This document shows, piece after piece, positions 1 to 60,677 of a stretch of DNA of 60,677 nt. Each line of letters starts with the position of its first letter. Position 1 is the first letter of the stretch. Both the position numbers and the translations under genes were made by a program. This DNA is from an uncultured Clostridia bacterium (GTDB lineage Bacteria > Bacillota > Clostridia > TANB77 > CAG-508), in contig CANQSP010000002.1 of assembly GCA_947626555.1 (NCBI GenBank), positions 1-60,677 of the forward strand, in the 5' to 3' direction. Below the pieces are notes generated by a model. The model was not told where the DNA came from. It was given only the letters and a program-made list of their open reading frames with translations, and did not search any database.

Positions 1-397
1 CGTAGGAGTCTGGGCCGTATCTCAGTCCCAATGTGGCCGTTCAACCTCTCAGTCCGGCTACTGATCGTCGACTTGGTAGGCCATTGCCCCACCAACTATC
101 TAATCAGACGCGAGCCCATCTGTTAGCGGATTACTCCTTTCCCACTAGAACCATGTGGTTCTTATGGCATATGCGGTATTAGCAATGATTTCTCACTGTT
201 ATTCCCCTCTAACAGGCAGGTTGCTCACGCGTTACTCACCAGTCCGCCACTAAAGCCATTGTTGTAAGTCAATTTCCACTTTCTTCGAACAAGTTCTCTG
301 TCCGCGTCCACATCATTACAACGACTTCCGTTCGACTTGCATGTCTTATGTGCGCCGCCAGCGTTTATCCTGAGCCAGGATCAAACTCTCTTGTTAT
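1..397 (-). rRNA. rrs: 16S rRNA, 5-prime ~395 nt only (rest lies beyond the window start)
   Basis: Reverse complement of 361-390 reads GAGAGTTTGATCCTGGCTCAGGATAAACGC and continues to CATGCAAGTCGAACGG. Reverse complement of 1-20 ends ACGGCCCAGACTCCTACG (universal ~340-357 region). The exact mature 5-prime end is estimated. Confidence 0.95.
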
Positions 398-652
398 TGT
401 ATCTATATTTTCAGTTTCTTCTGTATAATATATTGTTGCTCTTCTAAGAAGTTCACAATTTATTACACAATACAAACTTACATATAAATCATTTTTGAGT
501 TTTAGCTCTTAAATAAATTTTGGTTTTGTTTTGGTAGTACTAATTACTACCGTTTGGTTTATCTTCAAAGGTTTGTTTATTGTTTATTTTTCAATGTACT
601 TTGCAAATTGAATTAAATAATATTTTATTATTATTTTCAACAGGCAATACAT

Positions 653-682
653 ATTGTAGCATAATTACTCATTCAATGTCAA
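653..682 (-). promoter_or_regulatory. candidate sigma-A promoter of the rRNA operon
   Basis: Minus strand reads TTGACA (682-677), 18 nt, then TGCTACAAT (extended -10, hexamer 658-653). Long A/T tracts at 690-730 lie upstream and could act as an UP element. Confidence 0.5.
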
Positions 683-851
683 CACATTTTTTTATTTTTT
701 TTTATTTTTATTTTTTTATCTTTATTTTTCGTTGAAATTTCAACAAAAAGAAGTTTCATTTTTTTTGAAACTTCATAAAATTTTATTTATTTTTACTACG
801 CAAATATACTTTTTAGGACAAATTAATAATATTTTTCACTATAATCCTAAT

Positions 852-1079
852 TCATTTAATGTTCCGCATATAAACTCCACCTGGCAAAGTATTCCTTTTA
901 CTATTAGATTGTTCATTAATTCTTTCTTCATTTGTACTATAAGCTGAATCCATTTCATTTGTTTTTCCTGCACTATCTACATTTAGCATATTAATTACGA
1001 ATAATATAATTACTACTATTACTATCATAAATATTAAAATTAATGCTACTAATGGTATACCTCTTTTTTCTTTTTTCAT
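852..1079 (-). CDS. small membrane-anchored protein (75 aa), unknown function
   Basis: ATG 1079 lies 6 nt after AGGAGG. One N-terminal TM helix (IPLVALILIFMIVIVVIILFVI). Confidence 0.55.
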   Translation of the reverse strand: MKKEKRGIPLVALILIFMIVIVVIILFVINMLNVDSAGKTNEMDSAYSTNEERINEQSNSKRNTLPGGVYMRNIK

Positions 1080-1240
1080 TTGTGTTCCTCCTATTTTTTG
1101 AAAATTTTCTAAAATAAAATTTATTAATATACTATACTATTATTTTTATTCTTTCAATATTTTTTTACAATTATTTATATATATTTTTTAACTATAAAAT
1201 GGCAAGTAATCATCTCAAAAATAAAATACCTATAATTTTC

Positions 1241-2404
1241 TTAGATGATAGACATTCCATTTTGTAATTTTTCAAAACCTAATTCTTTCAAAATTGTTGC
1301 TGAAATATCTGCATAAGTATCTCTTATTCCTATATTTCTTCCTTCTTTCATATTCTTGCTATACATTAAAATAGGAATATATTCTCTTGAATGATCTGTA
1401 CTAGGAGTAGATGGATCGTTTCCATGATCTGCAGTTATAATTAATAAATCATTATCTTTCAAACTATTCATTATTTCAGGCAATTTGCTATCAAAAAATT
1501 CTAATGCTTGTTTATATCCCTCTATATTATTCCTATGCCCATAAAGCATATCAAAATCTACTAGATTCGTAAAAATAAGACCAGAAGTATTCCTTTTCAA
1601 TTCCTCTAAAGTTTTTTCTATTCCGTCTTCATTTCCTTTAGTATGAATTGCCTTTGTAATTCCTCTACCCGAAAACAAATCTTCTATTTTTCCTATAGCA
1701 ATTACATCTTTTCCGTTCTCGCTTAATACATCTAACATTGTTCTTCCAAATTTGGTAGATTCAAAGTCTTTTCTATTATATGTTCTTGTAAAATTATCAC
1801 TATTAGTTCCTATAAAAGGTCTTGCTATAACAGTTCCTATATTATATTCTGGTTTGTCTAATATATTTCTTGCAATTTTGCATATTTCATACAATTTAGG
1901 TACAGGAATAACTTTTTCATGCGCAGCAATTTGAAACACACTATCGGCAGAAGTATATATTATTGGATAACCTGTTTTTATATGCTCCTCCCCAAACCTT
2001 TTTAATATTTCTGTTCCTGAACCCACTTCGTTACACAAAATTCCATTTAATCCTGTTTTATTTAAAAATTCTTCTATAAGCTCTTTAGGAAATGCATTTG
2101 GATAAGTTGTAAAAGCTGGATGTTGAATATAACCTGCTATTTCCCAATGTCCCACTGGACTATTTTTTCCATCAGACTGCTCAATGGCTTTTCCATACAT
2201 TCCTATTGGATGTTCTTCTTTTTCTTCTATGCCAATTCCCTCTATATTATATAACCCTAATTTTTTCATGTTTGGAAGTTTTAAATTTGAATTATTATAT
2301 ATTCCCCTTAAAGTATTACTTCCCTCGTCTTTATATTTGTTTGCATCTGGAAGTTCACCTACTCCAAATCCATCAAGCACAATTATAATCGCTCTATTAA
2401 TCAT
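1241..2404 (-). CDS. deoB: phosphopentomutase
   Basis: 387-aa reading from ATG 2404, with AAAGAGG SD 5 nt upstream. The track ORF begins at an upstream TTG at 2431. IIIVLDGFGVG N-terminus and ITADHGNDP metal-site motif. Confidence 0.93.
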   Translation of the reverse strand: MINRAIIIVLDGFGVGELPDANKYKDEGSNTLRGIYNNSNLKLPNMKKLGLYNIEGIGIEEKEEHPIGMYGKAIEQSDGKNSPVGHWEIAGYIQHPAFTTYPNAFPKELIEEFLNKTGLNGILCNEVGSGTEILKRFGEEHIKTGYPIIYTSADSVFQIAAHEKVIPVPKLYEICKIARNILDKPEYNIGTVIARPFIGTNSDNFTRTYNRKDFESTKFGRTMLDVLSENGKDVIAIGKIEDLFSGRGITKAIHTKGNEDGIEKTLEELKRNTSGLIFTNLVDFDMLYGHRNNIEGYKQALEFFDSKLPEIMNSLKDNDLLIITADHGNDPSTPSTDHSREYIPILMYSKNMKEGRNIGIRDTYADISATILKELGFEKLQNGMSII

Positions 2405-2433
2405 AAAAACCTCTTTTCTATAATTATTCAAAA

Positions 2434-4743
2434 TTATTTTTTTATCTGTAATGAATATTCATACATTTTTATTGTTTGAATTTTATTTTCAAATTCATTA
2501 ATTATTATATTTAACTTAAAATCTCTTCTTGCTATTAATTTTGTATCAAATTTATCAAAATTCAACAGTACATCTTTTGATATATCCATACCTAACGGAA
2601 GTGTTTTATTGTTATTATCAAAAAAGATTATATTACTATAATATATTATTGGCATTTGTTCCTTTATATTATATTTGTATAAAATAATTTCATCTTGTTT
2701 AATTTTATTTATGGCATCTTCTGGATTAATACTGCATATTTCAAATCCCTTATTTTCTGTCTCACTTGTTTTGCTATTATATACTGGCATATCATAATTT
2801 GATACAACTTTTCCATAAACTTCTTTTAATAATGTAAGATAATTTTTTATAGTTTCTTTATATTCCTCTATATCAGTTTCTAAATTTACATTTAATATTT
2901 TATATTTTTCTTTTTCAATTTCTCTATGTTTTTTATTATTTAGAAGTTTTATTTTTGTGTTATCTTCAATTACATTTCCAAATATGTCAAAATCTTTTGC
3001 TTTAATATTTTCAATATCTTCTTCATATTCTTTTTTTAATTTTTTAAGATTCTTTTCCAGTATTGTAATATCTCTTTTTAAAATTTTATCTGTATTCAAT
3101 ATTTTAAAAGCTTCTTCATCACTTTTTATTGCAAAAATTGCATCACATTCACTTTTAGAAAATATTTCTCTTTGCTTACTGTCTACTTTCTGCCCCAATT
3201 CCTCTATATCATTTTCATAGTCAAAAGCTTTCCTTAATTTATCATTATGAACGTTTTCATCATTATTTTCACTTTCTACAAGTAGTGCAACTTCATCTTT
3301 GTTCGCATATTTCCAAAAATCAAAAATACTTTTTTTATGACTTTCAATTTCATTTATATATAAAGTAGCATTCCTAATTTTTCTTTCAAGATTATCTTTT
3401 TTATTTTCTGCAGCTTTTATATCCATTTGCATATTTTTATATTTTGCTCTTTTTTCTTCTAATTTATTGCCTAAGTTTAGTAAATCTTCTATTGTATATA
3501 ATTCTTTTTCTTCAATCAATTCTTCTTCAATTTTTATTTTTTCTTTTGCATTTTCTGCATTTTCTTTACTCTTTGTACTGTCTACATTCATTGCTTTCAC
3601 TTTTTTACTGTTTTTCTTTCCTTGAAAATAATATTTCATTTTACCAAAAAAACTTTTTTTACATTCTAAAAAAGTAACTATTTGCTTTTCTTTAAAAGAA
3701 TATTCTTCATTTTGTTTTTTTATTGTTTTATTTAATAATTCTAACTTTTCAGCATCAAATAATAATTCTGTTGAAAGTTTTTCATATTCATTTTTATTTC
3801 TTATAAACTCATTTTTTAGAAAATCTGGTAAAGTACTATAATTAACTTTTTTTAACTCATAAAAAAAGTCTATTGCACCTTTTTCATTTATTACTACTTT
3901 AAATTTATATTCTTGAGGTATTTCGCTTTGTAATATAAATAAAGCTTTTATTAGTTTATATATCTCTCCTGCTTCTTTTTTGTTTGATAATTCTATTTTA
4001 TATATGCTTTTAATTTTATCATATACTTCAGTTTGCCCTATAATTTGCAAACTTGCATTATCTGCTTTATCATAAACTTCATATATTGATGGCCACGATT
4101 TAGTAAATAGCCATAAATAGTTTTCTAAATCAGCTATTTCTGATTTTTTTAAAATACCACTTGAATATTCTAAATGGCTTATAGGTACATATATTAATTC
4201 TTTTTTCTTTGATTTTTGTGATTGAATTTTTTTCTTTATAACATAAAATAAACTTTCTACACTATCTTCTCTACTTGGAAATAGCATAAAATATTTTTTA
4301 GATACTTCTGAATAAAATATTTGCCATATAAAATTTTCTTTATATTTTACTTCATATGGTATTTGCTTATTTAATTGTTCTTGTGCTTTTTCTAGTTCTT
4401 GCAATTTACCAATGTCTAATTTTTTTAACATTTCTAAAAATGATGTATATTTTTCTATACTATCAGCATTTTTTTCTATATTTTCTTCGGTTGTTATATA
4501 ATCTGCTAAATAACTTGCCTTTTTAAATTTTTGATTCAAATCATCTAGCCTGTCTGATGGAGTTACAAATATTTCTATATCTTTTATATTTACATATTTA
4601 TATATTTTATAGCTTGTGTCATCATATATTTTATCCGTTCTGAACTTTATAGCTTCCTTCTGTTTTAAACAGGCTGGTATATTTTCTATATCTAACCCAA
4701 TATATTTTAACTTTTCTTCTATTTCTTTTGTGTTTTTAGACAT
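2434..4743 (-). CDS. large K/E-rich coiled-coil protein (769 aa), unknown function
   Basis: Uninterrupted ORF. ATG 4743 lies 5 nt after AAGGAGG. It ends 29 nt before the deoB ATG, so it is probably co-transcribed. No catalytic motif recognised. Confidence 0.7.
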   Translation of the reverse strand: MSKNTKEIEEKLKYIGLDIENIPACLKQKEAIKFRTDKIYDDTSYKIYKYVNIKDIEIFVTPSDRLDDLNQKFKKASYLADYITTEENIEKNADSIEKYTSFLEMLKKLDIGKLQELEKAQEQLNKQIPYEVKYKENFIWQIFYSEVSKKYFMLFPSREDSVESLFYVIKKKIQSQKSKKKELIYVPISHLEYSSGILKKSEIADLENYLWLFTKSWPSIYEVYDKADNASLQIIGQTEVYDKIKSIYKIELSNKKEAGEIYKLIKALFILQSEIPQEYKFKVVINEKGAIDFFYELKKVNYSTLPDFLKNEFIRNKNEYEKLSTELLFDAEKLELLNKTIKKQNEEYSFKEKQIVTFLECKKSFFGKMKYYFQGKKNSKKVKAMNVDSTKSKENAENAKEKIKIEEELIEEKELYTIEDLLNLGNKLEEKRAKYKNMQMDIKAAENKKDNLERKIRNATLYINEIESHKKSIFDFWKYANKDEVALLVESENNDENVHNDKLRKAFDYENDIEELGQKVDSKQREIFSKSECDAIFAIKSDEEAFKILNTDKILKRDITILEKNLKKLKKEYEEDIENIKAKDFDIFGNVIEDNTKIKLLNNKKHREIEKEKYKILNVNLETDIEEYKETIKNYLTLLKEVYGKVVSNYDMPVYNSKTSETENKGFEICSINPEDAINKIKQDEIILYKYNIKEQMPIIYYSNIIFFDNNNKTLPLGMDISKDVLLNFDKFDTKLIARRDFKLNIIINEFENKIQTIKMYEYSLQIKK

Positions 4744-4937
4744 TTCGTCCTCCTTAACATTATTGATGTTTTTTCTAATTATTTTGTAGTTCTTTTTTAG
4801 TATAACACACTTTATTTTTTGCAACAATAGAATTTTTGTATTTTATTAACATTGACAAAAATAATAAACTTTTATTAAAAAATACTATTGACACAAATTA
4901 ATTGATTATTTTATAATCCTTGTTAGGAGGTATATAT

Positions 4938-5891
4938 ATGAATAAAAAAATAATTTTTATAATATTAGCTATAGTTATTATTTTAGTAGTAGCTATTGGA
5001 GGAATTGTATTTCTAAACAATAATAATGAAGGAAATTCTACTCAACCTTTTAATTCTAGCAATAAATCATCAAATGATGGAACTACATCTTCCACTCAAC
5101 AGGCAGAATCTATTGAAGATTTACCAAAATATAATAATTACAAATTATATGAAATAAAAGATGCTGTTAATGAAGATTGGTTTACAAAAATAGGTGAAGT
5201 CGGAGAACTAAAAAAATCTGCTTCAACTGACAACCCTTTTAATTACAGTGATGTCATTTTAGGATACAATGAAAAAACAAAAAAGCAATATTTATATCCT
5301 GATGCTATAATTATTCAAGGGAAAAATGATAAAAAAGAATTCGAACAAACTGTAATAAAAAAAGAGCAATATGATACTGGTGATGGCTATGAATTTGTAA
5401 AAAATGTTTTAAAAATATCTGGATCTACAGACGATGAGATTGAGGAAATAATATTAGATAATTTTAAGATAACAGATGAAGATATTAATAAAGAAGTAGA
5501 ATCACTAAGTAAGTATTCTGAAACATCAGCACAAAAATATAAGGATAGAATGACAGTTCCTCATTCTAATACTGTAAGTAAACAAATGCCATGGAACTTC
5601 TACAAAAATTTACGAGCAGATGCATTCAATTTTAAAGTTGAGGCTTGGGAAGTTCCAAATGAAATGAATGAAATCGCAACTTATAGCTTTAATATTTCAG
5701 GAAATTGTGGTGATCAATATAAAGATTTTGGCGGTGAATATAGAATAATATTAGTTTATGATGATTTAAAGGCTAATGTAAACATTTCATATAGTGAAAA
5801 TGATGATGTAAAATATTATGCAAAATTTTATTATTATTCAGGAATACTTGATAAAGATGCTTATGAAAAGTATTCTAATAGTGAAGATTAA
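4938..5891 (+). CDS. membrane-anchored protein (317 aa), unknown function
   Basis: ATG 4938 lies 7 nt after AGGAGG. N-terminal TM helix IIFIILAIVIILVVAIGGIVF followed by an N/S/T-rich linker. Confidence 0.65.
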   Translation: MNKKIIFIILAIVIILVVAIGGIVFLNNNNEGNSTQPFNSSNKSSNDGTTSSTQQAESIEDLPKYNNYKLYEIKDAVNEDWFTKIGEVGELKKSASTDNPFNYSDVILGYNEKTKKQYLYPDAIIIQGKNDKKEFEQTVIKKEQYDTGDGYEFVKNVLKISGSTDDEIEEIILDNFKITDEDINKEVESLSKYSETSAQKYKDRMTVPHSNTVSKQMPWNFYKNLRADAFNFKVEAWEVPNEMNEIATYSFNISGNCGDQYKDFGGEYRIILVYDDLKANVNISYSENDDVKYYAKFYYYSGILDKDAYEKYSNSED

Positions 5892-5910
5892 TTTAAGTCA
5901 AAGTAATTAT

Positions 5911-5935
5911 CCCCCAGCTAAGCTGGGGGCTTTTT
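5911..5935 (+). terminator. rho-independent terminator
   Basis: CCCCCAGCT-A-AGCTGGGGG hairpin followed by CTTTTT, 20 nt after the stop at 5891. Confidence 0.8.
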
Positions 5936-6150
5936 ACTGTCTGTAAGCTTCTGGCTATGTCGGTAACTTACAAACAGTAAAATCAGCAATGCTAAAAGTC
6001 ATTGCTGATTTTTTATGTAGTAAAATTTTATTTTTTTATAAAAATTAAAACTATCCATTTCACTTGTTTATTTCAGAATAATATTATATAATATGTTCAT
6101 AATTTGATAAAAGACCTTTTAATCAAGGCAAAGGAAGGATGATAAAAAAT

Positions 6151-7542
6151 ATGGAAAATACTTTAGTAAAAGATTTATACAGAAATACAGAAAAATTTGC
6201 AGAAAAAAACGTACAAGTTTCTGGTTGGGTAAGAACAGTTAGAGACTCTAAAACATTTGGATTTATAGAATTAAATGATGGCTCTTTCTATTCTAATGTT
6301 CAAATTGTATTTGATGATAAATTAGAAAATTTTGATGAAATTTGTAAATTATCAATTAGTTCTTCTATTATTGTAGAAGGAACTGTTGTAAAAACTGAAA
6401 ATGCAAAGCAACCTTTTGAAATTAAGGCTTCAAAAGTTGAAATTTACGATTTATCTGATAGTGATTATCCTCTTCAGAAAAAAAGACATTCTTTTGAATA
6501 TTTAAGAACTATTGCACACTTACGTCCAAGGACAAATACTTTTAATGCAGTTTTTAGAGTTCGTAGTGTTTTATCTTATGCAATACACAAGTTCTTTAAC
6601 GAAAGAGGCTTTGTGTATGTTCATACACCAATTATAACAAGTAGTGACGCAGAAGGTGCAGGAGAAATGTTTAGCGTTTCTTCTATGGATTATAATAATC
6701 TTCCTAAGTGCGAAGATGGAAGTGTTGATTTTTCAAAAGATTTCTTTGGAAAAAATGCTCATCTTACTGTAAGTGGCCAATTAGACGTTGAAAACTATGC
6801 ATTTGCTTTTAGAAATGTATATACCTTTGGTCCTACTTTTAGAGCTGAAAATTCAAATACTGTAAAGCATGCTGCAGAATTTTGGATGATTGAACCTGAA
6901 ATGTGTTTTGCAGATTTAAATGACGACATGAATTTAGCAGAGGACATGATTAAATACATTATTTCATATGTATTAGAAAATGCTCCTGAAGAAATGGAAT
7001 TTTTTGATAAATTCATTGCCCCTGGATTATTAGAAAGGTTGCACCATGTTGTTAATTCTGAATTTGGAAGAATCACATATACAGATGCAATTAAAGAACT
7101 AGAAAAAAATAATGACAATTTTGAATATAAAGTATTTTGGGGAGCTGACATTCAAACTGAGCATGAAAGATATTTAAGTGAAACTGTTTTTGGAAGACCA
7201 GTATTTGTTACAGATTACCCAAAAGAAATAAAAGCATTTTATATGAAACAAAATCCTGATGGTAAAACTGTTGCTGCAACTGACCTTTTAGTACCTGGAA
7301 TTGGAGAACTAATCGGTGGTAGCCAAAGAGAAGAAGATTTAGAAAAATTAAAAACTAGAATGAAAGAATTAGGACTTAAAGAAGAAGATTACTGGTGGTA
7401 TTTAGATTTACGTCGTTTTGGTAGTAGCAAACATGCAGGTTTTGGTTTAGGTTTTGAAAGAATGATGATGTATTTAACTGGTATGCAAAATATTCGTGAT
7501 GTTATTCCTTTCCCTAGAACACCAAAAAATTGTGAATTTTAA
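6151..7542 (+). CDS. asnS: asparagine--tRNA ligase
   Basis: Class II aaRS motifs [16 protein letters not shown] and [12 protein letters not shown], plus an N-terminal OB-fold region. Start set at ATG 6151 (463 aa). The in-frame ATG at 6139 directly abuts the SD and is less likely. Confidence 0.94.
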
Positions 7543-7603
7543 ATTTTAGAAAAAATTGTAAAGTATTTATTTTAAAGTGCTTTTAGTTATAAAATTTAAT
7601 AGA

Positions 7604-7638
7604 GCCAACCTATATTTTTAAATATAAGTTGGCTTTTT
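7604..7638 (+). terminator. rho-independent terminator between convergent asnS and the methyltransferase gene
   Basis: GCCAACCTATATTT / AAATATAAGTTGGC stem followed by TTTTT. Confidence 0.75.
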
Positions 7639-7671
7639 GTTTATTTAATACTCTAAATTATATAACTCACA

Positions 7672-8460
7672 TTACAATTTTTTTCTAACATATTCATATA
7701 AAATAACACCTGTTGCAACTGCAGCATTTAGGCTTTCTGTTTTGCCAAGCATTGGAATTTTAACTTTTCTATCTGATATATCTAATATTTCCTTTGAAAC
7801 ACCATTTGCCTCATTTCCTATTACTATTGCCATTTTTTTATATTCTTTTATACTATATATAGTTTCATTCGTGTCTAAACTTGTAGAAATAACTTCAAAT
7901 TTATGCTTTTTTATATTTTTTAAAGTTTGCTCTAAATTTTCTACCTGAATAACATTTACCCTATAAATAGCACCCATAGTAGAACGTACCACTTTAGGAT
8001 TATATGCATCTACTGTTTTATTACTAACTATAACCTGCGTTAAATTTACACTATCCAAAGTTCTTAATATAGTGCCTAAATTCCCCGGGTCTTGAATTCC
8101 GTCCAATACAAGTATAATATCTTCATCATATTTAATTTGTTCTTCATTTCCTTTTTGATCTATTACTGCTAAAATTCCCTGTGGATTTGTTACATCAGAA
8201 AGCGTTTCAAATACTTTTTCTGTTACATAAACACAATCCTTCTTTGCTATTTCATACATCAAACTCTTTTTAATCATTCCGCTATTAGCACAGTCTTCAC
8301 AAATTACAATCTTCTTAATATCAGCATTTTCTTGTATAGCCTCTTCTACTAGCTTTATTCCCTCTACAATAAATTCTTTATTTAGATCTCTATATTTCTT
8401 CTCTTTTAGCTTTTTTATATTTTTAACAATTTCATTATCTTTACTTGATATTACTTGCAT
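7672..8460 (-). CDS. TrmH/SpoU-family RNA 2-prime-O-methyltransferase (RlmB-like)
   Basis: SpoU motifs LVLDGIQDPGNLGTILRT, VIGNEANGVS and ESLNAAVATGVILYE. AAGGAG SD (8468-8473) lies 7 nt before ATG 8460. Confidence 0.88.
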   Translation of the reverse strand: MQVISSKDNEIVKNIKKLKEKKYRDLNKEFIVEGIKLVEEAIQENADIKKIVICEDCANSGMIKKSLMYEIAKKDCVYVTEKVFETLSDVTNPQGILAVIDQKGNEEQIKYDEDIILVLDGIQDPGNLGTILRTLDSVNLTQVIVSNKTVDAYNPKVVRSTMGAIYRVNVIQVENLEQTLKNIKKHKFEVISTSLDTNETIYSIKEYKKMAIVIGNEANGVSKEILDISDRKVKIPMLGKTESLNAAVATGVILYEYVRKKL

Positions 8461-8471
8461 TTCTAATCTCC

Positions 8472-8606
8472 TTTAAACTATTAGGGACGGGGTTAAATAG
8501 TTTAGCTGTATTAAAACTATTCACCCTTTTTCCCTAACAGCTCTATATTATTTAAAAACTCCTTAATTTCAGCTAAACTATTTAACCCCGTCCCTAATAG
8601 TTTATA
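8472..8606. repeat. mini copy of the nested-palindrome element (outer hairpin pair only, plus one degenerate module)
   Basis: 8472-8506 TTTAAACTATTAGGGACGGGGTTAAATAGTTTAGC and 8572-8606 GCTAAACTATTTAACCCCGTCCCTAATAGTTTATA are inverted copies of the outer modules seen at 12061, 20048 and 27834. 8513-8543 looks like a decayed third module. Confidence 0.85.
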
Positions 8607-11600
8607 TGTGATATAAGGCTGACTTCCTGGCGAAAATTTTACTCTATTTCCGTATTCTTTTATTAATGGGTTCACAATATCTACATTAAATTTTTCTGCA
8701 TCAAAAATATATACTATGCCATCCCTTTTTTGTGATACTTTTATTACATTTGCTTTTTTGCACATTTCTTTTATTCTTGCTATTTCTATTAGGTTTTCAA
8801 CTTCTTTTGGTATTCCGCCGAATCTATCTATTATTTCATCTATAATGTTTTGAACATCTTCTTCTGTTCTACATAGTGCTATATCTTGATATATTTCTAT
8901 TTTTTGACTACTATCACTTATAAATTCGTCTGGTATATAGCTTGATACATTTAAGTCTATTTGAACGTCTTTTTCTTCATATACCTCTATTCCCTGCATT
9001 TGCTTTATGACTTCATCTAAAAGTTTGCAATATGTGTCATATCCTACTTGTTCCATGTGACCATGTTGAATTTCTCCCAATAAACTTCCTGCTCCCCTTA
9101 TTTCTAGGTCACGCATTGCTATTTTAAATCCAGAGCCAAATTCAGTAAATTCTTTTATTGCTTTTAACCTTTTATCTGCTACCTCTGATAATAGTTTGTC
9201 TCTTTTATATGTTACATATGCATATGCCTGCTTATTACTTCTTCCAACTCTACCTCTTATTTGATATAGTTGAGCTAGACCTAATCTATCTGCATCTTCT
9301 ACTATTATTGTGTTCGCATTTGGTATATCTATTCCAGATTCTAATATTGTTGTGCATACTAGTACGTTAGTTTTTCCCTCTACGAACTGCATCATAATAT
9401 CTTCAAGTTCATTACCTGTCATTTTTCCATGTGCCACTGCTACATTTGCCTCTGGTACTAAAAATGATATTTCATCTGCTTTTTTATTTATTGATTCAAC
9501 TTTGTTATATAAATAGAAAACCTGACCGCCTCTTTCTAGTTCTTTGGTTATTGCTTCTTTTATAACTTCTTCATCATATTCTAAAATGTAAGTTTGAACA
9601 GGTCTTCTGTTCTGTGGAGGCTCGTATATAACAGACATATCTCTTACACCAACTATTGACATGTGAAGCGTTCTTGGTATTGGTGTTGCAGTCATTGTAA
9701 GTACGTCTATACTTGCTTTATATTGCTTTATTTTTTCTTTATCTTTTACACCAAATCTGTGCTCCTCATCTATTATAAGTAGCCCTAAGTCTTTAAATTC
9801 AACATCTTTGCTTAATATTCTATGTGTTCCTATTACAACATCTATTTCACCTAATTTTAATTTTCTTACTATTTCATCTTGCTCTTTTTTAGTTCTAAAT
9901 CTATTTAATAATTCAACCCTTATTGCAAAGTTTTCCATTCTGGATTTAAAGCTTTCGTATTGCTGATTTGCAAGTATTGTTGTTGGCACTAAATATGCAA
10001 CTTGTTTTTGATCCATTACCGCCTTAAATGCTGCCCTTATTGCAACTTCAGTTTTTCCATATCCAACATCACCACACAAAAGCCTATCCATCGGTCTTGG
10101 TTGTTCCATGTCTTTCTTTGTTTCCTCTATGCAACGAAGTTGGTCGTCTGTTTCTGCATATTCAAAACTTTCCTCAAATTCTTTTTGCCATGGTGTGTCT
10201 TTTGAAAATGCAAAACCTTTTATTTTCTGCCTTTTAGCATAAAGTTCAATTAATTCTTTTGCCACTTCTTTTAAATTATTCTTAACTTTTGCTTTAGTAC
10301 TCTCCCACTCTTTTCCGCCTAATCTATTAATTTTTGGAACAGCTTCTCCTGCACCTATATATTTTCTTATGTTGTCTAAATCGTTTGTAGGAATGTATAA
10401 CATATCATCATTCCTATACCTTATTTTAATATAGTCTTTTGTAACTCCCTCTGTTTTGATAGTATTTACCCCTATAAATTGACCTATACCATGATTTTTA
10501 TGCACCACATAGTCACCAATTTGTAAGTCTGCAAATACTACCTTTTCTCCTTCCTTAAAGGCCGAAGATAATTTTCTCTTTTTCTTTACATTTGTTTCAA
10601 ATAAATCTTCTCCAGTTATTACAATTAAATTCAAATCATAACATTCAAAGCCTTCTGATAGTCTACCTTTGGAAACTATCACTTCGCCTTTTTTGTATTC
10701 TACATTTTCTAAATTATCTACATATTTACTTTGTATTTCTTTTTCATTTAATAAAATTGCAAATTTTCTGGAATCCTCTTCATTTCCTGCTAATATTATT
10801 ATTTGCTTTTTAGATTTTTTTATGTCTTCAAATAGCAATTCCATTTCACTTTTATAATAATTTACATCTCTAAAGTTAAACACAAATTTCGTACTACTTG
10901 CATTTGAAACTCCGAAATCTTGCTTTTCTAAATATACTACCTGTTTTTCTTCTAAATTATAGACATATTCACTTATATTTTGAATAGACTGTGGAATCAT
11001 TTTTTGCTTTTCTACTAATGTTTTTATTAAATTATTATTCTCTATAATTATATTTTCTTGTCTTTGATTTACCTTTGAAAATTCATCTATTAAAATTAAA
11101 TACTTATCTAAATAATCTAAAAAACTACCCTGCTTTTTATAAAAACAGTTAAAATATTTATCTATTTTACTAATATAATTTCCACTTTTTATTTGTTCTA
11201 TATCTTCTTGTCTTATCTGCTCTAATTCATTCGTTTCTAGTTTTCCTTCTAAGATTTTGTTACATATATCAGTTATACTTTCTTCAATTAAAAATTCATG
11301 TGAAGGGTAAATTTCCACATTTTCTAGCATAACCGTAGACCTTTGGTCGCTAATACTAAATTGCCTTATAGAATCTATTTCATCTCCCCAAAACTCTATT
11401 CTTATACCACTTTTTTCACTATTAGAAATATCTACAATTCCACCTCTTATACTAAATTGCCCTCTACCTTCTACTAAATCATTTCTTTCATAACCCAAAT
11501 AAACTAAATCTTGCTTCAACTTCTCTAAATCATAGGTATCCCCAATTTTAAACTTTAAAATATTTTTATATAAACTTGTTTTAGTAATCATTTTTTGCAT

Positions 11601-11975
11601 TATTGCCTCAATAGTTGTTACCACTATTTTAGCCTTACCATTTTTTATTTTATTTAACGTCTCAATTCTTTCATATGGTAAGTCTTGACTTTGAGCAATA
11701 TAATCATAAGTTACAATCTCCCTTTTAGGAAAATATGAAATATTTTGTTCCTTTTCAAAATAGGCTAAATCTTGAATTATTTTCTTAGCTTGAATTTCAT
11801 TATATGTTACAATGCATATAGGCTTCTTAGAATACTCCTTTGTTGCATATGCAAATCCTATTTTTCCCACGTCAGATAAGCCCGATATCGTTATCGGACT
11901 ATTTTTTTCTTTTATTTTTTCTATATACTCTTGAAATTTTGGGAGCTCACTTAATTTTTCTATTATTGAATTCAT
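8517..11975 (-). CDS. mfd: transcription-repair coupling factor
   Basis: 1152 aa. CarD-like GDYVVHKNHGIGQF, Walker A GDVGYGKTEVA, IIDEEHRFGV, helicase C motifs LYQIRGRVGRS. AAGGAGA SD before ATG 11975. The last 29 codons are element-derived (see findings). Confidence 0.97.
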   Translation of the reverse strand: MNSIIEKLSELPKFQEYIEKIKEKNSPITISGLSDVGKIGFAYATKEYSKKPICIVTYNEIQAKKIIQDLAYFEKEQNISYFPKREIVTYDYIAQSQDLPYERIETLNKIKNGKAKIVVTTIEAIMQKMITKTSLYKNILKFKIGDTYDLEKLKQDLVYLGYERNDLVEGRGQFSIRGGIVDISNSEKSGIRIEFWGDEIDSIRQFSISDQRSTVMLENVEIYPSHEFLIEESITDICNKILEGKLETNELEQIRQEDIEQIKSGNYISKIDKYFNCFYKKQGSFLDYLDKYLILIDEFSKVNQRQENIIIENNNLIKTLVEKQKMIPQSIQNISEYVYNLEEKQVVYLEKQDFGVSNASSTKFVFNFRDVNYYKSEMELLFEDIKKSKKQIIILAGNEEDSRKFAILLNEKEIQSKYVDNLENVEYKKGEVIVSKGRLSEGFECYDLNLIVITGEDLFETNVKKKRKLSSAFKEGEKVVFADLQIGDYVVHKNHGIGQFIGVNTIKTEGVTKDYIKIRYRNDDMLYIPTNDLDNIRKYIGAGEAVPKINRLGGKEWESTKAKVKNNLKEVAKELIELYAKRQKIKGFAFSKDTPWQKEFEESFEYAETDDQLRCIEETKKDMEQPRPMDRLLCGDVGYGKTEVAIRAAFKAVMDQKQVAYLVPTTILANQQYESFKSRMENFAIRVELLNRFRTKKEQDEIVRKLKLGEIDVVIGTHRILSKDVEFKDLGLLIIDEEHRFGVKDKEKIKQYKASIDVLTMTATPIPRTLHMSIVGVRDMSVIYEPPQNRRPVQTYILEYDEEVIKEAITKELERGGQVFYLYNKVESINKKADEISFLVPEANVAVAHGKMTGNELEDIMMQFVEGKTNVLVCTTILESGIDIPNANTIIVEDADRLGLAQLYQIRGRVGRSNKQAYAYVTYKRDKLLSEVADKRLKAIKEFTEFGSGFKIAMRDLEIRGAGSLLGEIQHGHMEQVGYDTYCKLLDEVIKQMQGIEVYEEKDVQIDLNVSSYIPDEFISDSSQKIEIYQDIALCRTEEDVQNIIDEIIDRFGGIPKEVENLIEIARIKEMCKKANVIKVSQKRDGIVYIFDAEKFNVDIVNPLIKEYGNRVKFSPGSQPYITYKLLGTGLNSLAEIKEFLNNIELLGKKGE

Positions 11976-12007
11976 TATTGTCTCCTTTTTGGCTAAACAC
12001 CTTTTCT

Positions 12008-12036
12008 ATTATACCAAATTTTTCCTTCCTTTGCAA
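12008..12036 (-). promoter_or_regulatory. candidate sigma-A promoter of mfd
   Basis: Minus strand reads TTGCAA (12036-12031), 17 nt, then TATAAT (12013-12008), preceded by TGG (near extended -10). Confidence 0.6.
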
Positions 12037-12060
12037 TACTATTAAAAGCATGGTTCAATA

Positions 12061-12404
12061 GCTAAACTATTGGGGACGGGGTTAAATAGTTTAGCACTTA
12101 CTTTATTTTTGTTAAACTATTAGGGACGGAGTTAAATAGTTTAACAACTTAATTGCTATATAGCAAAACATTAATATTATATATTTTGAAGTGATTCGTG
12201 GGGACCGTTTTAGAAAATGTTACGAACATGTGTGAGTTACATTTTCTTAAATGGGGCAACGCAAAAATATATAATATTAATGTTTTGCAAGTATTATAAT
12301 TAAAATTTAGTTAAACTATTTAACTCCGTCCCTAATAGTTTAACTGTTTCGTTATAGATTACTAATTGTGCTAAACTATTTAACCCCGTCCCCAATAGTT
12401 TAGC
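12061..12404. mobile_element. nested-palindrome element, copy A (putative non-autonomous MITE/REPIN-like element)
   Basis: Outer modules 12061-12095 and 12370-12404 are perfect 35-nt inverted repeats. Inner modules 12111-12145 and 12310-12344 are also perfect. The core has a 25-bp stem (12163-12187 with 12264-12288). No ORF over 28 codons. Confidence 0.7.
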
Positions 12405-12451
12405 ATATTTTATATTTTTTCAAATATACTTGTTATTAAGTGAGGTATTAT

Positions 12452-13525
12452 ATGAAAGCAATTTGTTATAAACCTAAATTCATTTTCCTATCTTTAAAAA
12501 GAAAAATTCTACCTTTAATATTTTGTGCTTTTACAATATTTTTAGTATTGTTCTCTAATAAAAATTTAGTTGCTGCAAAATCTGGATTATTGTTATGGGC
12601 AAATAATGTTGTACCTGCTTTACTTCCATTTTTCATTGCAACAGAATTACTTTCATATACTAATATTGTAGATAAAATAGGAAAAGTTTTAACTCCTATT
12701 ATGAGACCAATATTTAATATTCCAGGATGTGGTGCATATGCTTTTATAATGGGTATAATTAGTGGTTACCCTATTGGTGCAAAAATTGTTACAAATTTTA
12801 GAGAAAATGGTCTTTGCACAAAAGAAGAAGCAGAAAGAATGATTGCTTTTACTAATAATTCTGGCCCTCTTTTTATAATTGGAACGGTTGGAATTACGCT
12901 ATTTGGTAACAGTTTAATTGGGATTTTACTTTTTATTACTCATTTACTTGCTTGCATAAGTGTAGGCATTTGCTTTAGATTCTGGAAATCAAAAAATAAT
13001 TCTTATAAAAAGACTAATTACCATACTAATCTTGCTTCTAATACTTCATGCACTGTGCATTTATCAAATTTAGGAGAAGTACTAAGTAAAAGCATAATGT
13101 CTGCAATCAATACTGTTGTTATGATAGGTGGTTTTGTTGTACTTTTTAGTGTTATATTATCAATTCTAAATAATAGTCACATATTGACATTTATTGCTCA
13201 AATTTTTAGTCCTATCTTTAAAGTTTTTGGAATACAAGATTTTAGGTTTGTTACAGCCTTTACCTCTGGTATTATAGAATTAACAAATGGAGCTAGTTTA
13301 ATTTGTGCTATCCCATGTAAATCGATTTCTATAAACATTATAATATGCGCATTTTTATTAGGATTTGGAGGTCTTTCTATTTTGTTCCAAGTATTTAGCA
13401 TTACTGCTAAATCTGATGTCTCCATAAAACCATACATTATTGGTAAATTATTACAAGCAATATTTGCAACTATATATACAATAATTTTTATTAATTGTTT
13501 TCCTATTTTTAACTTAAATTTATAG
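12452..13525 (+). CDS. ylbJ: sporulation integral membrane protein YlbJ-like (nucleoside-recognition/Gate domains)
   Basis: Multi-pass membrane protein with segments such as GCGAYAFIMGIISGYPIGAKIV and NNSGPLFIIGTVG. ATG 12452 follows a GAGG SD. The track ORF starts at GTG 12440. Confidence 0.6.
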   Translation: MKAICYKPKFIFLSLKRKILPLIFCAFTIFLVLFSNKNLVAAKSGLLLWANNVVPALLPFFIATELLSYTNIVDKIGKVLTPIMRPIFNIPGCGAYAFIMGIISGYPIGAKIVTNFRENGLCTKEEAERMIAFTNNSGPLFIIGTVGITLFGNSLIGILLFITHLLACISVGICFRFWKSKNNSYKKTNYHTNLASNTSCTVHLSNLGEVLSKSIMSAINTVVMIGGFVVLFSVILSILNNSHILTFIAQIFSPIFKVFGIQDFRFVTAFTSGIIELTNGASLICAIPCKSISINIIICAFLLGFGGLSILFQVFSITAKSDVSIKPYIIGKLLQAIFATIYTIIFINCFPIFNLNL

Positions 13526-13576
13526 TAACTATATAATGATTTTTTATTTTAAACAACGAAAGGAGTATAATTAGTT

Positions 13577-13777
13577 ATGGATAAAAATTTTGACTTTAAC
13601 AATTTTGCGGGATATCCCCCTCAATTCGATACAAATGATAATCCTTATTTTGATAACTTTAATCCTATTATGCAATATGAACAAGCATATATGTATTATA
13701 GGTATATGACTCAACAATTAGAATATAAGATAAAATGCAAGGAATATGAAAATTTATGCTCTTCTTCACGGAAATAA
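13577..13777 (+). CDS. small Y/N/F-rich protein (66 aa), unknown function
   Basis: AAAGGAG lies 11 nt upstream of the ATG. Followed by the terminator at 13831. Confidence 0.4.
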   Translation: MDKNFDFNNFAGYPPQFDTNDNPYFDNFNPIMQYEQAYMYYRYMTQQLEYKIKCKEYENLCSSSRK

Positions 13778-13830
13778 TGGACCAAGACAAACCCAAAAAA
13801 GTAATATGATTTAACCCATATATGGGGTAA

Positions 13831-13869
13831 AAGTCCAGTTTTGACTTATCATCAAAACTGGACTTTTAT
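13831..13869. terminator. bidirectional terminator hairpin between convergent small genes
   Basis: AAGTCCAGTTTTGA / TCAAAACTGGACTT stem. T-rich on the + side, and TTTT follows on the minus side. Confidence 0.75.
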
Positions 13870-13876
13870 TAAATTA

Positions 13877-14155
13877 CTAAGTATATTCTTTTACTAAATC
13901 TTCAATTATATCTTCACTTTCTGGCTTTATTTCTTTGGCTACTAAAAAATCTAAAATTCTATTTATAATACTTTCACTTGATGTGATATTATTTATATTT
14001 GTTACTTTTACATTTTCTTCCATATGATTTTCTTTTACAATCTCAAATCCAAACTTTTCATTCTTTAGTTTATAGTAATTAATATGCTCTTTAGAATTTT
14101 TTCCCCCTTCTTTTAAAATCTTGCTTATTTCTATGCTGCCGTATAATTTCTTCAT
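13877..14155 (-). CDS. small protein (92 aa), unknown function
   Basis: AGGAGG SD lies 9 nt upstream of ATG 14155. Confidence 0.5.
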   Translation of the reverse strand: MKKLYGSIEISKILKEGGKNSKEHINYYKLKNEKFGFEIVKENHMEENVKVTNINNITSSESIINRILDFLVAKEIKPESEDIIEDLVKEYT

Positions 14156-14347
14156 CTGTTTTTTCCTCCTTTTATAAAATACAAAATTTATTGTATAACA
14201 ATTTCCAATATTTTACAAGAACTTTTCATCTTCCTTTTTCGACAAAATTCTACTATAAACTGCTTTTTGCAAGGATGGATTATTTACAATTACTCATATA
14301 ATCAGCATATGTTATGCATTATATACAATTATAGATACAAAAATTTA

Positions 14348-16417
14348 TTATATTGCACATACAAATTTATTATACGAATTTTTCACTATCTTCCGGCCCA
14401 TTCCGTCCGCCTCCGCCACCGGCCGCCGGCCTCCACCAGAAAATCCTCCGCCTCCACCAGAACCACTTGAAGAACTATGTTTTGCTATCTCTGATAAAGA
14501 TGTTGAATATGCTCTATCTGTACTACTATTTAATACACTTAGAGGATGATAATTTGATACTCCATAAATTATATTACTCGTAGCAAAATTTAATACTTGA
14601 TATTTTTGTAAGTTTTCATCATTCCAGTATTCTTCTACAAAAACTTCTGGATATTTTGCCTTCATTTGCTCTATAACTTTATCTGCTATCCCAAATGCAG
14701 TAGCATATACTAAATATTTTTCCCATAATGCAAGCTCTGGGACCTCTCTTTCTTTAATTAAAGAAAACTCCTCCATAAACTTTGCTAAACCTTTCCATTT
14801 TTCTTGCTCTTCTGTACCTTTTTGTGTTAATACAGCTATTTTACTTTGAATTTTTGATCTTATTTTAAATTTTACTAATAACGTAGCAATAAGAGGTAAA
14901 AATATTATAGCTATTGTTATAAAACCACCTACAAAGCCAACTCCAAATGCATTTATATATGCTCTATTAAATATTGGAAGTAGTCCAATTATAAGTGCTA
15001 TTATAAGAATTTTTACTGCTCCAACAAGAAAATAGTATTTATCATTTGCACTGGATGATTTTTTATATAACTTTTCGTCTGCTTTGTCAACTAACTCTTG
15101 CCTATACATACTCTCTCTTGATTCATTTACCATTTTATTTATAAGTTGACTATATTTTGTATAATTGTTTTTAGCAAATGTATTTATCTTTGAAATTTCA
15201 AATTCTCCGCCCTGCATTTTATATGTCCCATTTAAAATTTCATATACAGCTTCTTCATCTCTATTTAAGCCATTACTTCCTTTAAGAATATTTACATACA
15301 CATTTTTATCTACTGTTCTAAAGCTTATATAACCTTTTAATGCAAGATTTAAAAATGTAGCTGAAACTATATCAGACTGATGTTGCATTGTATCTTGTTT
15401 ATCTTTTTTAAAGAAATATAAATACGAAGCTTCAGGAGGAGTTGCATTTTCTTCTCTTGGAATTCCTCTATAATATTTAATATCTGAATGTATTATACCA
15501 TCATCTTTTTTCTTATTAATTTTATATGCTTTTATAACTTGTATTAAATTAATTATTATTGCTATTACATAGATTATTAACAATATAATATAGAAATAAT
15601 TTGCAACATCATTTGACTCATTTGCCCATTTATTTTCTTCCTGCATAATTGTATTTAAATATGAATAATTTCTTATTTTAGAGCTATTTACATCAAACAT
15701 ATCCTCTGTAGTAACTGCTCTTACCTCTAACATTCTTCCAGCTTCTAAATTATCTACGGAAAATTCAATACTATTTTTTGAAGCTATTTTTATATTTCCA
15801 TTTAAAGGTCCATGACCCCATGCTTTCAAATTTTCTATTTTGCTTACATTATCTGGCATCGTAATTTTCCCAGTAACTTTTTTTACAGGTATAGCATTTT
15901 CTTCGCTTAATAGTTTCCAATAAAATTCTTCGCAATCGTTGTAATCTTTAACTACATTTAATACAGTATATGATATTTGATATTGCTTTTTACCAATTCG
16001 ATTTTCCATACCTGTTCCCCATGCAATTTCAAAATTTGATGAATTTACATATAATGCATAATAGCAATCTGTTGTAACATGGTACATTTTTTCATCAATT
16101 TGTTGTAATATCTTACCAGTTTGAAGATCTTTTACAGTTACATCAGTAATATTATCAAAACTAGAGCCTATTTTATTAAAATCTCTAAAAAGTGTATTTG
16201 TATAACTAATATATACATCCCATGTTTCAGTTATCCTAGCACTTCCATCTTCCATTAAAACTACATCATAGTTTAATTCATCCATAATTTGACTTTTGTC
16301 AAATAATGTACCTGTAAATAATATTATTATAGTTATTATTATTAACATTATAATAAACATTTTTAATAGGCTTTTTAAGTGCTTTTTTATAAACTCTTTC
16401 ATATTGATAGTACCCAT
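14348..16417 (-). CDS. DUF2207-like membrane protein (689 aa)
   Basis: N-terminal TM helix, large extracytoplasmic domain, three central or C-terminal TM helices and a Gly-rich tail (SSSSGSGGGGGFSGGG) characteristic of DUF2207. AAGGAGA SD lies 8 nt before ATG 16417. Confidence 0.6.
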   Translation of the reverse strand: MGTINMKEFIKKHLKSLLKMFIIMLIIITIIILFTGTLFDKSQIMDELNYDVVLMEDGSARITETWDVYISYTNTLFRDFNKIGSSFDNITDVTVKDLQTGKILQQIDEKMYHVTTDCYYALYVNSSNFEIAWGTGMENRIGKKQYQISYTVLNVVKDYNDCEEFYWKLLSEENAIPVKKVTGKITMPDNVSKIENLKAWGHGPLNGNIKIASKNSIEFSVDNLEAGRMLEVRAVTTEDMFDVNSSKIRNYSYLNTIMQEENKWANESNDVANYFYIILLIIYVIAIIINLIQVIKAYKINKKKDDGIIHSDIKYYRGIPREENATPPEASYLYFFKKDKQDTMQHQSDIVSATFLNLALKGYISFRTVDKNVYVNILKGSNGLNRDEEAVYEILNGTYKMQGGEFEISKINTFAKNNYTKYSQLINKMVNESRESMYRQELVDKADEKLYKKSSSANDKYYFLVGAVKILIIALIIGLLPIFNRAYINAFGVGFVGGFITIAIIFLPLIATLLVKFKIRSKIQSKIAVLTQKGTEEQEKWKGLAKFMEEFSLIKEREVPELALWEKYLVYATAFGIADKVIEQMKAKYPEVFVEEYWNDENLQKYQVLNFATSNIIYGVSNYHPLSVLNSSTDRAYSTSLSEIAKHSSSSGSGGGGGFSGGGRRPVAEADGMGRKIVKNSYNKFVCAI

Positions 16418-16514
16418 ATTTACATTCTCCTTTGTTTAAATTATCGCATTTTTTATATTGCCTAAATTTTAATATGCATAAATTATATATTAAACTTTAT
16501 CCTATTTCAATAAT

Positions 16515-16562
16515 TATCTTAATACTCCTTTTAAACCTATATATCTTAATACTCCTTTTAAA
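16515..16562. repeat. 21-bp perfect direct repeat x2 (TATCTTAATACTCCTTTTAAA), 6-nt gap
   Basis: 16515-16535 and 16542-16562 are identical. They lie in the intergenic region upstream of the DUF2207-like gene. Confidence 0.85.
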
Positions 16563-16580
16563 AATATTATAATTTGATTT

Positions 16581-16605
16581 AAAAAACGACATCTACTGAT
16601 GCCGT
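16581..16605 (-). terminator. rho-independent terminator of the M50 protease gene
   Basis: Minus strand reads ACGGCATC-AGTA-GATGTCGT followed by TTTTTT. Confidence 0.65.
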
Positions 16606-16626
16606 AATTAATGAAATTACTTTTTA

Positions 16627-17328
16627 CTATATATTTTTACTTGTAAAATTTACTTCATCGTGAAATTTATTTATATCAATATCTTCCATTATGTCATACA
16701 TCCTCATTTTTTTTCTATATTTTATGTTTTCAGAAATAACTAACCACCATAGGTACATTAATATAATTAATATTGCTATATTCTTTAAATACAATATTGC
16801 TATACTCGTTAACGCTGTAAGCATTGAAATTGTTACATTTGAAATTAAGTTTGTGTATGTATAAGATTTCTTAAGTCCAAAAATGATATGAAATATGTTT
16901 TTAATAATTCTTCCTCCATCTAATGGATATATTGGAATTAAATTAAATATTGCTATTAAAATATTGCTATAAATTATTAACTCTCTTTTTATGCCAAATG
17001 GTTCAAAATCAAATATCATAAATATAGTAAAAATAATTATATTAGTTAATGGACCAGCTAAAGCTATTAATATTTTTTTTACGGATAAAATATTGCCATT
17101 TCTTATTTTTTTATTATAATCATTACACCCTACGTTAAATCCTATTGTCGCACCTATTGGTAATATATTAAAACTTTGTGGTCTGAAACCTAATAACATT
17201 CCTACAAGTAAATGACCTAATTCATGTATAATTGCAAAGAGCATTAAAATTACATATATTTCTATCTGACCTGTTATAATAAATAAAATAATTAGTAAAA
17301 TAATTTTTAAATTTAATCTTATTTGCAT
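16627..17328 (-). CDS. M50 family site-2 metalloprotease (SpoIVFB-like, no CBS domain)
   Basis: HELGH zinc motif in a TM helix, and NLIPIYPLDGGRI (LDG motif). Polytopic membrane protein. Confidence 0.78.
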   Translation of the reverse strand: MQIRLNLKIILLIILFIITGQIEIYVILMLFAIIHELGHLLVGMLLGFRPQSFNILPIGATIGFNVGCNDYNKKIRNGNILSVKKILIALAGPLTNIIIFTIFMIFDFEPFGIKRELIIYSNILIAIFNLIPIYPLDGGRIIKNIFHIIFGLKKSYTYTNLISNVTISMLTALTSIAILYLKNIAILIILMYLWWLVISENIKYRKKMRMYDIMEDIDINKFHDEVNFTSKNI

Positions 17329-17363
17329 AATTCCTCCTCGTTTTATACTTAAGGTGAACTTAT

Positions 17364-18506
17364 TTAAAATGACATTATATACTCAGGGTTTACAGTTCTT
17401 CCACTCCTTCTTATTTCAAAATGTAAATGTGGTCCAGTAGCATTTCCAGTTTCCCCAACTTCTCCTATTTGCATTCCCTGTGCTACTATTTGCCCTTTTT
17501 GCAAATATATTTTACTACAATGTGCATATAAAGTTACAACTTCTCCATTTTGAATATATATATGATTTCCATAACTACCTTCCGATGAAACTTCTACCAC
17601 AGTCCCTGCCATAGCAGCACAAAATACTGTTCCAGTATTTGCTGCAATATCTATTCCTTTGTGATTTGCAGATACTATTTCTGTTGCTTCTCTTGGTCCA
17701 TACCTCGATGTAATAGTACCTTTCAAAGGAAGTATTAAACTACAATTTTCTTTTATAAAATTCGCATCTATTTCCATTTGAGATAATTCTACTTGAGCAT
17801 TTTGTTGATTTTCTTCATTATCTGTTCCTCCACCTATTCCAAGTTCAGTTGTATTTCCTACTTGATTAGCATTCGTTTGATTATTATTTTCATTGTTTTT
17901 ATTTTTTTCATCTACTTGCGTTTCTTCGTTGACTTGAGTATTTTCTATATTATTATCTCCTTCTGCATTTTGTTGATTTTCCTGCGTATTTGTATTACTT
18001 GGCTGATTATCTTGTGCACTAGTTTCACCTTGTTGGTTTTCTTCTGAGCTAGTATTTCCTTGTTGGTCTTCTTGTGCATTATTATCCTCTTGTGTGTTAT
18101 CATCACTTTGTTTATCTTCTTGTGTATTTTCTTTGTTTACTCCTATACCAGAAAACCACCCAATAACATTATTGTAATAGCCACTTACTGTTTCATATAC
18201 ACTTTGAAAATTTATATCATAAGATAAAAATTCATTTGCTCTTTGTAAAAAATTTTCAGAAAATATGTAATCTGAATTTTTTATTAAGTAAAAAATTAAA
18301 TATATAACTAAACAAATCAAGACTTGTAAAATTACTTTTTTTAGCATTGTGTATTCTGGTTTTGAATTTACATTTACTGAAGAACTAGATACTCTTATAT
18401 TCCCATTATATTTTTCTTTTCTTCTATTGTATATTTCCTCAGCTCGCCTTATTCTTTCTTCCGAGCTCATAGTTTTTTCCAATATTAACACCTCTCTCTT
18501 TCTCAT
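17364..18506 (-). CDS. M23 family peptidase with N-terminal TM segment and Q/N/E-rich linker (SpoIVFA-position gene)
   Basis: C-terminal HKGIDIAA...LYAHCS...GNATGPHLHFEI LytM-type motifs. The start is uncertain: ATG 18506 has no SD, while TTG 18482 lies 8 nt after GAGAGAGG. Confidence 0.82.
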   Translation of the reverse strand: MRKREVLILEKTMSSEERIRRAEEIYNRRKEKYNGNIRVSSSSVNVNSKPEYTMLKKVILQVLICLVIYLIFYLIKNSDYIFSENFLQRANEFLSYDINFQSVYETVSGYYNNVIGWFSGIGVNKENTQEDKQSDDNTQEDNNAQEDQQGNTSSEENQQGETSAQDNQPSNTNTQENQQNAEGDNNIENTQVNEETQVDEKNKNNENNNQTNANQVGNTTELGIGGGTDNEENQQNAQVELSQMEIDANFIKENCSLILPLKGTITSRYGPREATEIVSANHKGIDIAANTGTVFCAAMAGTVVEVSSEGSYGNHIYIQNGEVVTLYAHCSKIYLQKGQIVAQGMQIGEVGETGNATGPHLHFEIRRSGRTVNPEYIMSF

Positions 18507-18575
18507 TTATATTCTATTTATAATCTTTTATTACTAAAATTTGTCCAACATTTTTTATTTGCGTTATATCATTAA

Positions 18576-18619
18576 ATAAAAAAATTCTATTTGCATAATT
18601 TTAATTAATACAAATAGAA
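18576..18619 (-). terminator. rho-independent terminator
   Basis: Minus strand reads TTCTATTTG-loop-CAAATAGAA followed by TTTTTTT. Confidence 0.7.
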
Positions 18620-18626
18620 CTCTTTT

Positions 18627-18716
18627 TACACAAACTTATCTTACAGAAACTTTATTCAGTACAAAATTTATTTTACACAAAATTTATCTCACATAAACGT
18701 TATCTACACAAAATGC
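18627..18716. repeat. about six degenerate ~15-16-bp tandem repeats (TACACAAAnTTATCT-like)
   Basis: TACACAAACTTATCT / TACAGAAACTTTATTCAG / TACAAAATTTATTT / TACACAAAATTTATCTC / ACATAAACGTTATC / TACACAAAATGC, read directly. Confidence 0.6.
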
Positions 18717-19059
18717 AAATGCTAGTTAATACAGAAAATAATGCGAAAAAAGTCGAAATAATTTTAAGTCTTTTACATTGCTCGGTTAGCTTTTTATTAT
18801 TGCATATATTATTAACTTCCCTTTTATTTATCCTATCAATATATTCAGAAACTATAAGCTCTGCTTCTTTTATGACATACTCATTATTTTTTATCTTATT
18901 ATTCACATTTTTTTCAGCTTTTCCATTTCCATTTATTTTATCTATTGCTTCTGTTTTATGTAGTTTAACATTACTTTTCAGTACAACAAAAGCTTCTTCA
19001 ATCATATTTGATGGTAAATTTTTTAACACTATCATATTTTTCATATTCTGAATATCCAT
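18700..19059 (-). CDS. small protein with C-terminal TM anchor (119 aa), unknown function
   Basis: ATG 19059 lies 5 nt after AGGGAGAG. C-terminal IISTFFALFSVLTSICILC. Confidence 0.55.
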   Translation of the reverse strand: MDIQNMKNMIVLKNLPSNMIEEAFVVLKSNVKLHKTEAIDKINGNGKAEKNVNNKIKNNEYVIKEAELIVSEYIDRINKREVNNICNNKKLTEQCKRLKIISTFFALFSVLTSICILCR

Positions 19060-19159
19060 ATAAACTCTCCCTTTCAAGTAAGTTTATATAAATTTTTTCC
19101 ACTTTTTACATTTATATACATGTTACGTTAGAAATTCTATCAAACATCATTTAAAAAAA

Positions 19160-19714
19160 TCAATAATATTTAATTACTTCACAAATTCCATTTGTCACAG
19201 CATCTGCAAGATTCATTATAAAGTTTAAAGATATATTTTGAAGTGATATAAAATTATATTTTGCTATTTTCAAATCTTTACCAACAACAGCCTTTATAGA
19301 TATATCTCCTATCTCAAATTTATTTTTATTTAATACCTTTCCTAATACTGTTTTTTCATTAGACACATATATTTTTCCAATATTTTCTTTTTTAGAAAGT
19401 GCTGCATCTATCACTATAAGACACGAATTTTCCTTCTCTATTTTAAGTAATTCTTTACCAAAATTCTCATAATTAATTGGTCTTTCTAAAGTCCCATATA
19501 CATTTATATTAAAAATATTATATTCTTTTAAATATTGTGTAAGTTTAGTACCTACAAGTGGTCCAAAGCAATCACCTGTTATTTTATCTGTACCAATACA
19601 CAAAAAAGTTAAACCATTATAATTTTTTTCTTTCTTTAACTTGTATAACCTACTACAAAAATCATTTATAAATTTTTCTTCTAATGTTTCCTCTATATTA
19701 TAAGCTAAATCCAT
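19160..19714 (-). CDS. yyaC: YyaC-like putative sporulation protein (DUF1256, GPR/HybD-like protease fold)
   Basis: FLCIGTDKITGDCFGPLVG and VIDAALSK segments typical of YyaC. Confidence 0.62.
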   Translation of the reverse strand: MDLAYNIEETLEEKFINDFCSRLYKLKKEKNYNGLTFLCIGTDKITGDCFGPLVGTKLTQYLKEYNIFNINVYGTLERPINYENFGKELLKIEKENSCLIVIDAALSKKENIGKIYVSNEKTVLGKVLNKNKFEIGDISIKAVVGKDLKIAKYNFISLQNISLNFIMNLADAVTNGICEVIKYY

Positions 19715-19793
19715 TTTTCTTTGTATAATATCACCCCTTTAATTTTTTGTTATATAATAGTTATTCAAATTATTTTATTTTATACTTTGTTTT

Positions 19794-20036
19794 TTATTTT
19801 CTTGTACCAATTATTATATTAATATCAAAATCATTTTTATACTTCTTTATAATATCACTTGAAAATCCTGCTATTTCATTTGATAATACTATAGTATTAT
19901 AATTTTGATTTACTAGTTCACTCATTTTACTGTCTATTTCTTCCGGATTTTCTAATTTTTCTACTCTCATACCTAGCTTCTCTGCCATTTTAAAATTTTT
20001 ATCATCATTTTCACACTTAATCCATGATATTTTCAA
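19794..20036 (-). CDS. small protein (80 aa), unknown function (weak V-ATPase subunit F-like pattern)
   Basis: TTG start at 20036 lies 6-7 nt after AAGGAGGG (20043-20050), which overlaps the left terminus of element copy B. Confidence 0.4.
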   Translation of the reverse strand: MKISWIKCENDDKNFKMAEKLGMRVEKLENPEEIDSKMSELVNQNYNTIVLSNEIAGFSSDIIKKYKNDFDINIIIGTRK

Positions 20037-20044
20037 ATTAATCC

Positions 20045-20392
20045 CTCCTTAAACTAATAGGGACGGGGTTAAATAGTTTAGCACTTATTTTATTTTTTAG
20101 TTAAACTATTAGGGACGGAGTTAAATAGTTTAACAACTTAACTGCTATATAGCAAAACATTAATATTATATATTTTGTAGTGATTCGTGGGGACCGTTTT
20201 AGAAAATGTTACGAACATGCGTGAGTTACATTTTCTTAAATGGGGCAACGCAAAAATATATAATATTAATGTTTTGCAAGTAAAATAGTTTAAATTTTGT
20301 TAAACTATTTAACTCCGTCCCTAATAGTTTAACTCTTTATAAATTACTAATTGTGCTAAACTATTTAACCCCGTCCCTATTAGTTTAAGGAG
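20045..20392. mobile_element. nested-palindrome element, copy B (termini extended to CTCCTT...AAGGAG)
   Basis: Outer modules 20048-20082 and 20355-20389 are perfect inverted repeats, and the IR extends 3 nt further on each side. Inner modules 20100-20134 and 20299-20333. Core stem 20152-20176 with 20253-20277. Confidence 0.7.
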
Positions 20393-20535
20393 ATTTACAA
20401 ATTTTATGCAAAATATTTACATAATAAAAAAATTATGTTAAAATTGAAAACAGAGTTTTATTTTTAGCTATAAAAAGAAAGTTAGTGATAAGTGTTATTG
20501 TAACTATCGACCAATTTCATTTTAAGGAGGACACT

Positions 20536-22221
20536 ATGCAATTCGTTACTAATCATCTTTGGGTAATTATAGTTATTGCGGCAATTATTGGAATCATAAT
20601 TTTTCTGGCTGCAATCTACAAAGTTGCTGATATTGACAAGGCACTGATAATCACTGGTGGCAAGGAACCTGTTATCAAGGTATCTGGGGGCTCGTTTGTC
20701 ATCCCTATTTTCCGCAAAGCAAGCTACTTTGATTTATGTATGCTTACTGTACGAGCAGATAAGGATGAAATTAAGACCTGTACCGCTGTGCCTATTGTTG
20801 CTGACTGGACTGCTCAAATTCGCCCTTGTGTTAACGATGAAACTAAACTTCGTACAGCAATTATTTCCTTTAAGGAACGAGGTAATGATGGTATTATTGC
20901 GGATGTTAAGCTCACTCTTATGGGTGCTGTGCGTGATGTTGTTGCCTCTATGACTCCTGAAGCAATTTTGAATAACAAAGAAGCTTTTAAACAGGAAATT
21001 CAGAAAAGCGTTGCTGATGAAATGGATAATATGGGCCTTGAGCTTGTATCTCTAAACATTCAGGATGTTTCTGATAGTAACGGCTACTATGACAACATTG
21101 CTGCTTTGGATTCAGCTGAAAAGCGTAAAGCTGCTGAAATTAAGCATGCAGAAGTTGACCAAGTAACTCGCGAAAAGAAGGCAGAAGCAACTAGAGCTGC
21201 TGAAATTGCCGAGGCAACAGCTAAGAAGGAAACCGAGATTTCCAAGATGGAGGCAGAGCTTGCCGAGAAGGAAAAGCGCAAAGATACCGACATGAAACTC
21301 GCAGAATTCAAAATTGCAACAGAAACCGCCAACGCAGATGCTGACGTTGCTGGAGAACTGCAGAAAACTCTTCGCGAACGTGAAGTCGAGGAACGTAAGG
21401 GTGCTGTTGCTGTTATGAAGGCAGAGCAGGAAAACCTTGCAGCTCAAAAAGAGCGTGAAGTTATGATTACACGTGCAGAAGCTGATAAGGCGACTAAGCT
21501 TGTTAATGCAGAAGCAGATGCAAACGTTCAGGCTATTCAGGCAGATGCCCAAATAAAAGTTGCCGAGCGTAAGGCTGATGCAGCGCGTAAAGAAGCCCAA
21601 GGTAATGCTGACGTTGAAACTATTGCAGCTGAGGCTCGTGTAAACGTTGCCGATCGCGACGCTGAAGCAGTTAAGAAGTCTGCTTTTGCACAAGCTGAAA
21701 AGACTCGTGCCGAAGGTCTTGCCGAAGCTGAGGTTTCCAAGCAAAAGGCTCTTGCTGAAGCTGAAGGTAAAAAAGCTGCTCTCTTAGCTGAAGCAGAAGG
21801 TTTAAAAGCTCAGCAACTTGCTGAAGCTGAAGGTATCAAAGCCAAGAAGCTTGCAGAAGCTGAAGGTGAAAAATCCCTTGCAGAAGCACGTGCAGCAAAT
21901 GAAAAAGTCAATTTCGAGATTGAGAAACTCAAGATTCAAACTGATGCTCAAGTAAGAATAGCCACTTCTACTGCTGAAATTATGGCAAATATTGGGCAAA
22001 ATGCCGAATTCGTCAATATCGGCGGTGGAAATGTTCCTTGTCCTACAGGTACAAGTGGAACAGGTAATGTTTTACTTGACACCATAATGCAGATGCCTGC
22101 ATTGATGAAGACTCTTAACATCCAGAATGAGGCACTCAATGGTCGGCCTGTTACAGAAGAAATCAAAAACATTTCTGATGCAGCCCTTTCTGGCTTGGGA
22201 GCACTAAAAAAAGAGTCATAA
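20536..22221 (+). CDS. flotillin-family protein (SPFH/Band 7 domain plus long Ala/Glu-rich coiled coil)
   Basis: ATG 20536 lies 5 nt after AAGGAGG. N-terminal TM helix, SPFH region (IITGGKEPV...FVIPIFRKASYFDL...) and EA-rich repeats (AEAEGKKAALLAEAEGLKAQQLAEAEGIKAKKLAEAEGEK). G+C is far above its neighbours. Confidence 0.85.
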   Translation: MQFVTNHLWVIIVIAAIIGIIIFLAAIYKVADIDKALIITGGKEPVIKVSGGSFVIPIFRKASYFDLCMLTVRADKDEIKTCTAVPIVADWTAQIRPCVNDETKLRTAIISFKERGNDGIIADVKLTLMGAVRDVVASMTPEAILNNKEAFKQEIQKSVADEMDNMGLELVSLNIQDVSDSNGYYDNIAALDSAEKRKAAEIKHAEVDQVTREKKAEATRAAEIAEATAKKETEISKMEAELAEKEKRKDTDMKLAEFKIATETANADADVAGELQKTLREREVEERKGAVAVMKAEQENLAAQKEREVMITRAEADKATKLVNAEADANVQAIQADAQIKVAERKADAARKEAQGNADVETIAAEARVNVADRDAEAVKKSAFAQAEKTRAEGLAEAEVSKQKALAEAEGKKAALLAEAEGLKAQQLAEAEGIKAKKLAEAEGEKSLAEARAANEKVNFEIEKLKIQTDAQVRIATSTAEIMANIGQNAEFVNIGGGNVPCPTGTSGTGNVLLDTIMQMPALMKTLNIQNEALNGRPVTEEIKNISDAALSGLGALKKES

Positions 22222-22310
22222 TTCATTCAAATAAAACTCTAAGAAGATTTACACTATCACTAACTTAACTTTTTAGAAGAAAGTACCTTAATAGGTACTC
22301 TCTACATACA

Positions 22311-22345
22311 AAAATTCCAGCGATTTTTCACTGGAATTTTTGCAT
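22311..22345 (+). terminator. rho-independent terminator after the flotillin gene
   Basis: AAAATTCCAG-loop-CTGGAATTTT followed by T-rich sequence. Confidence 0.75.
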
Positions 22346-22468
22346 TCGGGCTCTTATTCCACCCTCATCTTCTTTTTCTCTTTTTACAAATTACAGTTTT
22401 AGCAAAGTTTATAAGATTCTTAAAATCATCGTAAAAAAATAATTATTTAGAATTTTGCAAAAGATTTT

Positions 22469-23239
22469 TTAAACTCCCACTATTGAAAATCCATTATCAA
22501 CATGTATAATTTCACCTGTAATTGCAGAAGACAAATCACTAAACAAAAAACTTGTTGCATCTCCAACTTGTCTAGTTGTAACATTTTCATGTAATGGTGC
22601 TCTTTCTTCTACAATATCTAATATTGAATTAAAGTCCTTTATACCTTTTGCAGATAATGTTTTTATAGGTCCTGCTGAAATTCCATTTACACGAATTTTA
22701 TCCTTTCCTAAGTTTACTGCCATATATCTTATACTTGATTCTAATGCTGCTTTTGCTACTCCCATTACATTATATCCTTCTATTGCTTTTTCTGCTCCAT
22801 AATATGTAAATGCCACTATACTTGCTCCTTCGTTTAGCATATCAATTTCTTTTGCAATCCTTGCTACTGCGACAAGTGAATAAGCACTTATATCACATGC
22901 ATGAGCATAACCTTCTCTAGATGTTAATATAAAATCATTTCTTAAATCATCTGTATTTGCATGTGCTATACTATGTAAAATGCCATCTACTTTTCCATAT
23001 TCTGCTTTAACATTTTCTAAACACTTTCTTATACTTTCATCATTTCCTGCATCACATGGAAAAGATTTTGAACCAGGTATTTGACTAATTAATGAATTTA
23101 TCTTTTCTTCATTTTCAAACTCACTATGAGTAAATATAACTTGCGCTCCATTTTCATAAGCAGACTGTGCTGCCCCCCATGCTATACTCCATTTGTTTCT
23201 AATTCCCATTATTAATACTTTCTTACCTTCTAATATCAT
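22469..23239 (-). CDS. fabI: enoyl-ACP reductase (NADH), FabI type
   Basis: 256 aa from ATG 23239 (AGGAGG SD 6 nt upstream). GIRNKWSIAWG N-terminus and YNVMGVAKAALES (Y-x6-K) motif. Confidence 0.9.
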   Translation of the reverse strand: MILEGKKVLIMGIRNKWSIAWGAAQSAYENGAQVIFTHSEFENEEKINSLISQIPGSKSFPCDAGNDESIRKCLENVKAEYGKVDGILHSIAHANTDDLRNDFILTSREGYAHACDISAYSLVAVARIAKEIDMLNEGASIVAFTYYGAEKAIEGYNVMGVAKAALESSIRYMAVNLGKDKIRVNGISAGPIKTLSAKGIKDFNSILDIVEERAPLHENVTTRQVGDATSFLFSDLSSAITGEIIHVDNGFSIVGV

Positions 23240-23314
23240 TTTTTTCCTCCTATTTTGATTTTCTAACATTTAATTTCTATATATTAATAATAAATTTGAC
23301 TTATTAAAAAATAT

Positions 23315-24125
23315 TTACATCTTTCTAAATTTTTCATAGCGTTTTTCTATTAAAGTATTGCTATCTAGCTTTCTAAGCTTTTCTAACTCTTGAAGAATAT
23401 ATTTTTTTATGTCTTTAGTAACTTTTTCAAAATCGTTTTGTGCACCACCATCTGGTTCTTTAATTATTTTATCAATAATATTTAGTTCTTTTAAATCTTC
23501 TGCTGTAATTTTCATATTTTCTGCCGCTTCACTTGCTTTGTTTGAATCTTTATATAATATACTTGCAAACCCTTCAGGAGACAAAATTGAATAAATTGCA
23601 TTTTCTAGCATTACTATTCTATCTCCAACACAAATAGCTAAAGCACCCCCACTTGAACCTTCTCCTATTACTATTGATATTATTGGAACTTTTAATGTTG
23701 CCATTTCCATCATAGATTTTGCTATTGCTTCTCCGTTGCCCTCTTTCTTCAGCACCAATACCAGGATATGCACCTGGTGTATCTATAAACGTTATTATTG
23801 GTCTACCAAATTTTTCAGCTTGTTTCATTAGTCTCATAGCTTTTCTATATCCTTCTGGATTTGGCATTCCAAAATTTCTTTGCATATTTTCTTTAGTAGT
23901 TTTTCCTTTTTGCTCTCCTATAACTGTAACCGCTAACTTGTTAACTGCAGAAGTACCAATTGTAGCAATTCCTCCTACTATAGATTTATCATCTCCATAT
24001 AATCTATCACCATGTAATTCTATAAATTCATCAAATATGCTTTCTATATAATCTAATGCCTTTGGTCTATCCTTTTGCCTTGCAATCAAAACTCTGTCCC
24101 ATGCAGATATAATTTTCTCTTTCAT
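23315..24125 (-). pseudogene. accA: acetyl-CoA carboxylase carboxyltransferase alpha subunit, interrupted by a +1 frameshift near 23735
   Basis: ORF 23619-24155 carries [18 protein letters not shown], then leaves frame. ORF 23315-23773 resumes with [34 protein letters not shown]. One extra base (plus-strand G at 23735) separates the frames. Confidence 0.8.
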
Positions 24126-24181
24126 TATTTGCTCCTTTTCGTTATAAAAATTCAATATAATTAATTTATAATATCATTCAC

Positions 24182-25030
24182 TTATTTTTTGTGCAATCTT
24201 ATAATTTGTGCCAATGTACTTTTCATATCTTTTCTTTCAACAATTTTGTCAATAAATCCATGTTCTAACAAAAATTCAGATTTTTGAAATCCCTCTGGTA
24301 GCTTTTCTCCTATAGTTTGTTCTATTACTCTAGGACCTGCAAATCCTATTAAAGCATCTGGCTCAGCTAGAATAATATCGCCTAAACTTGCAAAAGATGC
24401 TGTTACTCCACCTGTTGTTGGATCTGTTAAAACAGATATATACAATATTCCTTTTTCGTTTAATTTGCTTAAAGCACTCGTAGTTTTTGCCATTTGCATT
24501 AAAGAAACCATTCCTTCTTGCATTCTAGCACCACCAGAAACGCAAAATATAACTAATGGTAATTTTTGTTTTATAGCTTGTTCTATGGCCATTGTAATTC
24601 TTTCTCCTACTGCTTTTCCCATACTTCCCATCAAAAAGTTTCCATCCATTACACAAATAATTGCATCTTCACCTTCTATCTTGCATTTTCCACAAGTTAC
24701 AGCCTCTTTTATTTTTGTTTTTTCTTTCAAACTATCTATTTTTTTCAAATATCCTTCAAAATTCAAAGGATCTGTTGTTTCTATTTTTTCTCCAATTTCC
24801 TTAAATGTTCCTTCATCGGCAATTTGTTTTATTCTTCTTCTTGAAGAAATTCTAAAATGTTTACCACAATTTGGGCATACACTCAAATTTTCATGAACGT
24901 CATCTTTATACAAAATCTCTTTACATTTATCACATTTTACCCATTTTCCAACTAACATATCTGATGCTAAAGTATTTTTCTCCCTTTTACCTTCGCTAGC
25001 ATTTACTTTTTTTATTCTATCTATAATCAT
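24182..25030 (-). CDS. accD: acetyl-CoA carboxylase carboxyltransferase beta subunit
   Basis: N-terminal zinc ribbon CDKCKE...CPNCGKH and the carboxyltransferase region GGARMQEG. Confidence 0.93.
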
Positions 25031-25036
25031 ACTAAT

Positions 25037-26410
25037 TTAATTTCCTCCATTATTTGCAAGAACTATTTGCATTCTAAAAATCCGTTTCAAAAAGCCTGTA
25101 TCATAATCATTATTTTTAAAATCTTTATTATCTAATATTTGCAAAATAAAATCTATATTTGTATCTATCCCTTCAATTACAAACTCTGACAATGCACTTT
25201 TCATCTTAGCAATAGATTCATTTCTATCTTTTCCATGAACTATTACTTTTGCAAGCATCGAATCATAATTTTGCGGAACCGTGTATCCTGTATAAATGGC
25301 CGTATCAATCCTAATTCCATTTCCTCCTGGGAAATTTATTCCTGTTATTTTTCCCGGACATGGCATAAAATTTTTAGAAGGATTTTCTGCATTTACCCTT
25401 ACTTCCATACTATGCCCATTTACTTTTATATTTTCCTGACTGTATTCTAGTTGCATACCACTTGCTATTTTTATTTGTTCTTTTACAATATCTATTCCTG
25501 TTACAAATTCAGTTACAGGATGTTCCACTTGAATCCTTGTATTCATTTCCATAAAATAGAATTCTTTATTCTTATCTACCAAAAATTCTATTGTTCCTGC
25601 ATTTGTGTATCCTATTTCTTTTACAGCCTTAACTGCAACTTCTCCCATCTTCCTTCTTAGCATTTCATTTATAACAGCACTTGGAGATTCTTCTAATACC
25701 TTTTGATTTCTCCTTTGAATACTACAATCTCTTTCTCCTAAGTGAACTACGTTCCCAAACTCATCTGCTAATATTTGTATCTCAACATGTCGAGGATTTT
25801 GTATGAATTTTTCTATATATATACTACTATCTCCAAAAGAATTTAAAGCTTCCTGCTTTACAATATCATATTGCTTATCCAATTCATCCTCATTATATAC
25901 TATTCTTATACCTCTTCCTCCACCACCTGCAGATGCTTTTAACATAACAGGATATCCTATTTTATATGCTATTTCCTTACTTTCATCTTTTGACGTTACT
26001 ACCCCATCTGAGCCAGGAATTACAGGAACTCCAATGCTTTTCATTGTTTCTTTAGCCTTTGATTTATTTCCCAATAATTCTATAAGTTTATAGGATGGTC
26101 CTATAAATTTTATACCTATTTCATCGCAAATTTTTGCGAAATTACTATTTTCTGATAAAAATCCAAATCCAGGATGAATACTATCACATCCTGTTAAACA
26201 TGCTGCCTCAATTATTGCCTTTACATTTAAATAACTTTTAGAGGATTGTGCTGGACCTATACAAATTGCTTCATCTGCAAGTTTTGTATGAAGTGCCTCT
26301 TTATCAGCTTCTGAATAAACTGCAACTGTTTTTATTCCCATTTCTCTACAAGCTCTTATTATTCTTACTGCTATTTCTCCTCTATTTGCTATTAATATTT
26401 TATTTAACAT
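25037..26410 (-). CDS. accC: biotin carboxylase
   Basis: KILIANRGEIAVRIIRA N-terminus, ATP-grasp GGGGRGIR, and EMNTRIQVEHPVTE. Start set at ATG 26410. An in-frame ATG at 26422 abuts the SD. Confidence 0.95.
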   Translation of the reverse strand: MLNKILIANRGEIAVRIIRACREMGIKTVAVYSEADKEALHTKLADEAICIGPAQSSKSYLNVKAIIEAACLTGCDSIHPGFGFLSENSNFAKICDEIGIKFIGPSYKLIELLGNKSKAKETMKSIGVPVIPGSDGVVTSKDESKEIAYKIGYPVMLKASAGGGGRGIRIVYNEDELDKQYDIVKQEALNSFGDSSIYIEKFIQNPRHVEIQILADEFGNVVHLGERDCSIQRRNQKVLEESPSAVINEMLRRKMGEVAVKAVKEIGYTNAGTIEFLVDKNKEFYFMEMNTRIQVEHPVTEFVTGIDIVKEQIKIASGMQLEYSQENIKVNGHSMEVRVNAENPSKNFMPCPGKITGINFPGGNGIRIDTAIYTGYTVPQNYDSMLAKVIVHGKDRNESIAKMKSALSEFVIEGIDTNIDFILQILDNKDFKNNDYDTGFLKRIFRMQIVLANNGGN

Positions 26411-26593
26411 TATAACTTTCATTCCCTTCGATTTTTATTTGCAAGTATTTGCAATTTTTATAATTAAAATAAACAGCCATTTTTTCAAATTTTTTTAGTA
26501 CTCACTATCTTATAAAATTAGTTTAAAAAACTATCTTCTTAAAATTTACTTAAAACAATTTAATTCTTTTTATGTTCATCTTTCTAAAATATT

Positions 26594-26622
26594 TTGACAT
26601 TTACATAAATTTGCTGTATAAT
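26594..26622 (+). promoter_or_regulatory. consensus sigma-A promoter driving the two-ORF insert
   Basis: TTGACA (26594-26599), exactly 17 nt, then TATAAT (26617-26622), 34 nt upstream of ATG 26657. Confidence 0.75.
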
Positions 26623-26656
26623 ATTTTTAAAATTTTATTGAAAGGTAGGTAAATAT

Positions 26657-27010
26657 ATGAGACTTCGTAATTACCTTGGTAGACTCAAACGGATTCTTTT
26701 CGTTTGGTTCGAATTTTCGCTATATACCAATAAAGTATTACGCGAATTTCATTTTTTGATATGTCATAAAATTTTTTGGGCATATCTCAGGCAAGGGCTT
26801 TTCAAAAAAGAATTTGTCGTCTCTTTTCCAATGATGTTATCTAAATATCCTCATCCATCTTATGTTTATTTTGCACCAATTCGAACGAAACAATATTTCA
26901 ATAAGGATAAGATGACTGAAAAGTTACTAGATGATTGTGGTTTTACTCTGTTTGAAAACAATGTTTCAAATGACAAAACAAACTATTATTTTAGGGAGGC
27001 AAAATCATGA
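26657..27010 (+). CDS. hypothetical protein (117 aa), first gene of a foreign two-gene module
   Basis: ATG lies 7 nt after AAAGGTAGG. Higher G+C than the host. The stop overlaps the next start (ATGA). No family recognised. Confidence 0.5.
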   Translation: MRLRNYLGRLKRILFVWFEFSLYTNKVLREFHFLICHKIFWAYLRQGLFKKEFVVSFPMMLSKYPHPSYVYFAPIRTKQYFNKDKMTEKLLDDCGFTLFENNVSNDKTNYYFREAKS

Positions 27011-27312
27011 TAAAGTCCAATGCATCAAAGTGTTCCAGCAAATATGAACGCTTTTTTACACTATTAAGTCAAGTTGGAACGTCATCTAAAGGTGAAGCAG
27101 CTATTTATAAAAAGTTGATTGCAGAATTACTAAACGTTTACATTCAAAACAATGACAGCTTCCCGTCAATTTTTTATATTAACGGAAACTATCCAGAAGA
27201 AGTCGTCGTTTCCACAATAAATACTTTATGTGGTCACGAAGTTCAGTGGGTAACAAAATCTGCTCCGCCAAGGCCTAACAAGAACTATACTTGCGTAAAG
27301 ATGGCTGGTTAG
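27007..27312 (+). CDS. hypothetical protein (101 aa), second gene of a foreign two-gene module
   Basis: AGGGAGG SD lies 7 nt upstream of ATG 27007, inside the preceding ORF. No family recognised. Confidence 0.55.
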   Translation: MIKSNASKCSSKYERFFTLLSQVGTSSKGEAAIYKKLIAELLNVYIQNNDSFPSIFYINGNYPEEVVVSTINTLCGHEVQWVTKSAPPRPNKNYTCVKMAG

Positions 27313-27353
27313 CTTGATAACAAAGTCATAATTGTATTTCTTATTTTTTAAGT

Positions 27354-27396
27354 AGCAGACTTTCGTATTTTTAATAAACTCGAAGGTCTGCTTTTC
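27354..27396 (+). terminator. rho-independent terminator of the two-ORF insert
   Basis: AGCAGACTTTCG-loop-CGAAGGTCTGCT followed by TTTTC. It abuts the fabZ stop codon (27397). Confidence 0.75.
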
Positions 27397-27819
27397 TTAT
27401 ACTATCGCAAAAGTAAGTTTCCCTTTAGCTGCAACTTTCCCATCAACTGTTGCTATAGCCTCTCCCACACCCACAGGTCCTTTCCTTTTTATTATTTTTA
27501 CTTCTAATTTCAATGTATCACCTGGCACTACTTGCTTTTTAAATCTTAAATTATCTATACCTCCAAAAAGTGCATTCTTTCCTTTATTTTCTTCCATAGA
27601 CAATATTGCAACTGCACCTGTTTGTGCCAAAGCTTCTACAATTAATACCCCAGGCATTATTGGTTGCCCAGGAAAATGCCCTGCAAAATAAGGTTCATTA
27701 ATACATACATTTTTATATGCTATACAGCTTTCTCCTGGAACATATTCTTCTACTCTATCTATCATTAAAAATGGTGCTCTCTGAGGTATTATTTTCATTA
27801 TCTCATTTATATCTAACAT
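27397..27819 (-). CDS. fabZ: 3-hydroxyacyl-ACP dehydratase
   Basis: [10 protein letters not shown]-like [34 protein letters not shown] hot-dog motif. 140 aa. Confidence 0.95.
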
Positions 27820-27833
27820 CTCTTTTCCTTTCT

Positions 27834-28179
27834 GCTAAACTATTAGGGACGGGGTTAAATAGTTTAGCACTAAGCTATTTCTTAAGTTAAACTATTAGGG
27901 ACGGAGTTAAATAGTTTAACAACTTAATTGTTATATAGCAAAACATTAATATTATATATTTTGTAGTGATTCGTGGGGACCGTTTTAGAAAATGTTACGA
28001 ACGTATGTGAGTTACATTTTCTTAAATGGGGCAACGCAAAAATATATAATATTCATGTTTTGCAAATAATATAAATAAAATTTTCTTAAACTATTTAACT
28101 CCGTCCCTAATAGTTTAACTGTTACTTTGCAAATTACTAATTGTGCTAAACTATTTAACCCCGTCCCTAATAGTTTAGC
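27834..28179. mobile_element. nested-palindrome element, copy C (inside the acc/fab operon)
   Basis: Outer modules 27834-27868 and 28145-28179 are perfect inverted repeats. Inner modules 27886-27920 and 28085-28119. Core stem 27938-27962 with 28039-28063 (one mismatch). Confidence 0.7.
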
Positions 28180-28645
28180 TTTTTATTTTAAATAATGGAG
28201 TTCCATACTCTACCATATCTTCATTTTTAACACATACTTCAACTATTTCTCCATCAAAATCAGATTCTATTTCATTCATTAATTTCATAGCTTCCACAAT
28301 GCACAAGACTTGACCTTGTGAAACTTGGTCCCCTACTTTTACAAAAGGATTATCTTTTGGAGAATTGCTACTGTAAAAAGTTCCTACCATTGGAGATTTA
28401 ATTACTTTTAAGTTTTCTTCTGCTTCATTCTCTTTTTTATCTATATTTTCAGGGATTACTATTTTTTGAACTTTGTTAACTGTTATTTCATTATTAGTAG
28501 AATCTATTTGCCTCTCCAATTCCTTTTCTTTTGACATACTAATTTTAGTTCCATCCGAAAATTCGATATTTAGGTTATCTATTTTAGAATTTCCCATATC
28601 CTCCATTAACTTTTTAATATTTTCATAATCCATATTAAAATTCAT
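28175..28645 (-). CDS. accB: biotin carboxyl carrier protein
   Basis: Biotinyl domain with the EAMKLMNEIE biotinylation motif. Stop codon TAA (28175-28177) lies inside element copy C. Confidence 0.92.
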   Translation of the reverse strand: MNFNMDYENIKKLMEDMGNSKIDNLNIEFSDGTKISMSKEKELERQIDSTNNEITVNKVQKIVIPENIDKKENEAEENLKVIKSPMVGTFYSSNSPKDNPFVKVGDQVSQGQVLCIVEAMKLMNEIESDFDGEIVEVCVKNEDMVEYGTPLFKIKS

Positions 28646-28692
28646 TCCTTTCTTTCTAATTAGCCATTACATATTCTATAATTATTTTTTAT

Positions 28693-29931
28693 TTATCCTT
28701 CATACTTTTTAAATAATATAGAACTATTATGTCCTCCAAATCCCAAAGAATTTGACATCGCATATTCTACATTAACTTTCCTACCTTCATTTGGTACAAT
28801 ATCTAAATCACATTCTTCATCTTTTACTTTATAATTTATTGTTGGAGGTACAAAATTATCTTGTATTGCCTTTGCAATAACTACAGCTTCAATACCGCCT
28901 GCTGCACCTAATAAATGACCTGTATTTCCTTTTGTAGAACTCATCATTACATTTTTACTTGCATCTCCAAAGGCTAATTTTACTGCAAGAGTTTCTCCTA
29001 AATCATTTAAATGTGTAGATGTTCCATGTGCATTTATATATGTTATATCTTCTGGTTTTACATTTGCTTCTTCCATTGCAATTTTCATTGCTTTAGCTGC
29101 TCCACTTCCGTCTGGTGATGGAGATGTTATATGATATGCATCTGAAGTTGCTCCATATCCTACTACTTCTGCATATATTTTTGCTTTTCTTTTTAATGCA
29201 TGTTCTAATTCTTCTAAAACAAGTATGCCTGAACCTTCTCCCATTATAAATCCGCTTCTTTCTTTGTCAAAAGGTATACTTGCTCTATTTTTATCTTCTT
29301 CTCTACTTAAAGCTTTTATATTTGTAAAACCTGCTATTCCTGTTGGTGTTATAGAAGCTTCTGCTCCTCCTACTAACATAACATCTTGATATCCATGTTT
29401 TATAGTTCTAAAACCTTCTCCAATAGAATGTGTTCCACCTGCACAAGCTGTTACTATTGACATGGATTCTCCTTTTATTCCTAATTCTATTGCTATATTT
29501 CCTGCTGCCATATTAACTATTGACATTGGTATATACATTGGAGACACCCTATCTGGTCCTTTTTCCACCAATGCTCTATTATCTTTTTCTATTGTCGAAA
29601 GCCCTCCAATTCCTGCACTTACAATAATTCCTACTCTTTCCATGTCTGTATTTTCCAGAGTAATTTTTGCATCGTTTAACGCTTCTTTAGCAGCTATTAC
29701 AGCATATTGAGAAAATAAATCCATTCTCTTAGATGCCTTCCTATCAAAATAATCATCTGGGTTATAATTTTTTACTTCTGCTGCAAGCTTTACCTTAAAA
29801 TCAGTTGTATCGAAATGAGTAATTTTATCAATTCCACACTTTCCATTTTTTATTCCATTCCAAAATTCTTCTACATTATTTCCTATTGGTGTAATTGCTC
29901 CTAAGCCAGTAATAACAACTCTCTTCTCCAT
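28693..29931 (-). CDS. fabF: 3-oxoacyl-ACP synthase II
   Basis: 412 aa. Active-site region SIVTACAGGTHSIG, HGTSTHLND, GHLLGAAG. Confidence 0.95.
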   Translation of the reverse strand: MEKRVVITGLGAITPIGNNVEEFWNGIKNGKCGIDKITHFDTTDFKVKLAAEVKNYNPDDYFDRKASKRMDLFSQYAVIAAKEALNDAKITLENTDMERVGIIVSAGIGGLSTIEKDNRALVEKGPDRVSPMYIPMSIVNMAAGNIAIELGIKGESMSIVTACAGGTHSIGEGFRTIKHGYQDVMLVGGAEASITPTGIAGFTNIKALSREEDKNRASIPFDKERSGFIMGEGSGILVLEELEHALKRKAKIYAEVVGYGATSDAYHITSPSPDGSGAAKAMKIAMEEANVKPEDITYINAHGTSTHLNDLGETLAVKLAFGDASKNVMMSSTKGNTGHLLGAAGGIEAVVIAKAIQDNFVPPTINYKVKDEECDLDIVPNEGRKVNVEYAMSNSLGFGGHNSSILFKKYEG

Positions 29932-30016
29932 TTTTATATCTTCCTTTCTTCTTTAGAGAACATTCCCTTGTATTCATTTTTTCAAACATAAGTAGTGTTC
30001 CTCTAATTTTCATATC

Positions 30017-30766
30017 CTACATTACCATTCCTCCATCAATATTTATAACTTGACCAGTTATGTATGAACTTTCTTCACTACCTAAAAAATAAATGACATT
30101 TGCAACTTCTTCAGCAGAGCCCATCCTTTTTAAAGGAATTTGAGCATTTATGCCTTCTTTTACAGTATCTGATAAAACATCTGTCATATCTGTTTTTATA
30201 AATCCTGGTGCTACAGCATTCACTCTTATATTTCTTGAGGCAAGTTCTTTTGCTAGACTTTTAGTAAATCCAATTATTCCAGCCTTTGATGCAGAATAAT
30301 TACATTGTCCTGCGTTTCCAACTACTCCTACTACTGATGATAAATTAATAATGCTCCCCTCTTTTTTCTTCATCATGTATGGAACAGCTGCCTTTGTTAC
30401 ATTAAATACACCTTTTAAATTTACTTGTATTACTCTATCAAATTCTTCTTCCTTCATTCTAATTAAAAGTGAATCTTTGGTTATTCCTGCATTATTTACC
30501 AAAACATCTATCTTTCCAAACTTTTCTATTGCCTGTTTTATCATTTCTTCTGATGCCTCATATGACGTTACATCTGACTTTATTAATAAAACATCTATGT
30601 CACTGTTTTGTGCTTTTATTTCTTTTTCTAAACTTTCTATATCTGTTTTATCTGATACATAATTTATTACTACATTAAAGCCTTGTTTTGCAAACCTTAA
30701 TGCTACTTGCTTTCCTATTCCTCTTGACCCTCCTGTAATTAAAGCTACTTTTTTATCATCTTCCAT
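30017..30766 (-). CDS. fabG: 3-oxoacyl-ACP reductase
   Basis: TGGSRGIG cofactor motif, NNAG, and YSASKAG catalytic motif. Sits within the fab cluster. Confidence 0.93.
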   Translation of the reverse strand: MEDDKKVALITGGSRGIGKQVALRFAKQGFNVVINYVSDKTDIESLEKEIKAQNSDIDVLLIKSDVTSYEASEEMIKQAIEKFGKIDVLVNNAGITKDSLLIRMKEEEFDRVIQVNLKGVFNVTKAAVPYMMKKKEGSIINLSSVVGVVGNAGQCNYSASKAGIIGFTKSLAKELASRNIRVNAVAPGFIKTDMTDVLSDTVKEGINAQIPLKRMGSAEEVANVIYFLGSEESSYITGQVINIDGGMVM

Positions 30767-30890
30767 TATAAAAATCTTCCTTTCTTAAATCCATTAAAGT
30801 ATCATAATATGCAATTTACACAGTACTTCTCCAAATAACTTACAATACACTCAAATATATGTACTTTTCAAATCTTCTAAATAATTTACA

Positions 30891-31787
30891 CTAAAATAGC
30901 TCGCTTGCATTATATACTTTAGCATCTTTATTTTCTTTTCTTACAAATCCAGTTAATACTTTTCCCGGCCCCACTTCTACAAAAGTATCTATTCCTTTTT
31001 CAAACATTAAATTTATTGCTTTATCAAACCTTACTGGGCTTATAATATGTTTTGCTAATATTTCTTTTATATTATCTTCTTTTTGGTACAATGTGCCGTC
31101 TATATTTTTTATTACTGGAATATTGCCTATGTTAAATCTTACTTTTTCCAATTCTTTTTCATATTTTTCTTTTGCTTCTTTTAGTTTTTCTGTATGAAAT
31201 GGTCCACTTGTATTTAACTTAACTACCTTTTTTGCGCCATTTTCCTTTAAAGCTTCCATTGCAATTTCAACTGCATCACTATTTCCAGATATTACTGTTT
31301 GTGATGAATAATTATAATTTGCAGGGACTACAAACTTTCCTTTGCTTCTTATGTTGCTACATATTTCTTCTATTTTTTTACTATCTAACCCTATAATGGC
31401 TGACATTGAATATTCTTCTTTTGGCACATAATTTGCCATATAGTAACCTCTTTGTTTTAGCAACTTTATTCCATCTTCAAAGCTCAAATACCCTCCATAT
31501 ATTAAAGCTGGATATTCACCAAGACTTAGGCCAGTTGCAATTTCTGCCTTTATTCCTTTTTGTTTTAAAACTTCAAGCATTGCCAAGCTTGTGGTTGCAA
31601 TAGCAATTTGTGTAAACTCTGTGTTATCTATTCCTTCACCTTCAAAGCAAATCTTTTTTATGTCCATTCCTGAAATTTCTGAAGCTTTTTCATATACTGT
31701 TCTTGCTTCTTCGTATTTTTCATATATTTCTTTTCCCATTCCAACTGTTTGTGCGCCTTGCCCTGGGAATAAAAATGCTACTTTCAT
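30891..31787 (-). CDS. fabD: malonyl CoA-ACP transacylase
   Basis: FLFPGQGAQ N-terminus and GLSLGEY active-site serine motif. Confidence 0.94.
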   Translation of the reverse strand: MKVAFLFPGQGAQTVGMGKEIYEKYEEARTVYEKASEISGMDIKKICFEGEGIDNTEFTQIAIATTSLAMLEVLKQKGIKAEIATGLSLGEYPALIYGGYLSFEDGIKLLKQRGYYMANYVPKEEYSMSAIIGLDSKKIEEICSNIRSKGKFVVPANYNYSSQTVISGNSDAVEIAMEALKENGAKKVVKLNTSGPFHTEKLKEAKEKYEKELEKVRFNIGNIPVIKNIDGTLYQKEDNIKEILAKHIISPVRFDKAINLMFEKGIDTFVEVGPGKVLTGFVRKENKDAKVYNASELF

Positions 31788-31901
31788 CTATATATTCCTC
31801 CAATTGCATAGTTACATTGATTTTTTATTTAAATATATTTTCTTTATAACTTAATTTTGATTTAAATCTTATTTGTAACTTATATTTAGTTAAATCTTGC
31901 A

Positions 31902-31980
31902 TTAATTTTACATTTATGTTTTAATTTTATATTTATCTTTCAATTTTATATTTATCTTTTAATTTTACATTTATGTTTTT
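31902..31980. repeat. four ~20-bp AT-rich tandem units (TTAATTTTACATTTATGTT / TTAATTTTATATTTATCTTT), A-B-B-A order
   Basis: Read directly in the fabH-fabD spacer. Confidence 0.6.
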
Positions 31981-32897
31981 TATATTTCTAGCAATATACT
32001 TCCTGTATTTAGTCCTCCACCATAGCCTAAAAGAATTATTTTATCTCCATCTTGTAACATATTCTTTTCAAACATTTCATTTAAAGCGATTGGTATACTT
32101 GCACAAAAGGTATTCCCAACATATTGAATATCTTTAAACATTTTTTCTTCTGGTATATTTAGCTTTGCAGTAATTGAATTTAAAATTCTTAAGTTTGATT
32201 GATGTGGAATTATATATTTTATACTATCTAAATTTTCTCCTGCAATCTCTAGTAGTTCATTAATATTTTTTACCGTCTCTGTAACTGCATATTTGTATAC
32301 CGCTTTTCCATCCATATATATTTTAGATGTTGCTAAGCATGTTAATATTTCTGAATTTTTGCCATCACTTTTGATATTACTTTCATATTTTTTTTCTATA
32401 TCCTCCTCTTGAATTACAGTAGCACCTGCACCATCTGACAGTATAATTGCAGTTCCAATATCCTCTTCATTAACATATTTCGAAAGTATATCTACCCCAA
32501 TTATCATTGCAGTTTTTACTTTTCCTATAGCTATATAATTTCTTGCTATATCAAATGCATTTATATATCCACTACAGCCAGCTAGAATATCTAAGCACAT
32601 ACAGTTTTCTATTTGCAATTCTTTTTGTACTAAATATGAAATTCCTGGCATCAATCTTTGAGTCGTTGTACTAGCTACTATTATTAAATCTATATTAATT
32701 GTTTTATTTTTTATTGCTTCTTTTGCTGATTTAACTGCCATCTCTACTATATCTTCATTTGCATAATATCTTGTTCTTATTCCTGTTCTTTTTTCTATAT
32801 ATTCATCTGTAACTTTATATTTTTGAGCTAACATTTTGTTATCGATTTTTATTTCTGGTAGAAATTTTCCCGTTGATATTATTTTTATATGTTCCAT
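31980..32897 (-). CDS. fabH: 3-oxoacyl-ACP synthase III
   Basis: 305 aa. LDILAGCSGYINA active-site Cys region, IPHQSNLRI, and YVGNTFCASIP. Confidence 0.94.
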   Translation of the reverse strand: MEHIKIISTGKFLPEIKIDNKMLAQKYKVTDEYIEKRTGIRTRYYANEDIVEMAVKSAKEAIKNKTINIDLIIVASTTTQRLMPGISYLVQKELQIENCMCLDILAGCSGYINAFDIARNYIAIGKVKTAMIIGVDILSKYVNEEDIGTAIILSDGAGATVIQEEDIEKKYESNIKSDGKNSEILTCLATSKIYMDGKAVYKYAVTETVKNINELLEIAGENLDSIKYIIPHQSNLRILNSITAKLNIPEEKMFKDIQYVGNTFCASIPIALNEMFEKNMLQDGDKIILLGYGGGLNTGSILLEI

Positions 32898-32957
32898 TTG
32901 TACCTCTTTAAATTTTTATTTTTATATTTATATACCTTTTTAATATATTTTTCTATT

Positions 32958-32975
32958 AGTCTGACTGGTCAGATT
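32958..32975. promoter_or_regulatory. 18-bp palindrome upstream of fabH (candidate FASII repressor operator)
   Basis: AGTCTGAC-TG-GTCAGATT, with 7 of 8 arm positions complementary, 61 nt upstream of the fabH ATG. Confidence 0.4.
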
Positions 32976-33178
32976 CTATTACCTTGCGATAACCCTAACT
33001 AAATACATATCTGAGTCTACTTTTGTAATCTTACTTTAGTCAATAGTCCTTTATTTTTTTGTATTTTTGTGATAAAATAACACAAATTAATATAAAATAA
33101 ATGTTACTATAATGCATTAACATCATACGAATTCAAAAAAACATAAATTATCAAACATATGAAAGGAATAAGGTTAAA

Positions 33179-35620
33179 ATGACTGAAGATTATTTAAATA
33201 AACTTGAATTCAAAGAAATTAAATTAAAATTAGAAAAACACTGTAAAACTTATATAGCCAAAGAAAAGGCAAGAAATTTAGTACCTAGCTTTAAGAAATT
33301 GCAAGTAGAAAGTTTACTTTCCGAAACACTTGAAGCTTCAAATTTATGCGTTAGAAAATCTAACTTACCTAGCAATGAAATAGCTGACATATCTATTGCA
33401 ATAAAAAGCTTGCAAAGCGGTAACTCTTTAAGTGCAAAGTCTTTATTGGAAATTGCAAACATCTTGAAACTTGCAAGAGAATTTAAAGAATATTTTTATA
33501 AAGACGAAGAATTTGATATTTCTGCATTTCCAAAATTAGATGGATATTTTTCTAGTTTATATTCAAACCCAAATATTGAAAGTAAAATATTTTCAAGTAT
33601 TATAGATGAAGAAAATATTTCAGATGATGCTTCTTCACAGCTTTCTTCTTTAAGAAGAAATAGAAGAAAATTAGAAGCAGATATTAAAAATACTTTAGGA
33701 AATTTAATTCATTCTTCAACTTATTCAAAATATATAATGGAACCTATTATTACAATTAGGAATGATAGGTACGTTATACCTGTAAAAGAAGAATATCGAG
33801 GAAATGTTAAAGGTTTTATACATGACATGTCTGCAAGTGGCTCTACCGTGTTTATTGAGCCAATGTCCGTTTTTGAAATGAATAATAAAATTAATAATTT
33901 AAAAATAGAAGAAAATATAGAAATTGAAAAAATATTACAAAATTTATCTAGCTTATTGTTTAATTACACAAATGAGCTTTCTACTGATGTAAATTTAATT
34001 GGAACTTTAGATTTTATTTTTGCCAAAGCTAACTTTTCTAAAGAAATTGGCGGTATTTTACCTAAAATTAATGATACTAAATCCATTAATCTAATTCAAG
34101 CACGCCATCCATTAATTGATGAAAATGTAGTTGTACCAATAGATATAGAAATTGGTTCAAAATATAATTCATTAATTATTACAGGACCAAACACTGGTGG
34201 AAAAACTGTTACTTTAAAAACTTGCGGATTGCTTTGCATTATGGCATATTGTGGACTTTTTATTCCTGCAAGTGAAAACTCTAGTGTTTATGTTTTTGAT
34301 AATGTTTTTGCAGATATAGGAGATGAACAAAGTATTCAAGAGTCTTTAAGTACTTTCTCTTCTCATATGTTAAACATAGTAAATATAATAAAGCATGCTA
34401 CTTCTAATAGTCTGGTTTTATTAGATGAACTTGGCTCTGGTACAGATCCACTAGAAGGTGCAAATTTAGCAATTAGTATCTTAGAACATTTTAATAAATT
34501 AGGTACTATTACCATTGCTACAACACATTATCAAGAAATAAAAAATTATGCTCTTGTAAATGACGGTTTTGAAAATGCAAGTTCTGAATTTGATATTGAG
34601 CATTTAAAACCAACGTACAAGCTATTAATTGGAATTCCTGGAAAAAGTAATGCTTTTGCAATTAGCCAAAAATTAGGTCTTCCCGACACTATTTTAAATA
34701 GGGCAAAACAACTTTTAAATAATGATGATATAAGCATTGAAGAACTTTTAAAAAATATTTATGATGATAAAATACAAATTGAAAGAGAAAAAAATGAAAT
34801 TACAAAAAACTTAAATCAAGTTCAATCTTTAAGGAAATCTTTAGAAAAAGATAACTCTAGGCAAAAAGAAAGGGAAAAACAACTTGCCGAAAATGCAAAA
34901 ATTCAAGCTCAAGACATTATTCTTTCAGCTAAAGATGAGGCAAACTCTACTATTAAAGAGTTGGATAATATTTATGCAAAATTCAAAAATTTAGAAAATA
35001 TTGATTTTACTTCACTTAATGACACTGAAATTGCAAATATTATAAGAAATAACTTCGATGTCTCTTCTATTTCAAGGGCTAATAAATTTAGAAACAAACT
35101 AAATGAAAGCTTATCTTCAATAAACCGTAACCCTGGAGAAGAAACTTCTACTGTACTTACTAAAAAGGATTTAAAAGTTGGCATGATTGTAAATTTAAAA
35201 AATATTAATGAACCTGCTACTATCTATTCCCTATCTGGAAAAAATGACTCTTTGCAAGTTCAAATTGGAAGTGCAAAACTTACAATAAAAGTTAGTGATA
35301 TTTTAAACATTAAAGCCAATACTAAAAGCCATACTAATTCTAAAGTTAATTATAGTAATTCAGAAAAAGCAAAACATATTAATACTGAAATTAATGTAAT
35401 TGGTCAAAATGTTGACGAAGCCATTTTTGTTATAGATAAATATTTGGACGATTGCTATATTTCAAAGCTTAGCCCTATTCGTATTGTTCATGGTAAGGGT
35501 ACTGGCAAACTTCGCGAGGGTATTCACGCATTTTTAAAAAATCACCCTCATGTTAAAAGTTTTAGACTTGGCACCTTTGGTGAAGGTGAAATGGGAGTTA
35601 CTATTGTAGAATTAAATTAA
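33179..35620 (+). CDS. mutS2: endonuclease MutS2
   Basis: 813 aa. Walker A GPNTGGKTVTLKT, LLDELGSGTDP, and C-terminal Smr domain (IRIVHGKGTGKLREGI). Confidence 0.95.
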   Translation: MTEDYLNKLEFKEIKLKLEKHCKTYIAKEKARNLVPSFKKLQVESLLSETLEASNLCVRKSNLPSNEIADISIAIKSLQSGNSLSAKSLLEIANILKLAREFKEYFYKDEEFDISAFPKLDGYFSSLYSNPNIESKIFSSIIDEENISDDASSQLSSLRRNRRKLEADIKNTLGNLIHSSTYSKYIMEPIITIRNDRYVIPVKEEYRGNVKGFIHDMSASGSTVFIEPMSVFEMNNKINNLKIEENIEIEKILQNLSSLLFNYTNELSTDVNLIGTLDFIFAKANFSKEIGGILPKINDTKSINLIQARHPLIDENVVVPIDIEIGSKYNSLIITGPNTGGKTVTLKTCGLLCIMAYCGLFIPASENSSVYVFDNVFADIGDEQSIQESLSTFSSHMLNIVNIIKHATSNSLVLLDELGSGTDPLEGANLAISILEHFNKLGTITIATTHYQEIKNYALVNDGFENASSEFDIEHLKPTYKLLIGIPGKSNAFAISQKLGLPDTILNRAKQLLNNDDISIEELLKNIYDDKIQIEREKNEITKNLNQVQSLRKSLEKDNSRQKEREKQLAENAKIQAQDIILSAKDEANSTIKELDNIYAKFKNLENIDFTSLNDTEIANIIRNNFDVSSISRANKFRNKLNESLSSINRNPGEETSTVLTKKDLKVGMIVNLKNINEPATIYSLSGKNDSLQVQIGSAKLTIKVSDILNIKANTKSHTNSKVNYSNSEKAKHINTEINVIGQNVDEAIFVIDKYLDDCYISKLSPIRIVHGKGTGKLREGIHAFLKNHPHVKSFRLGTFGEGEMGVTIVELN

Positions 35621-35630
35621 TTGAATTTAA

Positions 35631-35705
35631 AACACGGACTTTTGCGTTTGATTTTCAAGCAACAGTTGCTTAATGATTTGAAAATCGAACACCAAGGTCC
35701 GCGTT
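35631..35705. repeat. long imperfect inverted repeat (28-nt arms)
   Basis: AACACGGACTTTTGCGTTTGATTTTCAA (35631-35658) versus TTGAAAATCGAACACCAAGGTCCGCGTT (35678-35705). 23 Watson-Crick pairs and 2 G-U out of 28 positions. Confidence 0.7.
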
Positions 35706-35845
35706 AAAATTTCATTTTGTAACCCAAATTTCCCATCTTTAAAATTTATTTTTGTAACTCAAGGTCTACGCCTTTAAAATTTATTTCTATAAATCAAGTT
35801 CCCCGTCTTCAAAATTTATTTTTTTACTCAAGGTTCTTCCTTTAT
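35706..35845. repeat. four exact-period 35-bp tandem repeats (AAAATTTATTTTTGTAACTCAAGGTCnnCGCCTTT-like)
   Basis: Units start at 35706, 35741, 35776 and 35811. The right arm of the preceding hairpin resembles a fifth unit. Confidence 0.75.
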
Positions 35846-35847
35846 TA

Positions 35848-36792
35848 TTAACCTTTATATTCTCCACCATTAATATGCATAACTTGACCTGTAACATATG
35901 ATGAATCTGAACTTGCTAAATATATAAATAGTGGTGCTATTTCATATGGATGACCTGCTCTTCCCATTGGTGCATCTGAACCTAATGTTGGTATTTTTTC
36001 TGCCTCCCAACAAGCTGGTTGCAAAGGTGTCCAAAATACTCCTGGAGACACTGCATTTACTCTTATATTTTTCTCTGCTAAATTAGTTGCAAGTGACCTC
36101 GTAAAACCTACAATTGCACTTTTACTTGTTACATAATCTATTAATTCTGGCTCTCCTTTAAAGGTAGTTATGGAAGTTACATTTATAATGCTTGAACCTG
36201 GTAACATGTGTTTTAATGCTTTTTTAGTTAAATAAAACATTGCATATACATTAGTCTTCATAGTCAAATCAAATTGTTCGTCTGTTATATCTAATAAACT
36301 TTTTTGTTGATACTGAACCCCTGCATTATTTACTAAAATATCTATTTTTCCAAACTTATTTATAGTTTCATCTACTATTTTATCACAAAAACTATTATCC
36401 TTTATATCTCCTGCAAGTAATATACATGTTCCCCCAAGTCTTTCTATAAATTCTTTGGTTTCCTCTGCATCTTTATGTTCATTATAATAGGCAATTACTA
36501 CAGTTGCCCCTTCTTTTACAAATCCAACTGCTACCGCTCTACCTATTCCAGAATCCCCACCTGTTATAATTGCTACTTTATTCATAAGTTTTCCAGAACC
36601 TCTATAATATGGATTATTAAATATAGGTCTAGGTGTCATTAAATATTCCATTCCTGGCTGAGTGTCTTGATGCTGTGGAGGAAATTCCAGCTTATAGTCT
36701 TTACATATTAAGCCATATCCTTGTTCGTTTATGTATTTTAAACCATAATCATCTTGACCATTATTGTTTGAAGTATAATATTTATAATTCAT
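35848..36792 (-). CDS. SDR family oxidoreductase (YhdF/general-stress-protein-39-like)
   Basis: ATG 36792 lies 6 nt after AAAGGGGTG. IITGGDSGIGRA, NNAG, and YVTSKSAIVGF motifs. Confidence 0.85.
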   Translation of the reverse strand: MNYKYYTSNNNGQDDYGLKYINEQGYGLICKDYKLEFPPQHQDTQPGMEYLMTPRPIFNNPYYRGSGKLMNKVAIITGGDSGIGRAVAVGFVKEGATVVIAYYNEHKDAEETKEFIERLGGTCILLAGDIKDNSFCDKIVDETINKFGKIDILVNNAGVQYQQKSLLDITDEQFDLTMKTNVYAMFYLTKKALKHMLPGSSIINVTSITTFKGEPELIDYVTSKSAIVGFTRSLATNLAEKNIRVNAVSPGVFWTPLQPACWEAEKIPTLGSDAPMGRAGHPYEIAPLFIYLASSDSSYVTGQVMHINGGEYKG

Positions 36793-36844
36793 TTTTTTCA
36801 CCCCTTTTATTTTATTCAAAGTAATAAGTTTTGGTGTATAAAGA

Positions 36845-36934
36845 TGAAAAAAAGCGAACGAAAATTGAAGTGAACCCTCCTTATTAAACTTTTTTGACTA
36901 ATAATTTGGATTCACATCAATTTTCGTTCGCTTT
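36845..36934 (-). terminator. long-stem hairpin, probable terminator of the GT2 gene
   Basis: 24-nt arms AAAGCGAACGAAAATTGAAGTGAA (36851-36874) and TTCACATCAATTTTCGTTCGCTTT (36911-36934), 23 of 24 paired, 36-nt loop. A T-run follows on the minus strand. Confidence 0.55.
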
Positions 36935-36948
36935 AAATATTCTTTCTT

Positions 36949-38178
36949 TTAACTAACTTCATTTATCTTAATATCTCTAACGTGATCAATTTTCTCCCAT
37001 TTTGTTTCCCTTTTAAATAAACATTTAAAATTAATTAGTAGCCATGAACCAAGGAATATTGGATAAAATATTAGTCCTTTAATCATTGGTCTTATTGGCT
37101 TTTTATCTAGTAGCATTATTACTATTGCTGTTAATATTGGGAATAAAAACGTTGGTATTAAATATCTTACAGCATTTACTAATAAATCTAGCCATGTCAT
37201 TCCATTAAATACATAAATTATTACATTTATCGCTAATAATACTAATGTTAATATGAACATTGGAATACTTCCTAATATATATAGTAAACCATCAAAGTTC
37301 ATTAAGGTTTTCTTTTCTTTTACTGCAGCTGCAAGTAATCCTGTATATTCTTTCATACATTGAATATGTCCAACAGTCCATCTTGTTCTTTGTGACCAAG
37401 ATTGCTTGAAACCTACTGGCTGTTCGTCATATACTATTGCATCTGTTGCCCATCCTAATCTTTTACCTGCAATTATTCTTTTTAGTGAAAATTCTATATC
37501 TTCAGTAAGTGTTTTGGTGTTCCATCCCTCTGGTTTTACAACATCAAATTTTACCATAAAACCTGTACCATTTATTAATGGAGATAGTCCCAAATTATAC
37601 CTTGCTAAATGATAAAATCTATTCATTGTCCAATAAAAGATTGCATATCCTGCTGAAATCCAACTATCTGTAGGGTTTTTAATATCTCTATATCCTTGAA
37701 CAACATCTTCACCTTGACATAGTTTTTTGTTCATAGCTTTTAAGAAATTTACATCAACTATATTATCTGCATCAAACACACAAAACGCATCATATGGTGC
37801 ATCTTCTTCAATTTTTTGGTTTAAAAACCATTGCATTGCATAGCCTTTCGTTCTCTTTGTATCATCAAATCTTTCATAAACTAAAGCCCCTGCATTTCTT
37901 GCAATTTCAGCTGTATTGTCTGTGCAATTGTCTGCTATAACATATATATCATATAACTCCTTTGGATAATCTTGTTTTTTCAAACTTTCAATTAAGTTGC
38001 CTACTACTTTAGATTCATTATGAGCTGGAATAATTAGCATAAAACGATTATTTTTTTCTTCTATAATTGGTTTATCTTTTAATTTAATTAATGAACATAC
38101 ACTTACAATTAGTTGATATAACCAGAATATTGTTACTACCCAAACTAATGCTTGTTGTATCATATATAAATACTCCAT
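36949..38178 (-). CDS. processive family-2 glycosyltransferase, membrane-embedded (PgaC/IcaA/cellulose-synthase-like)
   Basis: DADN, TEDIEFS and QRTRW (SWSQRTRWTVGH) motifs plus flanking TM helices. GAGGAG SD lies 6 nt before ATG 38178. Confidence 0.85.
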   Translation of the reverse strand: MEYLYMIQQALVWVVTIFWLYQLIVSVCSLIKLKDKPIIEEKNNRFMLIIPAHNESKVVGNLIESLKKQDYPKELYDIYVIADNCTDNTAEIARNAGALVYERFDDTKRTKGYAMQWFLNQKIEEDAPYDAFCVFDADNIVDVNFLKAMNKKLCQGEDVVQGYRDIKNPTDSWISAGYAIFYWTMNRFYHLARYNLGLSPLINGTGFMVKFDVVKPEGWNTKTLTEDIEFSLKRIIAGKRLGWATDAIVYDEQPVGFKQSWSQRTRWTVGHIQCMKEYTGLLAAAVKEKKTLMNFDGLLYILGSIPMFILTLVLLAINVIIYVFNGMTWLDLLVNAVRYLIPTFLFPILTAIVIMLLDKKPIRPMIKGLIFYPIFLGSWLLINFKCLFKRETKWEKIDHVRDIKINEVS

Positions 38179-38413
38179 TTTTCACTCCTCATTTATACTA
38201 CTTATTATATTTAAGTTCTGGAAACATTATACTCTTTAATATATTTTTTTACAATATTATTAATAAATTTTTAAGATTTGATATTCTTTTAATATTTAGA
38301 TTAAATTATTTTTGTGTATTATCATTACAATTTTTTAATTTAACACAATATTTTACCCTCAATCTAATATATATTATATTTTATTTTATGTTATATTACT
38401 TAATTTTATGCTT

Positions 38414-40528
38414 CTACTCTTCTTCATGCACTTCTAAATCTTTCATACTTAAATTAATTCTTCCTTGACTATCTATATCTGTAACTTTTACTGTTACTTC
38501 ATCTCCAATTGCTAAAACATCTTCAACTTTTTCTACTCTTTTACTTGATATCTTAGATATATGAAGTAAACCTTCTTTTCCTGCACCTAAATCTATAAAT
38601 GCACCAAATGAAACTATTCTACTTACCTTTCCATCATAAATTTTTCCTGGTTCAATTTCTCTTGTAATTTCTTCAATCATCTTTAAGGCCTTTGGTCCAT
38701 CTTGTCCTTCTACTGAGTAAATGCAAACTCTGCCGTCCTCTTCTATATCTATTTTTACACCTGTTGCATCTATTATTTTATTAATCATTTTTCCACCAGG
38801 TCCTATTACATCCTTTATTTTGTCTACTGGTATATTTAACGTTAATATTCTTGGAGCATATTTTGAAATATCTGCTCTTGGCTTGTCTATTACTGGTGCC
38901 ATTATATTATCTAAAATATAGTCTCTTGCTACTTTTGTTCTTTCGAATGCTTCTTTTATTATGTCATAAGTTAAACCATCTATTTTTATATCTACTTGTA
39001 TTGCAGTAATTCCGTCTTTTGTTCCTCCTACCTTGAAGTCCATATCTCCGAAGAAATCTTCTATTCCTTGAATATCTGTAAGCATTATATAGTCATTTGG
39101 ATTATCTTTGCTTGTTACTAAACCTGTTGATATACCTGCAACTGGCTTTTTAATTGGAACACCTGCATCCATTAAAGCTAGTGTACTTCCACATATACTT
39201 GCTTGTGATGTTGAACCATTTGAAGATAATACTTCTGATACAACTCTTATTGTATATGGGAATTCTTCTTCTGATGGAAGTACTGGAACTAATGCTTTTT
39301 CTGCTAAAGCTCCATGCCCTACTTCTCTTCTTCCTGGTCCACGAGATGGTCTTGCTTCTCCTACTGAATATGAAGGGAAGTTATAGTGGTGAATATATCT
39401 TTTTGAAGTTTCCTCGTCAACACCATCTAACATTTGCTCTTCGCTCTTCATTCCTAATGTTGCAATTGACATTACTTGTGTTTGACCTCTTGTAAATAAT
39501 GCACTTCCATGAACTCTTGGAAGTATTCCTACTTCACATGAAAGAGGTCTTATTTCATCTAACTTTCTTCCATCTGGACGTTTATGCTCAACAAATATCA
39601 TTTCTCTAACACATTTTTTCTCTAAGTCGTGAACACTATCTGCTATAGCTTGTTTCTTTTCTTCTGCAACTTCCTCGCCATATTTTTCTATATAATAATT
39701 TGTAATATCTTCTGTTATTTTCTCTATATTGGCATCTCTAATTTCTTTGTCTACTGCTTGCACATCTTGGTACATTCTATCTTTGAAATTAGCTTCTACC
39801 TCAGCATATACCTCTGGATCTGTTGCAAAAGATTGATATTCAAATTTTGGTTTTCCTATATCGTTTTTAATTTCAGTTATAAAATCACAAATTTTCTTTA
39901 TTTCAACATGTGCTTTTTTTATGGCTTCTAACATTATATCGTTTGGTATTTCATCAGCACCTGCCTCTATCATTGTTATTTTCTCTTGTGTTGCAGCAAC
40001 TGTTAATGTAAGCCTTGATTTTTCTCTTTGTTCTACTGTTGGGTTTATTATTATTTCATCATTAACATATCCAACATTTACTGCAGCTGTTGGTCCACCA
40101 AATGGTATATCTGAAATTGAAAGTGCAGCAGAAGCACCAATCATTGCACATACTTCTGGACTATTGTCTTGTTCAACAGAAAGCACTGTTGCCACAACAC
40201 ATACATCATTTCTAAAATCTTTTGGAAATAATGGACGAAGTGGTCTATCTATTGCTCTTGATGTTAATATTGCTTTGTCTGCTGGTTTTCCTTCTCTTTT
40301 TATAAAACTACCTGGAATTTTTCCTACCGCATATAATTTTTCTTCATAATCTACTGAAAGTGGGAAAAAGTCTACTCCCTCTTTTGGTTCTTTTGCTGCT
40401 GTAACATTTACCATTACAACAGTATCTCCATACCTTACAACTACACTACCATTTGCAAGTTCTGCTATTTTTCCTGTTTCTATTGTTAATTTTCTTCCTG
40501 CTAATTCTGTTTCATACGTTTTAAACAT
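38414..40528 (-). CDS. pnp: polyribonucleotide nucleotidyltransferase (PNPase)
   Basis: 704 aa. Two RNase PH domains, a KH domain (GPGGKMINKI) and a C-terminal S1 domain. Confidence 0.97.
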   Translation of the reverse strand: MFKTYETELAGRKLTIETGKIAELANGSVVVRYGDTVVMVNVTAAKEPKEGVDFFPLSVDYEEKLYAVGKIPGSFIKREGKPADKAILTSRAIDRPLRPLFPKDFRNDVCVVATVLSVEQDNSPEVCAMIGASAALSISDIPFGGPTAAVNVGYVNDEIIINPTVEQREKSRLTLTVAATQEKITMIEAGADEIPNDIMLEAIKKAHVEIKKICDFITEIKNDIGKPKFEYQSFATDPEVYAEVEANFKDRMYQDVQAVDKEIRDANIEKITEDITNYYIEKYGEEVAEEKKQAIADSVHDLEKKCVREMIFVEHKRPDGRKLDEIRPLSCEVGILPRVHGSALFTRGQTQVMSIATLGMKSEEQMLDGVDEETSKRYIHHYNFPSYSVGEARPSRGPGRREVGHGALAEKALVPVLPSEEEFPYTIRVVSEVLSSNGSTSQASICGSTLALMDAGVPIKKPVAGISTGLVTSKDNPNDYIMLTDIQGIEDFFGDMDFKVGGTKDGITAIQVDIKIDGLTYDIIKEAFERTKVARDYILDNIMAPVIDKPRADISKYAPRILTLNIPVDKIKDVIGPGGKMINKIIDATGVKIDIEEDGRVCIYSVEGQDGPKALKMIEEITREIEPGKIYDGKVSRIVSFGAFIDLGAGKEGLLHISKISSKRVEKVEDVLAIGDEVTVKVTDIDSQGRINLSMKDLEVHEEE

Positions 40529-40683
40529 AATTTTTTACTCCCTTCACTGTATTTTAACAATACTTTATTAGAGTAACCTCTACAAAATATTATCTTAGGA
40601 TTAATTTCTTATTAATATTTTGTACAAGCTACTAACTAATTATAAGTATTGTTAATTTTTATTACACCATTATTTGTATATTC

Positions 40684-40722
40684 AAAAATAGGACGTTTTA
40701 CTTTTTTTTGGCAAAACGTCCT
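40684..40722 (-). terminator. rho-independent terminator after rpsO
   Basis: AGGACGTTTT-loop-AAAACGTCCT stem. ATTTTT follows on the minus strand. Confidence 0.7.
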
Positions 40723-40728
40723 TGAAGA

Positions 40729-40992
40729 CTATTTTCTTAATCCTAGCTTTTCAACTATGTCTCTATATCTTTGAACATCTTTGTCACTTAGATATTTTAG
40801 TAAACTTCTTCTTGAGCCAACCATTTTTAGAAGACCTCTTCTTGAATGATTGTCTTTTGTGTGAACCTTTAAATGTTCTGTTAGCTCATTAATTCTTTCT
40901 GTTAAAAGAGCTATTTGAACTTCTGGAGAACCAGTGTCATTTTCGTCTCTTTTGTAAGTATTAATGATTTCTTGTTTTCTTTCCTTTGTCAT
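40729..40992 (-). CDS. rpsO: 30S ribosomal protein S15
   Basis: 87 aa from ATG 40992 (AGGAGG SD 8 nt upstream). [15 protein letters not shown]...HLK.H.KD.HSRRGLL signature. Confidence 0.95.
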
Positions 40993-41221
40993 ATTTTGCA
41001 CCTCCTATTTTTTATATGCCTTAAACTGAGTTTTAGTGGTGTAATTTTTTCCTAAAGCTAAGTATAAGGTAATTTTTAGCATTATTATAATAACATAATT
41101 TTCTAAAAAATACAATAGTTTTAAGGAATATTATTACATAAAACCTTATTTATTCTCCATTCTGATAGTTCTGGTTTTATTTTTTTATCTAATATTACAC
41201 AACCATTATTTATATACTTAG

Positions 41222-42001
41222 TTATATTCCCATTACTTTTTCTACAATTCTTTTACATAAATCAACTGTCTTTTCTATTAAAATATTAATTTCTTCTGTA
41301 TTATTTGTCTTTTTTATTTCTGACATATCTTTAAGATTTTCTATAACATCATATAAATGTTTAAATGTTATATTATTGGTCATACTAGTTTGTATTCCAC
41401 ATTGATATATATGTGTTGGAAATTCAGCCACTAAATGTGAATTTGATTTCATAATGCCTTGAAAATTAAATAATGTATCTTCATAATATCTTCCTTCTGC
41501 AAATCTAATGTTATTCTTATTTAAATATTCTCTGTTCCAACATTTGCTCCAAATGTTCATATAATCATCTTCTGCTGCTTTAAACTTTTTTGTGCACTCT
41601 TCTTCTGATGGAATTACTAAATCGTTTCTATTACCAGAAAATTTAAAACCAAGATATACTAAGTCAACATTACTATTCCCTATTATGTCATCTATTTTTT
41701 TTAGTGTATCCTTTTCATATAACTTATCATCTGAATCCAAAAAAATTATGTATTCACCTTTTGCTGCATTTAATCCTGTATTTCTTGCCCCTCCTGCTCT
41801 TCTATTTTCATTGTTTTGTAATGCCTTTACTTTTCCACCATACTGTTTTATTATTTCAAAAGTTTTATCTTTAGAACAATCATCTACAACTATTAATTCG
41901 TAATTTTCAAAACTTTGTTCTAATACACTATCTATGCTTCCCTGTATGTATTTTTCTGCATTGTATGCTGGCATCACTATACTAAATCTTAAATTTTCCA
42001 T
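41222..42001 (-). CDS. family-2 glycosyltransferase (non-processive type)
   Basis: FSIVMPAYNAEKYI, VDDCSKD and LDSDD motifs. Start set at ATG 42001. The track ORF begins at TTG 42025. Confidence 0.85.
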   Translation of the reverse strand: MENLRFSIVMPAYNAEKYIQGSIDSVLEQSFENYELIVVDDCSKDKTFEIIKQYGGKVKALQNNENRRAGGARNTGLNAAKGEYIIFLDSDDKLYEKDTLKKIDDIIGNSNVDLVYLGFKFSGNRNDLVIPSEEECTKKFKAAEDDYMNIWSKCWNREYLNKNNIRFAEGRYYEDTLFNFQGIMKSNSHLVAEFPTHIYQCGIQTSMTNNITFKHLYDVIENLKDMSEIKKTNNTEEINILIEKTVDLCKRIVEKVMGI

Positions 42002-42094
42002 ATCTTTTTCCTTTCCATTATACAAACTTAATTAGCACATATTAATTATTTCTTTGCCTCTCACATTATTATATAATTTTTTATTTAAGTAATG

Positions 42095-43312
42095 TTAATT
42101 CATTTTCTTTATTCTTTCCATAGCTTCAATAGTATTTTCTCTACTACCAAATGCAGTTAATCTAAAATACCCTTCTCCACTTGGTCCAAATCCAGAACCT
42201 GGTGTACCGACAATATTTACATCATTCAATAATTTATCAAAAAAATCCCATGATTTCATATTGTTTGGAGTTTTTAACCATATATAAGGTGAATTAATTC
42301 CTCCATATACTGTATAACCTGCATTTACAAGACCATCTCTTATTATTTTAGCATTTTCCTGATAATATTCAATATTTTCTTTTACTTGCTTTTGCCCTTC
42401 TTCTGAATATACTGCTTCAGCTGCCCTTTGCGTTACATAGGATACACCATTAAATTTAGTAGTCTGACGTCTATTCCATAGCTTATTTAATTGTATTCCT
42501 TCTACCTGTAGCTCTTTAGGTACAACAGTATATGCACATCTTAAACCAGTAAATCCTGCTGTTTTAGAAAAACTTCTAAATTCTATAGCTACTTCCTTTG
42601 CCCCTTCTACTTCATATATACTATGTGGCACATCGTCTTCAACTATAAATCTCTCATAAGCTGAATCAAACAAGATTATTGCTTTATTATCTTTTGCATA
42701 ATCAATCCATTTTTTTAATTCAGCTTTTTTAAGCACTGTACCCGTTGGATTATTGGGAAAACATAAATATATTAAGTCTACTTGCTCTTTTGGAAGTTCT
42801 GGTTCGAAATTATTTTCTGCATTTACTGACATATACACAATTTTATTAAACTTTCCAGTTCGTTCTTCATATTCACCTGCTCTACCTGCCATTACATTTG
42901 TATCTAAGTACACAGGATATACTGGATCAGTAATAGCTATAACATTATTTTCATCAAATAATTCCTGTATATTTCCAGTATCACATTTAGCTCCATCAGA
43001 TACAAAAATTTCATCTTTTTCTATATTAACTCCTCTTCTTTTATAATCATATTCTACTATTTTTTCTCTTAAAAAATCATACCCTTGCTCTGGTCCATAG
43101 CCTTTAAAGCTTTCTTTTCGTCCCATTTCATCAGTAGCCTTTTTCATACTTTCTACAACAGCTGGCACTATTGGAAGCGTTACATCTCCTATTCCTAACT
43201 TTATTACTTTTTTATCAGGATTTTTTTCACTAAATTCACTTACTTTTTTTGCTACAGTTGAAAATAAGTAGCTATCTTGTAATTTTAAATAATTTTTATT
43301 TATCTTTACCAT
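42095..43312 (-). CDS. dapL: LL-diaminopimelate aminotransferase
   Basis: [16 protein letters not shown]-terminus and [18 protein letters not shown]-lysine motif. The alternative ATG at 43318 forms an ATGA overlap with the dapF stop. Confidence 0.85.
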
Positions 43313-43314
43313 AA

Positions 43315-44241
43315 TCATTTCCTTTCTTTTTCTGAATCAATTAAATATCCTTCAAACACAATATTAGCCGGTCCAGTCATATACACATGATTATCTTTTT
43401 CATTCCACTCTATTTCTAGATTACCTCCTAATAATTTTACAATAATAGGAGTATTTTTCTTTGCATATCCATTTAATATTGTTGCAACAACTGAAGCACA
43501 TGCTCCTGTTCCACAAGCTAGTGTTTCTCCTGAACCTCTTTCCCATACTCTCATTTTTAGATAATTTTCATTAACGATTTCTATAAATTCTACATTCACT
43601 TTTTTAGGAAAATGGTTATCTACTTCTACTACTTTTCCATACTTTTCTAATTCAAATTCTTCTACACTTTTTTCATTCAAATTTTCTTCTACATCTTTTA
43701 TAGTTTGTAACGTATTTTTTGTTCCTTTTATAAAAGCTACTGCATGTGGATTTCCCATTGATACACAAGTAAATTTAAATTTTTTATCTAACACTTGTAA
43801 TTCTAAATTTTTAACAGGAATTTCATTTTTTGTAGGAATTACTGGAATTTTTTCTGGCTCTAAAATTGGTTCTCCCATATCCACTCTTACTGTTTTTACT
43901 TCTCCCTTTTCTACATTTAGCTTTAACCTCTTTATTCCAGCTAATGTTTCTATAGTTATTTTCTCTTTTTTTGTAAGTCCTTTATCATACACAAATTTTC
44001 CAACACATCTGATTCCATTTCCACACATTTCAGCCTCACTACCATCACTATTAAACATTCTCATCTTGAAATCAGCTATATTGCTTTTACAAATTAGAAT
44101 TAGTCCATCTGAACCTACTCCAAAATGCCTGTTACTTACAATTTGAGCTAGGCGTGATATATCTTCTATTTTTTGCTCATTTGAAAAGCAATCAATATAA
44201 ACATAGTCATTGCCTAGCCCTTCCATTTTTGTAAATTTCAT
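43315..44241 (-). CDS. dapF: diaminopimelate epimerase
   Basis: [23 protein letters not shown] and CGTGACA catalytic-Cys motifs. ATG 44241 lies 5 nt after AGAGGTGA. Confidence 0.92.
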
Positions 44242-44381
44242 AGTTTTCACCTCTACAGGTATTAATATCAAATAAAATTGTATTTACAACTTCACTTCTA
44301 GTATTCTATCATATTTTATTCCTAATTAGCAATATTATTTCCTAATAAAAATTGAATTTTAGTGAGTCTTTTTATTATAAA

Positions 44382-45296
44382 TTATATATTGTCAGCACAT
44401 ACCGCTCCTATCATACCAGCATCATTATCAAGCTTACCAAACACAAATTTCGGAGTATCAAATCTATATTGTGCCTTATCTATTTTATTTAATAACTTAC
44501 TATAAAAAACATCTTTAAAATGCACGAAACTTCCACCAAAACATATTACCTCTGGCTCTATTATATTAACAATATTTGAAATTCCCAAAACTAAATTATC
44601 CACATATTCGTCTATAATATTTTCCATAACAGTATCATGTATATTATTTAATACAAATTCCAATATTTGTTTTGATGATACATTTTCATTTAAATTAAAC
44701 TTCTCTATTACGGATTTTTTAAAGGCTTTCATGGAGCAATATGTTTCAAAGCACCCTTTATTTCCGCATTTGCAAGGATTTCCATCCTTTTGTATTATCA
44801 TATGACCATATTCAGACCCTTCACTTCTTTTAGGCTCTATTAATTTTCCGTTATAAAAAGTTGCTCCTCCTATTCCTGTACCCAAACATAGAAATACCGC
44901 ATCGGAATAATCCTTTAATGCTCCATATTGTTTTTCAGCAATACCTGCACATTTTGCATCATTTCTAGCAATAACTGGTACACCATAGTATTCCTCTAAA
45001 TCATGTGCTAAATCAAACTCTTGTAAATTTAAATTATATATTTCTTTTATTACATTACCTTTTACTTTTCCTGGACTTGCTATTCCTATTTTTTCTATAA
45101 GGCACATAGGAGAACCAACTGTTCTTAATACATCAGATATATTATAAATGATTACATCCCTTATATATTGTTTTATTTCTTCTTCACCTTTATCATTTAT
45201 TACTAAATCTTGTTCTTTTTTTATTACTATTTTTCCACTTTCATTTACAATTCCTACTCCTACATGACTTCCACCCAAATCTACTCCTATTTTCAT
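44382..45296 (-). CDS. ROK family glucokinase
   Basis: MKIGVDLGGSHVG N-terminus, LGTGIGG, and ROK zinc motif CKCGNKGCFETYCS. An in-frame GTG at 45305 is possible. Confidence 0.82.
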   Translation of the reverse strand: MKIGVDLGGSHVGVGIVNESGKIVIKKEQDLVINDKGEEEIKQYIRDVIIYNISDVLRTVGSPMCLIEKIGIASPGKVKGNVIKEIYNLNLQEFDLAHDLEEYYGVPVIARNDAKCAGIAEKQYGALKDYSDAVFLCLGTGIGGATFYNGKLIEPKRSEGSEYGHMIIQKDGNPCKCGNKGCFETYCSMKAFKKSVIEKFNLNENVSSKQILEFVLNNIHDTVMENIIDEYVDNLVLGISNIVNIIEPEVICFGGSFVHFKDVFYSKLLNKIDKAQYRFDTPKFVFGKLDNDAGMIGAVCADNI

Positions 45297-45363
45297 TTTT
45301 TCCACATCCTATCTAACTTTTCTAAATTAGAAGATTTTATTACACAAGACTTCCTTTACACTT

Positions 45364-46665
45364 TTATAATATATCTGTAGTTGAAAGCAAAAATTCACCC
45401 ATATAGACTTGAAGACATGGTACAAGCACTATTAAAACAAATAATATTAAAACTGCACCTACTAAAGAATATGCCACTTGTGGTAATATTTTTGTAATTC
45501 TACCTAATATATTTTCAATATCTATTTCCATGTATTTCATTAACTTATCCATCATTTCTGTCAAATCTGTTTGCATTCCTATTTTTAACATCTCAGTAAT
45601 CATTGGAGAAGACAAACCAGACTTTTCAAATGGCTCAATCCAAGAAGACCCTTCAACTATATTATTTATTGCTGTTTCCACCATTGATATAAACATTTGA
45701 TTTTTAACTACATTTTTACTCACTTCTAATGCTTCTTGAACTCTCATTCCATTATCTATGTTTAGACTCATTGCTTTTATAAATCTTGAGAAATCTAAAG
45801 AATATATTAATTTTCCAAATATCGGCATTTTGTATTTAAAATAATCTATGTTATATCTTCCTTTTTGAGTACTTTTATAACACATAAACATTGATACTAT
45901 TGCTATAATTGCCAATACTGGTATATACCATGAACGCAAAATTGCATTTATAAAGTTAAAGAATCCTATTGTTATATCTGGAAGTTGCTCTGTACTTCCA
46001 ACTGAATCATAAACTCCTTGTATTGTTGGTACAGCAATTAAAGTTCCTACAACTAATAAAAGCATTAGAACTATAAATTGTAATATATTTGGCAATAATA
46101 TTGATTTCACTTTTTTATTAATTCTATTTGCATCATTTAAATAAGTTTGTGCTTGCTCTAAAGAATTTACAAGAGTTCCTGTCAATTCACCTACTTTTAT
46201 CAAGTTCACATAAATATATGGAAATATATCTGAATAGTATTCCATTGTTGTATACATATATTCTCCAGCTTCTACTCCAGCCAAAATATCTTCAATAATT
46301 GCCTTTAAAGTTACATTTTGTGTACTTTCTAAAATTGTATTTAGAGCATGTATGTTATTAAATTCCGCTTTTTTTAACACATATAAGTTTTGAGTAAATA
46401 CACATAAGTCCCTATTCGTTACCTTCTGCCCAGTAGCTAGAATTTCCTTTAAAGTTGCACTTTTTTTATTTTCAGAATCTTCATTTGATACATTTCTTTT
46501 AGCTCTATTCATTGCATATTTAGAATATTTAACTTGAATAACATCTATTGGTGTCAAATCATTATTTTTTAATTTTTCTACCAAATTTTGTTTACTTATT
46601 GCTTGAACTCTGTTCTTTACCATTTGACCATTTTTAGTTATTGCTCTATATATGTACTCTGCCAT
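45364..46665 (-). CDS. pilC: type IV pilus / type II secretion platform protein (GspF/PilC family)
   Basis: 433 aa, duplicated GspF-type domains with three TM segments. AGGAGG SD. Immediately downstream of pilB. Confidence 0.85.
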   Translation of the reverse strand: MAEYIYRAITKNGQMVKNRVQAISKQNLVEKLKNNDLTPIDVIQVKYSKYAMNRAKRNVSNEDSENKKSATLKEILATGQKVTNRDLCVFTQNLYVLKKAEFNNIHALNTILESTQNVTLKAIIEDILAGVEAGEYMYTTMEYYSDIFPYIYVNLIKVGELTGTLVNSLEQAQTYLNDANRINKKVKSILLPNILQFIVLMLLLVVGTLIAVPTIQGVYDSVGSTEQLPDITIGFFNFINAILRSWYIPVLAIIAIVSMFMCYKSTQKGRYNIDYFKYKMPIFGKLIYSLDFSRFIKAMSLNIDNGMRVQEALEVSKNVVKNQMFISMVETAINNIVEGSSWIEPFEKSGLSSPMITEMLKIGMQTDLTEMMDKLMKYMEIDIENILGRITKILPQVAYSLVGAVLILFVLIVLVPCLQVYMGEFLLSTTDIL

Positions 46666-46686
46666 TTGTTTCCTCCTTTTTGGAAT

Positions 46687-48315
46687 TTAATAAATTGCTA
46701 ATTTATCATTCAATTCATCTAATGTTGTAATTCCACTTAAAACTTTTTTTATACCGTCTATAACAAGAGGTTTGTAACTTCCTTTTAATGCCTGTTTTCT
46801 TATTTCTTCACTTGGTGCATTTTGAGATATAAGTTTCCTTATTTCATCATCTATAATTAATACCTCAAATATTCCTATTCTATCATAGTATCCAGTATAA
46901 TTACATTTTTCACAGCCAGTAATATCAAAAGTTTTCTTATTAGTAAAGTTAAGTTTTACTTTATATTTATTAGCTATTTTAGTCATTATATTAATTTCGT
47001 CTTCTCTAAAATCTCTTTGTTTTGCACAATGTGGACAAACTCTTCTAACAAGTCTTTGTGACACAGCTGTTGCTAAAGTTTCTGACATATCATAATTTGA
47101 AAGTCCTAATTTTCTTAATCTTGTTATAACTCCTATAGAATCTATTGTATGTATTGTAGATAATACATAATGACCTGTTTGACCAGCCTGCATAGCTATT
47201 TCTGCTGTTTCTTTATCTCTTATTTCTCCAACTAATATTATATTTGGATCTTGCCTTAGTGCTGTTCTTAATGAATCTGAAAAAGAAATTTTTGAATCTA
47301 TTTCTATTTGGTTTAAACCAGGTATACGAATTTCTACTGGATCTTCTATTGTTGTAATGTTTACTTCTGGTCTATTTAAGTGATTTATAATACTATATAA
47401 AGTAGTAGTTTTTCCTTCACCTGTTGGAGCCGCTATAATTGTAACGCAATTTCTTTTATTAAAACATTCATTTAATAATTTTTCATCTTCTGGAAAGCCT
47501 AATTCATACACTTTTTTTATTGTTGAATTCTTCTTTAATAATCTTAAAACAAACTTTTCTCCATATATATTTTTTTGTGAAGAAACACGTATATTGTATG
47601 CTGGGTAACTTATAATTCTACCATCTTGTGCTTCTTGTTTTTCTTCATGCATATTAGATATTGCTTTTAATCTTCCTATTAATTGTTGTTGTTTTTCTTT
47701 ATCCAATGTAACTGCAGTAATCAAATTTCCATCTATTCTATATCTTATCCTTACTCTATCTTCTAATGGTTCAATATGTATATCGCTTGCTCTTTTCTCC
47801 ATAGCTGTTTTAATAATAGTATCTAATAAAGCAGTTATATCCATATTAGGATTAATTTTATCTGCTACTGTCCCTTCAAATGTAGCTAATATTTTGTCTA
47901 TATCACTTTCAAAAGTAATATATTTTTCCATTATTAAACCTCTATTTAACAATAGCAATCTTATTTTGTCTATTGCTTTCTCATCAGAAGTATCTGCAAA
48001 GCAAACTTTTACTTTTCCATTTTGTTTACTAAATGGTATTGCTTTGTAACGCTTCGCTATATCTATTGAAATATAATCTGTAATGTTTAATTGCATATCT
48101 TCTGTTTTTAATAATATTGCATTTTCCCCTAATATTTCTCCTATTGCATTAATTAAAAGTTGTGAATCACATAGTTTTAGAATATTTATTATATCGCCTA
48201 ATTTTTTTCTAGGGAAATTTTTCTGATATTCTAGTGCTCTTTGTATATCATCTTCTGTTATTATTTTTCTTTTTGCAAGCTCAATTCCAAGTGGTTCTGT
48301 TTGTTTTTGTAGCAT
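46687..48315 (-). CDS. pilB: type IV pilus assembly ATPase (GspE/PilB family)
   Basis: Walker A APTGEGKTTTL, Asp/His boxes, GEIRD, and tetracysteine CPHC...CEKC. Confidence 0.9.
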   Translation of the reverse strand: MLQKQTEPLGIELAKRKIITEDDIQRALEYQKNFPRKKLGDIINILKLCDSQLLINAIGEILGENAILLKTEDMQLNITDYISIDIAKRYKAIPFSKQNGKVKVCFADTSDEKAIDKIRLLLLNRGLIMEKYITFESDIDKILATFEGTVADKINPNMDITALLDTIIKTAMEKRASDIHIEPLEDRVRIRYRIDGNLITAVTLDKEKQQQLIGRLKAISNMHEEKQEAQDGRIISYPAYNIRVSSQKNIYGEKFVLRLLKKNSTIKKVYELGFPEDEKLLNECFNKRNCVTIIAAPTGEGKTTTLYSIINHLNRPEVNITTIEDPVEIRIPGLNQIEIDSKISFSDSLRTALRQDPNIILVGEIRDKETAEIAMQAGQTGHYVLSTIHTIDSIGVITRLRKLGLSNYDMSETLATAVSQRLVRRVCPHCAKQRDFREDEINIMTKIANKYKVKLNFTNKKTFDITGCEKCNYTGYYDRIGIFEVLIIDDEIRKLISQNAPSEEIRKQALKGSYKPLVIDGIKKVLSGITTLDELNDKLAIY

Positions 48316-48411
48316 ATAAATTTCCTCCTCTTTTGTTCTATTTATTTTACATTAGTTCTATTTATTTCTAATTTTAAGTCTTTTATACATTATTATTTAC
48401 AATCAAATTAT

Positions 48412-48843
48412 TTACCAATACTTTAGTGCATAGCTTGTAGTTGTTGCCAATTCTTCATTTTTATTTAATTCTATTTTTACTTTTAAAATATTTTTTTCAT
48501 TGTCGAAAATCTTCTCAAAATGGCAATTTGACACCTCATTGCACACCTTTAAATTATCTCTATATATTCCATTATCCTTAAAAGTATACTTTACTCCACT
48601 TTCAAATTCGATTTCATTATTTGTTACATTAATAGTATCCCTATTAGTTTTACAATCCGCTAAAAAAATTACATTAAACTTATTAAGCTCTGCCATATAC
48701 TTTCCTCTTTCAGATATATAGCTAGAATTCTTCATAGCATTTGAGGTAATTAATGTTAATGCTGAAAGTACTATAATTAAAACTAATATATATATTATTA
48801 AAGCTATTAATGTTATTCCTTTTTCAGATTTAAAATTACTCAT
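48412..48843 (-). CDS. prepilin-type protein (143 aa), Ala at +5
   Basis: MSNFKSEKG/ITLIALIIYILVLIIV class III signal-like N-terminus, within the pilus cluster. Confidence 0.6.
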   Translation of the reverse strand: MSNFKSEKGITLIALIIYILVLIIVLSALTLITSNAMKNSSYISERGKYMAELNKFNVIFLADCKTNRDTINVTNNEIEFESGVKYTFKDNGIYRDNLKVCNEVSNCHFEKIFDNEKNILKVKIELNKNEELATTTSYALKYW

Positions 48844-49258
48844 ATTTATATTCCTTTACTTTTAATTTTTTAATAGTATATTCTTCATTATGATTCATAT
48901 AGTTATAGTCTACCTTTATAGTAACTACTTTTATAATATCTTCTTTTTTACTATTCATATCACTATATTTTTCTACAGAAATTGATGTATTATATGCATC
49001 TGGTATATCAAATTTACTTCTTAATGTATCGTTCAAATTATTATCTACATCCTCATAATTTAATATGTCAGTTTCTTCTGCTATTTTTATAGCATAATCT
49101 ACTGCTAATGCATTTAATCTAACAGCGGTAGAATGACTATATATGTTATAAAAAAGACTAGAAATAAGTCCAACAAATATTACTATTACACATATGGAAA
49201 TTGCTAAATCTACTCCTGTTATTCCTTTATTCTGTTTTATTTTTATAAAATTACCCAT
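48836..49258 (-). CDS. prepilin-type protein (140 aa), Asp at +5
   Basis: ...KQNKG/ITGVDLAISICVIVIFVGLI N-terminus. Overlaps its neighbours on both sides. Confidence 0.55.
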   Translation of the reverse strand: MGNFIKIKQNKGITGVDLAISICVIVIFVGLISSLFYNIYSHSTAVRLNALAVDYAIKIAEETDILNYEDVDNNLNDTLRSKFDIPDAYNTSISVEKYSDMNSKKEDIIKVVTIKVDYNYMNHNEEYTIKKLKVKEYKYE

Positions 49259-50040
49259 TTAAACCACCCTAGATTCATTAGTATAGTTACTATAATGTTG
49301 AAAATACATAATAAATAAGCAATAGGCATCTTTTTAATTGAATTCTTATTTCCTATAATCGTTTGTAATAAATATTTTATTGCTATTGCTAATAAAGTTA
49401 CAAAAATTGTTACAAATAAATTAACTTTTCCTCCGAATCCCAACATTATTACAATTAATAATATTATTTGTATACTATAATTGTTTTCTAATTTTCTTCT
49501 TAAATAAAAAGTATCACATATAAGTAATGTTAATATTATAAATAGATACATAACATATATATATACATTTGTAATTCGTAATATATATAGATATATCATA
49601 TATGATGAAACTATAATTAACTCATAAAGTAATACTCCTACATTAATTACTCTTTTTTCTTTGTCAATACCTGCTATTATTATAAGTCCTAAAATATATA
49701 ATAAATTAAAAGCTAAATATACAATTATTTCTACATTATTTATTTGTGTTCCATACAAGACTGAGATTGAAAATGCCACAAATATTAGTCCTGTAAAGAA
49801 TTCTATTATTATGTATTTTGGGCTTATTTTTTCTTTACAATATCTACACTTTCCTTTCAAGCATATATAACTTATAACAGGAATCATATCAAAAAAAGAT
49901 AATTTGTGTTTACACTTTGGGCAATATGATCTTTTATGAGTTATATCTTCATGTAGTGGTAATCTATGAATTGCTAGTGTAGAAAAACTACCCGCTAATA
50001 AACCTATAAAAAAAATTGTTATATATATTATTATCTCCAT
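49243..50040 (-). CDS. pilD: prepilin peptidase (A24 family)
   Basis: CPKCKHKLSFFDMIPVISY...GKCRYCKEKIS zinc-binding N-domain and polytopic membrane body. The start (ATG 50040 or GTG 50052) is uncertain. Confidence 0.8.
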   Translation of the reverse strand: MEIIIYITIFFIGLLAGSFSTLAIHRLPLHEDITHKRSYCPKCKHKLSFFDMIPVISYICLKGKCRYCKEKISPKYIIIEFFTGLIFVAFSISVLYGTQINNVEIIVYLAFNLLYILGLIIIAGIDKEKRVINVGVLLYELIIVSSYMIYLYILRITNVYIYVMYLFIILTLLICDTFYLRRKLENNYSIQIILLIVIMLGFGGKVNLFVTIFVTLLAIAIKYLLQTIIGNKNSIKKMPIAYLLCIFNIIVTILMNLGWFKWVIL

Positions 50041-50153
50041 TATTTTTCCCACTTATATAAATAAAGAGCTACCTAAATATGTTGACTTTTCAATAGGTAA
50101 CTCATTATATTTAGTTTATGACCTTAGTTTTGTCATTTTAATACTCAATAACT

Positions 50154-50390
50154 CTATCTATTACTTCCATTTTCACGTTCAATTATATTTTGAGCTATAT
50201 CATATATAGTTTGTAAAGTTTGATCTGTTTCTTTTTGAGCATTTATTGCCATATCTCTTGCTTGTTGTGCTTGCTCCCATACTCCATTTTGACCAACAAC
50301 TGTTACTATACTAACTGACGCTAATATAATTAGTACAATTATTGTTACAACTAATGCTACTAAAGTTACACCCTTTTCTGATTTTAGCAT
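50154..50390 (-). CDS. very short prepilin-type protein (78 aa), Ala at +5
   Basis: MLKSEKG/VTLVALVVTIIVLIILA N-terminus. GGAGG SD before ATG 50390. Confidence 0.65.
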   Translation of the reverse strand: MLKSEKGVTLVALVVTIIVLIILASVSIVTVVGQNGVWEQAQQARDMAINAQKETDQTLQTIYDIAQNIIERENGSNR

Positions 50391-50471
50391 ATTAACAACC
50401 TCCTTCTATTTTTTGTTTTTTATTATAGTTAATGATTAATTCTCCCTGTCATATATAAACACATTTGTGTA

Positions 50472-51113
50472 TTATTTCTTGCCTGTATTTCCCCATAAAC
50501 CAGTTTGAGTATTAGTTTTTGATGTATTTGTACTATTTTTTGATTCTTCATTTGTGTTTGTTTTATCGTTAGTTGTTGAATTTGTTTTATCATCTTCCTC
50601 TTTATCTGTAGTATTTGACTTGTCACTTGTATTTGTTTTGTTGTTTTTATCACTTTCACTGTCATCGTTAACCGTGTTTGTTTTGTCCTTTGTAGTTGTG
50701 TTAGTTTTGTCTTTTGACGTTGTATTAGTCTTGTCTTTTGATGTTGTATTTGTTTTCTCGCTTTCTGTATTAGTCTTATCCCCTGTAGTTGAATTTGTTT
50801 TTTCTTCATCTTCCTCGTCACTATTTTCTTCTTCTACTAGAAATGGATTAATTTTCCCAGCAACATAAGATTTGTCTTTCTTATATTTTTCCAAATCAGA
50901 ACCATCAATTTTATAAGTCATACTTGTTTCTTCCAGTTCAGTAACTTCTTCTGAAACTTCATTTTTTATTCCTTCAGGCGTTGAATATGCTACTCTATTA
51001 GGAACTATTTTATTTATTGGATTATAATCATAAAATATAATAGATAACACTAAAATTACTGCTACAAATAATAATAGTGAAACTCCAATTTCTTTTAATA
51101 CAGATTTAAACAT
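50472..51113 (-). CDS. membrane-anchored protein with T/K/D/N-rich repeat tail (213 aa)
   Basis: N-terminal TM helix. 24-nt DNA repeats at 50674-50769 encode (S/T)KDKTNTT units. Inside the pilus operon. Confidence 0.6.
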   Translation of the reverse strand: MFKSVLKEIGVSLLLFVAVILVLSIIFYDYNPINKIVPNRVAYSTPEGIKNEVSEEVTELEETSMTYKIDGSDLEKYKKDKSYVAGKINPFLVEEENSDEEDEEKTNSTTGDKTNTESEKTNTTSKDKTNTTSKDKTNTTTKDKTNTVNDDSESDKNNKTNTSDKSNTTDKEEDDKTNSTTNDKTNTNEESKNSTNTSKTNTQTGLWGNTGKK

Positions 51114-51128
51114 AATCTAATTTCCTTT

Positions 51129-51710
51129 CTAATATGTGATTTTTACATTTTTTACAGTAAATGTCGCCTTTAATACGCTACCATCTTCTTCTTTAGAAAC
51201 CATTTTGAAATTCTTTATTCTATAATTAAGTTTTGAATCATTTTCTATTGCCTCTATAAAATTAGTAATTCCTACATATGTTCCTTCTACAACGAAATTT
51301 ATGTCTGTAACCCCTTCATAATCACCTGTAACTTCTGTAAACTCTGTGTAAACTCCTGCTTCAGTAGCATGTGTTCCCAATTGAGTATATAAAAAATCTA
51401 TTTGATAAGTTTTTTCTGTCATAGCATTTACTATTTCTTTTTCTGAAGTATTTGCTGTTAACTTCATAAATTCTTCTTTTGCTTCTGCCATTTTTTTGCT
51501 TTCTGAATTTAGTTCACTATCTTTTCCAAGATAATAGTCAGTAGTCAATTTATTTGTTTCTGCTATTTTGGCATCAATTTGATAGTTCTTATCTGCTAAT
51601 TGTTTTATACTTGGAAGTTCAAAGTTACCAATTTTTACACCTGCTAAACCTATAAATAGCATTAAAAATATTGCAAATATTATAATTCCTATTAATACTA
51701 CTTTTTTCAT
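51129..51710 (-). CDS. PilO-like pilus assembly protein (193 aa)
   Basis: N-terminal TM helix, coiled-coil segment and C-terminal alpha/beta region. AAGGAGA SD. Start overlaps the upstream stop by 4 nt. Assignment is by position and architecture. Confidence 0.45.
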   Translation of the reverse strand: MKKVVLIGIIIFAIFLMLFIGLAGVKIGNFELPSIKQLADKNYQIDAKIAETNKLTTDYYLGKDSELNSESKKMAEAKEEFMKLTANTSEKEIVNAMTEKTYQIDFLYTQLGTHATEAGVYTEFTEVTGDYEGVTDINFVVEGTYVGITNFIEAIENDSKLNYRIKNFKMVSKEEDGSVLKATFTVKNVKITY

Positions 51711-53308
51711 GGCAACTCTCCTTTTATAACAATTTTTATTTTTCCTTCTGCACTTGTACCTGGAGAAGATGTTACATTATTAAGAATTTTTCCATCTTTT
51801 ATTTCACTTATAAAGAATCCCAATAAATCATATCTTGAAGATTGAACTTCTATAGAAACTTCTTTATCTACCGTATTTTCTATTGATGTTAGTGATATAT
51901 CTCCATTTGGTATTGCACTCATCAACTCACTCAATAAAGTTGGTATTACATTTTTATCTTCATTTTGAGTTGTTTTATTCTTTGAATAACTAGTTAAATT
52001 ATTTTTCATATCTACATATTTAGTAGTATTAGCTTTTATTTTTAATAAATCTACCTCTGCCTTTACCATTTGTTCTTTATTATTTTCATAAACACTATTT
52101 ACTTCATCTAGCTTTACTGTCATTTGACTATTTAATATCATTGTTAATGCTATATACATCATACACAATTCTGCTAGTCCAACTGTTAACCTTATTAACC
52201 ACTTTTTAGGTTCATCTGCATATGTCTTAAATTTACCATTTCCAGACTTACCATTTTTTTGACTACTTCCTATTTCTTTTGTTAATATATCTGGTATGCT
52301 ATCTGAAAGTGTTTGCTTTTTGAAGTTAATTTCCTTTATACCTTTTCCTACACCTTGCATTGCCAATGATAATGCTGAATTAACTTCCATAAAATCTTTA
52401 ATATTTATTTTCAAGCTTTCTTTTATAAAATAAGGCCTTAATAGTTCACACTTTTGATTAACAAGATACTCTTGAAAATATAAATCTATATTATTTATCA
52501 TACTGCCTAAGCCTGTGATATATACTTTATCGATTGGAGTTGAAGATTTATCTATTATTTTTTTTGTTTTTTCGGCTATTTTGTATAAGACTGGCATTAT
52601 ATCTTCAAGATAAGTTGTTTCCTCTTGTGTATACTCTTTTTCCATTGTATAAATTGTTGTATTCTTACATATTTCATAAGCTTTTGCATATGAATTTTCT
52701 TTAGAACTTATTTTATCTATAAATTCTTTTGCTCCAACTTCTAATTTTATAACTTCATTAATATTTTTATTTACAATCTTTGTTATCGTTGTTTTATTCT
52801 CTATATTTACTATTAAAACATTTTCATTTGGTTTTGATGCTAATAAGTTAGTAATAGATACTGGTAAAGATGTTATTACAGAAATCTGATTTTCTGTAAA
52901 ATACTTTAGTTTTTCATTTATTTCTGCTTTATTTGCAGTTATATGTATAGCTTTTATTTTTTCTTTATCTTCTACGTCCTGTACTAATATATATCTAGAT
53001 TCTAGGGCATTCTTATTATAGTTTTTATTTGCGCAGAATACTTCAAACTCTGTATCTACAGCTTTTTTCAAATCTTTTTTGCTAAGTAAATTAAAGAAAT
53101 AGAAATAATTATATACTTCTTCAGAAAGATTTATGCTAATTGGTGTTTTATAACTACCTGTTTCTTCTATTATTTGCTTGATTGTTTCTTTAAAATCGTC
53201 ATAAAATCTAATTCCAAAAGCATTTACTCTGACTACATCTTTTTCCCTTTCTACTTTTGCATATTTTATATAATTAGTATCTATATATAAACCCAAACAA
53301 CTTGACAT
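51707..53308 (-). CDS. pilM: PilM-like actin-fold ATPase domain fused to a PilN-like TM/extracytoplasmic region
   Basis: ATG 53308 lies 5 nt after AAGGAG (the track ORF carries a 57-codon spurious extension). LGLYIDTNYIKYA N-terminus and a mid-protein TM helix (LIRLTVGLAELCMMYIALTMIL). Confidence 0.6.
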   Translation of the reverse strand: MSSCLGLYIDTNYIKYAKVEREKDVVRVNAFGIRFYDDFKETIKQIIEETGSYKTPISINLSEEVYNYFYFFNLLSKKDLKKAVDTEFEVFCANKNYNKNALESRYILVQDVEDKEKIKAIHITANKAEINEKLKYFTENQISVITSLPVSITNLLASKPNENVLIVNIENKTTITKIVNKNINEVIKLEVGAKEFIDKISSKENSYAKAYEICKNTTIYTMEKEYTQEETTYLEDIMPVLYKIAEKTKKIIDKSSTPIDKVYITGLGSMINNIDLYFQEYLVNQKCELLRPYFIKESLKINIKDFMEVNSALSLAMQGVGKGIKEINFKKQTLSDSIPDILTKEIGSSQKNGKSGNGKFKTYADEPKKWLIRLTVGLAELCMMYIALTMILNSQMTVKLDEVNSVYENNKEQMVKAEVDLLKIKANTTKYVDMKNNLTSYSKNKTTQNEDKNVIPTLLSELMSAIPNGDISLTSIENTVDKEVSIEVQSSRYDLLGFFISEIKDGKILNNVTSSPGTSAEGKIKIVIKGELP

Positions 53309-53567
53309 TTTTACTCCTTTTTTGACACAATTTACCAAAATATTTTTATATATTGTTATTTTATATTTTTTTATTATAAAGTCAATAGTTTTAATCAATT
53401 CGTAATGTAAGTGTAATGTAAGCGTAATATATATGTAATATTGTTGTCTACAAAAAAGACATCTAAAAAATAAACCCACATGTTGTTTAGAAATAAAAAA
53501 ATAAAGAATATCTTACTATTATATAGTAAAATATTCTCTATTTTTATTATGCATTTTTTGTATATTA

Positions 53568-54377
53568 CTATCCTCTAAAAAAGCATACTGCCAAAATAAT
53601 AATTCCAATTACTATTCTATATATTGCAAATACTTTAAAATTTCCTTTTTGCAAGTACTTTAACAAAAACTTTATTACTAATAACCCAACTAAGAAACTA
53701 GCAATAACTCCTACATAAAAGGCTATACTTCCAAATGCGAAATCACCAATTTTTAATATTGTAGCTGCTAATACTATTGGGGCTGATAGCATAAAAGAAT
53801 ATTTAGCAGCTGATTTTCTCTCTATGCCCATTGCTCTTGCAGTTGTCATTGTGATTCCAGACCTTGAGACCCCTGGTATAAAGGCTAAACACTGAGAAAC
53901 ACCTATTAAAAATGTTTGTTTAAATGTCATATTTTCATATTTTGTTTTTGACTTTGCGTTCTTATCTACTATATATAAAATTATTCCCATTACCATTAAT
54001 GCTATTGCAATTATTATTGGCGTTTCTAGGCTATCACCTGCAAATTTATCTAGTAAAAGACCTATTATACCTCCTGGAATCGTTGCGATTACTATGTACC
54101 AAAACATTTTTCCCTCAAAGGTCCTTTTATTCTTTACAACTAATTCATAACCACCTTTTATTAATTTTAGCCAATCCTTAAAGAAAAATATTCCTATTGC
54201 AAGAAGTGTTCCAAAGTGAAGTGCCACATCAAATGCTTCAAAATCCAATTTAAATTGATTTGAATTACTCCAACCTAAAAGCCATGGTATTATTGCCAAG
54301 TGTCCTGAACTTGAAATTGGTAATAATTCAGTTAACCCCTGTACTATTCCTAAAATTAACGCTTGTAAAATACTCAT
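53568..54377 (-). CDS. uppP: undecaprenyl-diphosphate phosphatase
   Basis: GIVQGLTELLPISSSGHL N-terminal motif and PGVSRSGITMT motif. Confidence 0.93.
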   Translation of the reverse strand: MSILQALILGIVQGLTELLPISSSGHLAIIPWLLGWSNSNQFKLDFEAFDVALHFGTLLAIGIFFFKDWLKLIKGGYELVVKNKRTFEGKMFWYIVIATIPGGIIGLLLDKFAGDSLETPIIIAIALMVMGIILYIVDKNAKSKTKYENMTFKQTFLIGVSQCLAFIPGVSRSGITMTTARAMGIERKSAAKYSFMLSAPIVLAATILKIGDFAFGSIAFYVGVIASFLVGLLVIKFLLKYLQKGNFKVFAIYRIVIGIIILAVCFFRG

Positions 54378-54402
54378 TTTTTTCCTCTTTTCTTTTTTGT
54401 TT

Positions 54403-55260
54403 TTATAATTCTTTAAAAATATTATAAATTGTATCTTTAATAAATTCTGCTGATGTTAGTGGTGCTACTTTTCCTGGCAAAGACAAAGCCCATATGGTTT
54501 TTATTCCTATTTTTTTAGCATTATCTCTATCTAATCCCCCTGGATTTGATGCCAAGTCTATAATCAAACAATCTTTGTTTAATAAATTTAATTTTTTTTC
54601 ATCTAATACTAAGTTTGGAATTGTATTAATAATTATGTGAAAATTATTTAAATAATTATCTAATTCATTTAAGTGTATTGCATTATATCCATATGCTTTA
54701 ATCCATGCCAAATCTTCATCTTTTCTTGCCTCACAATATACGTTTGCACCCAATCCTTGAAGTTCTTTCGCTAAGATTTTTCCAATCCTTCCGAACCCCA
54801 TAATTAATACATTACTTCCATGTATAGTTCTAATGGTTTCTTCCATTGCTATTTGTATTGCTCCCTCTGCCGTAGATATTGCATTTAACACCATCAATTC
54901 TTCTCTATATAATAAATCTATTAATTTAACATTTTTTGCTTTGACTTCTTGTTTTATATTTCCTGCTATAAAAATTTTATTATCTAATTTACTAAAAAGT
55001 TCATCTAAAGTAATACTAATATCACTAAAAGGCGTATTTATTTGAATATTATTACTAGATAATGGTATAGGTCCTATAATCACATCGCCTATTTCAAATA
55101 ATTCATCTATACTTTTACATTTTCTTATTTTTTTTGATTTTTCTATACTCTCTGCCTTTTCTAATGCATATGTATAAACTTCATATCCATCTTGTGCTAG
55201 CATTTCTACTAACTTTACAATTCTTAAATCTCCACCAATTACTGATATTTTGTTTAACAA
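54403..55260 (-). CDS. dpaA: dipicolinate synthase subunit A
   Basis: ISVIGGDLRIVKLVEML N-terminal domain and NAD-binding GFGRIGK fold. TTG start. Confidence 0.6.
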   Translation of the reverse strand: MLNKISVIGGDLRIVKLVEMLAQDGYEVYTYALEKAESIEKSKKIRKCKSIDELFEIGDVIIGPIPLSSNNIQINTPFSDISITLDELFSKLDNKIFIAGNIKQEVKAKNVKLIDLLYREELMVLNAISTAEGAIQIAMEETIRTIHGSNVLIMGFGRIGKILAKELQGLGANVYCEARKDEDLAWIKAYGYNAIHLNELDNYLNNFHIIINTIPNLVLDEKKLNLLNKDCLIIDLASNPGGLDRDNAKKIGIKTIWALSLPGKVAPLTSAEFIKDTIYNIFKEL

Positions 55261-55327
55261 TATTAACTCATTCCCTTCATTAATCTATAATAATATATTA
55301 TATTTACATTTTAATATATTATTACTT

Positions 55328-56524
55328 TCATTCTTGTTCTCTTTGTATATTTCTTTCAACATATTTCATTGTTTTTATATTATTTTTATTAAGAGAACCA
55401 ACTATTTCGTATGTATTTTCTAAATGTAATATTGTTAATCTTTCTTTTTTTGACATCTTTATATTTTCATGTTCAACTTTAGCATTATTATTTTTATTAG
55501 GCTTATTTACTTTTCTTATAATTCCATTAAAAATTGCTTGTTTTTGTGCCTTATCATAGTAACTTGTATCTTCTTCTATTGCTATATTTAAATAATTAAT
55601 TGCTTTTTCTTGCTTTCCTTTTATTATTGCTATATAGGCTAAATAATAATAACTTCCTGCTTCCACTTCTTTTCCTTGCATAGCTTGTTCAAAATATTTT
55701 TCTGCTTCATCTAGTTCATTATATAACATTGCTATCTGTGCCAAACTATATTTTGAATTATATAGTAAAGAGTTTAATTCTGCAGCTTTTTCATAATATT
55801 GCTTTGCACTTTGAAAATCATTTAACCTAGTATATATCATTCCCAAATTATAATATATGTCATAATTTACTTTATCATACTTTAGTGCATCCATATATAC
55901 ATTTACTGCTTCTTTAAATCTTTCTTGCTCATATAATATAGTTCCTAATAAATCTGTTGCTTCATACAAATCTGGCTTTTTCCTTAATAAATCGTTTAAC
56001 ATTGTTATTGCATTTTCTTTTTTATCAGTTTCATTTAGCAATTTTGCTATGCAAAAATATGAATTGTAGTCTTTAGAATTTAATTCAACTGCTCTTACAT
56101 ATTCATCTATGGCAGTTTGCTTCTTACCCTCTTTTTCATAAATACTAGCTAAATTTTTATGTGCCATATAACTATCCGGATATTTTTCTACTAATTTTAA
56201 CAGTACTCTTCTAGCCATTTTATTTTCATTTTTCTTTTCAAAAATTTTTGAAATTGCAATATATAAGATTTCTGTGAGAAACATAAATTTTTTTTCTATA
56301 TATATTAGTACTATTGGAATAATTATAGATAATATATATATTAAACACCATATAACAACTGGTAAATTTACATCTAATATAAGATATACAAAACCTATTA
56401 ATATTCCTATAGCCTGTAATACTAATACATATATGTAATTGGTATCATTCCTTCTAATCATTTTAAAAAATATAATTAAAAACAATACAAAGGCTAAGAT
56501 ATTAAATATTATCCTCTCTATCAT
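55328..56524 (-). CDS. membrane-anchored TPR-repeat protein (398 aa)
   Basis: Three N-terminal TM helices followed by repeated 34-residue Y/A/L patterns (e.g. AIDEYVRAVELNSKDYNSY, AKQYYEKAAELNS). Confidence 0.75.
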   Translation of the reverse strand: MIERIIFNILAFVLFLIIFFKMIRRNDTNYIYVLVLQAIGILIGFVYLILDVNLPVVIWCLIYILSIIIPIVLIYIEKKFMFLTEILYIAISKIFEKKNENKMARRVLLKLVEKYPDSYMAHKNLASIYEKEGKKQTAIDEYVRAVELNSKDYNSYFCIAKLLNETDKKENAITMLNDLLRKKPDLYEATDLLGTILYEQERFKEAVNVYMDALKYDKVNYDIYYNLGMIYTRLNDFQSAKQYYEKAAELNSLLYNSKYSLAQIAMLYNELDEAEKYFEQAMQGKEVEAGSYYYLAYIAIIKGKQEKAINYLNIAIEEDTSYYDKAQKQAIFNGIIRKVNKPNKNNNAKVEHENIKMSKKERLTILHLENTYEIVGSLNKNNIKTMKYVERNIQREQE

Positions 56525-56557
56525 TATTTTCTCACCTTTTCCATAATTAATTTCTAA

Positions 56558-57091
56558 TTATTTCTGTGGGAATTTTTGCTTATATCTATCAATTGCTTCT
56601 TGTACTACCTTTTCTGCTTCTTCTCTTCCCATCATTTTATCTATTGTTGTTTGTTTTCCTTCTAATTGCTTATACACTTCAAAGAAATGCATTATTTCTG
56701 ATGAAATATGACTTGGAACCTCTGATATATCATTATATTCATTTAAAAATGGATCACTTTTTGCTACTGCAATTATTTTCTCATCATACTCATCTCCGTC
56801 AATCATTTTTAGTACCCCTATTGGATAAGTTTCCACTAAAGTCATTGATATTATTTTTTCTTGGCAAAGTACTAGTACATCTAATGGATCTTCATCACCT
56901 GCATATGTTTTTGGTATAAATCCATAATTTGCAGGATAATGTGTTGCTGTATATAACACTCTATCTAATCTTAATAAACCTGTTTCTTTATCTAATTCGT
57001 ATTTATTCTTTCCTCCTTTTGATATTTCTATTACTGATATAAAATCATCTTTCTTTATTCTATCTTCTCTTATGTCATGCCAAATGTTCAT
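56558..57091 (-). CDS. ppa: inorganic pyrophosphatase (family I)
   Basis: YPANYGFIP..GDEDPLDVLVL and DEKIIAV motifs. Confidence 0.93.
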   Translation of the reverse strand: MNIWHDIREDRIKKDDFISVIEISKGGKNKYELDKETGLLRLDRVLYTATHYPANYGFIPKTYAGDEDPLDVLVLCQEKIISMTLVETYPIGVLKMIDGDEYDEKIIAVAKSDPFLNEYNDISEVPSHISSEIMHFFEVYKQLEGKQTTIDKMMGREEAEKVVQEAIDRYKQKFPQK

Positions 57092-57290
57092 GTAATCATT
57101 TCCTTTCTATTTTGTGCTTATATATTACTCCTTTATATTTTAGGTCATTTCTATCTAAAAGTCTATACTTATTTCGATTTTTTTAAGTTTTTTTGTAAAA
57201 AAAAGTTATATTATAAGAAATGATATTACAAAGTATATGCATAATATTTGTTCTTAACTATAGACTTAAAATAAAAATAGAAGGTAGATT

Positions 57291-57629
57291 TTATGATTTT
57301 TTCTGACCTTCTATTTCTTTTCTAATTTCCTTACATAATTTATTAAATCCATCTCCATCTAAGAACCCCATTGATTGACTCGACAAATAACCATGCACTA
57401 AAGCATATTTATTCCACCTTATCTCACTTGGATTAATTTCATTATTTTGCATATATTCTTTTAAAGCTTCCATACTTTTATTGTAATAACTTGGTATACT
57501 TTTTTGCTTTACATATACGTTTTCTAATTCAAATGCTATTCTTTTACTAGTTTTATATGCCTGTTTAGATTTTAATCCATATTTTTTTATATTTTCAGTT
57601 AACTCTTTTTTTAAACTATCTATTACCAT
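57291..57629 (-). CDS. hypothetical protein (112 aa), translationally coupled to the XRE gene
   Basis: The ATG overlaps the XRE stop (ATGGTAA). The N-terminal helical segment is faintly Spo0E-like but has no SQELD motif. Confidence 0.5.
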   Translation of the reverse strand: MVIDSLKKELTENIKKYGLKSKQAYKTSKRIAFELENVYVKQKSIPSYYNKSMEALKEYMQNNEINPSEIRWNKYALVHGYLSSQSMGFLDGDGFNKLCKEIRKEIEGQKKS

Positions 57630-57823
57630 TTTACTTTATACAACTCCGTTATTTCAACATCCAAGGCTTTTGCTAATCTTATCATCACAATCAAGCCTGG
57701 AGATTTAATATTATTTTCTATATCATTTATATGGGTCGTCGAAATCCCACTTTTTTCAGATAGTTTATATAAACTCCAATTTTTCTTTTGTCTAACTTCT
57801 CTCAATAAAATTTCTACATGCAT
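57623..57823 (-). CDS. XRE-family helix-turn-helix transcriptional regulator (66 aa)
   Basis: LREVRQKKNWSLYKLSEKSGISTTHINDIENN HTH_3 pattern. ATG 57823 lies 5 nt after GGTGAGAG. Confidence 0.85.
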   Translation of the reverse strand: MHVEILLREVRQKKNWSLYKLSEKSGISTTHINDIENNIKSPGLIVMIRLAKALDVEITELYKVKW

Positions 57824-58089
57824 TTTTTCTCTCACCAAAGCTTAATTTCTAATTTTACCTTATTTAAACACAGAACTTGTCCGCTATGGCGGATTTATAA
57901 AAATATTACTACATATGAAACTTTATTTTATTACTCAAATTACAGTCTATGCCTTGATACTACTTATATTCCTGTCTTTTCCCTTTCTTGTTAATTTTTA
58001 CTTATAATTAAAAATATTCTCGTCTTTTAAAGAATACATTTTATTTTAATTAATATATTTTGCTTTCTTATTAATATACTTTACTATAC

Positions 58090-58701
58090 TTAATATTCTT
58101 TATTTTTATTAATATATTCAATTTTTTTCTCTAGTATTTCTAAAAATTTGCAAATTATTCTTTCTACCTCGAATTCTTTTCCATATTCTTTTTTTAGTGA
58201 TGTAGCTATTTGCTCTAATTCTTTTGAGAATTTTTCCTCATTAACATTAAATCCTATGCTTATTAATAAATAATGCACTACATTATTTTGCATTGCTACT
58301 TGTGTTAATATTCCACATATTTTCTTATTATTTAACATTAAATCATTTGGCTTTTTTATTTCTAAGTTATATGAATATAACTCTTTTATTGTCTGCTTCA
58401 TACATTCTGCTATTTGAATTGTAATAGAATTTAATTTTTCTAAAGTACATTTAGGATATAATACAATTGTCATTGCTATATTTTTCTTTCCTGTATACCA
58501 ATTTCTTCCCCTTGTTCCTATTCCATTAGTCTGTTTATTAGCTATTAAAACTGTTCCATTGCATACTTTTTCTTTAGCCAATTCTTCTGCTTTTATATGA
58601 GTTGAATTTATTGTTTTATAATATAAAACATTTTTTCCTATATATTTTGTGTTTGTTTGTTTTATTTTTTCTACATTCATATCTATGTTTTCTGGTTTCA
58701 T
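58090..58701 (-). CDS. birA: biotin--[acetyl-CoA-carboxylase] ligase, short form (no HTH domain; C-terminal domain appears absent)
   Basis: NKQTNGIGTRGRNWY (GRGRxGRxW-type) motif and KKPNDLMLNNKKICGIL. Confidence 0.75.
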   Translation of the reverse strand: MKPENIDMNVEKIKQTNTKYIGKNVLYYKTINSTHIKAEELAKEKVCNGTVLIANKQTNGIGTRGRNWYTGKKNIAMTIVLYPKCTLEKLNSITIQIAECMKQTIKELYSYNLEIKKPNDLMLNNKKICGILTQVAMQNNVVHYLLISIGFNVNEEKFSKELEQIATSLKKEYGKEFEVERIICKFLEILEKKIEYINKNKEY

Positions 58702-58996
58702 TTTTTCTCTCTTTCCTTAATTTATATATAAAACTGGGTCTATTACTAAAATATAATAGACCCACATTTTGCCCACTAGTGAGTTTAATTGTTATGATAT
58801 TTTGCCCTTGTCGCTCTTATTTTTGTATAATCTTTTTTCCTAAATCCATACACCTCATCTATATAATTAGCATTATAGCATAAATTATGTAAATTTGTAA
58901 ATATTATTTTGTATTTTAATGTAATATAAATTATATTAACCAAATATAATATGTATTCATAATATATATTATATAAAGAATGTGAGGAGATTAGTT

Positions 58997-59839
58997 ATGC
59001 CAAAAATATATTTAAGTCCTAGTTTTCAAGACCAAAATGTTGGCGTTGGAAATTATGGAACCGAAGAACAAAGATGCAATGAAATTGCAGATATAGTTGA
59101 AAAAGAATTAAAGAAAAATAATAATTTTGTTGTTGTTAGAAATAATCGTAATATGAGTTTAGAAGAAGTAATATCAGATAGTAACAAAAGCAATTCCGAT
59201 ATACATTTTTCTATTCATACAAACGCAGGAGATAGCTCTGCTAGAGGATGTGAAGTATATGCATATTCTCCAAATACAGAAGCAGACAAATTAGCTAAAA
59301 TTGTGTATAAGAATTTATCACAAATTACTCCTAGTAATGATAGAGGTGTAAAGTACAATAGTTTAGCAGAAACTAGTTCAACAAAAGCAATAGCCATTTT
59401 AATAGAGGTAGGATTTCACAGTAATGTAGAAGATGCTAAATGGATTATAAATAATATAGAACTAATAGGAAAAAATTTAGCTAAATCATTATATGAATAT
59501 TTCAATGTTGAATATAAAGATGAAAATACACAATTTGCTGGTAATCCAGAAAAAAAGCAAACAATAGATGAAATAGCACAAGAAGTTATAAATGGAAAAT
59601 ATGGAAATAACCCTAGTAGAAAAGAAAAGTTAATATCAGCTGGTTATGATTATGAGGCTGTTCAAAATAAAGTAAATGAAATATTGAATGGAAAAACAAC
59701 AGAAAAATCAAATGAAGAAATAGCAAATGAAGTAATTGTTGGTAAATGGGGAAATCAACCTGAAAGAGAGAAAAAATTGAAAGCTGCTGGATATGACTAT
59801 GAGGCAATTCAAAAAATAGTTAATCAAAAAATTTTATAA
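58997..59839 (+). CDS. N-acetylmuramoyl-L-alanine amidase (Amidase_3) with two C-terminal Cpl-7 (CW_7) repeats
   Basis: ATG 58997 follows GAGGAG. IHFSIHTNAG...ILIEVGFHSN catalytic pattern. Repeats: IAQEVINGKYGNNPSRKEKLISAGYDYEAVQNKVNEIL and IANEVIVGKWGNQPEREKKLKAAGYDYEAIQKIVNQ. Confidence 0.8.
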   Translation: MPKIYLSPSFQDQNVGVGNYGTEEQRCNEIADIVEKELKKNNNFVVVRNNRNMSLEEVISDSNKSNSDIHFSIHTNAGDSSARGCEVYAYSPNTEADKLAKIVYKNLSQITPSNDRGVKYNSLAETSSTKAIAILIEVGFHSNVEDAKWIINNIELIGKNLAKSLYEYFNVEYKDENTQFAGNPEKKQTIDEIAQEVINGKYGNNPSRKEKLISAGYDYEAVQNKVNEILNGKTTEKSNEEIANEVIVGKWGNQPEREKKLKAAGYDYEAIQKIVNQKIL

Positions 59840-59842
59840 AAT

Positions 59843-59885
59843 ATAGAGGGTGTCACAAAACTGAACCCCTCTATTACTATTTTTC
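59843..59885 (+). terminator. rho-independent terminator after the amidase gene
   Basis: ATAGAGGG-loop-CCCTCTAT followed by a T-rich run. Confidence 0.65.
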
Positions 59886-59950
59886 TTTACCCGTTTGATT
59901 AGGCAAACCTCTCTCGAGGAAAAGAAATAATTTTCTTTTTTGGATTAAGG

Positions 59951-60418
59951 TTAATCGTTGTCCTTGTGCCATTCTTCCCAGCATTTTGCTTTGTCTGAAT
60001 AGAACTTGCAATTACTGATGCTCCCGAAGCCTTTAAGACCTTGTTTACAACGGTTACATGGCTCATTACCCCTACCTTCATTGCAATACACATATGGGCA
60101 ATACAGTTCTTCCATAGGAGTAGGTTTAATACCTTTTTTCCATTCTTCATAGGAACAGCCATACTTCGAGAAATGAAACGTTACTCCTTCTTTTGTTGTA
60201 GTATCCTTATCTGAATGCGTATATCCGAAGTTTCCTTCAAATACGCGAGTTACGTCTTCTCTTTCTTTACGCCCCTCAAACTCATTGTAAGTAAATTCGG
60301 TTTTACCTGTTCCCTTGCAGTCCCAACATATAACTGCTGCTCCGTCTCTTTCCCACACACCTTTGTAAAGTCCCGTCCCCTTACAGGACGGACATTCGAT
60401 AACAATAGTCCGCTTCAT
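59951..60418 (-). CDS. Cys-rich protein with two DnaJ-type CxxCxGxG zinc-finger motifs (155 aa), unknown function
   Basis: CPSCKGTG and CWDCKGTG near the N-terminus, and more Cys pairs (CPYVYC, CNRC) later. AAGGAGA SD before ATG 60418. G+C is far above the host. Confidence 0.7.
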   Translation of the reverse strand: MKRTIVIECPSCKGTGLYKGVWERDGAAVICWDCKGTGKTEFTYNEFEGRKEREDVTRVFEGNFGYTHSDKDTTTKEGVTFHFSKYGCSYEEWKKGIKPTPMEELYCPYVYCNEGRGNEPCNRCKQGLKGFGSISNCKFYSDKAKCWEEWHKDND

Positions 60419-60444
60419 AATGTCTCCTTATCCATTTTGTTATC

Positions 60445-60458
60445 ACTGAAATTTCAGT
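60445..60458. promoter_or_regulatory. perfect 14-bp palindrome ACTGAAATTTCAGT upstream of the Cys-rich gene (candidate operator)
   Basis: Lies between a minus-strand TATAAT (reverse complement of 60484-60489) and the SD of the 59951-60418 gene. Confidence 0.35.
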
Positions 60459-60613
60459 AATATATTTAAATGTGGTACACTTATTATACTTCGCCGTACC
60501 CACGAATGATATGTATATTATATATGATTTTACATAAAATTGCAAGTTTTTATTGGCATTTGGCGTAAATTTTAAGTAAAAAAAGCTGAGATAGAAATAC
60601 GGTTCTATAATAT

Positions 60614-60646
60614 TAGTTGGGGTAGATAAAACTCCAACTATTTTTT
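60614..60646 (+). terminator. orphan terminator-like hairpin
   Basis: TAGTTGGGG-loop-CTCCAACTA followed by TTTTTT. No + strand ORF is visible upstream. Confidence 0.45.
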
Positions 60647-60677
60647 AAATAAAATAGTGCATTTATCAAAAATACCT

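Follow-up and report, generated by a model that had tools for sequence, protein, structure and literature searches.

A dispersed family of nested palindromic elements in gut Clostridia and its association with a RAYT-like Y1/HUH transposase that has a C-terminal HTH domain

The window analysed here is a 60,677-nt stretch of DNA from an uncultured Clostridia bacterium (contig CANQSP010000002.1) that harbors several long palindromes. We propose that these palindromes are non-autonomous elements of the REPIN/TIR type, tied to a single-copy, vertically inherited RAYT-family Y1/HUH transposase of the TIRYT/subclass 2.1 type with a C-terminal HTH domain, and we assign to this reading a probability of about 0.78. 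The elements are built from hairpin modules whose arms co-vary, they are dispersed in related genomes, and they lack target duplications; the enzyme is under purifying selection, and its association with the modules is both physical and phylogenetic. That the Y1 enzyme mobilises the elements is suggested by this physical association, by the conservation of a motif across lineages, by the co-occurrence of gene and repeat, and by homology. Catalysis on the modules, the strand and site of cleavage, and current mobility would follow by analogy with related enzymes. The leading interpretation of the original prediction, a dispersed palindrome of the REPIN/BIME, IS200-derived or MITE type, is supported, the family being indeed dispersed in related genomes.

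The 35-nt module consists of an 11-bp AT-rich palindromic stem and an asymmetric 13-nt G-rich loop (AGGGACGGGGTTA), and a single module hairpin, folded as DNA, has a predicted energy of -7.2 kcal/mol. The 21-nt pattern GGGACGGRGTTAAATAGTTTA occurred 14 times in the window with 0 mismatches, where 0.00 occurrences were expected from 100 shuffles, and these 14 modules make up three four-module elements of 342-346 bp and one two-module element of 135 bp. The positions given for the four copies in the original prediction, as well as the nested layout of inverted modules, were confirmed in the sequence, with the left and right modules of the window elements being exact reverse complements of each other. 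The features, with their coordinates in the window and their strand, are:

12061-12404, no strand: full four-module element, copy 1, between the divergent mfd and ylbJ-like genes
12061-12095, plus strand: outer-left module of copy 1, 35 nt, GCTAAACTATT-GGGGACGGGGTTA-AATAGTTTAGC
12111-12145, plus strand: inner-left module of copy 1, with the GGAG loop variant
12163-12288, plus strand: interior hairpin of copy 1 ("core A"), with arms at 12163-12188 and 12262-12288 (26/27 nt)
12310-12344, minus strand: inner-right module of copy 1, reverse complement of the inner-left module
12370-12404, minus strand: outer-right module of copy 1, exact reverse complement of the outer-left module, including a rare G at module position 12
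20048-20389, no strand: full element, copy 2, with modules at 20048-20082, 20100-20134, 20299-20333 and 20355-20389
27834-28179, no strand: full element, copy 3, with modules at 27834-27868, 27886-27920, 28085-28119 and 28145-28179
28175-28177, minus strand: stop codon TAA of accB, formed by positions 3-5 of copy 3's outer-right module
8472-8606, no strand: two-module (mini) element, flanked by mfd and the SpoU methylase gene, with modules at 8472-8506 and 8572-8606
8520-8606, minus strand: last 29 codons of mfd (YKLLGTGLNSLAEIKEFLNNIELLGKKGE), read from the one stop-free frame of the mini element

When the three full copies were aligned, flanks included, their mean column identity was 91%, and the interior was nearly invariant. 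For the whole of copy 1, folding of either strand is predicted to give a single long hairpin (about -175 and -163 kcal/mol, z about -21). Between the inner modules lie 164 nt, and not the ~145 nt given earlier for this central segment; they form a hairpin of their own, core A, whose asymmetric centre of 73 nt (12189-12261) carries GTGGGGACCG and ATGGGGCAACG on one strand. The polarity of this centre is equal in all three full copies of the window, and hence the earlier claim of a common orientation for all copies is true of the asymmetric centre; for the modules it is trivial, because a convergent doublet reads alike on both strands and only the asymmetric centre gives polarity. The interior had also been taken for a conserved structured core: core A is shared by ~18 elements, with 87-96% identity to window copy 1, but it is the interior of one subfamily, the others having a different or deleted interior.

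Other features of the window were also recorded. A 35-nt tandem repeat (3.7 copies, 76% match, consensus TTAAAATTTATTTTTGTAACTCAAGTTCCCCGTCT) occupies 35704-35832, between convergent genes, and is unrelated to the modules, and two in-frame coding repeats were found, one with a 33-nt period at 21718-21873 in the SPFH/Band-7 gene, and the other with a 24-nt period at 50553-50804, on the minus strand, in an ORF near 50.5 kb. The best-matching Pfam families of the window (the best 25 of 70 families) are housekeeping ones. At the gathering score, the sole Rfam match in the window was to 16S rRNA at 1-396, which is the 5′ part of a minus-strand 16S rRNA gene truncated by the window's edge (RF00177, 288 bits), and at E ≤1 only chance-level fragments of microRNA hairpins and tmRNA were matched, those in core A being of the microRNA-hairpin kind, so that the elements have no hit to an annotated RNA family.

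A module scan across 185,579 species' genomes listed at least 79 loci in related MAGs, and thus further copies exist elsewhere, as a dispersed family rather than a local duplication would have them. Among the matches listed, the module was present only in rabbit-gut "uncultured Clostridia bacterium" MAGs, i.e., Lapin-007_bin5 (CANQDO), Lapin-008_bin42 (CANQRI) and Lapin-032_bin34. Over shared genes, the window genome is ~95% identical to CANQDO and 78-89% identical to CANQRI. Counting outermost elements, there are at least 47 in 350 kb of CANQDO and at least 31 in 218 kb of CANQRI, where these copy numbers, like the single-copy status of the enzyme gene described below, refer to MAG contigs and hence to partial genomes. 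Many modules sit at contig ends, and the repeat family breaks MAG assemblies. The orientations of neighbouring modules were +- in 86 cases, ++ in 24, -- in 25 and -+ in 1; that is, modules are almost always found in convergent doublets, which span 72-346 bp and have variable interiors. The smallest element is made of two modules placed head to head (72-73 bp), and the further size classes are 108-147, 187-278 and 342-346 bp. A BLAST search with the 344-bp element returned no match in plasmids and only 41-nt AT-rich chance matches in phages, namely those of Staphylococcus; the module pattern had 0 matches in viral contigs, and in the literature the loop sequence matched only unrelated eukaryotic papers.

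We then consider how the elements end and how they vary. No excess of direct repeats that would account for a target duplication of ≥3 bp was observed at any of five boundary definitions. The dinucleotide T3-A4 is invariant at both element ends, which is compatible with a 2-bp TA duplication. In 108 doublets the mean arm-to-arm mismatch was 0.75 per 35 nt, and 254 deviations from the consensus were shared by both arms, as opposed to 81 that were unshared. The variable module positions (10-12, 34-35 and often 1-2) carry the equal base in both arms, and the variation in the outer stem occurs without compensation inside the single module. Since the arms co-vary and there is no compensation within the module, it is the long hairpin, and not the module hairpin, that is maintained.

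All the orthologous sites that could be recovered were occupied, so that what had been conceived as a comparison of filled and empty sites became a comparison of filled sites with differing contents; the loci had been fetched because they bear modules, and it is this biased ascertainment that accounts for finding only filled ones. The contents differed by the presence of nested or simple forms, by internal deletions, by short scars left at the ends by a lost outer module, and by other interiors. At the mfd-ylbJ site, for instance, core A is found in the 344-bp four-module form of the window and in the two-module form of CANQRI, which measures 234 bp, and the two-module form of CANQDO (272 bp) has another interior. 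The mini element is kept at the orthologous site in both related MAGs. Furthermore, with identical flanks as the reference, the central 90 nt had the opposite orientation in 4 of 11 orthologous pairs, and in another 4 they were syntenic. The inverted pairs are window 20048-20389 with L047:4575-4814, L013:2734-2968 with L017:4292-4525 (the centres of which are 99% identical once inverted), L024:1900 with L032:2281, and L005:4047 with L053:1452. Short duplications of the terminal stem (TAAACTAT directly followed by TAAACTAT, or TAATAGTTTAGC twice) were seen in L012:6593-6706, L004:6999-7121 and L068:6091-6213, and the comparison of the first of these with its nested orthologue L067 suggests that the terminal duplication in L012 may be the scar of a collapsed outer module. 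Long palindromes are expected to undergo templated correction of one arm by the other, slippage between direct repeats, and inversion of the loop. The arm co-variation, content changes and flips reported here fit such palindrome dynamics, and they are also compatible with an enzyme-mediated exchange.

No transposase gene had been noticed in the window, and tblastn with the enzyme described here agreed with this, in that a single match was obtained in ~640 kb (the 79 loci plus the window) and no Y1 transposase is encoded in the window. The association of the enzyme with the modules was therefore seen in related genomes and not in the window's own sequence. The search for a RAYT/IS200-type Y1 gene flanked by the same hairpins, as the original prediction had anticipated, was successful in three related lineages. 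In CANQDO, a pair of modules without near partners encloses a 252-aa ORF (L057:5109-5867), and this Y1 enzyme is the only gene seen between modules that are more than 600 nt apart, within the partial genome coverage available. The protein matches Y1_Tnp (PF01797) with 51 bits, the cut-off being 23. In NCBIfam it scores best against the model of the REP-associated tyrosine transposase, with 66.6 bits, which lies below the equivalog cut-off of 80, whereas the IS200 model gives 25 bits; all 41 members of the clade likewise match the RAYT model best. Residues H60, H62 and the tyrosine Y121 of the YIHxNP motif are invariant across the 41 homologues. The AlphaFold model (pLDDT 86.7) has its best fold match in 4er8, the E. 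coli TnpA_REP with a REP hairpin (E 3e-6, TM 0.71), followed by the IS608 and ISDra2 transposases. In addition, there is a C-terminal helical domain of ~100 aa, of which residues 188-251 are modelled with confidence, and in which several clade members match HTH_24, Sigma70_r4 and HTH_3. The gene lies between fhs and groES, and the synteny fhs-RAYT-groES-groEL is found in CANQDO, CANQRI and a third lineage, with a + module upstream and a - module downstream (L057, L080-L082 and L092). Relative to the CANQDO protein, the enzyme is 93.7% identical in CANQRI and 85% identical in the third lineage, and the dN/dS of 0.06-0.12 indicates purifying selection.

The link between enzyme and modules extends to distant homologues. 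In other Clostridia MAGs, genes for homologues that are 39-46% identical are flanked by inverted sequences with a GGGAC(G/A) motif (AGGGACGGGGGTA in L084, CAGGGACGGGGTTC in L085, GGGGACAGTCTTA in L091, and AGGGACGTT/AGGGACAC in L090), and in L084 and L091 these flanks are hairpins of a stem-loop-stem design like that of the modules, with different stems. No dispersed copies were found in the 20-kb context of two distant-homologue genomes. The motif is otherwise rare in those genomes, and its presence on both sides of such divergent homologues argues against a link that arose by chance in a genome full of repeats. A GGGAC loop motif common to enzymes with 39-46% identity, while the stems differ, is a concrete candidate for the recognition determinant. 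Closer to the window, the sister lineage L093, which has an 85% identical Fhs and the same gene order, carries a different gene between fhs and groES; with no RAYT at this locus, 0 modules were detected in 17.7 kb. Relatives at 70-79% identity also showed no modules (L088 and L089 for the ylbJ-like gene, and L094 for Fhs), and a metagenome scan for ylbJ-like relatives yielded one incomplete locus.

The placement of the elements relative to genes was also analysed. For the 70 elements with two called neighbours, the arrangement was tandem in 48, convergent in 12 and divergent in 10, and no element was wholly within a long ORF. An ORF of ≥80 codons enters 67 element ends, and at 39 of them it stops at the module's TAA (positions 3-5), with ~14 of the remaining ends stopping in a second frame and ~9 being read through, although these counts (L001-L079) are inflated by orthologous duplicates. 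That the module TAA serves as the upstream stop may point to a preferred target, or else to strong selection for 3′ spacers of zero length. Many of the opposite element ends lie 8-27 nt from a start codon, abutting the ribosome-binding site. Copy 3 takes up exactly the space between accB and fabZ, reaching from the stop codon of the former to the ribosome-binding site of the latter, and copy 2 is neighboured by the SPFH gene and, on its other side, by an 80-aa ORF with a ribosome-binding site that directly adjoins the element's left end. The elements had been called non-coding, which does not hold for the mini copy, whose right part encodes the last 29 mfd codons; this 29-aa Mfd tail is kept in three genomes (also L060:957-1090 and L055:822-968). 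The modules thus supply stop codons and a 29-aa tail to real genes.

Some of these gene contexts have features of their own. A solo module is located between groES and groEL in three lineages (L057:6426-6460, L080 about 7513-7547, and L092 about 4418-4452), and its final nucleotides merge into the groEL ribosome-binding site, which reads TAGGAGG in L057 and L080. To the right of copy 1, the sequence at 12404-12452 resembles, by eye, the consensus of sigma-E-type promoters (GCATATT, 14 nt, ATATACTT); it is directly upstream of the sporulation gene ylbJ, and the GC of its -35-like part would be the last two bases of the module. In the CANQDO locus L055, two extra genes (positions 1763-4186; 316 aa, Tim44-like by annotation, and 408 aa) are present between the SpoU methylase gene and asnS. 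This 2.4-kb segment, which is absent at window 7542-7678, was considered as a mobile element and rejected, given that it consists of two ordinary genes and that its edges have no modules.

The TnpA of IS200/IS605 and the TnpA_REP of E. coli can serve as models for a proposed mechanism. The unit of the elements is a convergent doublet of the 35-nt hairpin module, a doublet that may or may not enclose an interior and that in some cases lies within a second one. The enzyme would recognise the module as a single-stranded DNA hairpin, with the GGGAC-containing loop as the likely determinant; single strands would be cut and rejoined at replication forks, and doublets might in this way be moved or exchanged without target duplication. 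The long palindrome would then evolve as its arms correct each other, its modules collapse or are duplicated, and its centre flips.

Alternatively, the elements could be conventional MITEs moved in trans by a DDE transposase (e.g., of the IS630/mariner type, with a TA duplication), the modules then being double-stranded terminal inverted repeats. Small, non-coding elements with terminal inverted repeats, many copies and variable interiors are what such a model predicts, and the invariant T3-A4 at both ends fits a TA duplication. There is, however, no duplication of ≥3 bp, in ~640 kb no module-bounded transposase was seen except the Y1 gene, and this sole module-bounded gene encodes a RAYT-like HUH enzyme, the distant homologues of which carry the same loop motif at their ends, so that we regard the DDE model as very unlikely. 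We consider it equally improbable that the elements are at root structured RNAs selected by the host, that is, intercistronic mRNA hairpins kept for a function in processing, stabilisation or attenuation. The very stable predicted hairpins, the precise placement from stop codon to ribosome-binding site in accB-fabZ, mfd-spoU and groES-groEL, and the occupancy of the same sites across lineages with dS 0.4-0.66 would all suit such a role, but no Rfam family is matched, both strands fold equally well, and no specific RNA is conserved, because orthologous sites show different, missing or flipped interiors. Moreover, an RNA function explains the retention of the copies, and neither their origin nor the link to the RAYT, and it is compatible with the transposase-linked reading as a secondary effect.

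Least credible to us, if only slightly so, is that the elements are invertible DNA switches for phase variation, in which the modules would serve as recombination sites and the centre would be flipped to control the neighbours. The inversion of the centre in 4/11 orthologous pairs, with 4 others syntenic, and the 99% identity of the L013 and L017 centres once inverted are what a switch would leave behind, and two of the four window copies are between divergent genes. However, promoter-like sites in copy 1 were no commoner than in shuffles (5 vs 4.2), the best of them (12036-12008, for mfd) lies just outside the element, and a scan detected no terminator-like site inside copy 1. Among the best 25 of the 70 Pfam families of the window there was no recombinase; the elements are present in very many copies, and a large number of these are inside operons, from stop codon to ribosome-binding site. 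The original prediction had raised the orientation of the copies relative to replication: the asymmetric centre was aligned with the local GC skew in 11/18 cases, i.e., without bias. In quasipalindromes, loop inversion arises from recombination or template switching, and in a long palindrome such as this it is expected from these processes alone. Core sites for a tyrosine or serine recombinase were considered separately and dropped, since the asymmetric spacer is 13 nt long and no recombinase was seen among those best-matching families; the spacers of tyrosine-recombinase core sites are typically 6-8 bp. Elements of this kind could be misannotated as RNA genes or as switches.

The reading that we prefer, non-autonomous elements tied to the RAYT-family enzyme, can be carried further, although at a level that we judge unlikely. 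In a gut clostridial lineage with a small genome, a domesticated RAYT bearing an HTH might maintain >100 palindromes in operon slots that run from the stop codon to the ribosome-binding site (groES-groEL, accB-fabZ and mfd-spoU), exchanging and flipping their contents, with recognition of the loop instead of the proteobacterial GTAG foot. If true, this would amount to a genome-wide, enzyme-driven exchange and inversion of intercistronic cassettes with regulatory consequences, and hence to more than selfish DNA.

Among the known systems, REPIN-RAYT (P. fluorescens SBW25, and the E. coli REP/BIME with TnpA_REP, 4ER8) resembles the window family in having inverted hairpin doublets that form one long hairpin, in its high copy number, mostly extragenic location and compensated arm variation, and in the single-copy, vertically inherited Y1/HUH gene that is flanked by the same units; the N-terminal fold of the enzyme described here matches 4ER8 best. 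Compensatory changes on both sides of the hairpin are likewise common in REPINs (PMC3116915). There are also clear differences. The module (GCTAAACTATTAGGGACGGGGTTAAATAGTTTAGC) has no 5′ GTAG, and CGTC occurs only in the loop on the complementary strand; since the defining GTAG tag is absent, the modules are not filed as classical REPs and are placed under RAYT/TIRYT-associated repeats. The 13-nt G-rich loop is conserved here while the AT-rich stems differ between lineages, interiors reach ~190 nt, nested four-module forms are common, the enzyme has an extra C-terminal HTH domain of ~100 aa, and the host is a low-GC clostridial bacterium and not a proteobacterium. With IS200/IS605 the window system shares the Y1/HUH enzyme family, the hairpin ends and the lack of target duplication, but the ends of those elements are two different hairpins on the same strand, in contrast to the symmetric reverse complements seen here. 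Bacterial MITEs (Correia/NEMIS, RUP) and the Rickettsia palindromic elements are, like the window family, small, non-coding inverted-repeat elements found near or inside genes, and the Rickettsia elements, as the mini copy does with the Mfd tail, contribute in-frame codons to a protein. The MITEs just named, however, are credited to DDE transposases with target duplications, and here there is neither such a partner nor such a duplication.

The original prediction did not recognise the sequence as a named family. This kind of element has nevertheless been described, as REPIN-RAYT and, in the available text of the TIR paper, as TIRYT/TIRtron (PMC3116915, PMC3733652, PMC6006769). In that text, Di Nocera et al. 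(2013) present TIRYT/TIRtron as RAYT-like genes flanked by long inverted repeats that share GGGGWSAS, and some of the TIRs are self-complementary and occur as dimers or clusters, the families being described as "moderately abundant" (PMC3733652). Quentin et al. (2018) equate the TIRYT class with TnpA_Y1 subclass 2.1, which has a C-terminal HTH, and report no REP-like sequences beside subclass 2.1 genes (PMC6006769). According to Bertels et al., Group 1 RAYTs occur in Clostridia with a weak repeat association (PMC5581495). In anatomy and gene association, the window system appears closer to the TIRYT/TIRtron class than to REPIN-RAYT. In each case the RAYT-like enzyme is extended by a C-terminal HTH, and the motif GGGGWSAS, as given in the available text, is matched exactly by the flank of the L091 homologue (GGGGACAG) and at 6-7 of 8 positions by the (A/G)GGGACGG of the window family. 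It differs in that the published examples named in the same text (e.g., Stenotrophomonas and Koribacter) are not Firmicutes, and in that the population is here dense and REPIN-like, with nested and interior-bearing forms. Three points go beyond the literature searched: the dense clostridial expansion, the hairpin design, in which the loop is conserved and the stems vary, and the existence of nested forms and of forms with an interior.

To our knowledge, REPIN-RAYT systems have been studied almost only in Proteobacteria. This clostridial lineage offers a dense and analysable repeat population that is tied to the HTH-bearing RAYT subclass, and for the REPIN specialist a clostridial, HTH-bearing and loop-tagged system should be useful, while being unsurprising in kind.

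Follow-up and report, generated by a model that had tools for sequence, protein, structure and literature searches.

A conserved core in palindromic repeats of rabbit-gut Clostridia: most likely a hairpin of mobile DNA rather than an RNA gene

The repeats of the window and the fold of their core

The DNA analyzed here, called the window in the following, is a stretch of 60,677 nt (28% GC) from an uncultured Clostridia bacterium. It contains three large palindromic elements, one of which, element A, is located between the divergent genes for mfd (- strand) and for a Gate-domain membrane protein (+ strand), as well as a smaller relative. The elements are built from H units of 35 nt, each with a variable-ended stem of 9-11 bp (xxTAAACTATT/AATAGTTTAyy) and a 13-nt loop of the sequence [A/G]GGGACGG[G/A]GTTA ([A/G]GGGACGGGGTTA), and 14 H units are present in the 60.7 kb. 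All three large elements harbor a core of 126 nt, which is doubly bracketed in the order H1 H2 core H2' H1' and centered in an inverted repeat of H units of about 345 bp. The overall length of the palindromic repeats including the core is 230-350 bases. The features are as follows.

8472-8606, no strand assigned: core-less family member, with H(+) 8472-8506, a 69-nt unrelated spacer, and H(-) 8572-8606
12061-12404, no strand assigned: composite element A, with H1(+) 12061-12095, H2(+) 12111-12145, core 12163-12288, H2(-) 12310-12344, and H1(-) 12370-12404
20048-20389, no strand assigned: composite element B, with H1(+) 20048-20082, H2(+) 20100-20134, core 20152-20277, H2(-) 20299-20333, and H1(-) 20355-20389
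27834-28179, no strand assigned: composite element C, with H1(+) 27834-27868, H2(+) 27886-27920, core 27938-28063, H2(-) 28085-28119, and H1(-) 28145-28179
12163-12288, + strand: core of element A, the apical module under study, 126 nt
12163-12187 with 12264-12288: outer stem of core A, 25 bp
12188-12211: G-strand 1 of core A
12200-12212, + strand: H-loop-like 13-mer GGGGACCGTTTTA of core A; the same motif is at 20189-20201 in core B and at 27975-27987 in core C
12212-12220 with 12239-12247: inner stem of core A, AGAAAATGT/ACATTTTCT, 9 bp
12221-12238: structured tip of core A
12248-12263: G-strand 2 of core A, with GGGG at 12253-12256

Several additional features of the window should be mentioned. 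The 5' part of a bacterial 16S rRNA gene, comprising the first 343 model positions, is located at 1-396 on the - strand, the rest being cut off at the window edge. An intergenic 16-nt tandem repeat, TTACACAAACTTATC, is present in 5.6 copies at 18626-18712, and its units contain TTATC(T/C)ACA-like words that resemble DnaA boxes, so that the region might be a replication origin or a regulatory region. Another intergenic tandem array, 35704-35832, has a period of 35 nt and consists of 3.7 copies of TTAAAATTTATTTTTGTAAC followed by about 14 variable nt; it lies between the ORFs 33179-35620 (+) and 35848-36819 (-), and its spacing is too short for a CRISPR. An in-frame 33-nt repeat (LAEAEG-type, 3.7 copies) at 21748-21867 is part of the ORF 20485-22221.

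The 25-nt arm GCAAAACATTAATATTATATATTTT occurs six times in the window, that is, in three inverted pairs (12163-12187/12264-12288, 20152-20176/20253-20277, and 27938-27962/28039-28063), none of which would be expected from shuffles. An earlier note on this DNA had described three copies with an outer stem of 25 bp and an inner stem of 9 bp, and its coordinates and sequences were correct. Pairing of the outer stem is indeed perfect in copies A and B, with one mismatch in copy C, and the differences between the copies are found where the note had placed them, in the hairpin loop apart from one next to the long stem. The core is not free-standing, being always the center of a larger inverted repeat. 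The predicted fold is very stable as RNA on the + strand (-48.7 kcal/mol, z -10.3 versus shuffles) as well as on the - strand (-37.3 kcal/mol, z -8.2), the G-rich strand being about 11 kcal/mol better than its complement, and also with DNA parameters (-30 kcal/mol, z -9.1).

Covariation, on which the earlier note had made its candidate depend, was observed when more homologs were aligned. The alignment of this core type, named F1, comprises 17 copies, three from the window and the others from three MAG species, and 98.6% of its cells are paired. Two-sided changes are present in seven pairs (columns 27/153, 33/147, 35/145, 47/133, 51/129, 87/101, and 90/98), and in a control in which the partners were slid by 1-3 columns pairing fell to 41-55%. 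In the outer stem the changes are Watson-Crick swaps, several of them transversions, or outright mismatches, and G.U intermediates are not found in any of the aligned copies. In the inner helix, two single-sided changes are G.U-compatible. What had been described as an 18-nt loop is a variable site, as stated, but not a plain loop: it consists of a T.T pair, 2 bp, tandem G.A/A.G pairs, another 2 bp, and a terminal loop of 4-5 nt, and both of its sequence variants preserve this structure via two compensatory pairs. The unpaired G-rich strands are the most conserved parts of the core. The sequence TCGTGGGGACC is identical in 16 of 16 full F1 copies, the deletion variant L046 retaining only TCGTGGGG, and AATGGGGCA is invariant across the F1 copies. 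The preservation of the fold by compensatory changes indicates that the core is a nucleic-acid hairpin under constraint.

One of the conserved strands resembles the loop of the H units. GGGGACCGTTTTA is identical to the H1 loop GGGGACGGGGTTA at 10 of 13 positions. When the whole window was searched for the H loop with up to three mismatches allowed, all 14 H units and all three cores matched, and only a single further match turned up, compared to a chance expectation of 1.8. The probability of finding such a 13-mer by chance inside a 126-nt stretch is about 0.004. Therefore, the core presents a third H-loop-like motif, which, being confined to one strand, makes the palindrome polar.

Distribution and architecture of the repeat family

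An exact-pattern scan for the H motif, performed with one genome per species, revealed more than 79 loci among the matches listed, and all matches listed are in three MAGs of "uncultured Clostridia" from rabbit gut (Lapin-007 bin5, Lapin-008 bin42, and Lapin-032 bin34). Contigs identical to the window come from ENA sample ERZ27249386, and the window is syntenic with loci of two of the three MAGs at 78-95% identity. In viral contigs there was no match to the H motif; a single match to a loose core pattern was in a GC-rich phage coding region and was discarded as chance. Scans of the JGI metagenomes yielded no match for the core pattern and none for the H motif, and a distant BLAST search with the whole element against plasmid and phage collections did not yield a match either. 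Many MAG and Logan contigs end in or beside elements of the H/core family (L003, L005, L013, L032, L049, and L072), which evidently breaks short-read assemblies of these genomes.

The H units are always arranged as convergent pairs, with 58 "+-", 24 "++--", and no "-+" arrangements among the matches listed. The spacers between paired units fall into classes of 6-7 nt (minimal doublets), 41-53, 60-81, 121-132, 166-174, and 185-212 nt. The 166-174-nt class contains the 126-nt core and represents F1 (17 copies including the window, plus four cut by contig ends), while the 185-212-nt class, F2, contains a palindrome of about 165 nt (about 20 copies). GCAAAACATTAATAT forms the stem base at the beginning of both types, and both have a bulge, GTGGGGACC, on one side, but their interiors differ: in F2 the stem base is followed by the one-sided bulge ATTTTGTGGGGACC and then by a long inner hairpin unlike that of F1. 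Doublets of the minimal form H(+)-6/7 nt-H(-) are present at L027 (4987-5481), L014, L028, L031, L054, L080, and L084, and L027 has two of them at a distance of 357 nt. They are the simplest family members and candidates for the ancestral form.

About half of the H pairs are devoid of a long core, and for one deletion derivative the origin is traceable: the 53-nt spacer of L045 is the F2 cargo of the neighboring element with its interior deleted between TAATAT direct repeats. In addition, L046 is an F1 copy without the inner hairpin. Therefore, the core is dispensable for the persistence of the element.

Several observations show that the long-range hairpin is the conserved structure. At variable positions inside the unit, the loop included, the H(+) and H(-) partners agree in 94-99% of cases, compared to an expectation of 50-90%, and at the two outermost closing positions in 66-78%, compared to about 35%. 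Perfect local stems of 11 bp are found in only 16 of 212 H units. High partner agreement together with the scarcity of perfect local stems indicates that a long-range hairpin of the REPIN type is maintained. A single H unit is predicted to fold as a hairpin with a z score of -5 to -6, and the whole element A (356 nt) as one long hairpin of -108.5 kcal/mol with DNA parameters (z -21). Fold-back (snap-back) synthesis was considered as a source of the arm symmetry and was rejected, because the H1-H2 and H2-core spacers are not complementary between the two sides. Position counts of the H units did not contain a GTAG or CGTC tag; the conserved non-stem motif is GGGAC, and it is located in the loop. 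A consistent target-site duplication or a conserved insertion target was not found at about 85 element ends. The lack of a target-site duplication fits the single-strand chemistry of HUH enzymes, without proving it.

At the three orthologous sites that could be compared, with flanks of 78-95% identity, the element is present throughout, as expected of vertically persisting REPINs. The interiors are rearranged. At the site of copy B, the outer H ends of L050 are unchanged, but its core is inverted and an H2 pair is missing; L061, at the site of copy A, lacks the H2 pair as well. Copies inside one genome resemble each other more than they resemble their orthologs, which fits an exchange or inversion of the interior via the 35-nt inverted repeats.

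This modularity raises the question whether the core is a part of the element or a guest in it. The core is conserved to 86-100%, in contrast to the adjoining 20-nt spacers to the H units, which differ strongly between subfamilies, and this far higher conservation could be due to an independent function or to independent mobility. In the latter case the core would be a second-tier mobile palindrome, a MITE-like insert with terminal inverted repeats of 25-33 bp (GCAAAACATTAATAT...), which would insert preferentially into the spacers of H doublets already present, or reach them by gene conversion. It would then be understandable that F1 and F2 combine the same stem base with different interiors, that orthologous sites share the outer H ends while the interiors and the core orientation differ, and that the outer spacers of the "++168--" arrangement sum to about 48 nt, the spacer size of a simple doublet, which suggests nesting. 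However, every core in the window and the cataloged loci is flanked by convergent H units, and in about 650 kb of loci plus the window a core was never found outside an H pair. Furthermore, the spacers beside the core travel with it inside one subfamily, and the short spacers with a single GCAAAACATTAATAT arm look like deletion products of long forms, as exemplified by the TAATAT repeats of L045. Target-site duplications flanking the terminal inverted repeats, by which a DDE-type MITE is recognized, were not seen at the core ends, and a transposase with matching ends was not found. Taken together, an origin of the core as an independent insert is unlikely.

The earlier note had proposed a structured RNA, and of this proposal the constrained fold with compensatory changes could be corroborated, whereas the evidence on the RNA gene points to a repeat at the DNA level. 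The strong conserved fold with its compensatory pairs, the invariance of the unpaired G-rich strands, the better folding of the G-strand as RNA compared to its complement, and the two G.U-compatible single-sided changes in the inner helix would be explained if the core were a small RNA gene or a cis-acting RNA that is processed from transcripts of the host. In other bacteria, co-transcription of REP-type repeats is common, and they can influence how stable an mRNA is. However, the Watson-Crick swaps of the outer stem without G.U intermediates argue against an RNA. The fold, which the earlier note had not recognized as a known riboswitch or ribozyme, has no counterpart in Rfam: the database did not yield a match to the element at the gathering score when the whole window was searched, and matches to the element at E values up to 10 were generic hairpin or miRNA-like noise far below threshold. 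Promoter-like sites are not in excess (5 versus 3.8 in shuffles), terminator-like sites are absent, and from the sole promoter-like site near the core a transcript would begin within the stem, so that an own promoter or intrinsic terminator was rejected. The G-strand does not show a strand bias with respect to co-directional flanking genes (10 same, 12 opposite; F1 4/6, F2 6/6), and the core is flipped at an orthologous site. Moreover, about half of the elements have no core, and where present it is always inside a DNA repeat that is linked to a transposase gene (see below). Therefore, a function as structured RNA seems improbable to us; the core is most likely a hairpin of mobile DNA rather than an RNA gene.

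Two more specific proposals of the earlier note concern features that are not conserved. A pseudoknot between UUCGU and ACGAA was rejected as a conserved feature, because 10 of the 16 full copies have AUGAG as partner sequence. The alternative that the core is a micro-ORF of 25-28 codons starting at ATG 12217 is based on its being open in the three window copies, which was confirmed. However, it is broken in 12 of the 13 other copies, with a stop after two codons in 10 and after four codons in two of them, and the remaining copy is cut to 15 codons. As the note had remarked, no Shine-Dalgarno motif precedes the ATG. The micro-ORF was rejected as a coding gene, and the probability that it explains the core is negligible.

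Family members also touch the coding regions and translation signals of neighboring genes. The core-less element at 8472-8606, which has orthologous copies in L056 and L061, overlaps the 3' end of the mfd ORF. The last 30 or so codons of this mfd-like ORF (- strand, 8517-11975) traverse the H(+)..H(-) element (8517-8606), and the H(-) unit encodes ...KLLGTGLNSL..., so that the gene has recruited its C-terminal codons and its stop from repeat DNA. H(-) units abut ribosome-binding sites (L086 4010-4045; L058 6437-6475; window 20380-20392), ...AATAGTTTAGGAGGAATG...ATG precedes groEL in two species, and in window copy B both sides end in TTAAGGAG, next to gene starts. The repeat may supply or displace translation signals.

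A linked Y1/HUH gene

The repeat family is linked to a gene for a Y1/HUH protein. At locus L058 a single H(+) and a single H(-) bracket an ORF of 252 aa (5109-5864). The protein scores 51 bits with Pfam Y1_Tnp (cut-off 23), and its best model is NCBIfam REP_Tyr_transpos, the REP-associated tyrosine transposase, with 66.6 bits, which is below the cut-off of 80; the IS200 model yields 25 bits. The sole PDB match is the E. coli TnpArep structure 4ER8, which is weak (E 0.015) but has the HUH and Y..NPVK motifs aligned. In two species, at L058 and at L086 (2501-3259), the gene separates fhs from groES and has H(+) on its upstream and H(-) on its downstream side. The ortholog, P0002, is 85% identical, and inverted H units bracket it in this fhs-groES interval, too; the contig that carries it originates from the sample that also yielded the window's contig, at a similar coverage. 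Among the loci analyzed, which are from fragmentary MAGs, one copy of the gene was found. The gene is wedged between fhs and the control region of a heat-shock operon: an inverted repeat, TTAGCAGTC-N9-GACTGCTAA, is present upstream of groES (L086 3511-3537; L058 6011-6037), just downstream of the Y1 gene and its H(-) unit, and resembles the CIRCE/HrcA operator.

The protein family is widespread in Clostridia MAGs (321 matches). The genes of three homologs with 41-46% identity from other Clostridia genomes are also flanked by inverted hairpins, which have different stems but the same GGGAC-type 13-nt loop.

L090 flanking hairpin: AAGATGATTTT-AGGGACGGGGGTA-AAAATCATCTT
L091 flanking hairpin: GAACTTTT-GGGGACAGTCTTA-AAAGTTC
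L089 flanking hairpin: ATTTT-AGGGACGCCCTTC-AAAAT

The loop motif thus co-occurs with the protein clade while the stem is free to vary, as expected of a hairpin that is recognized by an HUH enzyme. The flanking unit is not repeated nearby in the genomes of L089, L090, and L091; the rabbit lineage has expanded its own version of the hairpin.

The C-terminal tail of the 252-aa protein itself does not have a significant Pfam match. It aligns with a region that scores HTH_24 in P0113 (25.8 bits, above the cut-off) and HTH_Crp_2 in P0084 (24.3 bits, below the cut-off). Such an HTH-like tail could bind duplex DNA, and one might view the core as a binding site for a nucleoid protein or a regulator in double-stranded DNA, carried passively by the element. 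A precedent would be the BIMEs of E. coli, mosaic REP elements with conserved motifs between the REPs, such as the L motif, to which IHF binds. The AT-rich, perfectly symmetric 25-bp stem and the conserved, asymmetric G-rich motifs of the core would be in agreement with this view. However, the compensatory changes keep pairing rather than a fixed sequence, and the binding protein is hypothetical. We regard a double-strand binding site as a very improbable explanation; an RNA-level or protein-binding role of the core is possible but unsupported.

Proposed mechanism and comparison with known systems

In our best explanation, which we consider to be probably correct, the element is a non-autonomous DNA repeat of REPIN-like type (REP doublet or TIR dimer), and the core is its conserved apical hairpin. 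From the biochemistry of IS200/IS605 and of RAYTs we infer the following mechanism. When single-stranded, for instance in the lagging-strand template, the element as a whole would snap into a single long hairpin. The dedicated 252-aa Y1/HUH enzyme with its HTH-like C-terminal tail would recognize the GGGAC loop motif presented by the hairpin, and by cutting and rejoining the strand would cause elements to be copied or maintained. The core would lengthen and stabilize the hairpin tip and expose the third H-loop-like motif (GGGGACCGTTTTA and the second GGGG run) on one strand only. The inverted 35-nt repeats that flank the interior would allow recombination to flip it or to exchange it between loci. 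Such turnover would explain why copies are homogeneous within a genome yet rearranged at orthologous sites. A transposition event, an empty site, or an excision product was not observed in the material analyzed.

A further-reaching and rather doubtful idea is that the core is a selected, oriented functional module, which displays the recognition loop of the Y1 enzyme (GGGGAC...GGGG) on one strand only and in this way gives polarity to an otherwise symmetric REPIN. For example, it might be the site at which the enzyme starts strand cleavage or copying, or an RNA of the G-strand might act together with the enzyme. If this were true, the Clostridia would contain a REPIN population with a built-in cis-acting control element and a TIRYT-type enzyme.

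REPIN-RAYT systems have been studied almost exclusively in Proteobacteria, and for the long TnpA_REP/TIRYT class with its HTH, neither associated REP populations nor a substrate have so far been reported. In the rabbit-gut lineage, nature provides a case in which an enzyme of this kind is associated with hairpins that have strongly expanded. The motif for recognition stands out clearly, being conserved across homologs while the stems differ, and some elements add an oriented apical module. The H and core sequences are concrete oligonucleotide substrates for biochemistry, and the family is a model for the growth, nesting, flipping, and decay of REP doublets. For annotation, the palindromes of 230-350 bp should be masked as repeats and should not be annotated as RNA genes.

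The closest parallel are the REPIN-RAYT systems of P. fluorescens SBW25 and the REP/BIME elements of E. coli with TnpArep/YafM. As in these systems, the palindromes are short, abundant, mostly intergenic, and arranged as inverted pairs that form one long hairpin with covarying arms; orthologous sites remain occupied, and the cognate HUH/Y1 gene is at a fixed chromosomal position and is flanked by inverted units (properties of REPINs and RAYTs are described in 10.1101/2021.07.10.451892; PMC5581495). However, the GTAG head is missing, and GGGAC is in the loop of the hairpin and not at its foot. The enzyme has 252 aa with an HTH-like tail, compared to about 165 aa for E. coli TnpArep, and is below the NCBIfam cut-off for RAYTs. 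The host belongs to a Clostridia lineage, while only RAYT groups 2 and 3 have been tied to abundant repeats and the Clostridia-containing Group 1 has not (PMC5581495). REPIN spacers have been described as highly variable (10.1101/2021.07.10.451892), in contrast to the long, highly conserved, and asymmetric module found here.

Common features are also shared with the TIRtrons. Like a TIRYT, the rabbit-gut protein exceeds a RAYT in length, and the alignment of its tail to the homologs suggests an HTH-like domain at the C-terminus, as in TIRYTs. In addition, the gene is flanked by inverted repeats with a GGGGWSAS-type motif, and some TIR families are repeated as dimers. The inverted repeats flanking TIRYT genes carry GGGGWSAS (Di Nocera 2013, PMC3733652), to which GGGGACGG of the H1 unit of window copy A fits at 7 of 8 positions, AGGGACGG of most H units at 6 of 8, and GGGGACAG of the L091 homolog at 8 of 8. 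Matched against the published description, the protein appears to fit subclass 2.1 in its length and C-terminal tail, i.e., the long TnpA_REP proteins with a C-terminal HTH that were reported without REP-like sequences nearby (Quentin 2018, PMC6006769). TIR families are only moderately abundant according to the literature on TIRtrons and subclass 2.1 (PMC3733652, PMC6006769), whereas the flanking unit described here is a true expanded hairpin, with 14 units in 60.7 kb and more than 79 loci among the matches listed.

The E. coli BIMEs resemble the present elements in their mosaic structure, in which a conserved non-REP module is enclosed by inverted REP units. However, this module is a 126-nt hairpin with an H-loop-like motif in the present case, an IHF-type site was not identified in it, and there is no sequence relation. 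Elements of the IS200/IS605 family and their miniature derivatives, the PATEs, also depend on a Y1/HUH enzyme, their hairpins are expected to be recognized on single-stranded DNA, and they do not generate target-site duplications. The ends of IS200/IS605 elements are two different sub-terminal hairpins, in contrast to the exact inverted repeats found here; moreover, the gene appears not to move with the ends, and the IS200 model yields only 25 bits. The family thus departs from the described systems by its Clostridia host, a loop motif instead of GTAG, a long HTH-tailed enzyme, nested double brackets, and a conserved, asymmetric spacer module that bears a motif of its own.

Follow-up and report, generated by a model that had tools for sequence, protein, structure and literature searches.

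Mirrored, copy-specific ends in a family of putatively REPIN-like palindromic repeats from a gut Clostridium

Introduction

Within a 60,677-nt stretch of DNA from an uncultured Clostridia bacterium (contig CANQSP010000002.1 of assembly GCA_947626555.1; hereafter the window), an intergenic palindromic element recurs whose two ends match each other within each copy but vary from copy to copy. A first-pass annotation, made from the sequence alone, had drawn attention to substitutions that occur in matched pairs at the two ends of a copy, and had taken them to imply either a long-range fold-back (of RNA or single-stranded DNA) under selection or a mode of propagation in which one end is templated from the other. 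How do the two ends of such an element stay alike, and to what kind of element do they belong?

Anatomy of the repeat elements

A combined repeat and pattern search revealed 14 matches to the module pattern in the window versus 0 expected, and all module copies were located in intergenic regions or at gene ends. The basic unit is a REP-like module of 31–35 nt, with a 9–11-bp stem and a 13-nt loop, (T/A)GGGACGGRGTTA, and as single-stranded DNA the consensus module is predicted to form a hairpin of –7.2 kcal/mol (z = –5.8). Every module has an inverted partner, with spacers within the pairs ranging from 6 nt (site C of L009, a contig of a relative described below) to ~270 nt. From the outside in, the full elements (copies A, B and C) consist of two nested module pairs (outer and inner), a 25-bp A+T-rich stem and a 76-nt core, and the spacers between these layers are not complementary (Table 1). 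Folding predicted that the entire copy B unit forms a single long hairpin on both strands (z of about –25 and –22). The private A-to-G change of copy A turns the loop into TGGGGACG, and copy C carries two unpaired mismatches, one at an inner-module edge and one in the A+T-rich stem.

Table 1. Positions of the repeat elements in the window and of the parts of copy B.
Feature	Position	Strand	Remark
Copy B, nested palindromic element	20045..20392	.	20048–20389 of the first-pass annotation plus a 5-bp mirrored flank on each side
Copy B, left flank CTCCT	20045..20049	-	Ribosome-binding site (AAGGAGGG on the minus strand) of ORF 19794–20036; same junction in related genomes
Copy B, outer left module, REP-like TAAACTAAT-AGGGACGGGGTTA-AATAGTTTA	20050..20080	+	Private A at 20057
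Copy B, inner left module, GGAG loop type	20102..20132	+	Perfect arm 20099–20136
Copy B, A+T-rich stem, left arm GCAAAACATTAATATTATATATTTT	20152..20176	.	
Copy B, conserved asymmetric core hairpin (..GATTCGTGGGGACCGTTTTAGAAAATGT...ACATTTTCTTAAATGGGGCAACG..)	20177..20252	+	
Copy B, A+T-rich stem, right arm	20253..20277	.	
Copy B, inner right module	20301..20331	-	Perfect arm 20297–20334
Copy B, outer right module	20357..20387	-	Exact reverse complement of 20050–20080; mirrored T at 20380
Copy B, right flank AGGAG	20388..20392	.	Mirrors the ribosome-binding site; serves no gene; DO and RI have ACTGA
Copy A, five-part architecture as copy B	12061..12404	.	Mirrored G12072/C12393
Copy C, between accB and fabZ	27834..28179	.	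Outer modules equal the consensus
Short element S, two inverted modules without core	8474..8604	.	
Module type TAAACTATT-AGGGACGGGG			

The ends of the elements often lie directly against gene signals. The left ends of S (8461–8474), B (20037–20050) and C (27820–27834) are located 12–14 nt upstream of start codons, abutting ribosome-binding sites, and the genes downstream encode a SpoU-type methyltransferase (S), an 80-aa ORF (B) and fabZ (C). The right terminus of copy C contains the stop codon and the last codon of accB (28175–28179). L004 and L050 likewise show element ends against gene signals. The right module of element S (8574–8604) is in frame within the 3′ end of mfd (ORF 8517–11975, minus strand), where it encodes KLLGTGLNSL; outgroup Mfd has KLQGARGTGEAPKLSL at this place, and the outgroup DNA encoding it is partly module-like at both edges. 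Elsewhere in the window, an intergenic tandem repeat (35704–35826; ~3.5 copies of a 35-nt unit) lies between mutS2 and an SDR gene.

Agreement between the ends of each element

Direct reading of the sequence confirmed the paired bases named in the first-pass annotation, i.e. G12072/C12393 in copy A and both A20057/T20380 and CT20048–49/AG20388–89 in copy B, and the outer modules are indeed exact reverse complements within copies A, B and C. The matching arms extend over 37 nt in copy A (12061–12097/12368–12404; 100%) and copy C (27834–27870/28143–28179; 100%), and over a perfect 40 nt in copy B (20045–20084/20353–20392). Since independent short-read contigs of the same strain gave identical sequence, L046 matching copy A exactly and L007 matching parts of B and C, an assembly artefact was ruled out as the cause of this symmetry.

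The agreement between ends was then quantified over 13 module pairs (12 of them non-redundant) from the window and two related metagenome-assembled genomes (MAGs). Identical 31-nt arms were found in 10 of the 12 non-redundant pairs, a level that shuffling the right arms 100,000 times never reached (P<1e-5), and the arms of these 12 pairs showed 3 mismatches in total against a shuffled mean of 14.8. In the 13-row alignment, 98.5% of cells were paired end to end, with changes on both sides in 9 of the end-to-end pairs, and the covariation score amounted to 0.153 versus 0.059 ± 0.010 after shuffling (0 of 500 shuffles reached 0.153). The local hairpins of the individual modules gave a different picture. 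Variants at the top of the local stem were always unpaired locally, and those at module positions 8–9 were mirrored at the opposite end in 3 of 4 events while never being compensated within the module. Local covariation was confined to the closing C-G/T-A pair, which separates the outer from the inner module type.

Copy B illustrates this. As had been noted at first pass, its private change weakens the module's own stem, and the local hairpin is essentially lost: the single-stranded fold of the terminal module was predicted at –1.9 kcal/mol (z = –1.1, no better than shuffles) versus –7.2 kcal/mol for the consensus, while its end-to-end pairing is perfect. The variant module of copy A folds as the consensus does, at –7.2 kcal/mol. 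What is kept is thus agreement between the two ends and not the local stem, as originally proposed. Across ~700 bp of stems only ~5 unpaired events were counted, against at least 7 different mirrored states among the 13 pairs. Abundant unpaired differences at the ends, which the first-pass annotation had named as grounds for refutation, were thus not encountered. The mirrored end changes are therefore real and non-random, and the agreement between ends is strong, though not absolute.

The earlier view that end pairing is maintained consequently holds, but pairing is not the only constraint, because the modules are also strongly conserved in sequence. Among copies A, B and C, variable sites make up ~3% of the stems and 5% of the core versus 29% of the spacers, and variation within the modules is limited to a few positions, namely 8–10 (stem top) and 17–18 (loop). 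Several of the double changes are transversions, including a GG-to-TT dinucleotide change in L002, without a wobble intermediate. The T8-to-A variant of copy B is also present, again mirrored, in the inner layer of the L002 element. Given this recurrence, and given the whole-element replacement described below, some mirrored variants may have been inherited as part of a unit instead of being made in place.

One of the paired differences has to be read otherwise. The CT/AG pair of copy B, previously counted as a substitution within the element, belongs to its surroundings: on the left, CTCCT serves the adjacent leftward ORF as its ribosome-binding site, and on the right, AGGAG is flank. The palindrome of copy B thus continues for 5 bp beyond the element, into flanking DNA that is not the same in relatives. 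That the 4 bases in question are complementary would be expected by chance at ~1/256 per element, or with a probability of ~0.04 after ~10 elements. Next to this right flank, ATTTGTAAAT in the relatives corresponds to ATTTACAAAT in the window, which amounts to a 2-nt spacer inversion. The extension into the flank is suggestive of templated extension. We weigh it lightly, however, because it is a single case and the flank is ~20% divergent between lineages, and the direction of the change, in the window lineage or in its relatives, is uncertain.

Turnover at orthologous sites

Further copies of the family proved scarce. A scan of GTDB species-representative genomes with a core 20-mer returned 5 loci only, a module scan of JGI metagenomes yielded just one G+C-rich chance match, and no matches were obtained in viral contigs with the core and module patterns or in plasmid and phage BLAST searches. 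The genomes reached via the P0002 and P0021 look-ups were likewise without the element family. Because public collections hold very few copies, we examined orthologous regions, which were reached through their flanking proteins. Two rabbit-gut MAGs, DO (CANQDO; L002, L009 and L032) and RI (CANQRI; L004 and L021), with DNA 78–94% identical to that of the window, carry the element family at the same four intergenic sites as the window, in different architectures. In the more distant relatives L011 and L022 these sites are empty, with no modules found there.

At site C, DO has just two modules with 6 nt between them. At site B, both DO and RI carry a single module layer with a core in the orientation opposite to that of the window. 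The outer modules of site B share site-specific TTAAAC ends between the window and its relatives and differ by the mirrored T8-to-A, a comparison which suggests that this variant arose in place. At site A, RI has a single layer bearing a mirrored T9-to-A, and T-to-C is mirrored in its A+T-rich stem. The DO element there (L032 15596–15849) is likewise single-layered; its loop holds an unpaired G/A, its centre is different, and a second sample (L048) agrees with this sequence. This DO element combines one GGGG-loop arm with one GGAG-loop arm, and its centre still contains GTGGGGACC. Site A is therefore wholly different between the near-identical DO and RI, the flanks of which are ~97% identical, and since the RI counterpart is a different family member, the whole element has been turned over at a fixed site.

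The spacers that separate outer from inner modules in L002 match the opposite-side spacers of the window copies in reverse complement (86% versus 61%), whereas the core has kept its orientation. With spacers reverse-complemented and core orientation unchanged, the centre of the L002 element has been inverted between its inverted arms. Between the window and its relatives, module layers have thus been gained or lost and whole centres replaced at fixed sites, and paralogues within one genome are more alike than orthologues. All 7 assemblies of site B in the related species (L032 and the sample contigs L033–L038) have a single orientation, as have 2 assemblies of the window strain.

Some other repeats were encountered at these loci. 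In a related species, an unrelated element of ~290 nt (L022 ~9700–9990) lies upstream of the same 80-aa gene and combines inverted repeats of 35 nt with an A+T stem and a core richer in G+C. Both orientations of its interior occur across samples (L022, L023, L027, L028 and L031 versus L025 and L029), and several contigs break inside the repeat; this element is probably an invertible switch. In L049 (7254–9977 and 13451–13640), a JGI contig of a relative, site A holds three ORFs that gave no Pfam match, and site S carries a further A+T-stem/core hairpin with five tandem repeats of 12 nt (ATATTTAAAACA) after it.

Relationship to REP sequences and their transposases

On L049, whose Mfd is 87% identical, the same housekeeping genes enclose a gene for a 252-aa Y1 transposase. 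In NCBIfam this protein is matched best by the REP-associated tyrosine transposase (RAYT) family NF047646, at 70.7 bits and hence below the curated cut-off of 80 (IS200 scored 20.7), and Pfam assigns it a Y1_Tnp domain with a C-terminal helix-turn-helix. The gene is bordered by three copies of GGGGACGGAGAAGTTGTCTTAG, a hairpin with the loop TGGGGACGGAGAAG and the loop start TGGGGACGGAG. On L050/L051, a 48%-identical homologue of this transposase is followed by a hairpin with the other-strand loop TGGGGACGCAAAACC. The transposase protein family is large, comprising 266 clusters (50% identity) at E <= 1e-30, and a PDB sequence search with the L049 protein gave no informative match.

The modules of the window share the build of the L049 and L050 hairpins, with a different stem sequence and the loop (T/A)GGGACGGRGTTA. 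Different stems with the same loop beside RAYT-like genes is the appearance expected of cognate REPs. Because the same architecture flanks two RAYT-like genes on other contigs, the elements of the window are best read, judging from sequence features, as nested REPIN-like extragenic palindromic repeats, in which the modules would be REPs and the inverted pairs REPINs. In keeping with this, the family consists of a palindromic unit in many extragenic copies, forms inverted doublets, turns over at orthologous sites and shows mirrored changes. Frequent compensatory changes across the hairpin have been reported for REPINs and were attributed to hairpin-forming capacity (PMC3116915). The first-pass observation was correct apart from the CT/AG pair; the REP/REPIN-like character of the elements, and with it this precedent for compensatory changes, had gone unrecognised.

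The putative link to a transposase comes from relatives, i.e. two other organisms, through a shared 8–9-nt loop motif and the common architecture. The 60-kb window contains no transposase gene, nor do the loci fetched from the two closest genomes, and no transposase or recombinase adjoins the copies in the window or those of L002 and L004. The GTAG motif that classically lies 5′ of a REP palindrome was absent beside the stems, and the conserved motif (T/A)GGGACG lies inside the loop instead. GTAG has been described for RAYT groups 2 and 3 (PMC8266576), and the rule may not extend to other RAYT groups.

Other family readings were less satisfactory. A MITE of a DDE transposon was rejected: inverted termini are present and direct target-site duplications are absent, the flanks of S, A, B, C, L002 and L004 (7 junction pairs) sharing no direct repeat of at least 2 nt. 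The GC/GC at the element tips is self-complementary and is missing from S, B and L004. We found no support for reading the elements as G-quadruplexes, restriction sites (GGGAC) or operator sites. A promoter and terminator scan of copy B revealed nothing above background inside the element. In Rfam 15, the sole match of the window was a 16S rRNA fragment, and permissive Rfam scans of copy B and L001 returned sub-threshold hairpin look-alikes only. The 5′ part of a 16S rRNA gene lies at positions 1–396 (minus strand), cut by the edge of the window.

The core also occurs on its own. Three copies without modules were found in an uncultured Clostridium MAG (L001 ~805–965, L003 ~450–610 and L005 ~1285–1440), where it lies inside another long stem, which terminates in a T-run and bears mirrored transversions. 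Within the core, the inner helix retains a G.U and a U.U in 10 of 10 sequences. The module-free core might represent either a small RNA or a mobile hairpin distinct from the elements. Beside the core-only element of L005, an ORF (148–1152, minus strand) resembles, by eye, recombination-promoting nucleases of the Rpn/YhgA type.

Maintenance of end symmetry

Template switching between inverted repeats is known to homogenise arms, invert spacers, generate multinucleotide changes and extend arms (PMC8604942, PMC13100816, PMC8794818, PMC7202029). Our leading explanation, a tentative one, is that the ends of each element are kept identical by arm-to-arm copying, through template switching or conversion. 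We favour it because the flipped centre, the gain and loss of layers and the replacement of elements are DNA-level events between arms. The modules would be acted on by a REP-associated tyrosine (Y1/HUH) transposase with single-stranded hairpins as its substrates. The inverted arms interact as DNA, and one arm would serve as template for the other. This would occur through template switching within the molecule, through repair directed by the hairpin in the long palindrome, or through conversion linked to recombination between the arms. A new change in one arm would then be either erased or installed at both ends, and purifying selection would hold most module positions constant, leaving variation at the few positions at which it is seen. 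The inner helix of the core has not been perfected by such a process, as it keeps its conserved G.T and T.T, and since it is still imperfect, any homogenisation at the core would be opposed by selection. Of the two implications drawn in the first-pass annotation, interaction between the arms at the level of DNA is thus favoured by the flipped centre and the 5-bp extension, whereas a selected RNA fold finds no Rfam match, sits poorly with the inconsistent orientation of the core and with the transversions, and is unlikely.

Classical compensatory evolution of a REPIN-like element is the main alternative, which we regard as less probable. Here, a single-strand hairpin would be selected for its mobilisation or tolerance in the absence of any copying between arms; one-arm mutants would be selected against, and double mutants or their descendants would persist and spread as whole units. 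Stems that are ~10x less variable than the spacers indicate that selection does act, the REPIN literature ties compensatory changes to hairpin-forming capacity (PMC3116915), and both the occurrence of T8-to-A in another genome and layer and the replacement of whole elements fit a spread of symmetric variants. Transversion and dinucleotide doubles, however, require two independent matching hits via an unpaired intermediate, and because one extra mismatch in a perfect stem of 35–40 bp costs little stability, the selection involved would be weak. Compensatory selection moreover leaves the mirrored flank of copy B and the flipped centre unexplained. Whole-unit spread of variants that are already symmetric contributes whether the symmetry stems from copying or from compensatory selection.

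As a more specific variant of copying, which we consider rather unlikely, a RAYT-type enzyme might, during mobilisation, cut out an asymmetric single-strand hairpin and restore the lost end by copying the other arm. If ends were rebuilt in this way, each copy would carry a private, self-perpetuating end barcode that limits ectopic recombination between copies, and the nested doublets around a core would represent a new composite class of REPINs in Clostridia.

The first-pass annotation had itself raised the alternative that no ongoing process is at work and that the window samples three old master-copy lineages, each with symmetric ends long fixed. This is improbable. The sharing of T8-to-A with a different genome and layer (L002), the replacement of whole elements and the closer resemblance among paralogues than among orthologues do speak for lineages, but each symmetric variant would still need an origin, the mirrored states are many and the unpaired events few, and site B shares its TTAAAC ends with relatives yet differs from them by the mirrored T8-to-A.

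Still less probable is that the elements are transcribed and that the long-range fold is that of a functional RNA, either a non-coding RNA or a processing or stability signal. The predicted folds are very stable on both strands, the core keeps its G.U while its apical pairs covary, and copy C lies inside the accB-fabZ operon and must therefore be transcribed. On the other hand, no Rfam family was recovered even at permissive thresholds, the core does not point the same way throughout with respect to its neighbouring genes and lies reversed at the same site in relatives, conservation of the modules concerns their sequence as well as their pairing, wobble intermediates are not in excess, and layers come and go at orthologous sites.

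Finally, it is highly improbable that a site-specific recombinase acts at the modules and that the elements are invertible switches. The crossover region would then have to be identical at both sites of a switch, with variants tolerated only if mirrored and private variants rendering the sites of different copies incompatible. The centre is inverted between copies and the site B core between genomes, the outgroup species has an unrelated inverted-repeat element in both orientations at the same site, and variation clusters at few positions, but the 7 assemblies of site B in the related species and 2 assemblies of the window strain show a single orientation, no recombinase gene lies near any copy, inversion of a nearly entirely palindromic element would alter little, and the Y1 transposase link explains the modules better.

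Comparison with known systems

Compensatory changes in REPINs and the homogenisation of the arms of inverted repeats have already been published. New are a Clostridial REP family with its conserved motif in the loop and with doublets nested two deep around a conserved core, and the occurrence of that core on its own in another Clostridium MAG. The copying mode of REP and REPIN sequences has yet to be settled, and REPINs in abundance have been documented chiefly from Proteobacteria, where they are described for RAYT groups 2 and 3 (PMC5581495). To this the family of the window would add a case from Clostridia in which a different recognition motif sits in the loop, the architecture is nested and the conserved core is separable. 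Its orthologous sites are natural experiments, comprising mirrored point changes, a mirrored flank, flipped centres and the loss and gain of layers, which bear on whether symmetry is kept by selection or by templated copying. On the practical side, the repeats break short-read assemblies of these gut genomes, and their position directly against ribosome-binding sites and stop codons allows them to change the ends of genes.

Invertons resemble the family in having inverted repeats around a segment that occurs in either orientation and in lying just upstream of genes. In the family studied here, unlike in invertons, no orientation polymorphism was seen within populations, no invertase lies nearby and the interior is palindromic. 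With bacterial MITEs and modular repeats, such as Correia elements, pneumococcal BOX/RUP and Rickettsia palindromic elements, it shares a small, non-coding and intergenic nature, terminal inverted repeats, stable predicted hairpins and, in some of these elements, modularity; the occasional in-frame insertion of Rickettsia palindromic elements into genes also has its counterpart in the right module of element S within mfd. In contrast to bacterial MITEs, however, the ends of the window elements are themselves hairpins, and the putative association is with a Y1 instead of a DDE transposase.

All four kinds of event known from template switching at quasipalindromes and inverted repeats (the Ripley model), i.e. 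homogenised arms, inverted spacers, multinucleotide changes and extended arms, are found in the window family as well. This model has mostly been described for short repeats with short spacers, whereas the arms in the window are 31–40 bp long and 270 bp apart, bridged by further perfect stems, so that template switching is proposed here by analogy.

The REPIN/REP-RAYT systems come closest. The family departs from them in carrying the motif (T)GGGGACG in the loop instead of GTAG 5′ of the stem, in nesting its doublets (outer and inner) around a separate conserved core hairpin, and in residing in an A+T-rich gut Clostridium. Set beside the transposases of these systems, the homologue on L049 has ~250 aa and a C-terminal helix-turn-helix; the likeness to a single-copy Y1 transposase gene bordered by cognate hairpins is seen in the relatives L049 and L050 only. 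What the family has in common with REPIN/REP-RAYT systems is a short imperfect palindrome, inverted doublets that form a long hairpin, variable spacers, an extragenic location in many copies without target-site duplication, and compensatory changes (PMC3116915).

Follow-up and report, generated by a model that had tools for sequence, protein, structure and literature searches.

A small, translationally coupled gene pair with its own promoter and terminator lies antisense between accC and fabZ in uncultured gut Clostridia

In the stretch of DNA analyzed here (60,677 nucleotides of contig CANQSP010000002.1 from an uncultured Clostridia bacterium, hereafter the window), the genes of type II fatty-acid synthesis and acetyl-CoA carboxylase are arranged as fabH-fabD-fabG-fabF-accB-fabZ followed by accC-accD-accA-fabI, and two small genes on the opposite strand, ORF1 and ORF2, lie between the two groups (Table 1). 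A sequence-only reading of the locus had described two genes that form a compact, self-contained unit, are coupled in translation, have a consensus promoter and lie antisense between accC and fabZ, and this description holds, as do the identities of both flanking genes, the limits of both reading frames and their ATGA overlap at 27007-27010. All 8 lineages with the cassette at the accC/fabZ site keep the promoter, both Shine-Dalgarno (SD) sites, the gene order and a terminator.

Table 1. Features of the cassette and its immediate neighbors (positions in the window).
Feature	Position	Strand	Remarks
accC (biotin carboxylase)	25037..26422	-	NCBIfam NF004085, 1.8e-228; left neighbor, divergent from the cassette
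Variable spacer, accC to cassette promoter	26423..26593	.	unalignable between lineages
Sigma-A type promoter TTGACA-17-TATAAT	26594..26622	+	score 12/12
SD of ORF1, GAAAGGTAGG	26640..26649	+	ahead of ORF1
ORF1, 117 aa	26657..27010	+	pI 9.7, 21% aromatic, without membrane segment
Conserved rare CGG codon (Arg12) of ORF1	26690..26692	+	CGG then ATT in 7 lineages
SD of ORF2, AGGGAGG	26993..26999	+	within the end of ORF1, encoded by conserved F-R-E codons
ORF2, 101 aa	27007..27312	+	pI 9.0, without membrane segment; start overlaps the ORF1 stop (ATGA)
Intrinsic terminator of the cassette	27355..27398	+	hairpin 27355-27391, then TTTTCTT into the fabZ stop (27397-27399)
fabZ	27397..27819	-	NCBIfam NF000582, 8e-55; right neighbor, convergent with the cassette

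The promoter, already noticed from the letters, is the sole perfect match to TTGACA-17-TATAAT in the 60.7-kb window, where 0.06 would be expected by chance. It is invariant in the 8 lineages of the accC/fabZ site, including the first 9 bases of its spacer, TTTACATAA, and is identical in a distant lineage (L026), in which it stands in another genomic context. In the SD of ORF1, the GAAAGG and the GGTA that follows it are invariant in 8 lineages, while the SD of ORF2, correctly placed inside ORF1 by the sequence-only reading, has a like arrangement in L018 and L026. Depending on the lineage, the two ORFs are joined by the 4-nt overlap or separated by a gap of 1, 3, 5 or 6 nt. The hairpin terminator that had been seen to abut the fabZ stop folds at –20.4 kcal/mol on the plus strand (z –5.9), and in all lineages a hairpin is found directly 3' of the ORF2 stop, followed in most of them by a T-run on the plus strand. 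UACUUAAAAAAUAAG, which has no U-run, comes after the hairpin on the minus strand, so that a stop of fab transcription is not expected at this point; by its sequence, in both the window and L018 the cassette terminator is one-directional.

On the other side of the cassette, the conserved start of AccC (MLNKILIAN) has its ATG at 26410, 183 nt from the –35 element of the cassette promoter. In the relatives this distance is 14, 22, 38, 64, 113 or 140 nt, the three shortest values belonging to L002 (14 nt), L017 (22 nt) and L004 (38 nt). The claim that the insert breaks the operon is thus upheld, since with only 14–38 nt between the ATG and the –35 element accC transcription has to start within the cassette or to cross it. 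In the 183 nt upstream of accC in the window, a weak promoter-like site is present on the minus strand (26488-26460), and accC could have a promoter of its own in this lineage. Another candidate accC promoter on the minus strand, TTTACC-17-TATAAA, picked out by eye within the conserved block of some relatives, was dropped, being absent from the window and unflagged by the promoter scan.

Judged from the substitution pattern, ORF1 and ORF2 are genuine genes under purifying selection. In every pair of lineages pN is far under pS, and the codons vary at residues that are invariant in the proteins; dN/dS is 0.07–0.35 for ORF1, at saturated synonymous sites, and mostly 0.1–0.3 for ORF2. ORF1 contains the invariant motif FLICHKIFWAY-RQGL. 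At non-synonymous sites the pair evolves 3–5 times faster than accC and fabZ. No overlapping function at the nucleotide level was found within the ORFs, the codons being free at invariant residues; the cassette has no match in Rfam, and no minus-strand ORF longer than 36 aa lies opposite to it.

The sequence-only reading recognized no family for either protein, and profile libraries, PDB profiles and structure comparison agree. Searched with ORF1, ORF2 and their distant members, Pfam, NCBIfam, PADLOC and PHROGs returned only entries at noise level (TIGR04157, E 0.07; phrog_23011, 0.2; DUF6930, 0.12; FYRC, 0.19), no PADLOC-DB family was found at E up to 1, and PDB profile searches with both proteins were empty. 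The AF2 models (ORF1, pLDDT 73, elements H-H-E-H-H-E-E; ORF2, pLDDT 80.5, elements H-H-E-H-E-E) found no Foldseek match at E <=0.001 in PDB or BFVD. The best match of ORF1 has an E of 0.2 or worse, and that of ORF2, to a uL23-like fold, is too weak to be retained (E 0.03, TM 0.37). The two models have a common element order, alpha-alpha-beta-alpha-beta-beta; despite this likeness neither hhalign nor hmmsearch finds a relationship between the proteins, and a paralogous origin was rejected.

Homologues are very few. A set of 5.8 billion proteins contains 5 sequence clusters of ORF1, that of the window included, and an exhaustive profile search of 1.8 billion representatives gave 4 matches, one of which covers the last 40 residues only; another of the 4, the repeat protein P0015, is probably spurious. 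Distant ORF2 homologues are P0012 and a 92-aa ORF in L026, and an 85-aa ORF of L019, between asnB and the SCIFF peptide gene, is a borderline relative. No second copy of the pair was found within the window; window positions 57291-57629 and a nested ORF of L002 (9819-10154), considered as ORF2 paralogues, proved unrelated. On a short contig, L025 (619 nt, coverage 1.06), an ORF weakly resembling Glyco_trans_1_4 (E 0.0077, under the Pfam threshold) runs in frame into the final 40 residues of ORF1, after which ORF2 starts. A glycosyltransferase origin of ORF1 was not retained on this ground, since a real rearrangement is indistinguishable here from a chimeric assembly. The products of the cassette are thus two small proteins, both basic and soluble, whose family is undescribed and has an extremely narrow distribution.

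The relatives form about 8 lineages of uncultured gut Clostridia, the source, where known, being rabbit gut. The pair lies antisense between accC and fabZ in L001-L005, L008-L018, L023 and L024, although ORF1 has decayed to a pseudogene in L018/L006/L007, where ORF2 is intact, and every close relative found holds it at the identical chromosomal site. This constancy indicates that the cassette has descended together with the operon and did not arrive recently as foreign DNA. The groupings that could be resolved agree with those of accC, namely (window,(L001,L018)) and, for ORF1, L002 with L017. The pairwise distances show no significant correlation of ORF1 or ORF2 with fabZ (rho –0.21 and 0.22, respectively), a comparison that is uninformative about co-divergence because fabZ is too conserved and synonymous sites are saturated; the case for vertical descent is therefore made by position and by the accC groupings. 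Around the pair, only AT-rich chance repeats were found as flanking or terminal repeats, and no integrase or transposase is near; plasmid, phage and viral contig (IMG/VR) searches gave no match, and two scans of JGI metagenomes were empty. The proposal of foreign DNA, taken in the sense of a recent acquisition, is not supported, given these points and the purifying selection on both ORFs.

The composition of the insert, on which that proposal had leaned, is less unusual than it seemed. Its G+C of 0.293 (z 0.07) is not visibly above that of the host, 43 genes of the window having a mean of 0.289 +/- 0.042; ORF1 is at 0.311 (z 0.5) and ORF2 at 0.363 (z 1.7). The hand counts from which the difference had been drawn (22/60 versus 10/60) are right as numbers, but the reference stretch, 19801-19860, lies between long ORFs, so that coding DNA was set against an apparently intergenic one. 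The frequency of codons ending in C or G had been rightly noted: third-position G+C is 0.27 in ORF1 (z 2.3) and 0.33 in ORF2 (z 3.6), against 0.161 +/- 0.048, and codon usage is atypical in both (z –2.9 and –3.6). These deviations are common to all relatives in spite of saturated dS, and composition cannot thus date a recent transfer. Conserved and vertically inherited ORFs of host-like composition had been named as what would speak against a foreign origin; the site, the conservation and the total G+C correspond to this, whereas codon usage and third-position G+C do not. As to whether the pair moves between contexts, close relatives have it at the same accC/fabZ site, and the distant L026 has it elsewhere: there the promoter, both SDs, the gene pair in its usual order and a terminator stand between a LytTR gene and obg, with an identical stretch of 15 nt, TTGACATTTACATAA, shared with the cassettes of the accC/fabZ site. 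The occurrence of the same promoter and pair at another locus shows the cassette to be self-contained, and, with a codon usage unlike that of the host, it makes an ancient insertion of a portable cassette plausible.

The interpretation that we tentatively place first, as quite possible if short of likely, is that ORF1 and ORF2 are coupled small proteins that form a complex, and that their genes are the nested unit of a "noncontiguous operon", the cassette promoter opposing read-through from the fab to the acc genes. Translational coupling, suggested by an ORF1/ORF2 junction that is always between –4 and +6 nt and by the SD inside ORF1, would fix the ratio of the two proteins, which would act as a complex; the common element order of the two models, their basic pI and the lack of membrane segments are in keeping with this. 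Binding of nucleic acid by the complex is probable, and control of its own promoter may be part of its role, as the strongly basic character of both proteins and the invariant promoter spacer suggest; it is the charge that points to binding, with no significant Foldseek match beside it. The fabHDGF-accB-fabZ transcript would continue antisense through the cassette into accC-accD-accA-fabI, since several lineages leave no room for a separate accC promoter and no intrinsic terminator follows fabZ on the fab strand in the window and L018. Cassette promoter and read-through would then oppose each other by collision of polymerases and by pairing of sense and antisense RNA, so that the acetyl-CoA carboxylase genes and the rest of their half of the operon would be expressed less when the cassette is expressed strongly, and vice versa. 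The relatives in L026 and L019, away from fab genes, indicate that the proteins are not intrinsically tied to lipid synthesis.

Noncontiguous operons, with mutual repression of the overlapping transcripts, have been described (PMC11034616), an example being menE-menC-MW1733-ytkD-MW1731 of S. aureus (PMC11034616, PMC7154746); according to the authors, they are not predictable from sequence alone (PMC11034616, PMC7154746). The locus presented here has the same layout, with genes of the opposite strand nested among the co-directional genes of one pathway and an operon strand without visible terminator at the nested unit, and mutual repression would be expected in the same way. It differs in that the nested unit comprises two genes with a perfect consensus promoter and a one-directional terminator of their own, is also a portable unit, found at another locus in a distant lineage, and is known here from sequence only. 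The excludon of Listeria, in which a long antisense transcript extends over a divergent neighbor, is similar as to opposed neighboring units, overlapping transcription and inversely linked expression (PMC7154746). By contrast, the cassette transcript is predicted to end at the cassette terminator, and the crossing would be made by the operon transcript. Small proteins of unclear role kept beside acetyl-CoA carboxylase genes are not without precedent: YqhY, a member of the Asp23 family, is encoded after accB-accC in Bacillus subtilis. YqhY belongs to a known and widespread Pfam family and is co-directional with acc, whereas ORF1 and ORF2 are antisense, family-less and confined to one clade.

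A rather unlikely reading, still to be taken seriously, is that the cassette is a passenger, an old and fixed insertion with a role unrelated to fatty-acid synthesis, whose position has no regulatory effect and which has the accC promoter in or beside it. The unrelated contexts of the cassette in L026 and of the ORF2 relative in L019 agree with this, as do the fast non-synonymous evolution of the pair, a poorly adapted codon usage, which suggests modest expression, and a spacer between accC and the promoter that varies freely from 14 to 183 nt. Such a passenger would nevertheless have been retained at one site across lineages with saturated synonymous sites, and in at least three lineages the spacing of 14–38 nt forces transcription of accC to overlap the promoter or the genes of the cassette, so that some interplay is hard to avoid.

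The sequence-only reading had inclined to a toxin-antitoxin (TA) or abortive-infection module, and this is not borne out. The cassette does resemble type II TA modules in its two adjacent, co-oriented small genes with a 4-nt stop/start overlap, one terminator and one strong conserved promoter, whose invariant spacer is perhaps an operator, and one partner has decayed in one lineage. Because the gene lost in L018 is the upstream one and the downstream one is intact, the usual antitoxin-first order is ruled out, which leaves a pair in reverse order, with ORF1 as toxin and ORF2 as antitoxin repressing the conserved promoter. We regard such a pair as improbable. The very basic nature of ORF1, its decay in L018/L006/L007, which might represent the loss of a toxin, and the cassette at a second locus in L026 would fit, but neither PADLOC, Pfam, NCBIfam, PHROGs, PDB profiles nor Foldseek gave a toxin or antitoxin domain or fold, RelE, ParE, MazF, HicA or similar folds being absent among the PDB matches, and ORF2 is also basic, without a recognizable DNA-binding antitoxin domain. 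Moreover, TA families are patchy but wide, often multi-copy and mobile, whereas this pair is present in one copy, in stable synteny at the same site in close relatives and in a non-mobile context, with a handful of homologues in billions of proteins.

Independently of the cassette, accA of these genomes has a conserved +1 frameshift at a rare CGG codon. The site reads GAA-AGA-GGG-CAA-C-GGA, and a +1 slip there would give a full-length AccA of about 270 residues, with ...ERGQGEAIA... at the junction. In window genes CGG occurs 0.44 times per 1000 codons, and it is absent from 5757 codons of the other fab genes in relatives; ORF1 has at least one CGG in every lineage, and that at codon 12 is kept although synonymous sites elsewhere are saturated. 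The conserved CGG sites, namely ORF1 codon 12, the accC tail and the accA shift site, all read A-CGG-A. A shared switch could be imagined from this conservation of so rare a codon: ORF1/ORF2 would depend on normal decoding of CGG and full-length AccA on a +1 slip at a hungry CGG (CAR-CGG-A), so that the amount of tRNA able to decode CGG would move acetyl-CoA carboxylase one way and the ORF1/ORF2 pair the other, with promoter interference reinforcing the effect. This is very improbable, given that the two traits come apart: L017 has the CGG in ORF1 but an in-frame accA, L002 combines the accA shift with Leu at codon 12 of ORF1, and L018 has the shift and no ORF1. The two occurrences of the 9-mer AAACGGATT in the window are not significant by themselves. 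Finally, the idea of frames open by chance around a non-coding functional element, such as an antisense RNA or a spacer, is hardly credible and already contradicted by the substitution pattern, for the missing family matches are outweighed by two frames open in 8 lineages, a dN/dS of 0.07–0.35 with protein conservation despite codon turnover, two conserved SDs, and a cassette with neither an Rfam match nor a longer minus-strand ORF.

The locus also advises caution, in that two overlapping genes are not made foreign DNA or a toxin-antitoxin module by being compact, strongly promoted and unusually placed. ORF1 and ORF2 represent new families with a handful of members in billions of sequences, an instance of lineage-restricted small proteins under selection, and the side observation of a +1 frameshift in accA at a rare CGG may have a wider bearing than the cassette. 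If the reading as a nested cassette is true, the essential pathway of type II fatty-acid synthesis with acetyl-CoA carboxylase would be tuned in these bacteria by an opposing promoter in the middle of the operon, and the idea of the noncontiguous operon, so far mapped mainly in Staphylococcus, would come to include uncultured gut Clostridia as well as a nested unit of two genes that is portable.

All features that the sequence-only reading had described, namely both ORFs, the ATGA in which the ORF1 stop overlaps the ORF2 start, the promoter, the SD sequence and the hairpin at the fabZ stop, were found to be present (see the table below), and the remaining genes of the cluster (fabF, accB, accD, accA and fabI) were confirmed by NCBIfam. 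TTGACA-17-TATAAT has no other perfect match across the 60.7-kb window, where 0.06 are expected.

Features of the accC-fabZ locus and the CGG codons considered in the text (window coordinates)
Feature	Position	Strand	Remarks
ORF1	26657-27010	+	117 aa, between accC and fabZ
ORF2	27007-27312	+	101 aa, between accC and fabZ
accC	25037-26422	minus	NCBIfam-confirmed neighbour
fabZ	27397-27819	minus	NCBIfam-confirmed neighbour
Promoter TTGACA-17-TATAAT	26594-26622	+	score 12/12
SD of ORF1	upstream of ORF1	+	GAAAGGTAGG
SD of ORF2	26993-26999	+	AGGGAGG, within ORF1 3' end, 7 nt ahead of ORF2 ATG
Hairpin	27355-27391	+	-20.4 kcal/mol, z -5.9; then TTTTCTT reaching into fabZ stop
CGG, ORF1 codon 12	26690-26692		kept in seven lineages
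CGG, accC codon 447 (tail)	25082-25084		AAA-CGG-ATT kept in three lineages
CGG, accA frameshift site	23733-23735

Between the accC start (conserved MLxKILIAN) and the -35 of the cassette, the relatives L002, L017 and L004 have 14, 22 and 38 nt, respectively, and other lineages 64, 113, 140 or 183 nt. In the first three the space fits an accC ribosome-binding site only, so that minus-strand transcription of accC would have to start within the cassette or past it. The U-run after the ORF2 hairpin is present on the cassette strand only, hence there is no obvious stop for fab transcription past fabZ. As known here from sequence alone, the locus shares the layout of noncontiguous operons, with an opposite-strand unit nested in an operon; in such operons the nested gene and the transcript of the operon are mutually repressive, and transcript data are required to call them, according to the authors who described them (PMC11034616). 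The main rival explanation, by which the position of the cassette has no regulatory meaning, is credible but rather unlikely.

L002 carries a second opposite-strand ORF (9819-10154, +, 111 aa), nested in its fab operon between accB and fabF and equipped with its own TGcTATAAT -10 and SD, for which a relation to ORF1 or ORF2 is not detectable. L002 (5484-6554) and L017 (5397-6467) have, between accC and accD, an inserted fabK-like gene (NMO/IMPDH-type enoyl reductase), which is absent from that interval in the window. In L008 (1400-2754), a contig of a near-identical strain at a coverage of about 4, accC is called as two ORFs of 335 and 116 aa, a split that is probably an assembly error since L009 and the window have an intact accC.

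Both proteins of the pair are soluble and basic, with a pI of 9.7 for ORF1, whose aromatic content is 21%, and of 9.0 for ORF2. An invariant stretch of ORF1, FLICHKIFWAY-RQGL, contains a Cys-His pair. The AF2 models (pLDDT 73 for ORF1 and 80.5 for ORF2) predict a common order of elements, i.e., two helices, strand, helix and beta-hairpin; a sequence relationship between the two is not detectable. That neither protein belongs to a recognised family, as first read, was borne out by the lack of a significant match in Pfam, NCBIfam, PADLOC, PHROGs, PDB sequences and the PDB and BFVD fold libraries, and no source had named them. The suggestion of a toxin-antitoxin or abortive-infection module gained no positive support and survives in reverse order only, with ORF1 as the toxin, a version that we consider very improbable. 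Elsewhere in the window (57291-57838, minus), a 71-aa XRE-type helix-turn-helix ORF overlaps by 7 nt the start of a 112-aa ORF, and this regulator-plus-partner pair looks more toxin-antitoxin-like or phage-like than ORF1/ORF2.

ORF1 and ORF2 are real genes. Both frames are open throughout 7-8 lineages, pS greatly exceeds pN, and ORF1 has a dN/dS of 0.07-0.35, with that of ORF2 mostly at 0.1-0.3. The same codon is used in all lineages at just 7 of the 41 invariant degenerate residues of ORF1 and at none of the 16 of ORF2, a turnover indicating that selection acts on the proteins, whose non-synonymous rate is 3-5 times that of accC and fabZ; chance ORFs are contradicted by this substitution pattern. 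ORF1 has decayed in a single lineage, that of L018 with L006 and L007 (the last two from independent samples), through an in-frame 49-codon deletion, by which the invariant FLICHKIFW core is gone, and a TAG at codon 83. L018 keeps the promoter, both SDs and an intact ORF2, with an ORF2 dN/dS of 0.11-0.19 versus other lineages.

The foreign origin initially proposed, in the sense of a recent acquisition, was not supported. The pair is found between accC and fabZ, in the same orientation, in every close relative (L001-L005, L008-L018, L023 and L024), a result that the sequence-only reading had itself set as one that would refute a foreign origin. Where groupings can be resolved, they match those of accC (the window with L001/L018; L002 with L017 for ORF1), and distances do not correlate significantly with those of fabZ, so that vertical descent is argued from position together with the accC groupings. 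No notable repeats flank the insert, and the cassette is without a match in plasmids, phages, IMG/VR or a JGI metagenome scan. The visibly higher G+C reported for the insert fails for total G+C (0.293 for the insert, 0.311 for ORF1 and 0.363 for ORF2, versus 0.289 +/- 0.042 for 43 window genes); the stretch used for comparison, 19801-19860, is situated between long ORFs and is thus probably intergenic. GC3 is elevated (0.27 and 0.33 for ORF1 and ORF2, versus 0.161 +/- 0.048) and codon usage is atypical (z -2.9 and -3.6, respectively). A two-fold GC3 excess of the pair over adjacent genes recurs in every relative, including one at another locus, despite saturated synonymous sites between lineages, which makes it a lasting trait of the pair and not a mark of recent transfer. 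Weak codon adaptation of lowly expressed genes is the simplest account, though not a firm explanation. The G+C outlier of the window is a flotillin-like gene (20485-22221, +; FloT, 4e-41, below the curated cut-off; G+C 0.43, GC3 0.31) with a long Ala/Glu/Lys-rich region.

Homologues are extremely rare. Among 5.8 billion proteins, ORF1 has five clusters (the window's own counted) and ORF2 three. Seven clusters came from an ORF2 profile search. An exhaustive ORF1 profile search of 1.8 billion representatives gave four matches, one of which, a repeat protein, is probably spurious, while another covers just the ORF1 tail. Where a source is named, it is a MAG of uncultured Clostridia or Clostridiaceae, two of these MAGs ("Lapin" bins) coming from rabbit samples, and the runs in which the window sequence occurs are metagenomes of rabbit gut. 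The block from the -35 to the ORF1 start is near-invariant in eight lineages, and the DNA immediately upstream is unalignable. In the distant lineage L026, where ORF1 is about 41% identical, the cassette is located between a LytTR-domain gene and obg, with the layout TTGACATTTACATAA...TATAAT, SD, ORF1-like gene, SD in F-R-E codons, ORF2-like gene and terminator-like hairpin, which argues that promoter, genes and terminator travel together and that, over deep time, the cassette has been resident at two loci or more. The conserved tail of the L026 ORF1-like gene (GFELLESVSGNYFFREEN, 1240-1300) is in a different frame, owing to a frameshift or else to an error in the contig, and for this reason the protein as called, P0013, ends early. 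P0012, more distantly related to ORF2, is encoded after asnB and adjoins a SCIFF peptide gene; the 85-aa ORF ahead of it is ORF2-like at a borderline level. The 619-nt contig L025 (1-619, coverage 1.06) fuses a weakly glycosyltransferase-like ORF (Glyco_trans_1_4, E 0.0077), in frame, with the final 40 ORF1 residues, and the start of ORF2 comes next; this could be either a real strain rearrangement or a chimeric assembly.

The accA gene is spread over two frames (23315-24155, minus). In its conserved GAEERGQ(G/S)EAIA motif the Gln codon is followed by one additional C (CAA-C-GGA, 23738-23733, minus), and an SD-like AGAGG lies just upstream. The window shares the extra base with L001, L002 and L018, nearby positions differing synonymously, and accA of L017 is in frame. 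The 139 codons downstream form an open frame in each lineage and show purifying selection (dN/dS 0.11-0.20), which points to a candidate conserved +1 programmed ribosomal frameshift at a rare, hungry CGG, or to a split AccA; no report of it was found in the literature that was searched. Among the Arg codons of the window, CGG is the least used (7/15,989 codons, 0.44 per 1000), and it does not occur in the 5,757 codons of the remaining fab genes of three relatives, while ORF1 has at least one per lineage (12 in about 936 codons). The ORF1, accC and accA sites have the context A-CGG-A in common, and the 9-mer AAACGGATT occurs in the window at the accC and ORF1 sites only. Against the rare-CGG background, the shared A-CGG-A context prompts the idea of a switch in which the supply of CGG-decoding tRNA would set AccA and ORF1/ORF2 levels oppositely; its probability is low, and the lineage pattern is not a clean fit. 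Three of the seven window CGGs are in the last ~30 codons of the 14348-16417 gene (minus), a G+C-rich, Gly/Arg-rich tail (GGCCGGCGGCCGGTGGCGGAGGCGGACGG...) that is out of character for a 28% G+C genome.

That the two are real genes, which all relatives carry at one and the same site, and that the pair is neither recent nor a recognisable toxin-antitoxin system, is much firmer than the fuller explanation that we favour. In that explanation, tentative when taken as a whole, the cassette is taken to be an old, vertically kept, self-contained unit, whose two proteins may act as a coupled complex, probably nucleic-acid-binding, and whose consensus promoter would oppose fab-to-acc read-through, so that expression of the cassette and of the carboxylase may be inversely linked.

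Follow-up and report, generated by a model that had tools for sequence, protein, structure and literature searches.

Three nested palindromic elements, herein referred to as copies A, B, and C, are present in a 60,677-nt stretch of DNA from an uncultured Clostridia bacterium (the window), and they raise the question of what keeps their hairpins and cores nearly identical while the spacers between these modules vary. In the preliminary description, this pattern was attributed to selection or templated correction acting on discrete modules; all the coordinates and sequences given there for the three copies proved exact. The analysis was focused on copy C, which fills the intergenic space between the accB/BCCP and fabZ genes. 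This copy likely belongs, as a compound element, to a family of REP/REPIN-like, non-autonomous palindromic repeats.

The window element is a three-layer nest, formed by an outer hairpin doublet, an inner doublet near the centre of the outer one, and an innermost palindromic core (Table 1). The centre of the type-1 core contains two invariant motifs, TCGTGGGGACC and AAATGGGGCA, both on the same strand. The long spacer of copy C is homologous to the GGTAATTTnAAAATTAC..GT spacers found in other two-shell copies. A smaller element of the same family at positions 8472-8606 contains outer hairpins only and is kept at the same site in loci L055 and L060 of related genomes. In total, the hairpin motif occurs 14 times and the core three times in the window, versus none expected for either from shuffled sequences. 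The whole element is predicted to fold on either strand as a single long nested hairpin, with a z-score of about -19 (for copy C, -161 kcal/mol and z -18.6), and the hairpin doublet alone is predicted to fold as DNA at -35.7 kcal/mol.

Table 1. Positions of the elements, their modules, and neighboring genes (window coordinates unless locus L057 is named). The last column gives the numbers of nucleotide differences in the order A-B/A-C/B-C.
Feature	Position	Strand	Length	Remarks	Differences
Copy C, whole nested element	27834..28179	+	346 bases	Two hairpin shells and type-1 core	
Outer-left hairpin module	27834..27868	+		REP-like unit, GCTAAACTATT-AGGGACGGGGTTA-AATAGTTTAGC	4/1/3, mirrored between left and right arms
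Spacer s1	27869..27885	.	15-17 nt among copies	Short, outer shell, variable	3/7/6
Inner-left hairpin module	27886..27920	+		GGGACGGAG variant, mirrored in inner-right arm	0/0/0
Left linker	27921..27937	.	17 nt	Small palindrome TTGYTATATAGCAA	1/1/2
Type-1 core	27938..28063	+		26/27-nt AT-rich inverted repeat (GCAAAACATTAATAT...) enclosing 73-nt centre	Stem arms 0/0/0 and 0/1/1; centre 2/3/3
Spacer s2	28064..28084	.	21 nt	AT-rich, variable	5/4/5
Inner-right hairpin module	28085..28119	-		Reverse complement of inner-left	0/1/1
Long outer-shell spacer	28120..28144	.		s3 (9-13 nt among copies) and ATTACTAATTGT block	s3 6/5/6; block 0/0/0
Outer-right hairpin module	28145..28179	-			4/1/3, mirrored between left and right arms
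accB/BCCP	28175-28645	-		Neighbor of copy C	
fabZ	27397-27819	-		Neighbor of copy C	
Copy A	12061..12404	+		Architecture as copy C; between divergent mfd and Gate-domain transporter gene	
Copy B	20048..20389	+		Architecture as copy C; abuts ribosome-binding sites at both ends	
Small one-shell element	8472..8606	.		Two inverted hairpins around 69 nt; absent from the preliminary description	
L057, left hairpin module	about 4802-4836	+		Left of the bracketed gene	
L057, transposase gene	5109-5867		252 aa	Single ORF	
L057, right hairpin module	about 5907-5941	-		Right of the bracketed gene	

Among the three window copies, the pooled 213 nt of conserved sequence (inner hairpins together with the linker, stem arms, and centre) contain 3 (A-B), 6 (A-C), and 7 (B-C) differences, whereas the spacers, totaling ~50 nt, contain 14, 16, and 17 in the same order (Fisher p from 6e-9 to 1e-8). 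The reported contrast between near-identical modules and variable spacers is thus borne out, and it extends to further copies: in alignments of 17 elements with a second, type-2 core and 10 one-shell elements with the type-1 core, pairwise identity is 0.9-1.0 for the hairpins and cores and 0.2-0.6 for the spacers. The spacers had been called scrambled, and they are indeed variable between A, B, and C, but this variability is partly a matter of subfamily and nesting structure. Thus, A is similar to B in s1, while C is similar to L029 in the core and linkers, and the divergence of most spacers is only about that of the flanking DNA when copies of one subfamily or of the two closest genomes are compared.

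A scan with the pattern GGGACGGRGTTAAATAGTTTA, using one genome per species, yielded at least 79 loci, and all listed loci come from three rabbit-gut "uncultured Clostridia" MAGs, to which the window, itself part of a different assembly, is 77-95% identical over collinear stretches. No matches to the element were found by BLAST in plasmid and phage collections, and exact-pattern scans with the core and the hairpin found none in JGI metagenomes and IMG/VR. Within the collections searched, the family seems confined to one lineage. The basic unit is a hairpin of 31-35 nt, having an invariant AT-rich stem (TAAACTA/TAGTTTA) and the G-rich loop AGGGACGGGG. In the 31-nt body TAAACTA-TT-AGGGACGGGG-TTAAATAGTTTA, counted position by position in 248 units, all but five positions are near-invariant. 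Units were found solo, as nested sets, and mostly as inverted doublets. The window and the 79 loci together contain at least 247 of them, in 62 one-shell, 24 two-shell, and 30 solo arrangements; among the matches listed, 15 of the solos lie well inside a locus and the rest are near or cut by a locus end.

The elements fall into six size classes: two hairpins back to back (72-73 nt), one shell (about 110-150 nt), two shells (211-239 nt), one shell with a type-1 core (233-240 nt), one shell with a type-2 core (251-278 nt), and two shells with a type-1 core (342-346 nt). The last class includes the window copies A, B, and C as well as L007 and L029. The layers of the nest are considered to be separate units, since type-2 cores are also found with no hairpin shell around them, at L010 and its orthologue L035 as well as at L075, and the outer-shell spacers are homologous to those in 115-nt one-shell elements. 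Relative to the consensus, 114 units have no mismatches, 87 have one, 21 have two, 23 have three, and only five in all (5/256) have four to eight, each locus having been retrieved via one perfect unit while the remaining units in these 8-kb loci are unselected; in a shuffled control no value below nine was found. Decayed units are almost absent, and the distribution has no decay tail.

The fate of resident copies was analyzed at orthologous sites, 24 pairs of which were matched via their flanks. In the collinear stretch of ~19 kb that the window shares with L055, L060, and L047, all four element sites are occupied in every genome, with no sign of presence/absence polymorphism or of an excision product, which dates the insertions to before the species splits. 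At orthologous sites, mismatches were found at 41 of 1600 positions in hairpin units (2.6%) versus 631 of 11410 positions in the mostly coding flanks (5.5%; p=7e-8). With flips corrected, the cores have 35 mismatches in 979 positions (3.6%) and the spacers 38 in 293 (13%), the spacer excess coming mostly from the more distant window comparisons and one additional pair. For pairs with equal architecture, a hand tally of the hairpin units resulted in about 7 mismatches per 900 positions (about 0.8%). Thus, the resident units diverge much more slowly than coding DNA, and the spacers are not hypermutable. The selfish-element argument that only intact copies get copied cannot alone preserve a resident copy; either per-copy selection or re-templating is needed.

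Comparison of the paired arms points in the same direction. In 109 shells, departures from the consensus are common to both arms in 274 cases and restricted to a single arm in 35 cases, whereas random pairing gives an expected 88 shared departures (maximum 114 in 1000 trials). The two arms are identical in 74 shells, while inner and outer units within one element differ at 3-8 of 35 positions. Matched changes were also found in the arms of the AT-rich core stem (ACATT/AATGT, ACAAT/ATTGT, and AGATT/AATCT). For the two outermost pairs of the local stem no covariation was detected, with Watson-Crick pairs in 103 of 249 cases versus 97 expected, and variants at stem positions 10-11 disrupt the local stem and have no local compensation. 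Since the outermost stem pairs do not covary, the evolutionary signal within the family is the identity of arm to arm and not the local hairpin.

The same relation between the arms is visible across species. Positional orthologues contain 14 positions changed mirror-wise in both arms and 10 changed in one arm; for example, copy A has CTATTGGGG/CCCCAATAG where L060 has CTATAAGGG/CCCTTATAG. Compared in pairs, the window cores A, B, and C have 2-4 differences over 124 positions (A-B, 2), whereas 12 differences separate core A from its orthologue in L060 and 10 separate core B from that in L047, with 6 between L060 and L047. Within-genome paralogous cores are therefore closer than positional orthologues. 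Additionally, of the 13 orthologous pairs that are informative, 6 have the interior between the arms in opposite orientations. One of these is copy B versus L047, where one shell surrounds an inverted core; the orthologue of copy A in L060 also has one shell only, so shell number differs at the same site (two versus one) in both cases. A plain in-place deletion was found between L068 and L072. These data do not support the functional asymmetry that had been proposed from the ATTACTAATTGT block, which is invariant just inside the right outer hairpin. Besides the flipped interiors, the block itself belongs to the outer-shell spacer family, and its position relative to the core is reversed in L029, with 21 of 25 positions matching the reverse complement.

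Replication errors of a general kind include template-switch correction of quasi-palindromes and recA-independent inversion between short inverted repeats. Such processes would give perfect arms, mirrored variants, and flipped interiors, all of which are seen here; they do not define a family of elements, and their action here is putative. Inter-arm recombination or replication template switching would yield the mirrored changes, the closeness of paralogues, and the flips alike. The comparison genomes are short-read MAGs, some with about 4x coverage, and flips and paralogue similarity could in part be assembly effects; the arms, at 35-40 nt, are shorter than the usual final k-mer, so their orientation should be resolvable. 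Neither of the two core counts by replication strand is biased (7:11 and 13:9). Target-site duplications were not found: there is no 3-5 nt repeat at the element ends, and matches of 1-2 nt are explained by the palindromic RY ends.

A candidate enzyme for the mobility of the family is encoded in L057, where two inverted solo hairpins bracket a single ORF (Table 1). The encoded protein matches the Pfam model Y1_Tnp at 51 bits (cut-off 23), and its best NCBIfam model is REP_Tyr_transpos (REP-associated tyrosine transposase), with 66.6 bits being under the cut-off of 80. It contains the motifs NHVHMLV (HuH) and YIHQNP (Y---NP, class-2), and residues H60, H62, Y121, N125, and P126 are invariant in 40 homologues. 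The Y---NP motif is the signature of all class-2 (RAYT-type) proteins (PMC6006769). In the AlphaFold (AF2) model of the protein (pLDDT 86.7), residues from about 143 to 251 are all-helical and form a C-terminal extension. The top PDB match of this model in Foldseek is 4ER8 (E 2.3e-6, TM 0.71), which is E. coli TnpA-REP bound to a REP hairpin, with the TnpA proteins of IS608 and ISDra2 ranking behind; sequence similarity to 4ER8 is weak, but both motifs align. Pfam HTH domains (PF13545 and PF13412) were found in some of the homologues only, and none was found in the L057 protein at E<=0.01.

The transposase is predicted to be a Y1/HUH enzyme of the REP-associated (RAYT/TIRYT) type, located within a broad set of about 250-aa Clostridia proteins. 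An orthologue with 85% identity from other samples (L080-L083), likewise bracketed by hairpins, occupies the same fhs-gene-groES-groEL site as the L057 gene, and this context is common to two species. Only one tblastn match to the transposase was found in the window and the 79 sampled loci, and clustering of ORFs from 635 kb of the sampled loci revealed no multi-copy transposase family and no other multi-copy ORF. IS200/IS605 elements have a class-1 TnpA, end hairpins that are direct on the same strand, and strand-biased insertion. These elements and their miniature derivatives (PATEs) were considered and rejected: the protein scored 25 bits with the NCBIfam IS200 model (cut-off 55), the arms are truly inverted, and no strand bias was found.

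The link between the transposase and the repeats can be followed outside the lineage. Four homologues with 38-46% identity, found in other AT-rich genomes, are all flanked by inverted repeats bearing GGGAC(G/A)G, and the flanks of five homologues carry AGGGACGGGG, GGGGACG, or AGGGACAGG. In L088, the flank AAAGATGATTTT-AGGGACGGGGGT-AAAATCATCTTT has the same loop as the window hairpin within a different yet complementary stem. Judging from the sequences, such an exchange of the stem while the loop stays the same is the strongest argument for a hairpin whose putative recognition tag is located in the loop. The four genomes with distant homologues have two or three flanking copies per 20 kb, and it seems to be only in the rabbit-gut lineage that the repeat was amplified to hundreds of units. 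The two types of core have GTGGGGACC in common, each on one strand. The GGGAC motif shared in this way is the one feature that connects the cores with the transposase, and the cores may be substrates of the same enzyme.

Taken as a whole, the system is probably of the REP/REPIN-RAYT kind, with TIRYT-like features, that is, a known kind in an unusual form. Five of the features characteristic of such systems were found. The units are palindromic, abundant, and mainly extragenic; they form doublets, with 86 paired arrangements versus 30 solos; the transposase is a RAYT-class Y1 HuH protein; its gene is flanked by inverted repeats; and the spacers are less conserved than the arms, which have compensatory changes. 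In REPINs, likewise, the REPs are better conserved than the spacer, and compensatory changes in the hairpin are common (Bertels and Rainey; PMC3116915). The feature lacking here is the GT[AG]G foot: this tag is absent over 248 units, the foot of the hairpin being RY-TAAACTA. Families having no such foot have been published, namely Y1 subclasses 2.6 and 3 and TIRYTs. This REP/REPIN identity and its RAYT-type transposase went unrecognised in the preliminary description.

As in the REPIN-RAYT systems of Pseudomonas and Enterobacteria, the units are short and palindromic, mostly form inverted doublets that fold into long hairpins, and accompany a repeat-flanked Y1 transposase which is single-copy in the sampled DNA and syntenic. 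Both kinds of system also lack target duplication and persist for a long time at orthologous sites. In contrast to those systems, the conserved tag GGGAC is located in a loop of 13-17 nt and not in a GT[AG]G foot, the host belongs to an AT-rich Clostridia lineage, and the transposase, of about 250 aa, has a helical C-terminal extension. Nesting in up to three layers, separate core palindromes, and interiors that are often flipped between related genomes are further differences.

Among the published sub-kinds, the closest in its features is the TIRYT/TIRtron, which roughly corresponds to Y1 subclass 2.1. TIRYTs or TIRtrons are RAYT-like genes located between inverted repeats with a GGGGWSAS motif and occasionally amplified (Di Nocera et al., 2013; PMC3733652). 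They have largely been equated with Y1 subclass 2.1, whose genes were reported to have no REP-like sequences nearby (Quentin et al., 2018; PMC6006769). The similarity to the system analyzed here includes the RAYT-like protein, its flanking inverted repeats with a G-rich motif, and the greater length of the proteins, the TIRYT C-termini being HTH-like. Most genomes with TIRYTs hold the flanking copies alone, as is the case for the four distant homologues, and a few have amplified families in the form of dimers or clusters. In contrast, the motif here, AGGGACGGGG, is an inexact match to GGGGWSAS, and the repeat is amplified to hundreds of units, unlike that of subclass 2.1 in the 2018 survey (PMC6006769). 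RAYT group 1 is known to be present in Clostridia, with weakly repeated flanks (PMC5581495), and a literature search on RAYTs in Firmicutes returned nothing specific.

The elements also resemble the BIMEs of E. coli, being modular mosaics of inverted palindromic units separated by other motifs and located between operon genes. Unlike BIMEs, to which they are unrelated in sequence, they are strictly nested in layers and do not form tandem clusters, and their central motif is itself an independent palindromic repeat.

A REP/REPIN-type system would account for hairpins that remain near-identical while spacers drift. The transposase would recognise the hairpin, tagged by GGGAC in its loop, when the DNA is single-stranded, and would copy doublets, which would be placed preferentially in the exposed apex of existing hairpins and beside TAA. 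Only the hairpin and core modules would matter for recognition and folding. Templated processes would keep the paired arms alike, and to some degree separate copies too, with arm-to-arm recombination, replication template switching in quasi-palindromes, and possibly transposase-mediated re-copying as candidates; the same processes would flip the segment between the arms. The spacers would be unconstrained leftovers of older shells, drifting at about the flank rate and, between paralogues, old and nearly unalignable. Several observations speak against this explanation, namely the absent GT[AG]G foot, the RAYT score below the NCBIfam cut-off, the lack of the strand bias typical of IS608-type elements, the lack of presence/absence polymorphism in the ~19 kb, and the outermost stem pairs that do not covary.

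The neighborhood of the elements was analyzed for a possible effect on genes. The accB stop codon is the TAA within the terminal GCTAAAC of copy C, and the 29 C-terminal residues of Mfd, with its stop codon, are specified by the element at 8472-8606. A total of 63 gene 3' ends point towards an element; 26 of them have as their stop codon the TAA of the terminal TAAACT, and 11 more have it inside a unit; start codons are often located 10-30 nt away from an element. Scans for promoters and terminators resulted in counts at the shuffle level, and the proposal of an outward promoter in the element ends was dropped, its matches being at chance level. At the Rfam gathering threshold, a 16S fragment alone was matched in the window, while at a permissive threshold the best matches on the element were chance-level miRNA-type hairpins; a known Rfam structured RNA was therefore rejected. 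No strain variants of copy C were found by exact-protein look-up: AccB had no entry, and the contigs with FabZ break off inside the element.

The nearest alternative reading is that young inner hairpins and the core were inserted independently into old, diverged outer shells, so that the contrast between modules and spacers would reflect ages and subfamilies only, with neither selection nor correction in place. Such a purely historical mosaic agrees with the nesting, the naked cores, the homology of the outer-shell spacers to one-shell elements, the tracking of subfamilies by spacers (A with B in s1; C with L029 in the core and linkers), and the good conservation of spacers in the closest genomes. 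We nevertheless consider it distinctly unlikely, given that modules at anciently occupied orthologous sites diverge several-fold less than coding flanks, that mirrored arm changes arose at the same site after the species split, and that decayed modules are almost absent. Moreover, the type-1 core is present at the A and B sites in both lineages, but the distance between A and B is far smaller than that of either copy to its orthologue. The mosaic reading would then need cores to have entered these two shells anew and independently, for which a rough estimate is below 1%. The orthologous rates, the mirrored changes, the missing decay tail, and the core distances require templated homogenisation and/or selection on modules. 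Hence, both halves of the original statement can be retained: neutral decay of a dead repeat does not fit a module rate of 2.6% against 5.5% and five of 256 units with 4-8 mismatches, and selection or templated correction fits the arm sharing (274 versus 88), the 14 mirrored changes, and the closer paralogous cores.

If selection is the cause, it could come from the host, with a transcribed hairpin controlling the stability, processing, or translation of the neighboring mRNA, or with the element binding a nucleoid protein and the core as the functional part. The way in which copies occupy the space between a stop codon and a point 10-30 nt ahead of the next start, the position of copy C inside the accB-fabZ operon, the very stable predicted folds of both strands, the conservation of modules in place, and the invariant asymmetric motifs of the core are all in its favor, and the idea is compatible with a REP/REPIN-type origin. 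As the explanation of the pattern it has a low probability, in view of the lack of a match to any Rfam family, a core orientation that is random with respect to strand and genes and flips between orthologues, an architecture that varies between species at one site, promoter and terminator matches at chance level, DNA-level conservation that is symmetrical, and the presence of hundreds of copies beside unrelated genes. Ordinary MITEs, moved by a DDE-type IS transposase recognising 35-nt terminal inverted repeats, would share with the family such repeats, small size, high copy number, and intergenic location. This origin is extremely improbable and was rejected, since there is no target-site duplication of 1-5 nt beyond the palindromic RY ends (none of 3-5 nt at all) and no multi-copy transposase ORF in the 635 kb of sampled loci; the sole repeat-bounded gene encodes a Y1 transposase, and solo units and nested arrays are typical of REP/BIME and not of MITEs. 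A more far-reaching version of the REP/REPIN reading, which we regard as unlikely, is that a RAYT/TIRYT-type clade, previously known without amplified repeats, seeded hundreds of self-correcting, nestable palindromes in one Clostridia lineage, with a loop tag, apex insertion, near-saturating flips, and a role as expression switches. In that version, continual re-templating would keep arms and copies identical over a time exceeding the separation of the species, and flips of copies that extend precisely from a stop codon to the next ribosome-binding site could act as heritable genome-wide switches.

REPIN-RAYT systems are a main example of long-lived, vertically inherited replicators of bacterial genomes and have been described mostly in Proteobacteria, with GTAG-tagged REPs. 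The preferred reading, a REP/REPIN-type family, is ordinary in principle; new are the host, the position of the tag, the nesting, and the apparent in-place dynamics. It would place a system of this type in Gram-positive anaerobes and would tie an amplified repeat to a transposase clade resembling those reported to have no such repeats, a resemblance based on protein length, the helical C-terminal extension, and the G-rich flanking repeats. It would also give a different recognition logic, with a conserved loop and a free stem, backed by the stem covariation across species. With their flipped orthologues, mirrored arms, and close paralogues, the elements form a natural data set on how interspersed palindromes remain identical in place. 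This bears on the evolution of REPs via gene conversion, a question raised in 1988 according to the title of a review cited in PMC3116915. On a practical level, short-read assembly is disrupted by the elements, from which essential genes, mfd among them, take stop codons and even C-terminal tails.

In 6 of the 13 informative orthologous pairs, most of which have flanks that are 92-100% identical, everything enclosed by the hairpin arms lies in the opposite orientation. These flips reflect either inversion at a very high rate or the assembly of short-read MAGs. Type-2 cores, one of the two types of palindromic core unit housed in the shells (inverted hairpin pairs), were also found without a hairpin shell, and the sole boundary of such cores is their own AT-rich inverted repeat (GCAAAAyATTAATAT...). 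Therefore, the cores are a separate palindromic repeat family, usually housed in hairpin shells.

Coordinates of the features discussed
Feature	Locus	Positions
Interior flip, example pair	L013 / L017	2736-2966 / 4293-4524
Interior flip, further example pair	L047 / window	4577-4812 / 20049-20388
Shell-less type-2 core	L010	~690-860
Shell-less type-2 core	L035	~5370-5540
Shell-less type-2 core	L075	~3900-4060
Partial stem copies outside elements	L012	6580-6720
Partial stem copies outside elements	L004	7100-7125
Partial stem copies outside elements	L068	6195-6215
Partial stem copies outside elements	L023	2355-2375
G-rich palindrome with degenerate solo unit	L048	7090-7150
Shorter form	L014	~3990
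Repeats with identical loop	L088	9871-9907, 10739-10767
Contig ends within copy C	L085	1-131
Contig ends within copy C	L086	1-87
Element-coded end of mfd	window	8517-8606 (- strand)
16S rRNA gene, 5' part	window	1-396 (- strand)

Gene 3' ends facing elements were analyzed in the window and in the loci carrying the hairpin family (L001-L079). The terminal TAAACT of the element supplies the TAA stop codon for 26 of these 63 ends, and in a further 11 the stop lies inside the hairpin unit. Frame use at gene ends adjoining elements is strongly uneven (26:11:2). Together, stop-codon and frame use suggest either that the elements were inserted at or beside TAA or that read-through was selected against. 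In the window, a small hairpin element codes for the C-terminal 29 residues (KLLGTGLNSLAEIKEFLNNIELLGKKGE) of Mfd/TRCF (1152 aa) and supplies its stop codon; the reading frame used to pass through the element is the only one without a stop. The mfd tail is likewise coded by a small hairpin element in L055 and L060.

In the loci with distant transposase homologues (L084, L087, L088, and L089), the Y1 gene lies between inverted repeats sharing the GGGAC(G/A)G tag of the family. The loop is identical in L088 (AGGGACGGGG) and the stem is different; L089 has three 33-nt copies in tandem upstream of the Y1 gene. Another G-rich palindrome (TGGGGCAATTGGGGACTGTCCCCAATTG), adjoining in L048 a degenerate solo unit with a replaced left stem (GGGACAATTAGGGACGGGGGTAAATAGTTTA), may be a further GGGAC-tagged repeat type. 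Directly outside some elements, partial stem copies were observed, e.g., gctaaact|ATTAAACT...AGTTTAAT|agtttagc and ...AATAGTTTAGC|taatagtttagc, which look like insertions into an older hairpin stem or its footprints.

Two independent metagenome contigs (L085 and L086), whose FabZ protein is identical to that of the window, both end within copy C, the nested element between accB and fabZ, where the repeat has broken the assembly. In the small palindrome, two positions distinguish the L085 contig from the window (AATTACTATATAGC vs. AATTGTTATATAGC).

A 16S rRNA gene is cut by the window end, and compared with the bacterial model its 5' part carries an extra 56 nt, inserted in the first variable hairpin (model positions ~80-83). 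The G+C content is locally 0.36 at window positions 21001-24000 and 0.24-0.32 in the rest of the window.
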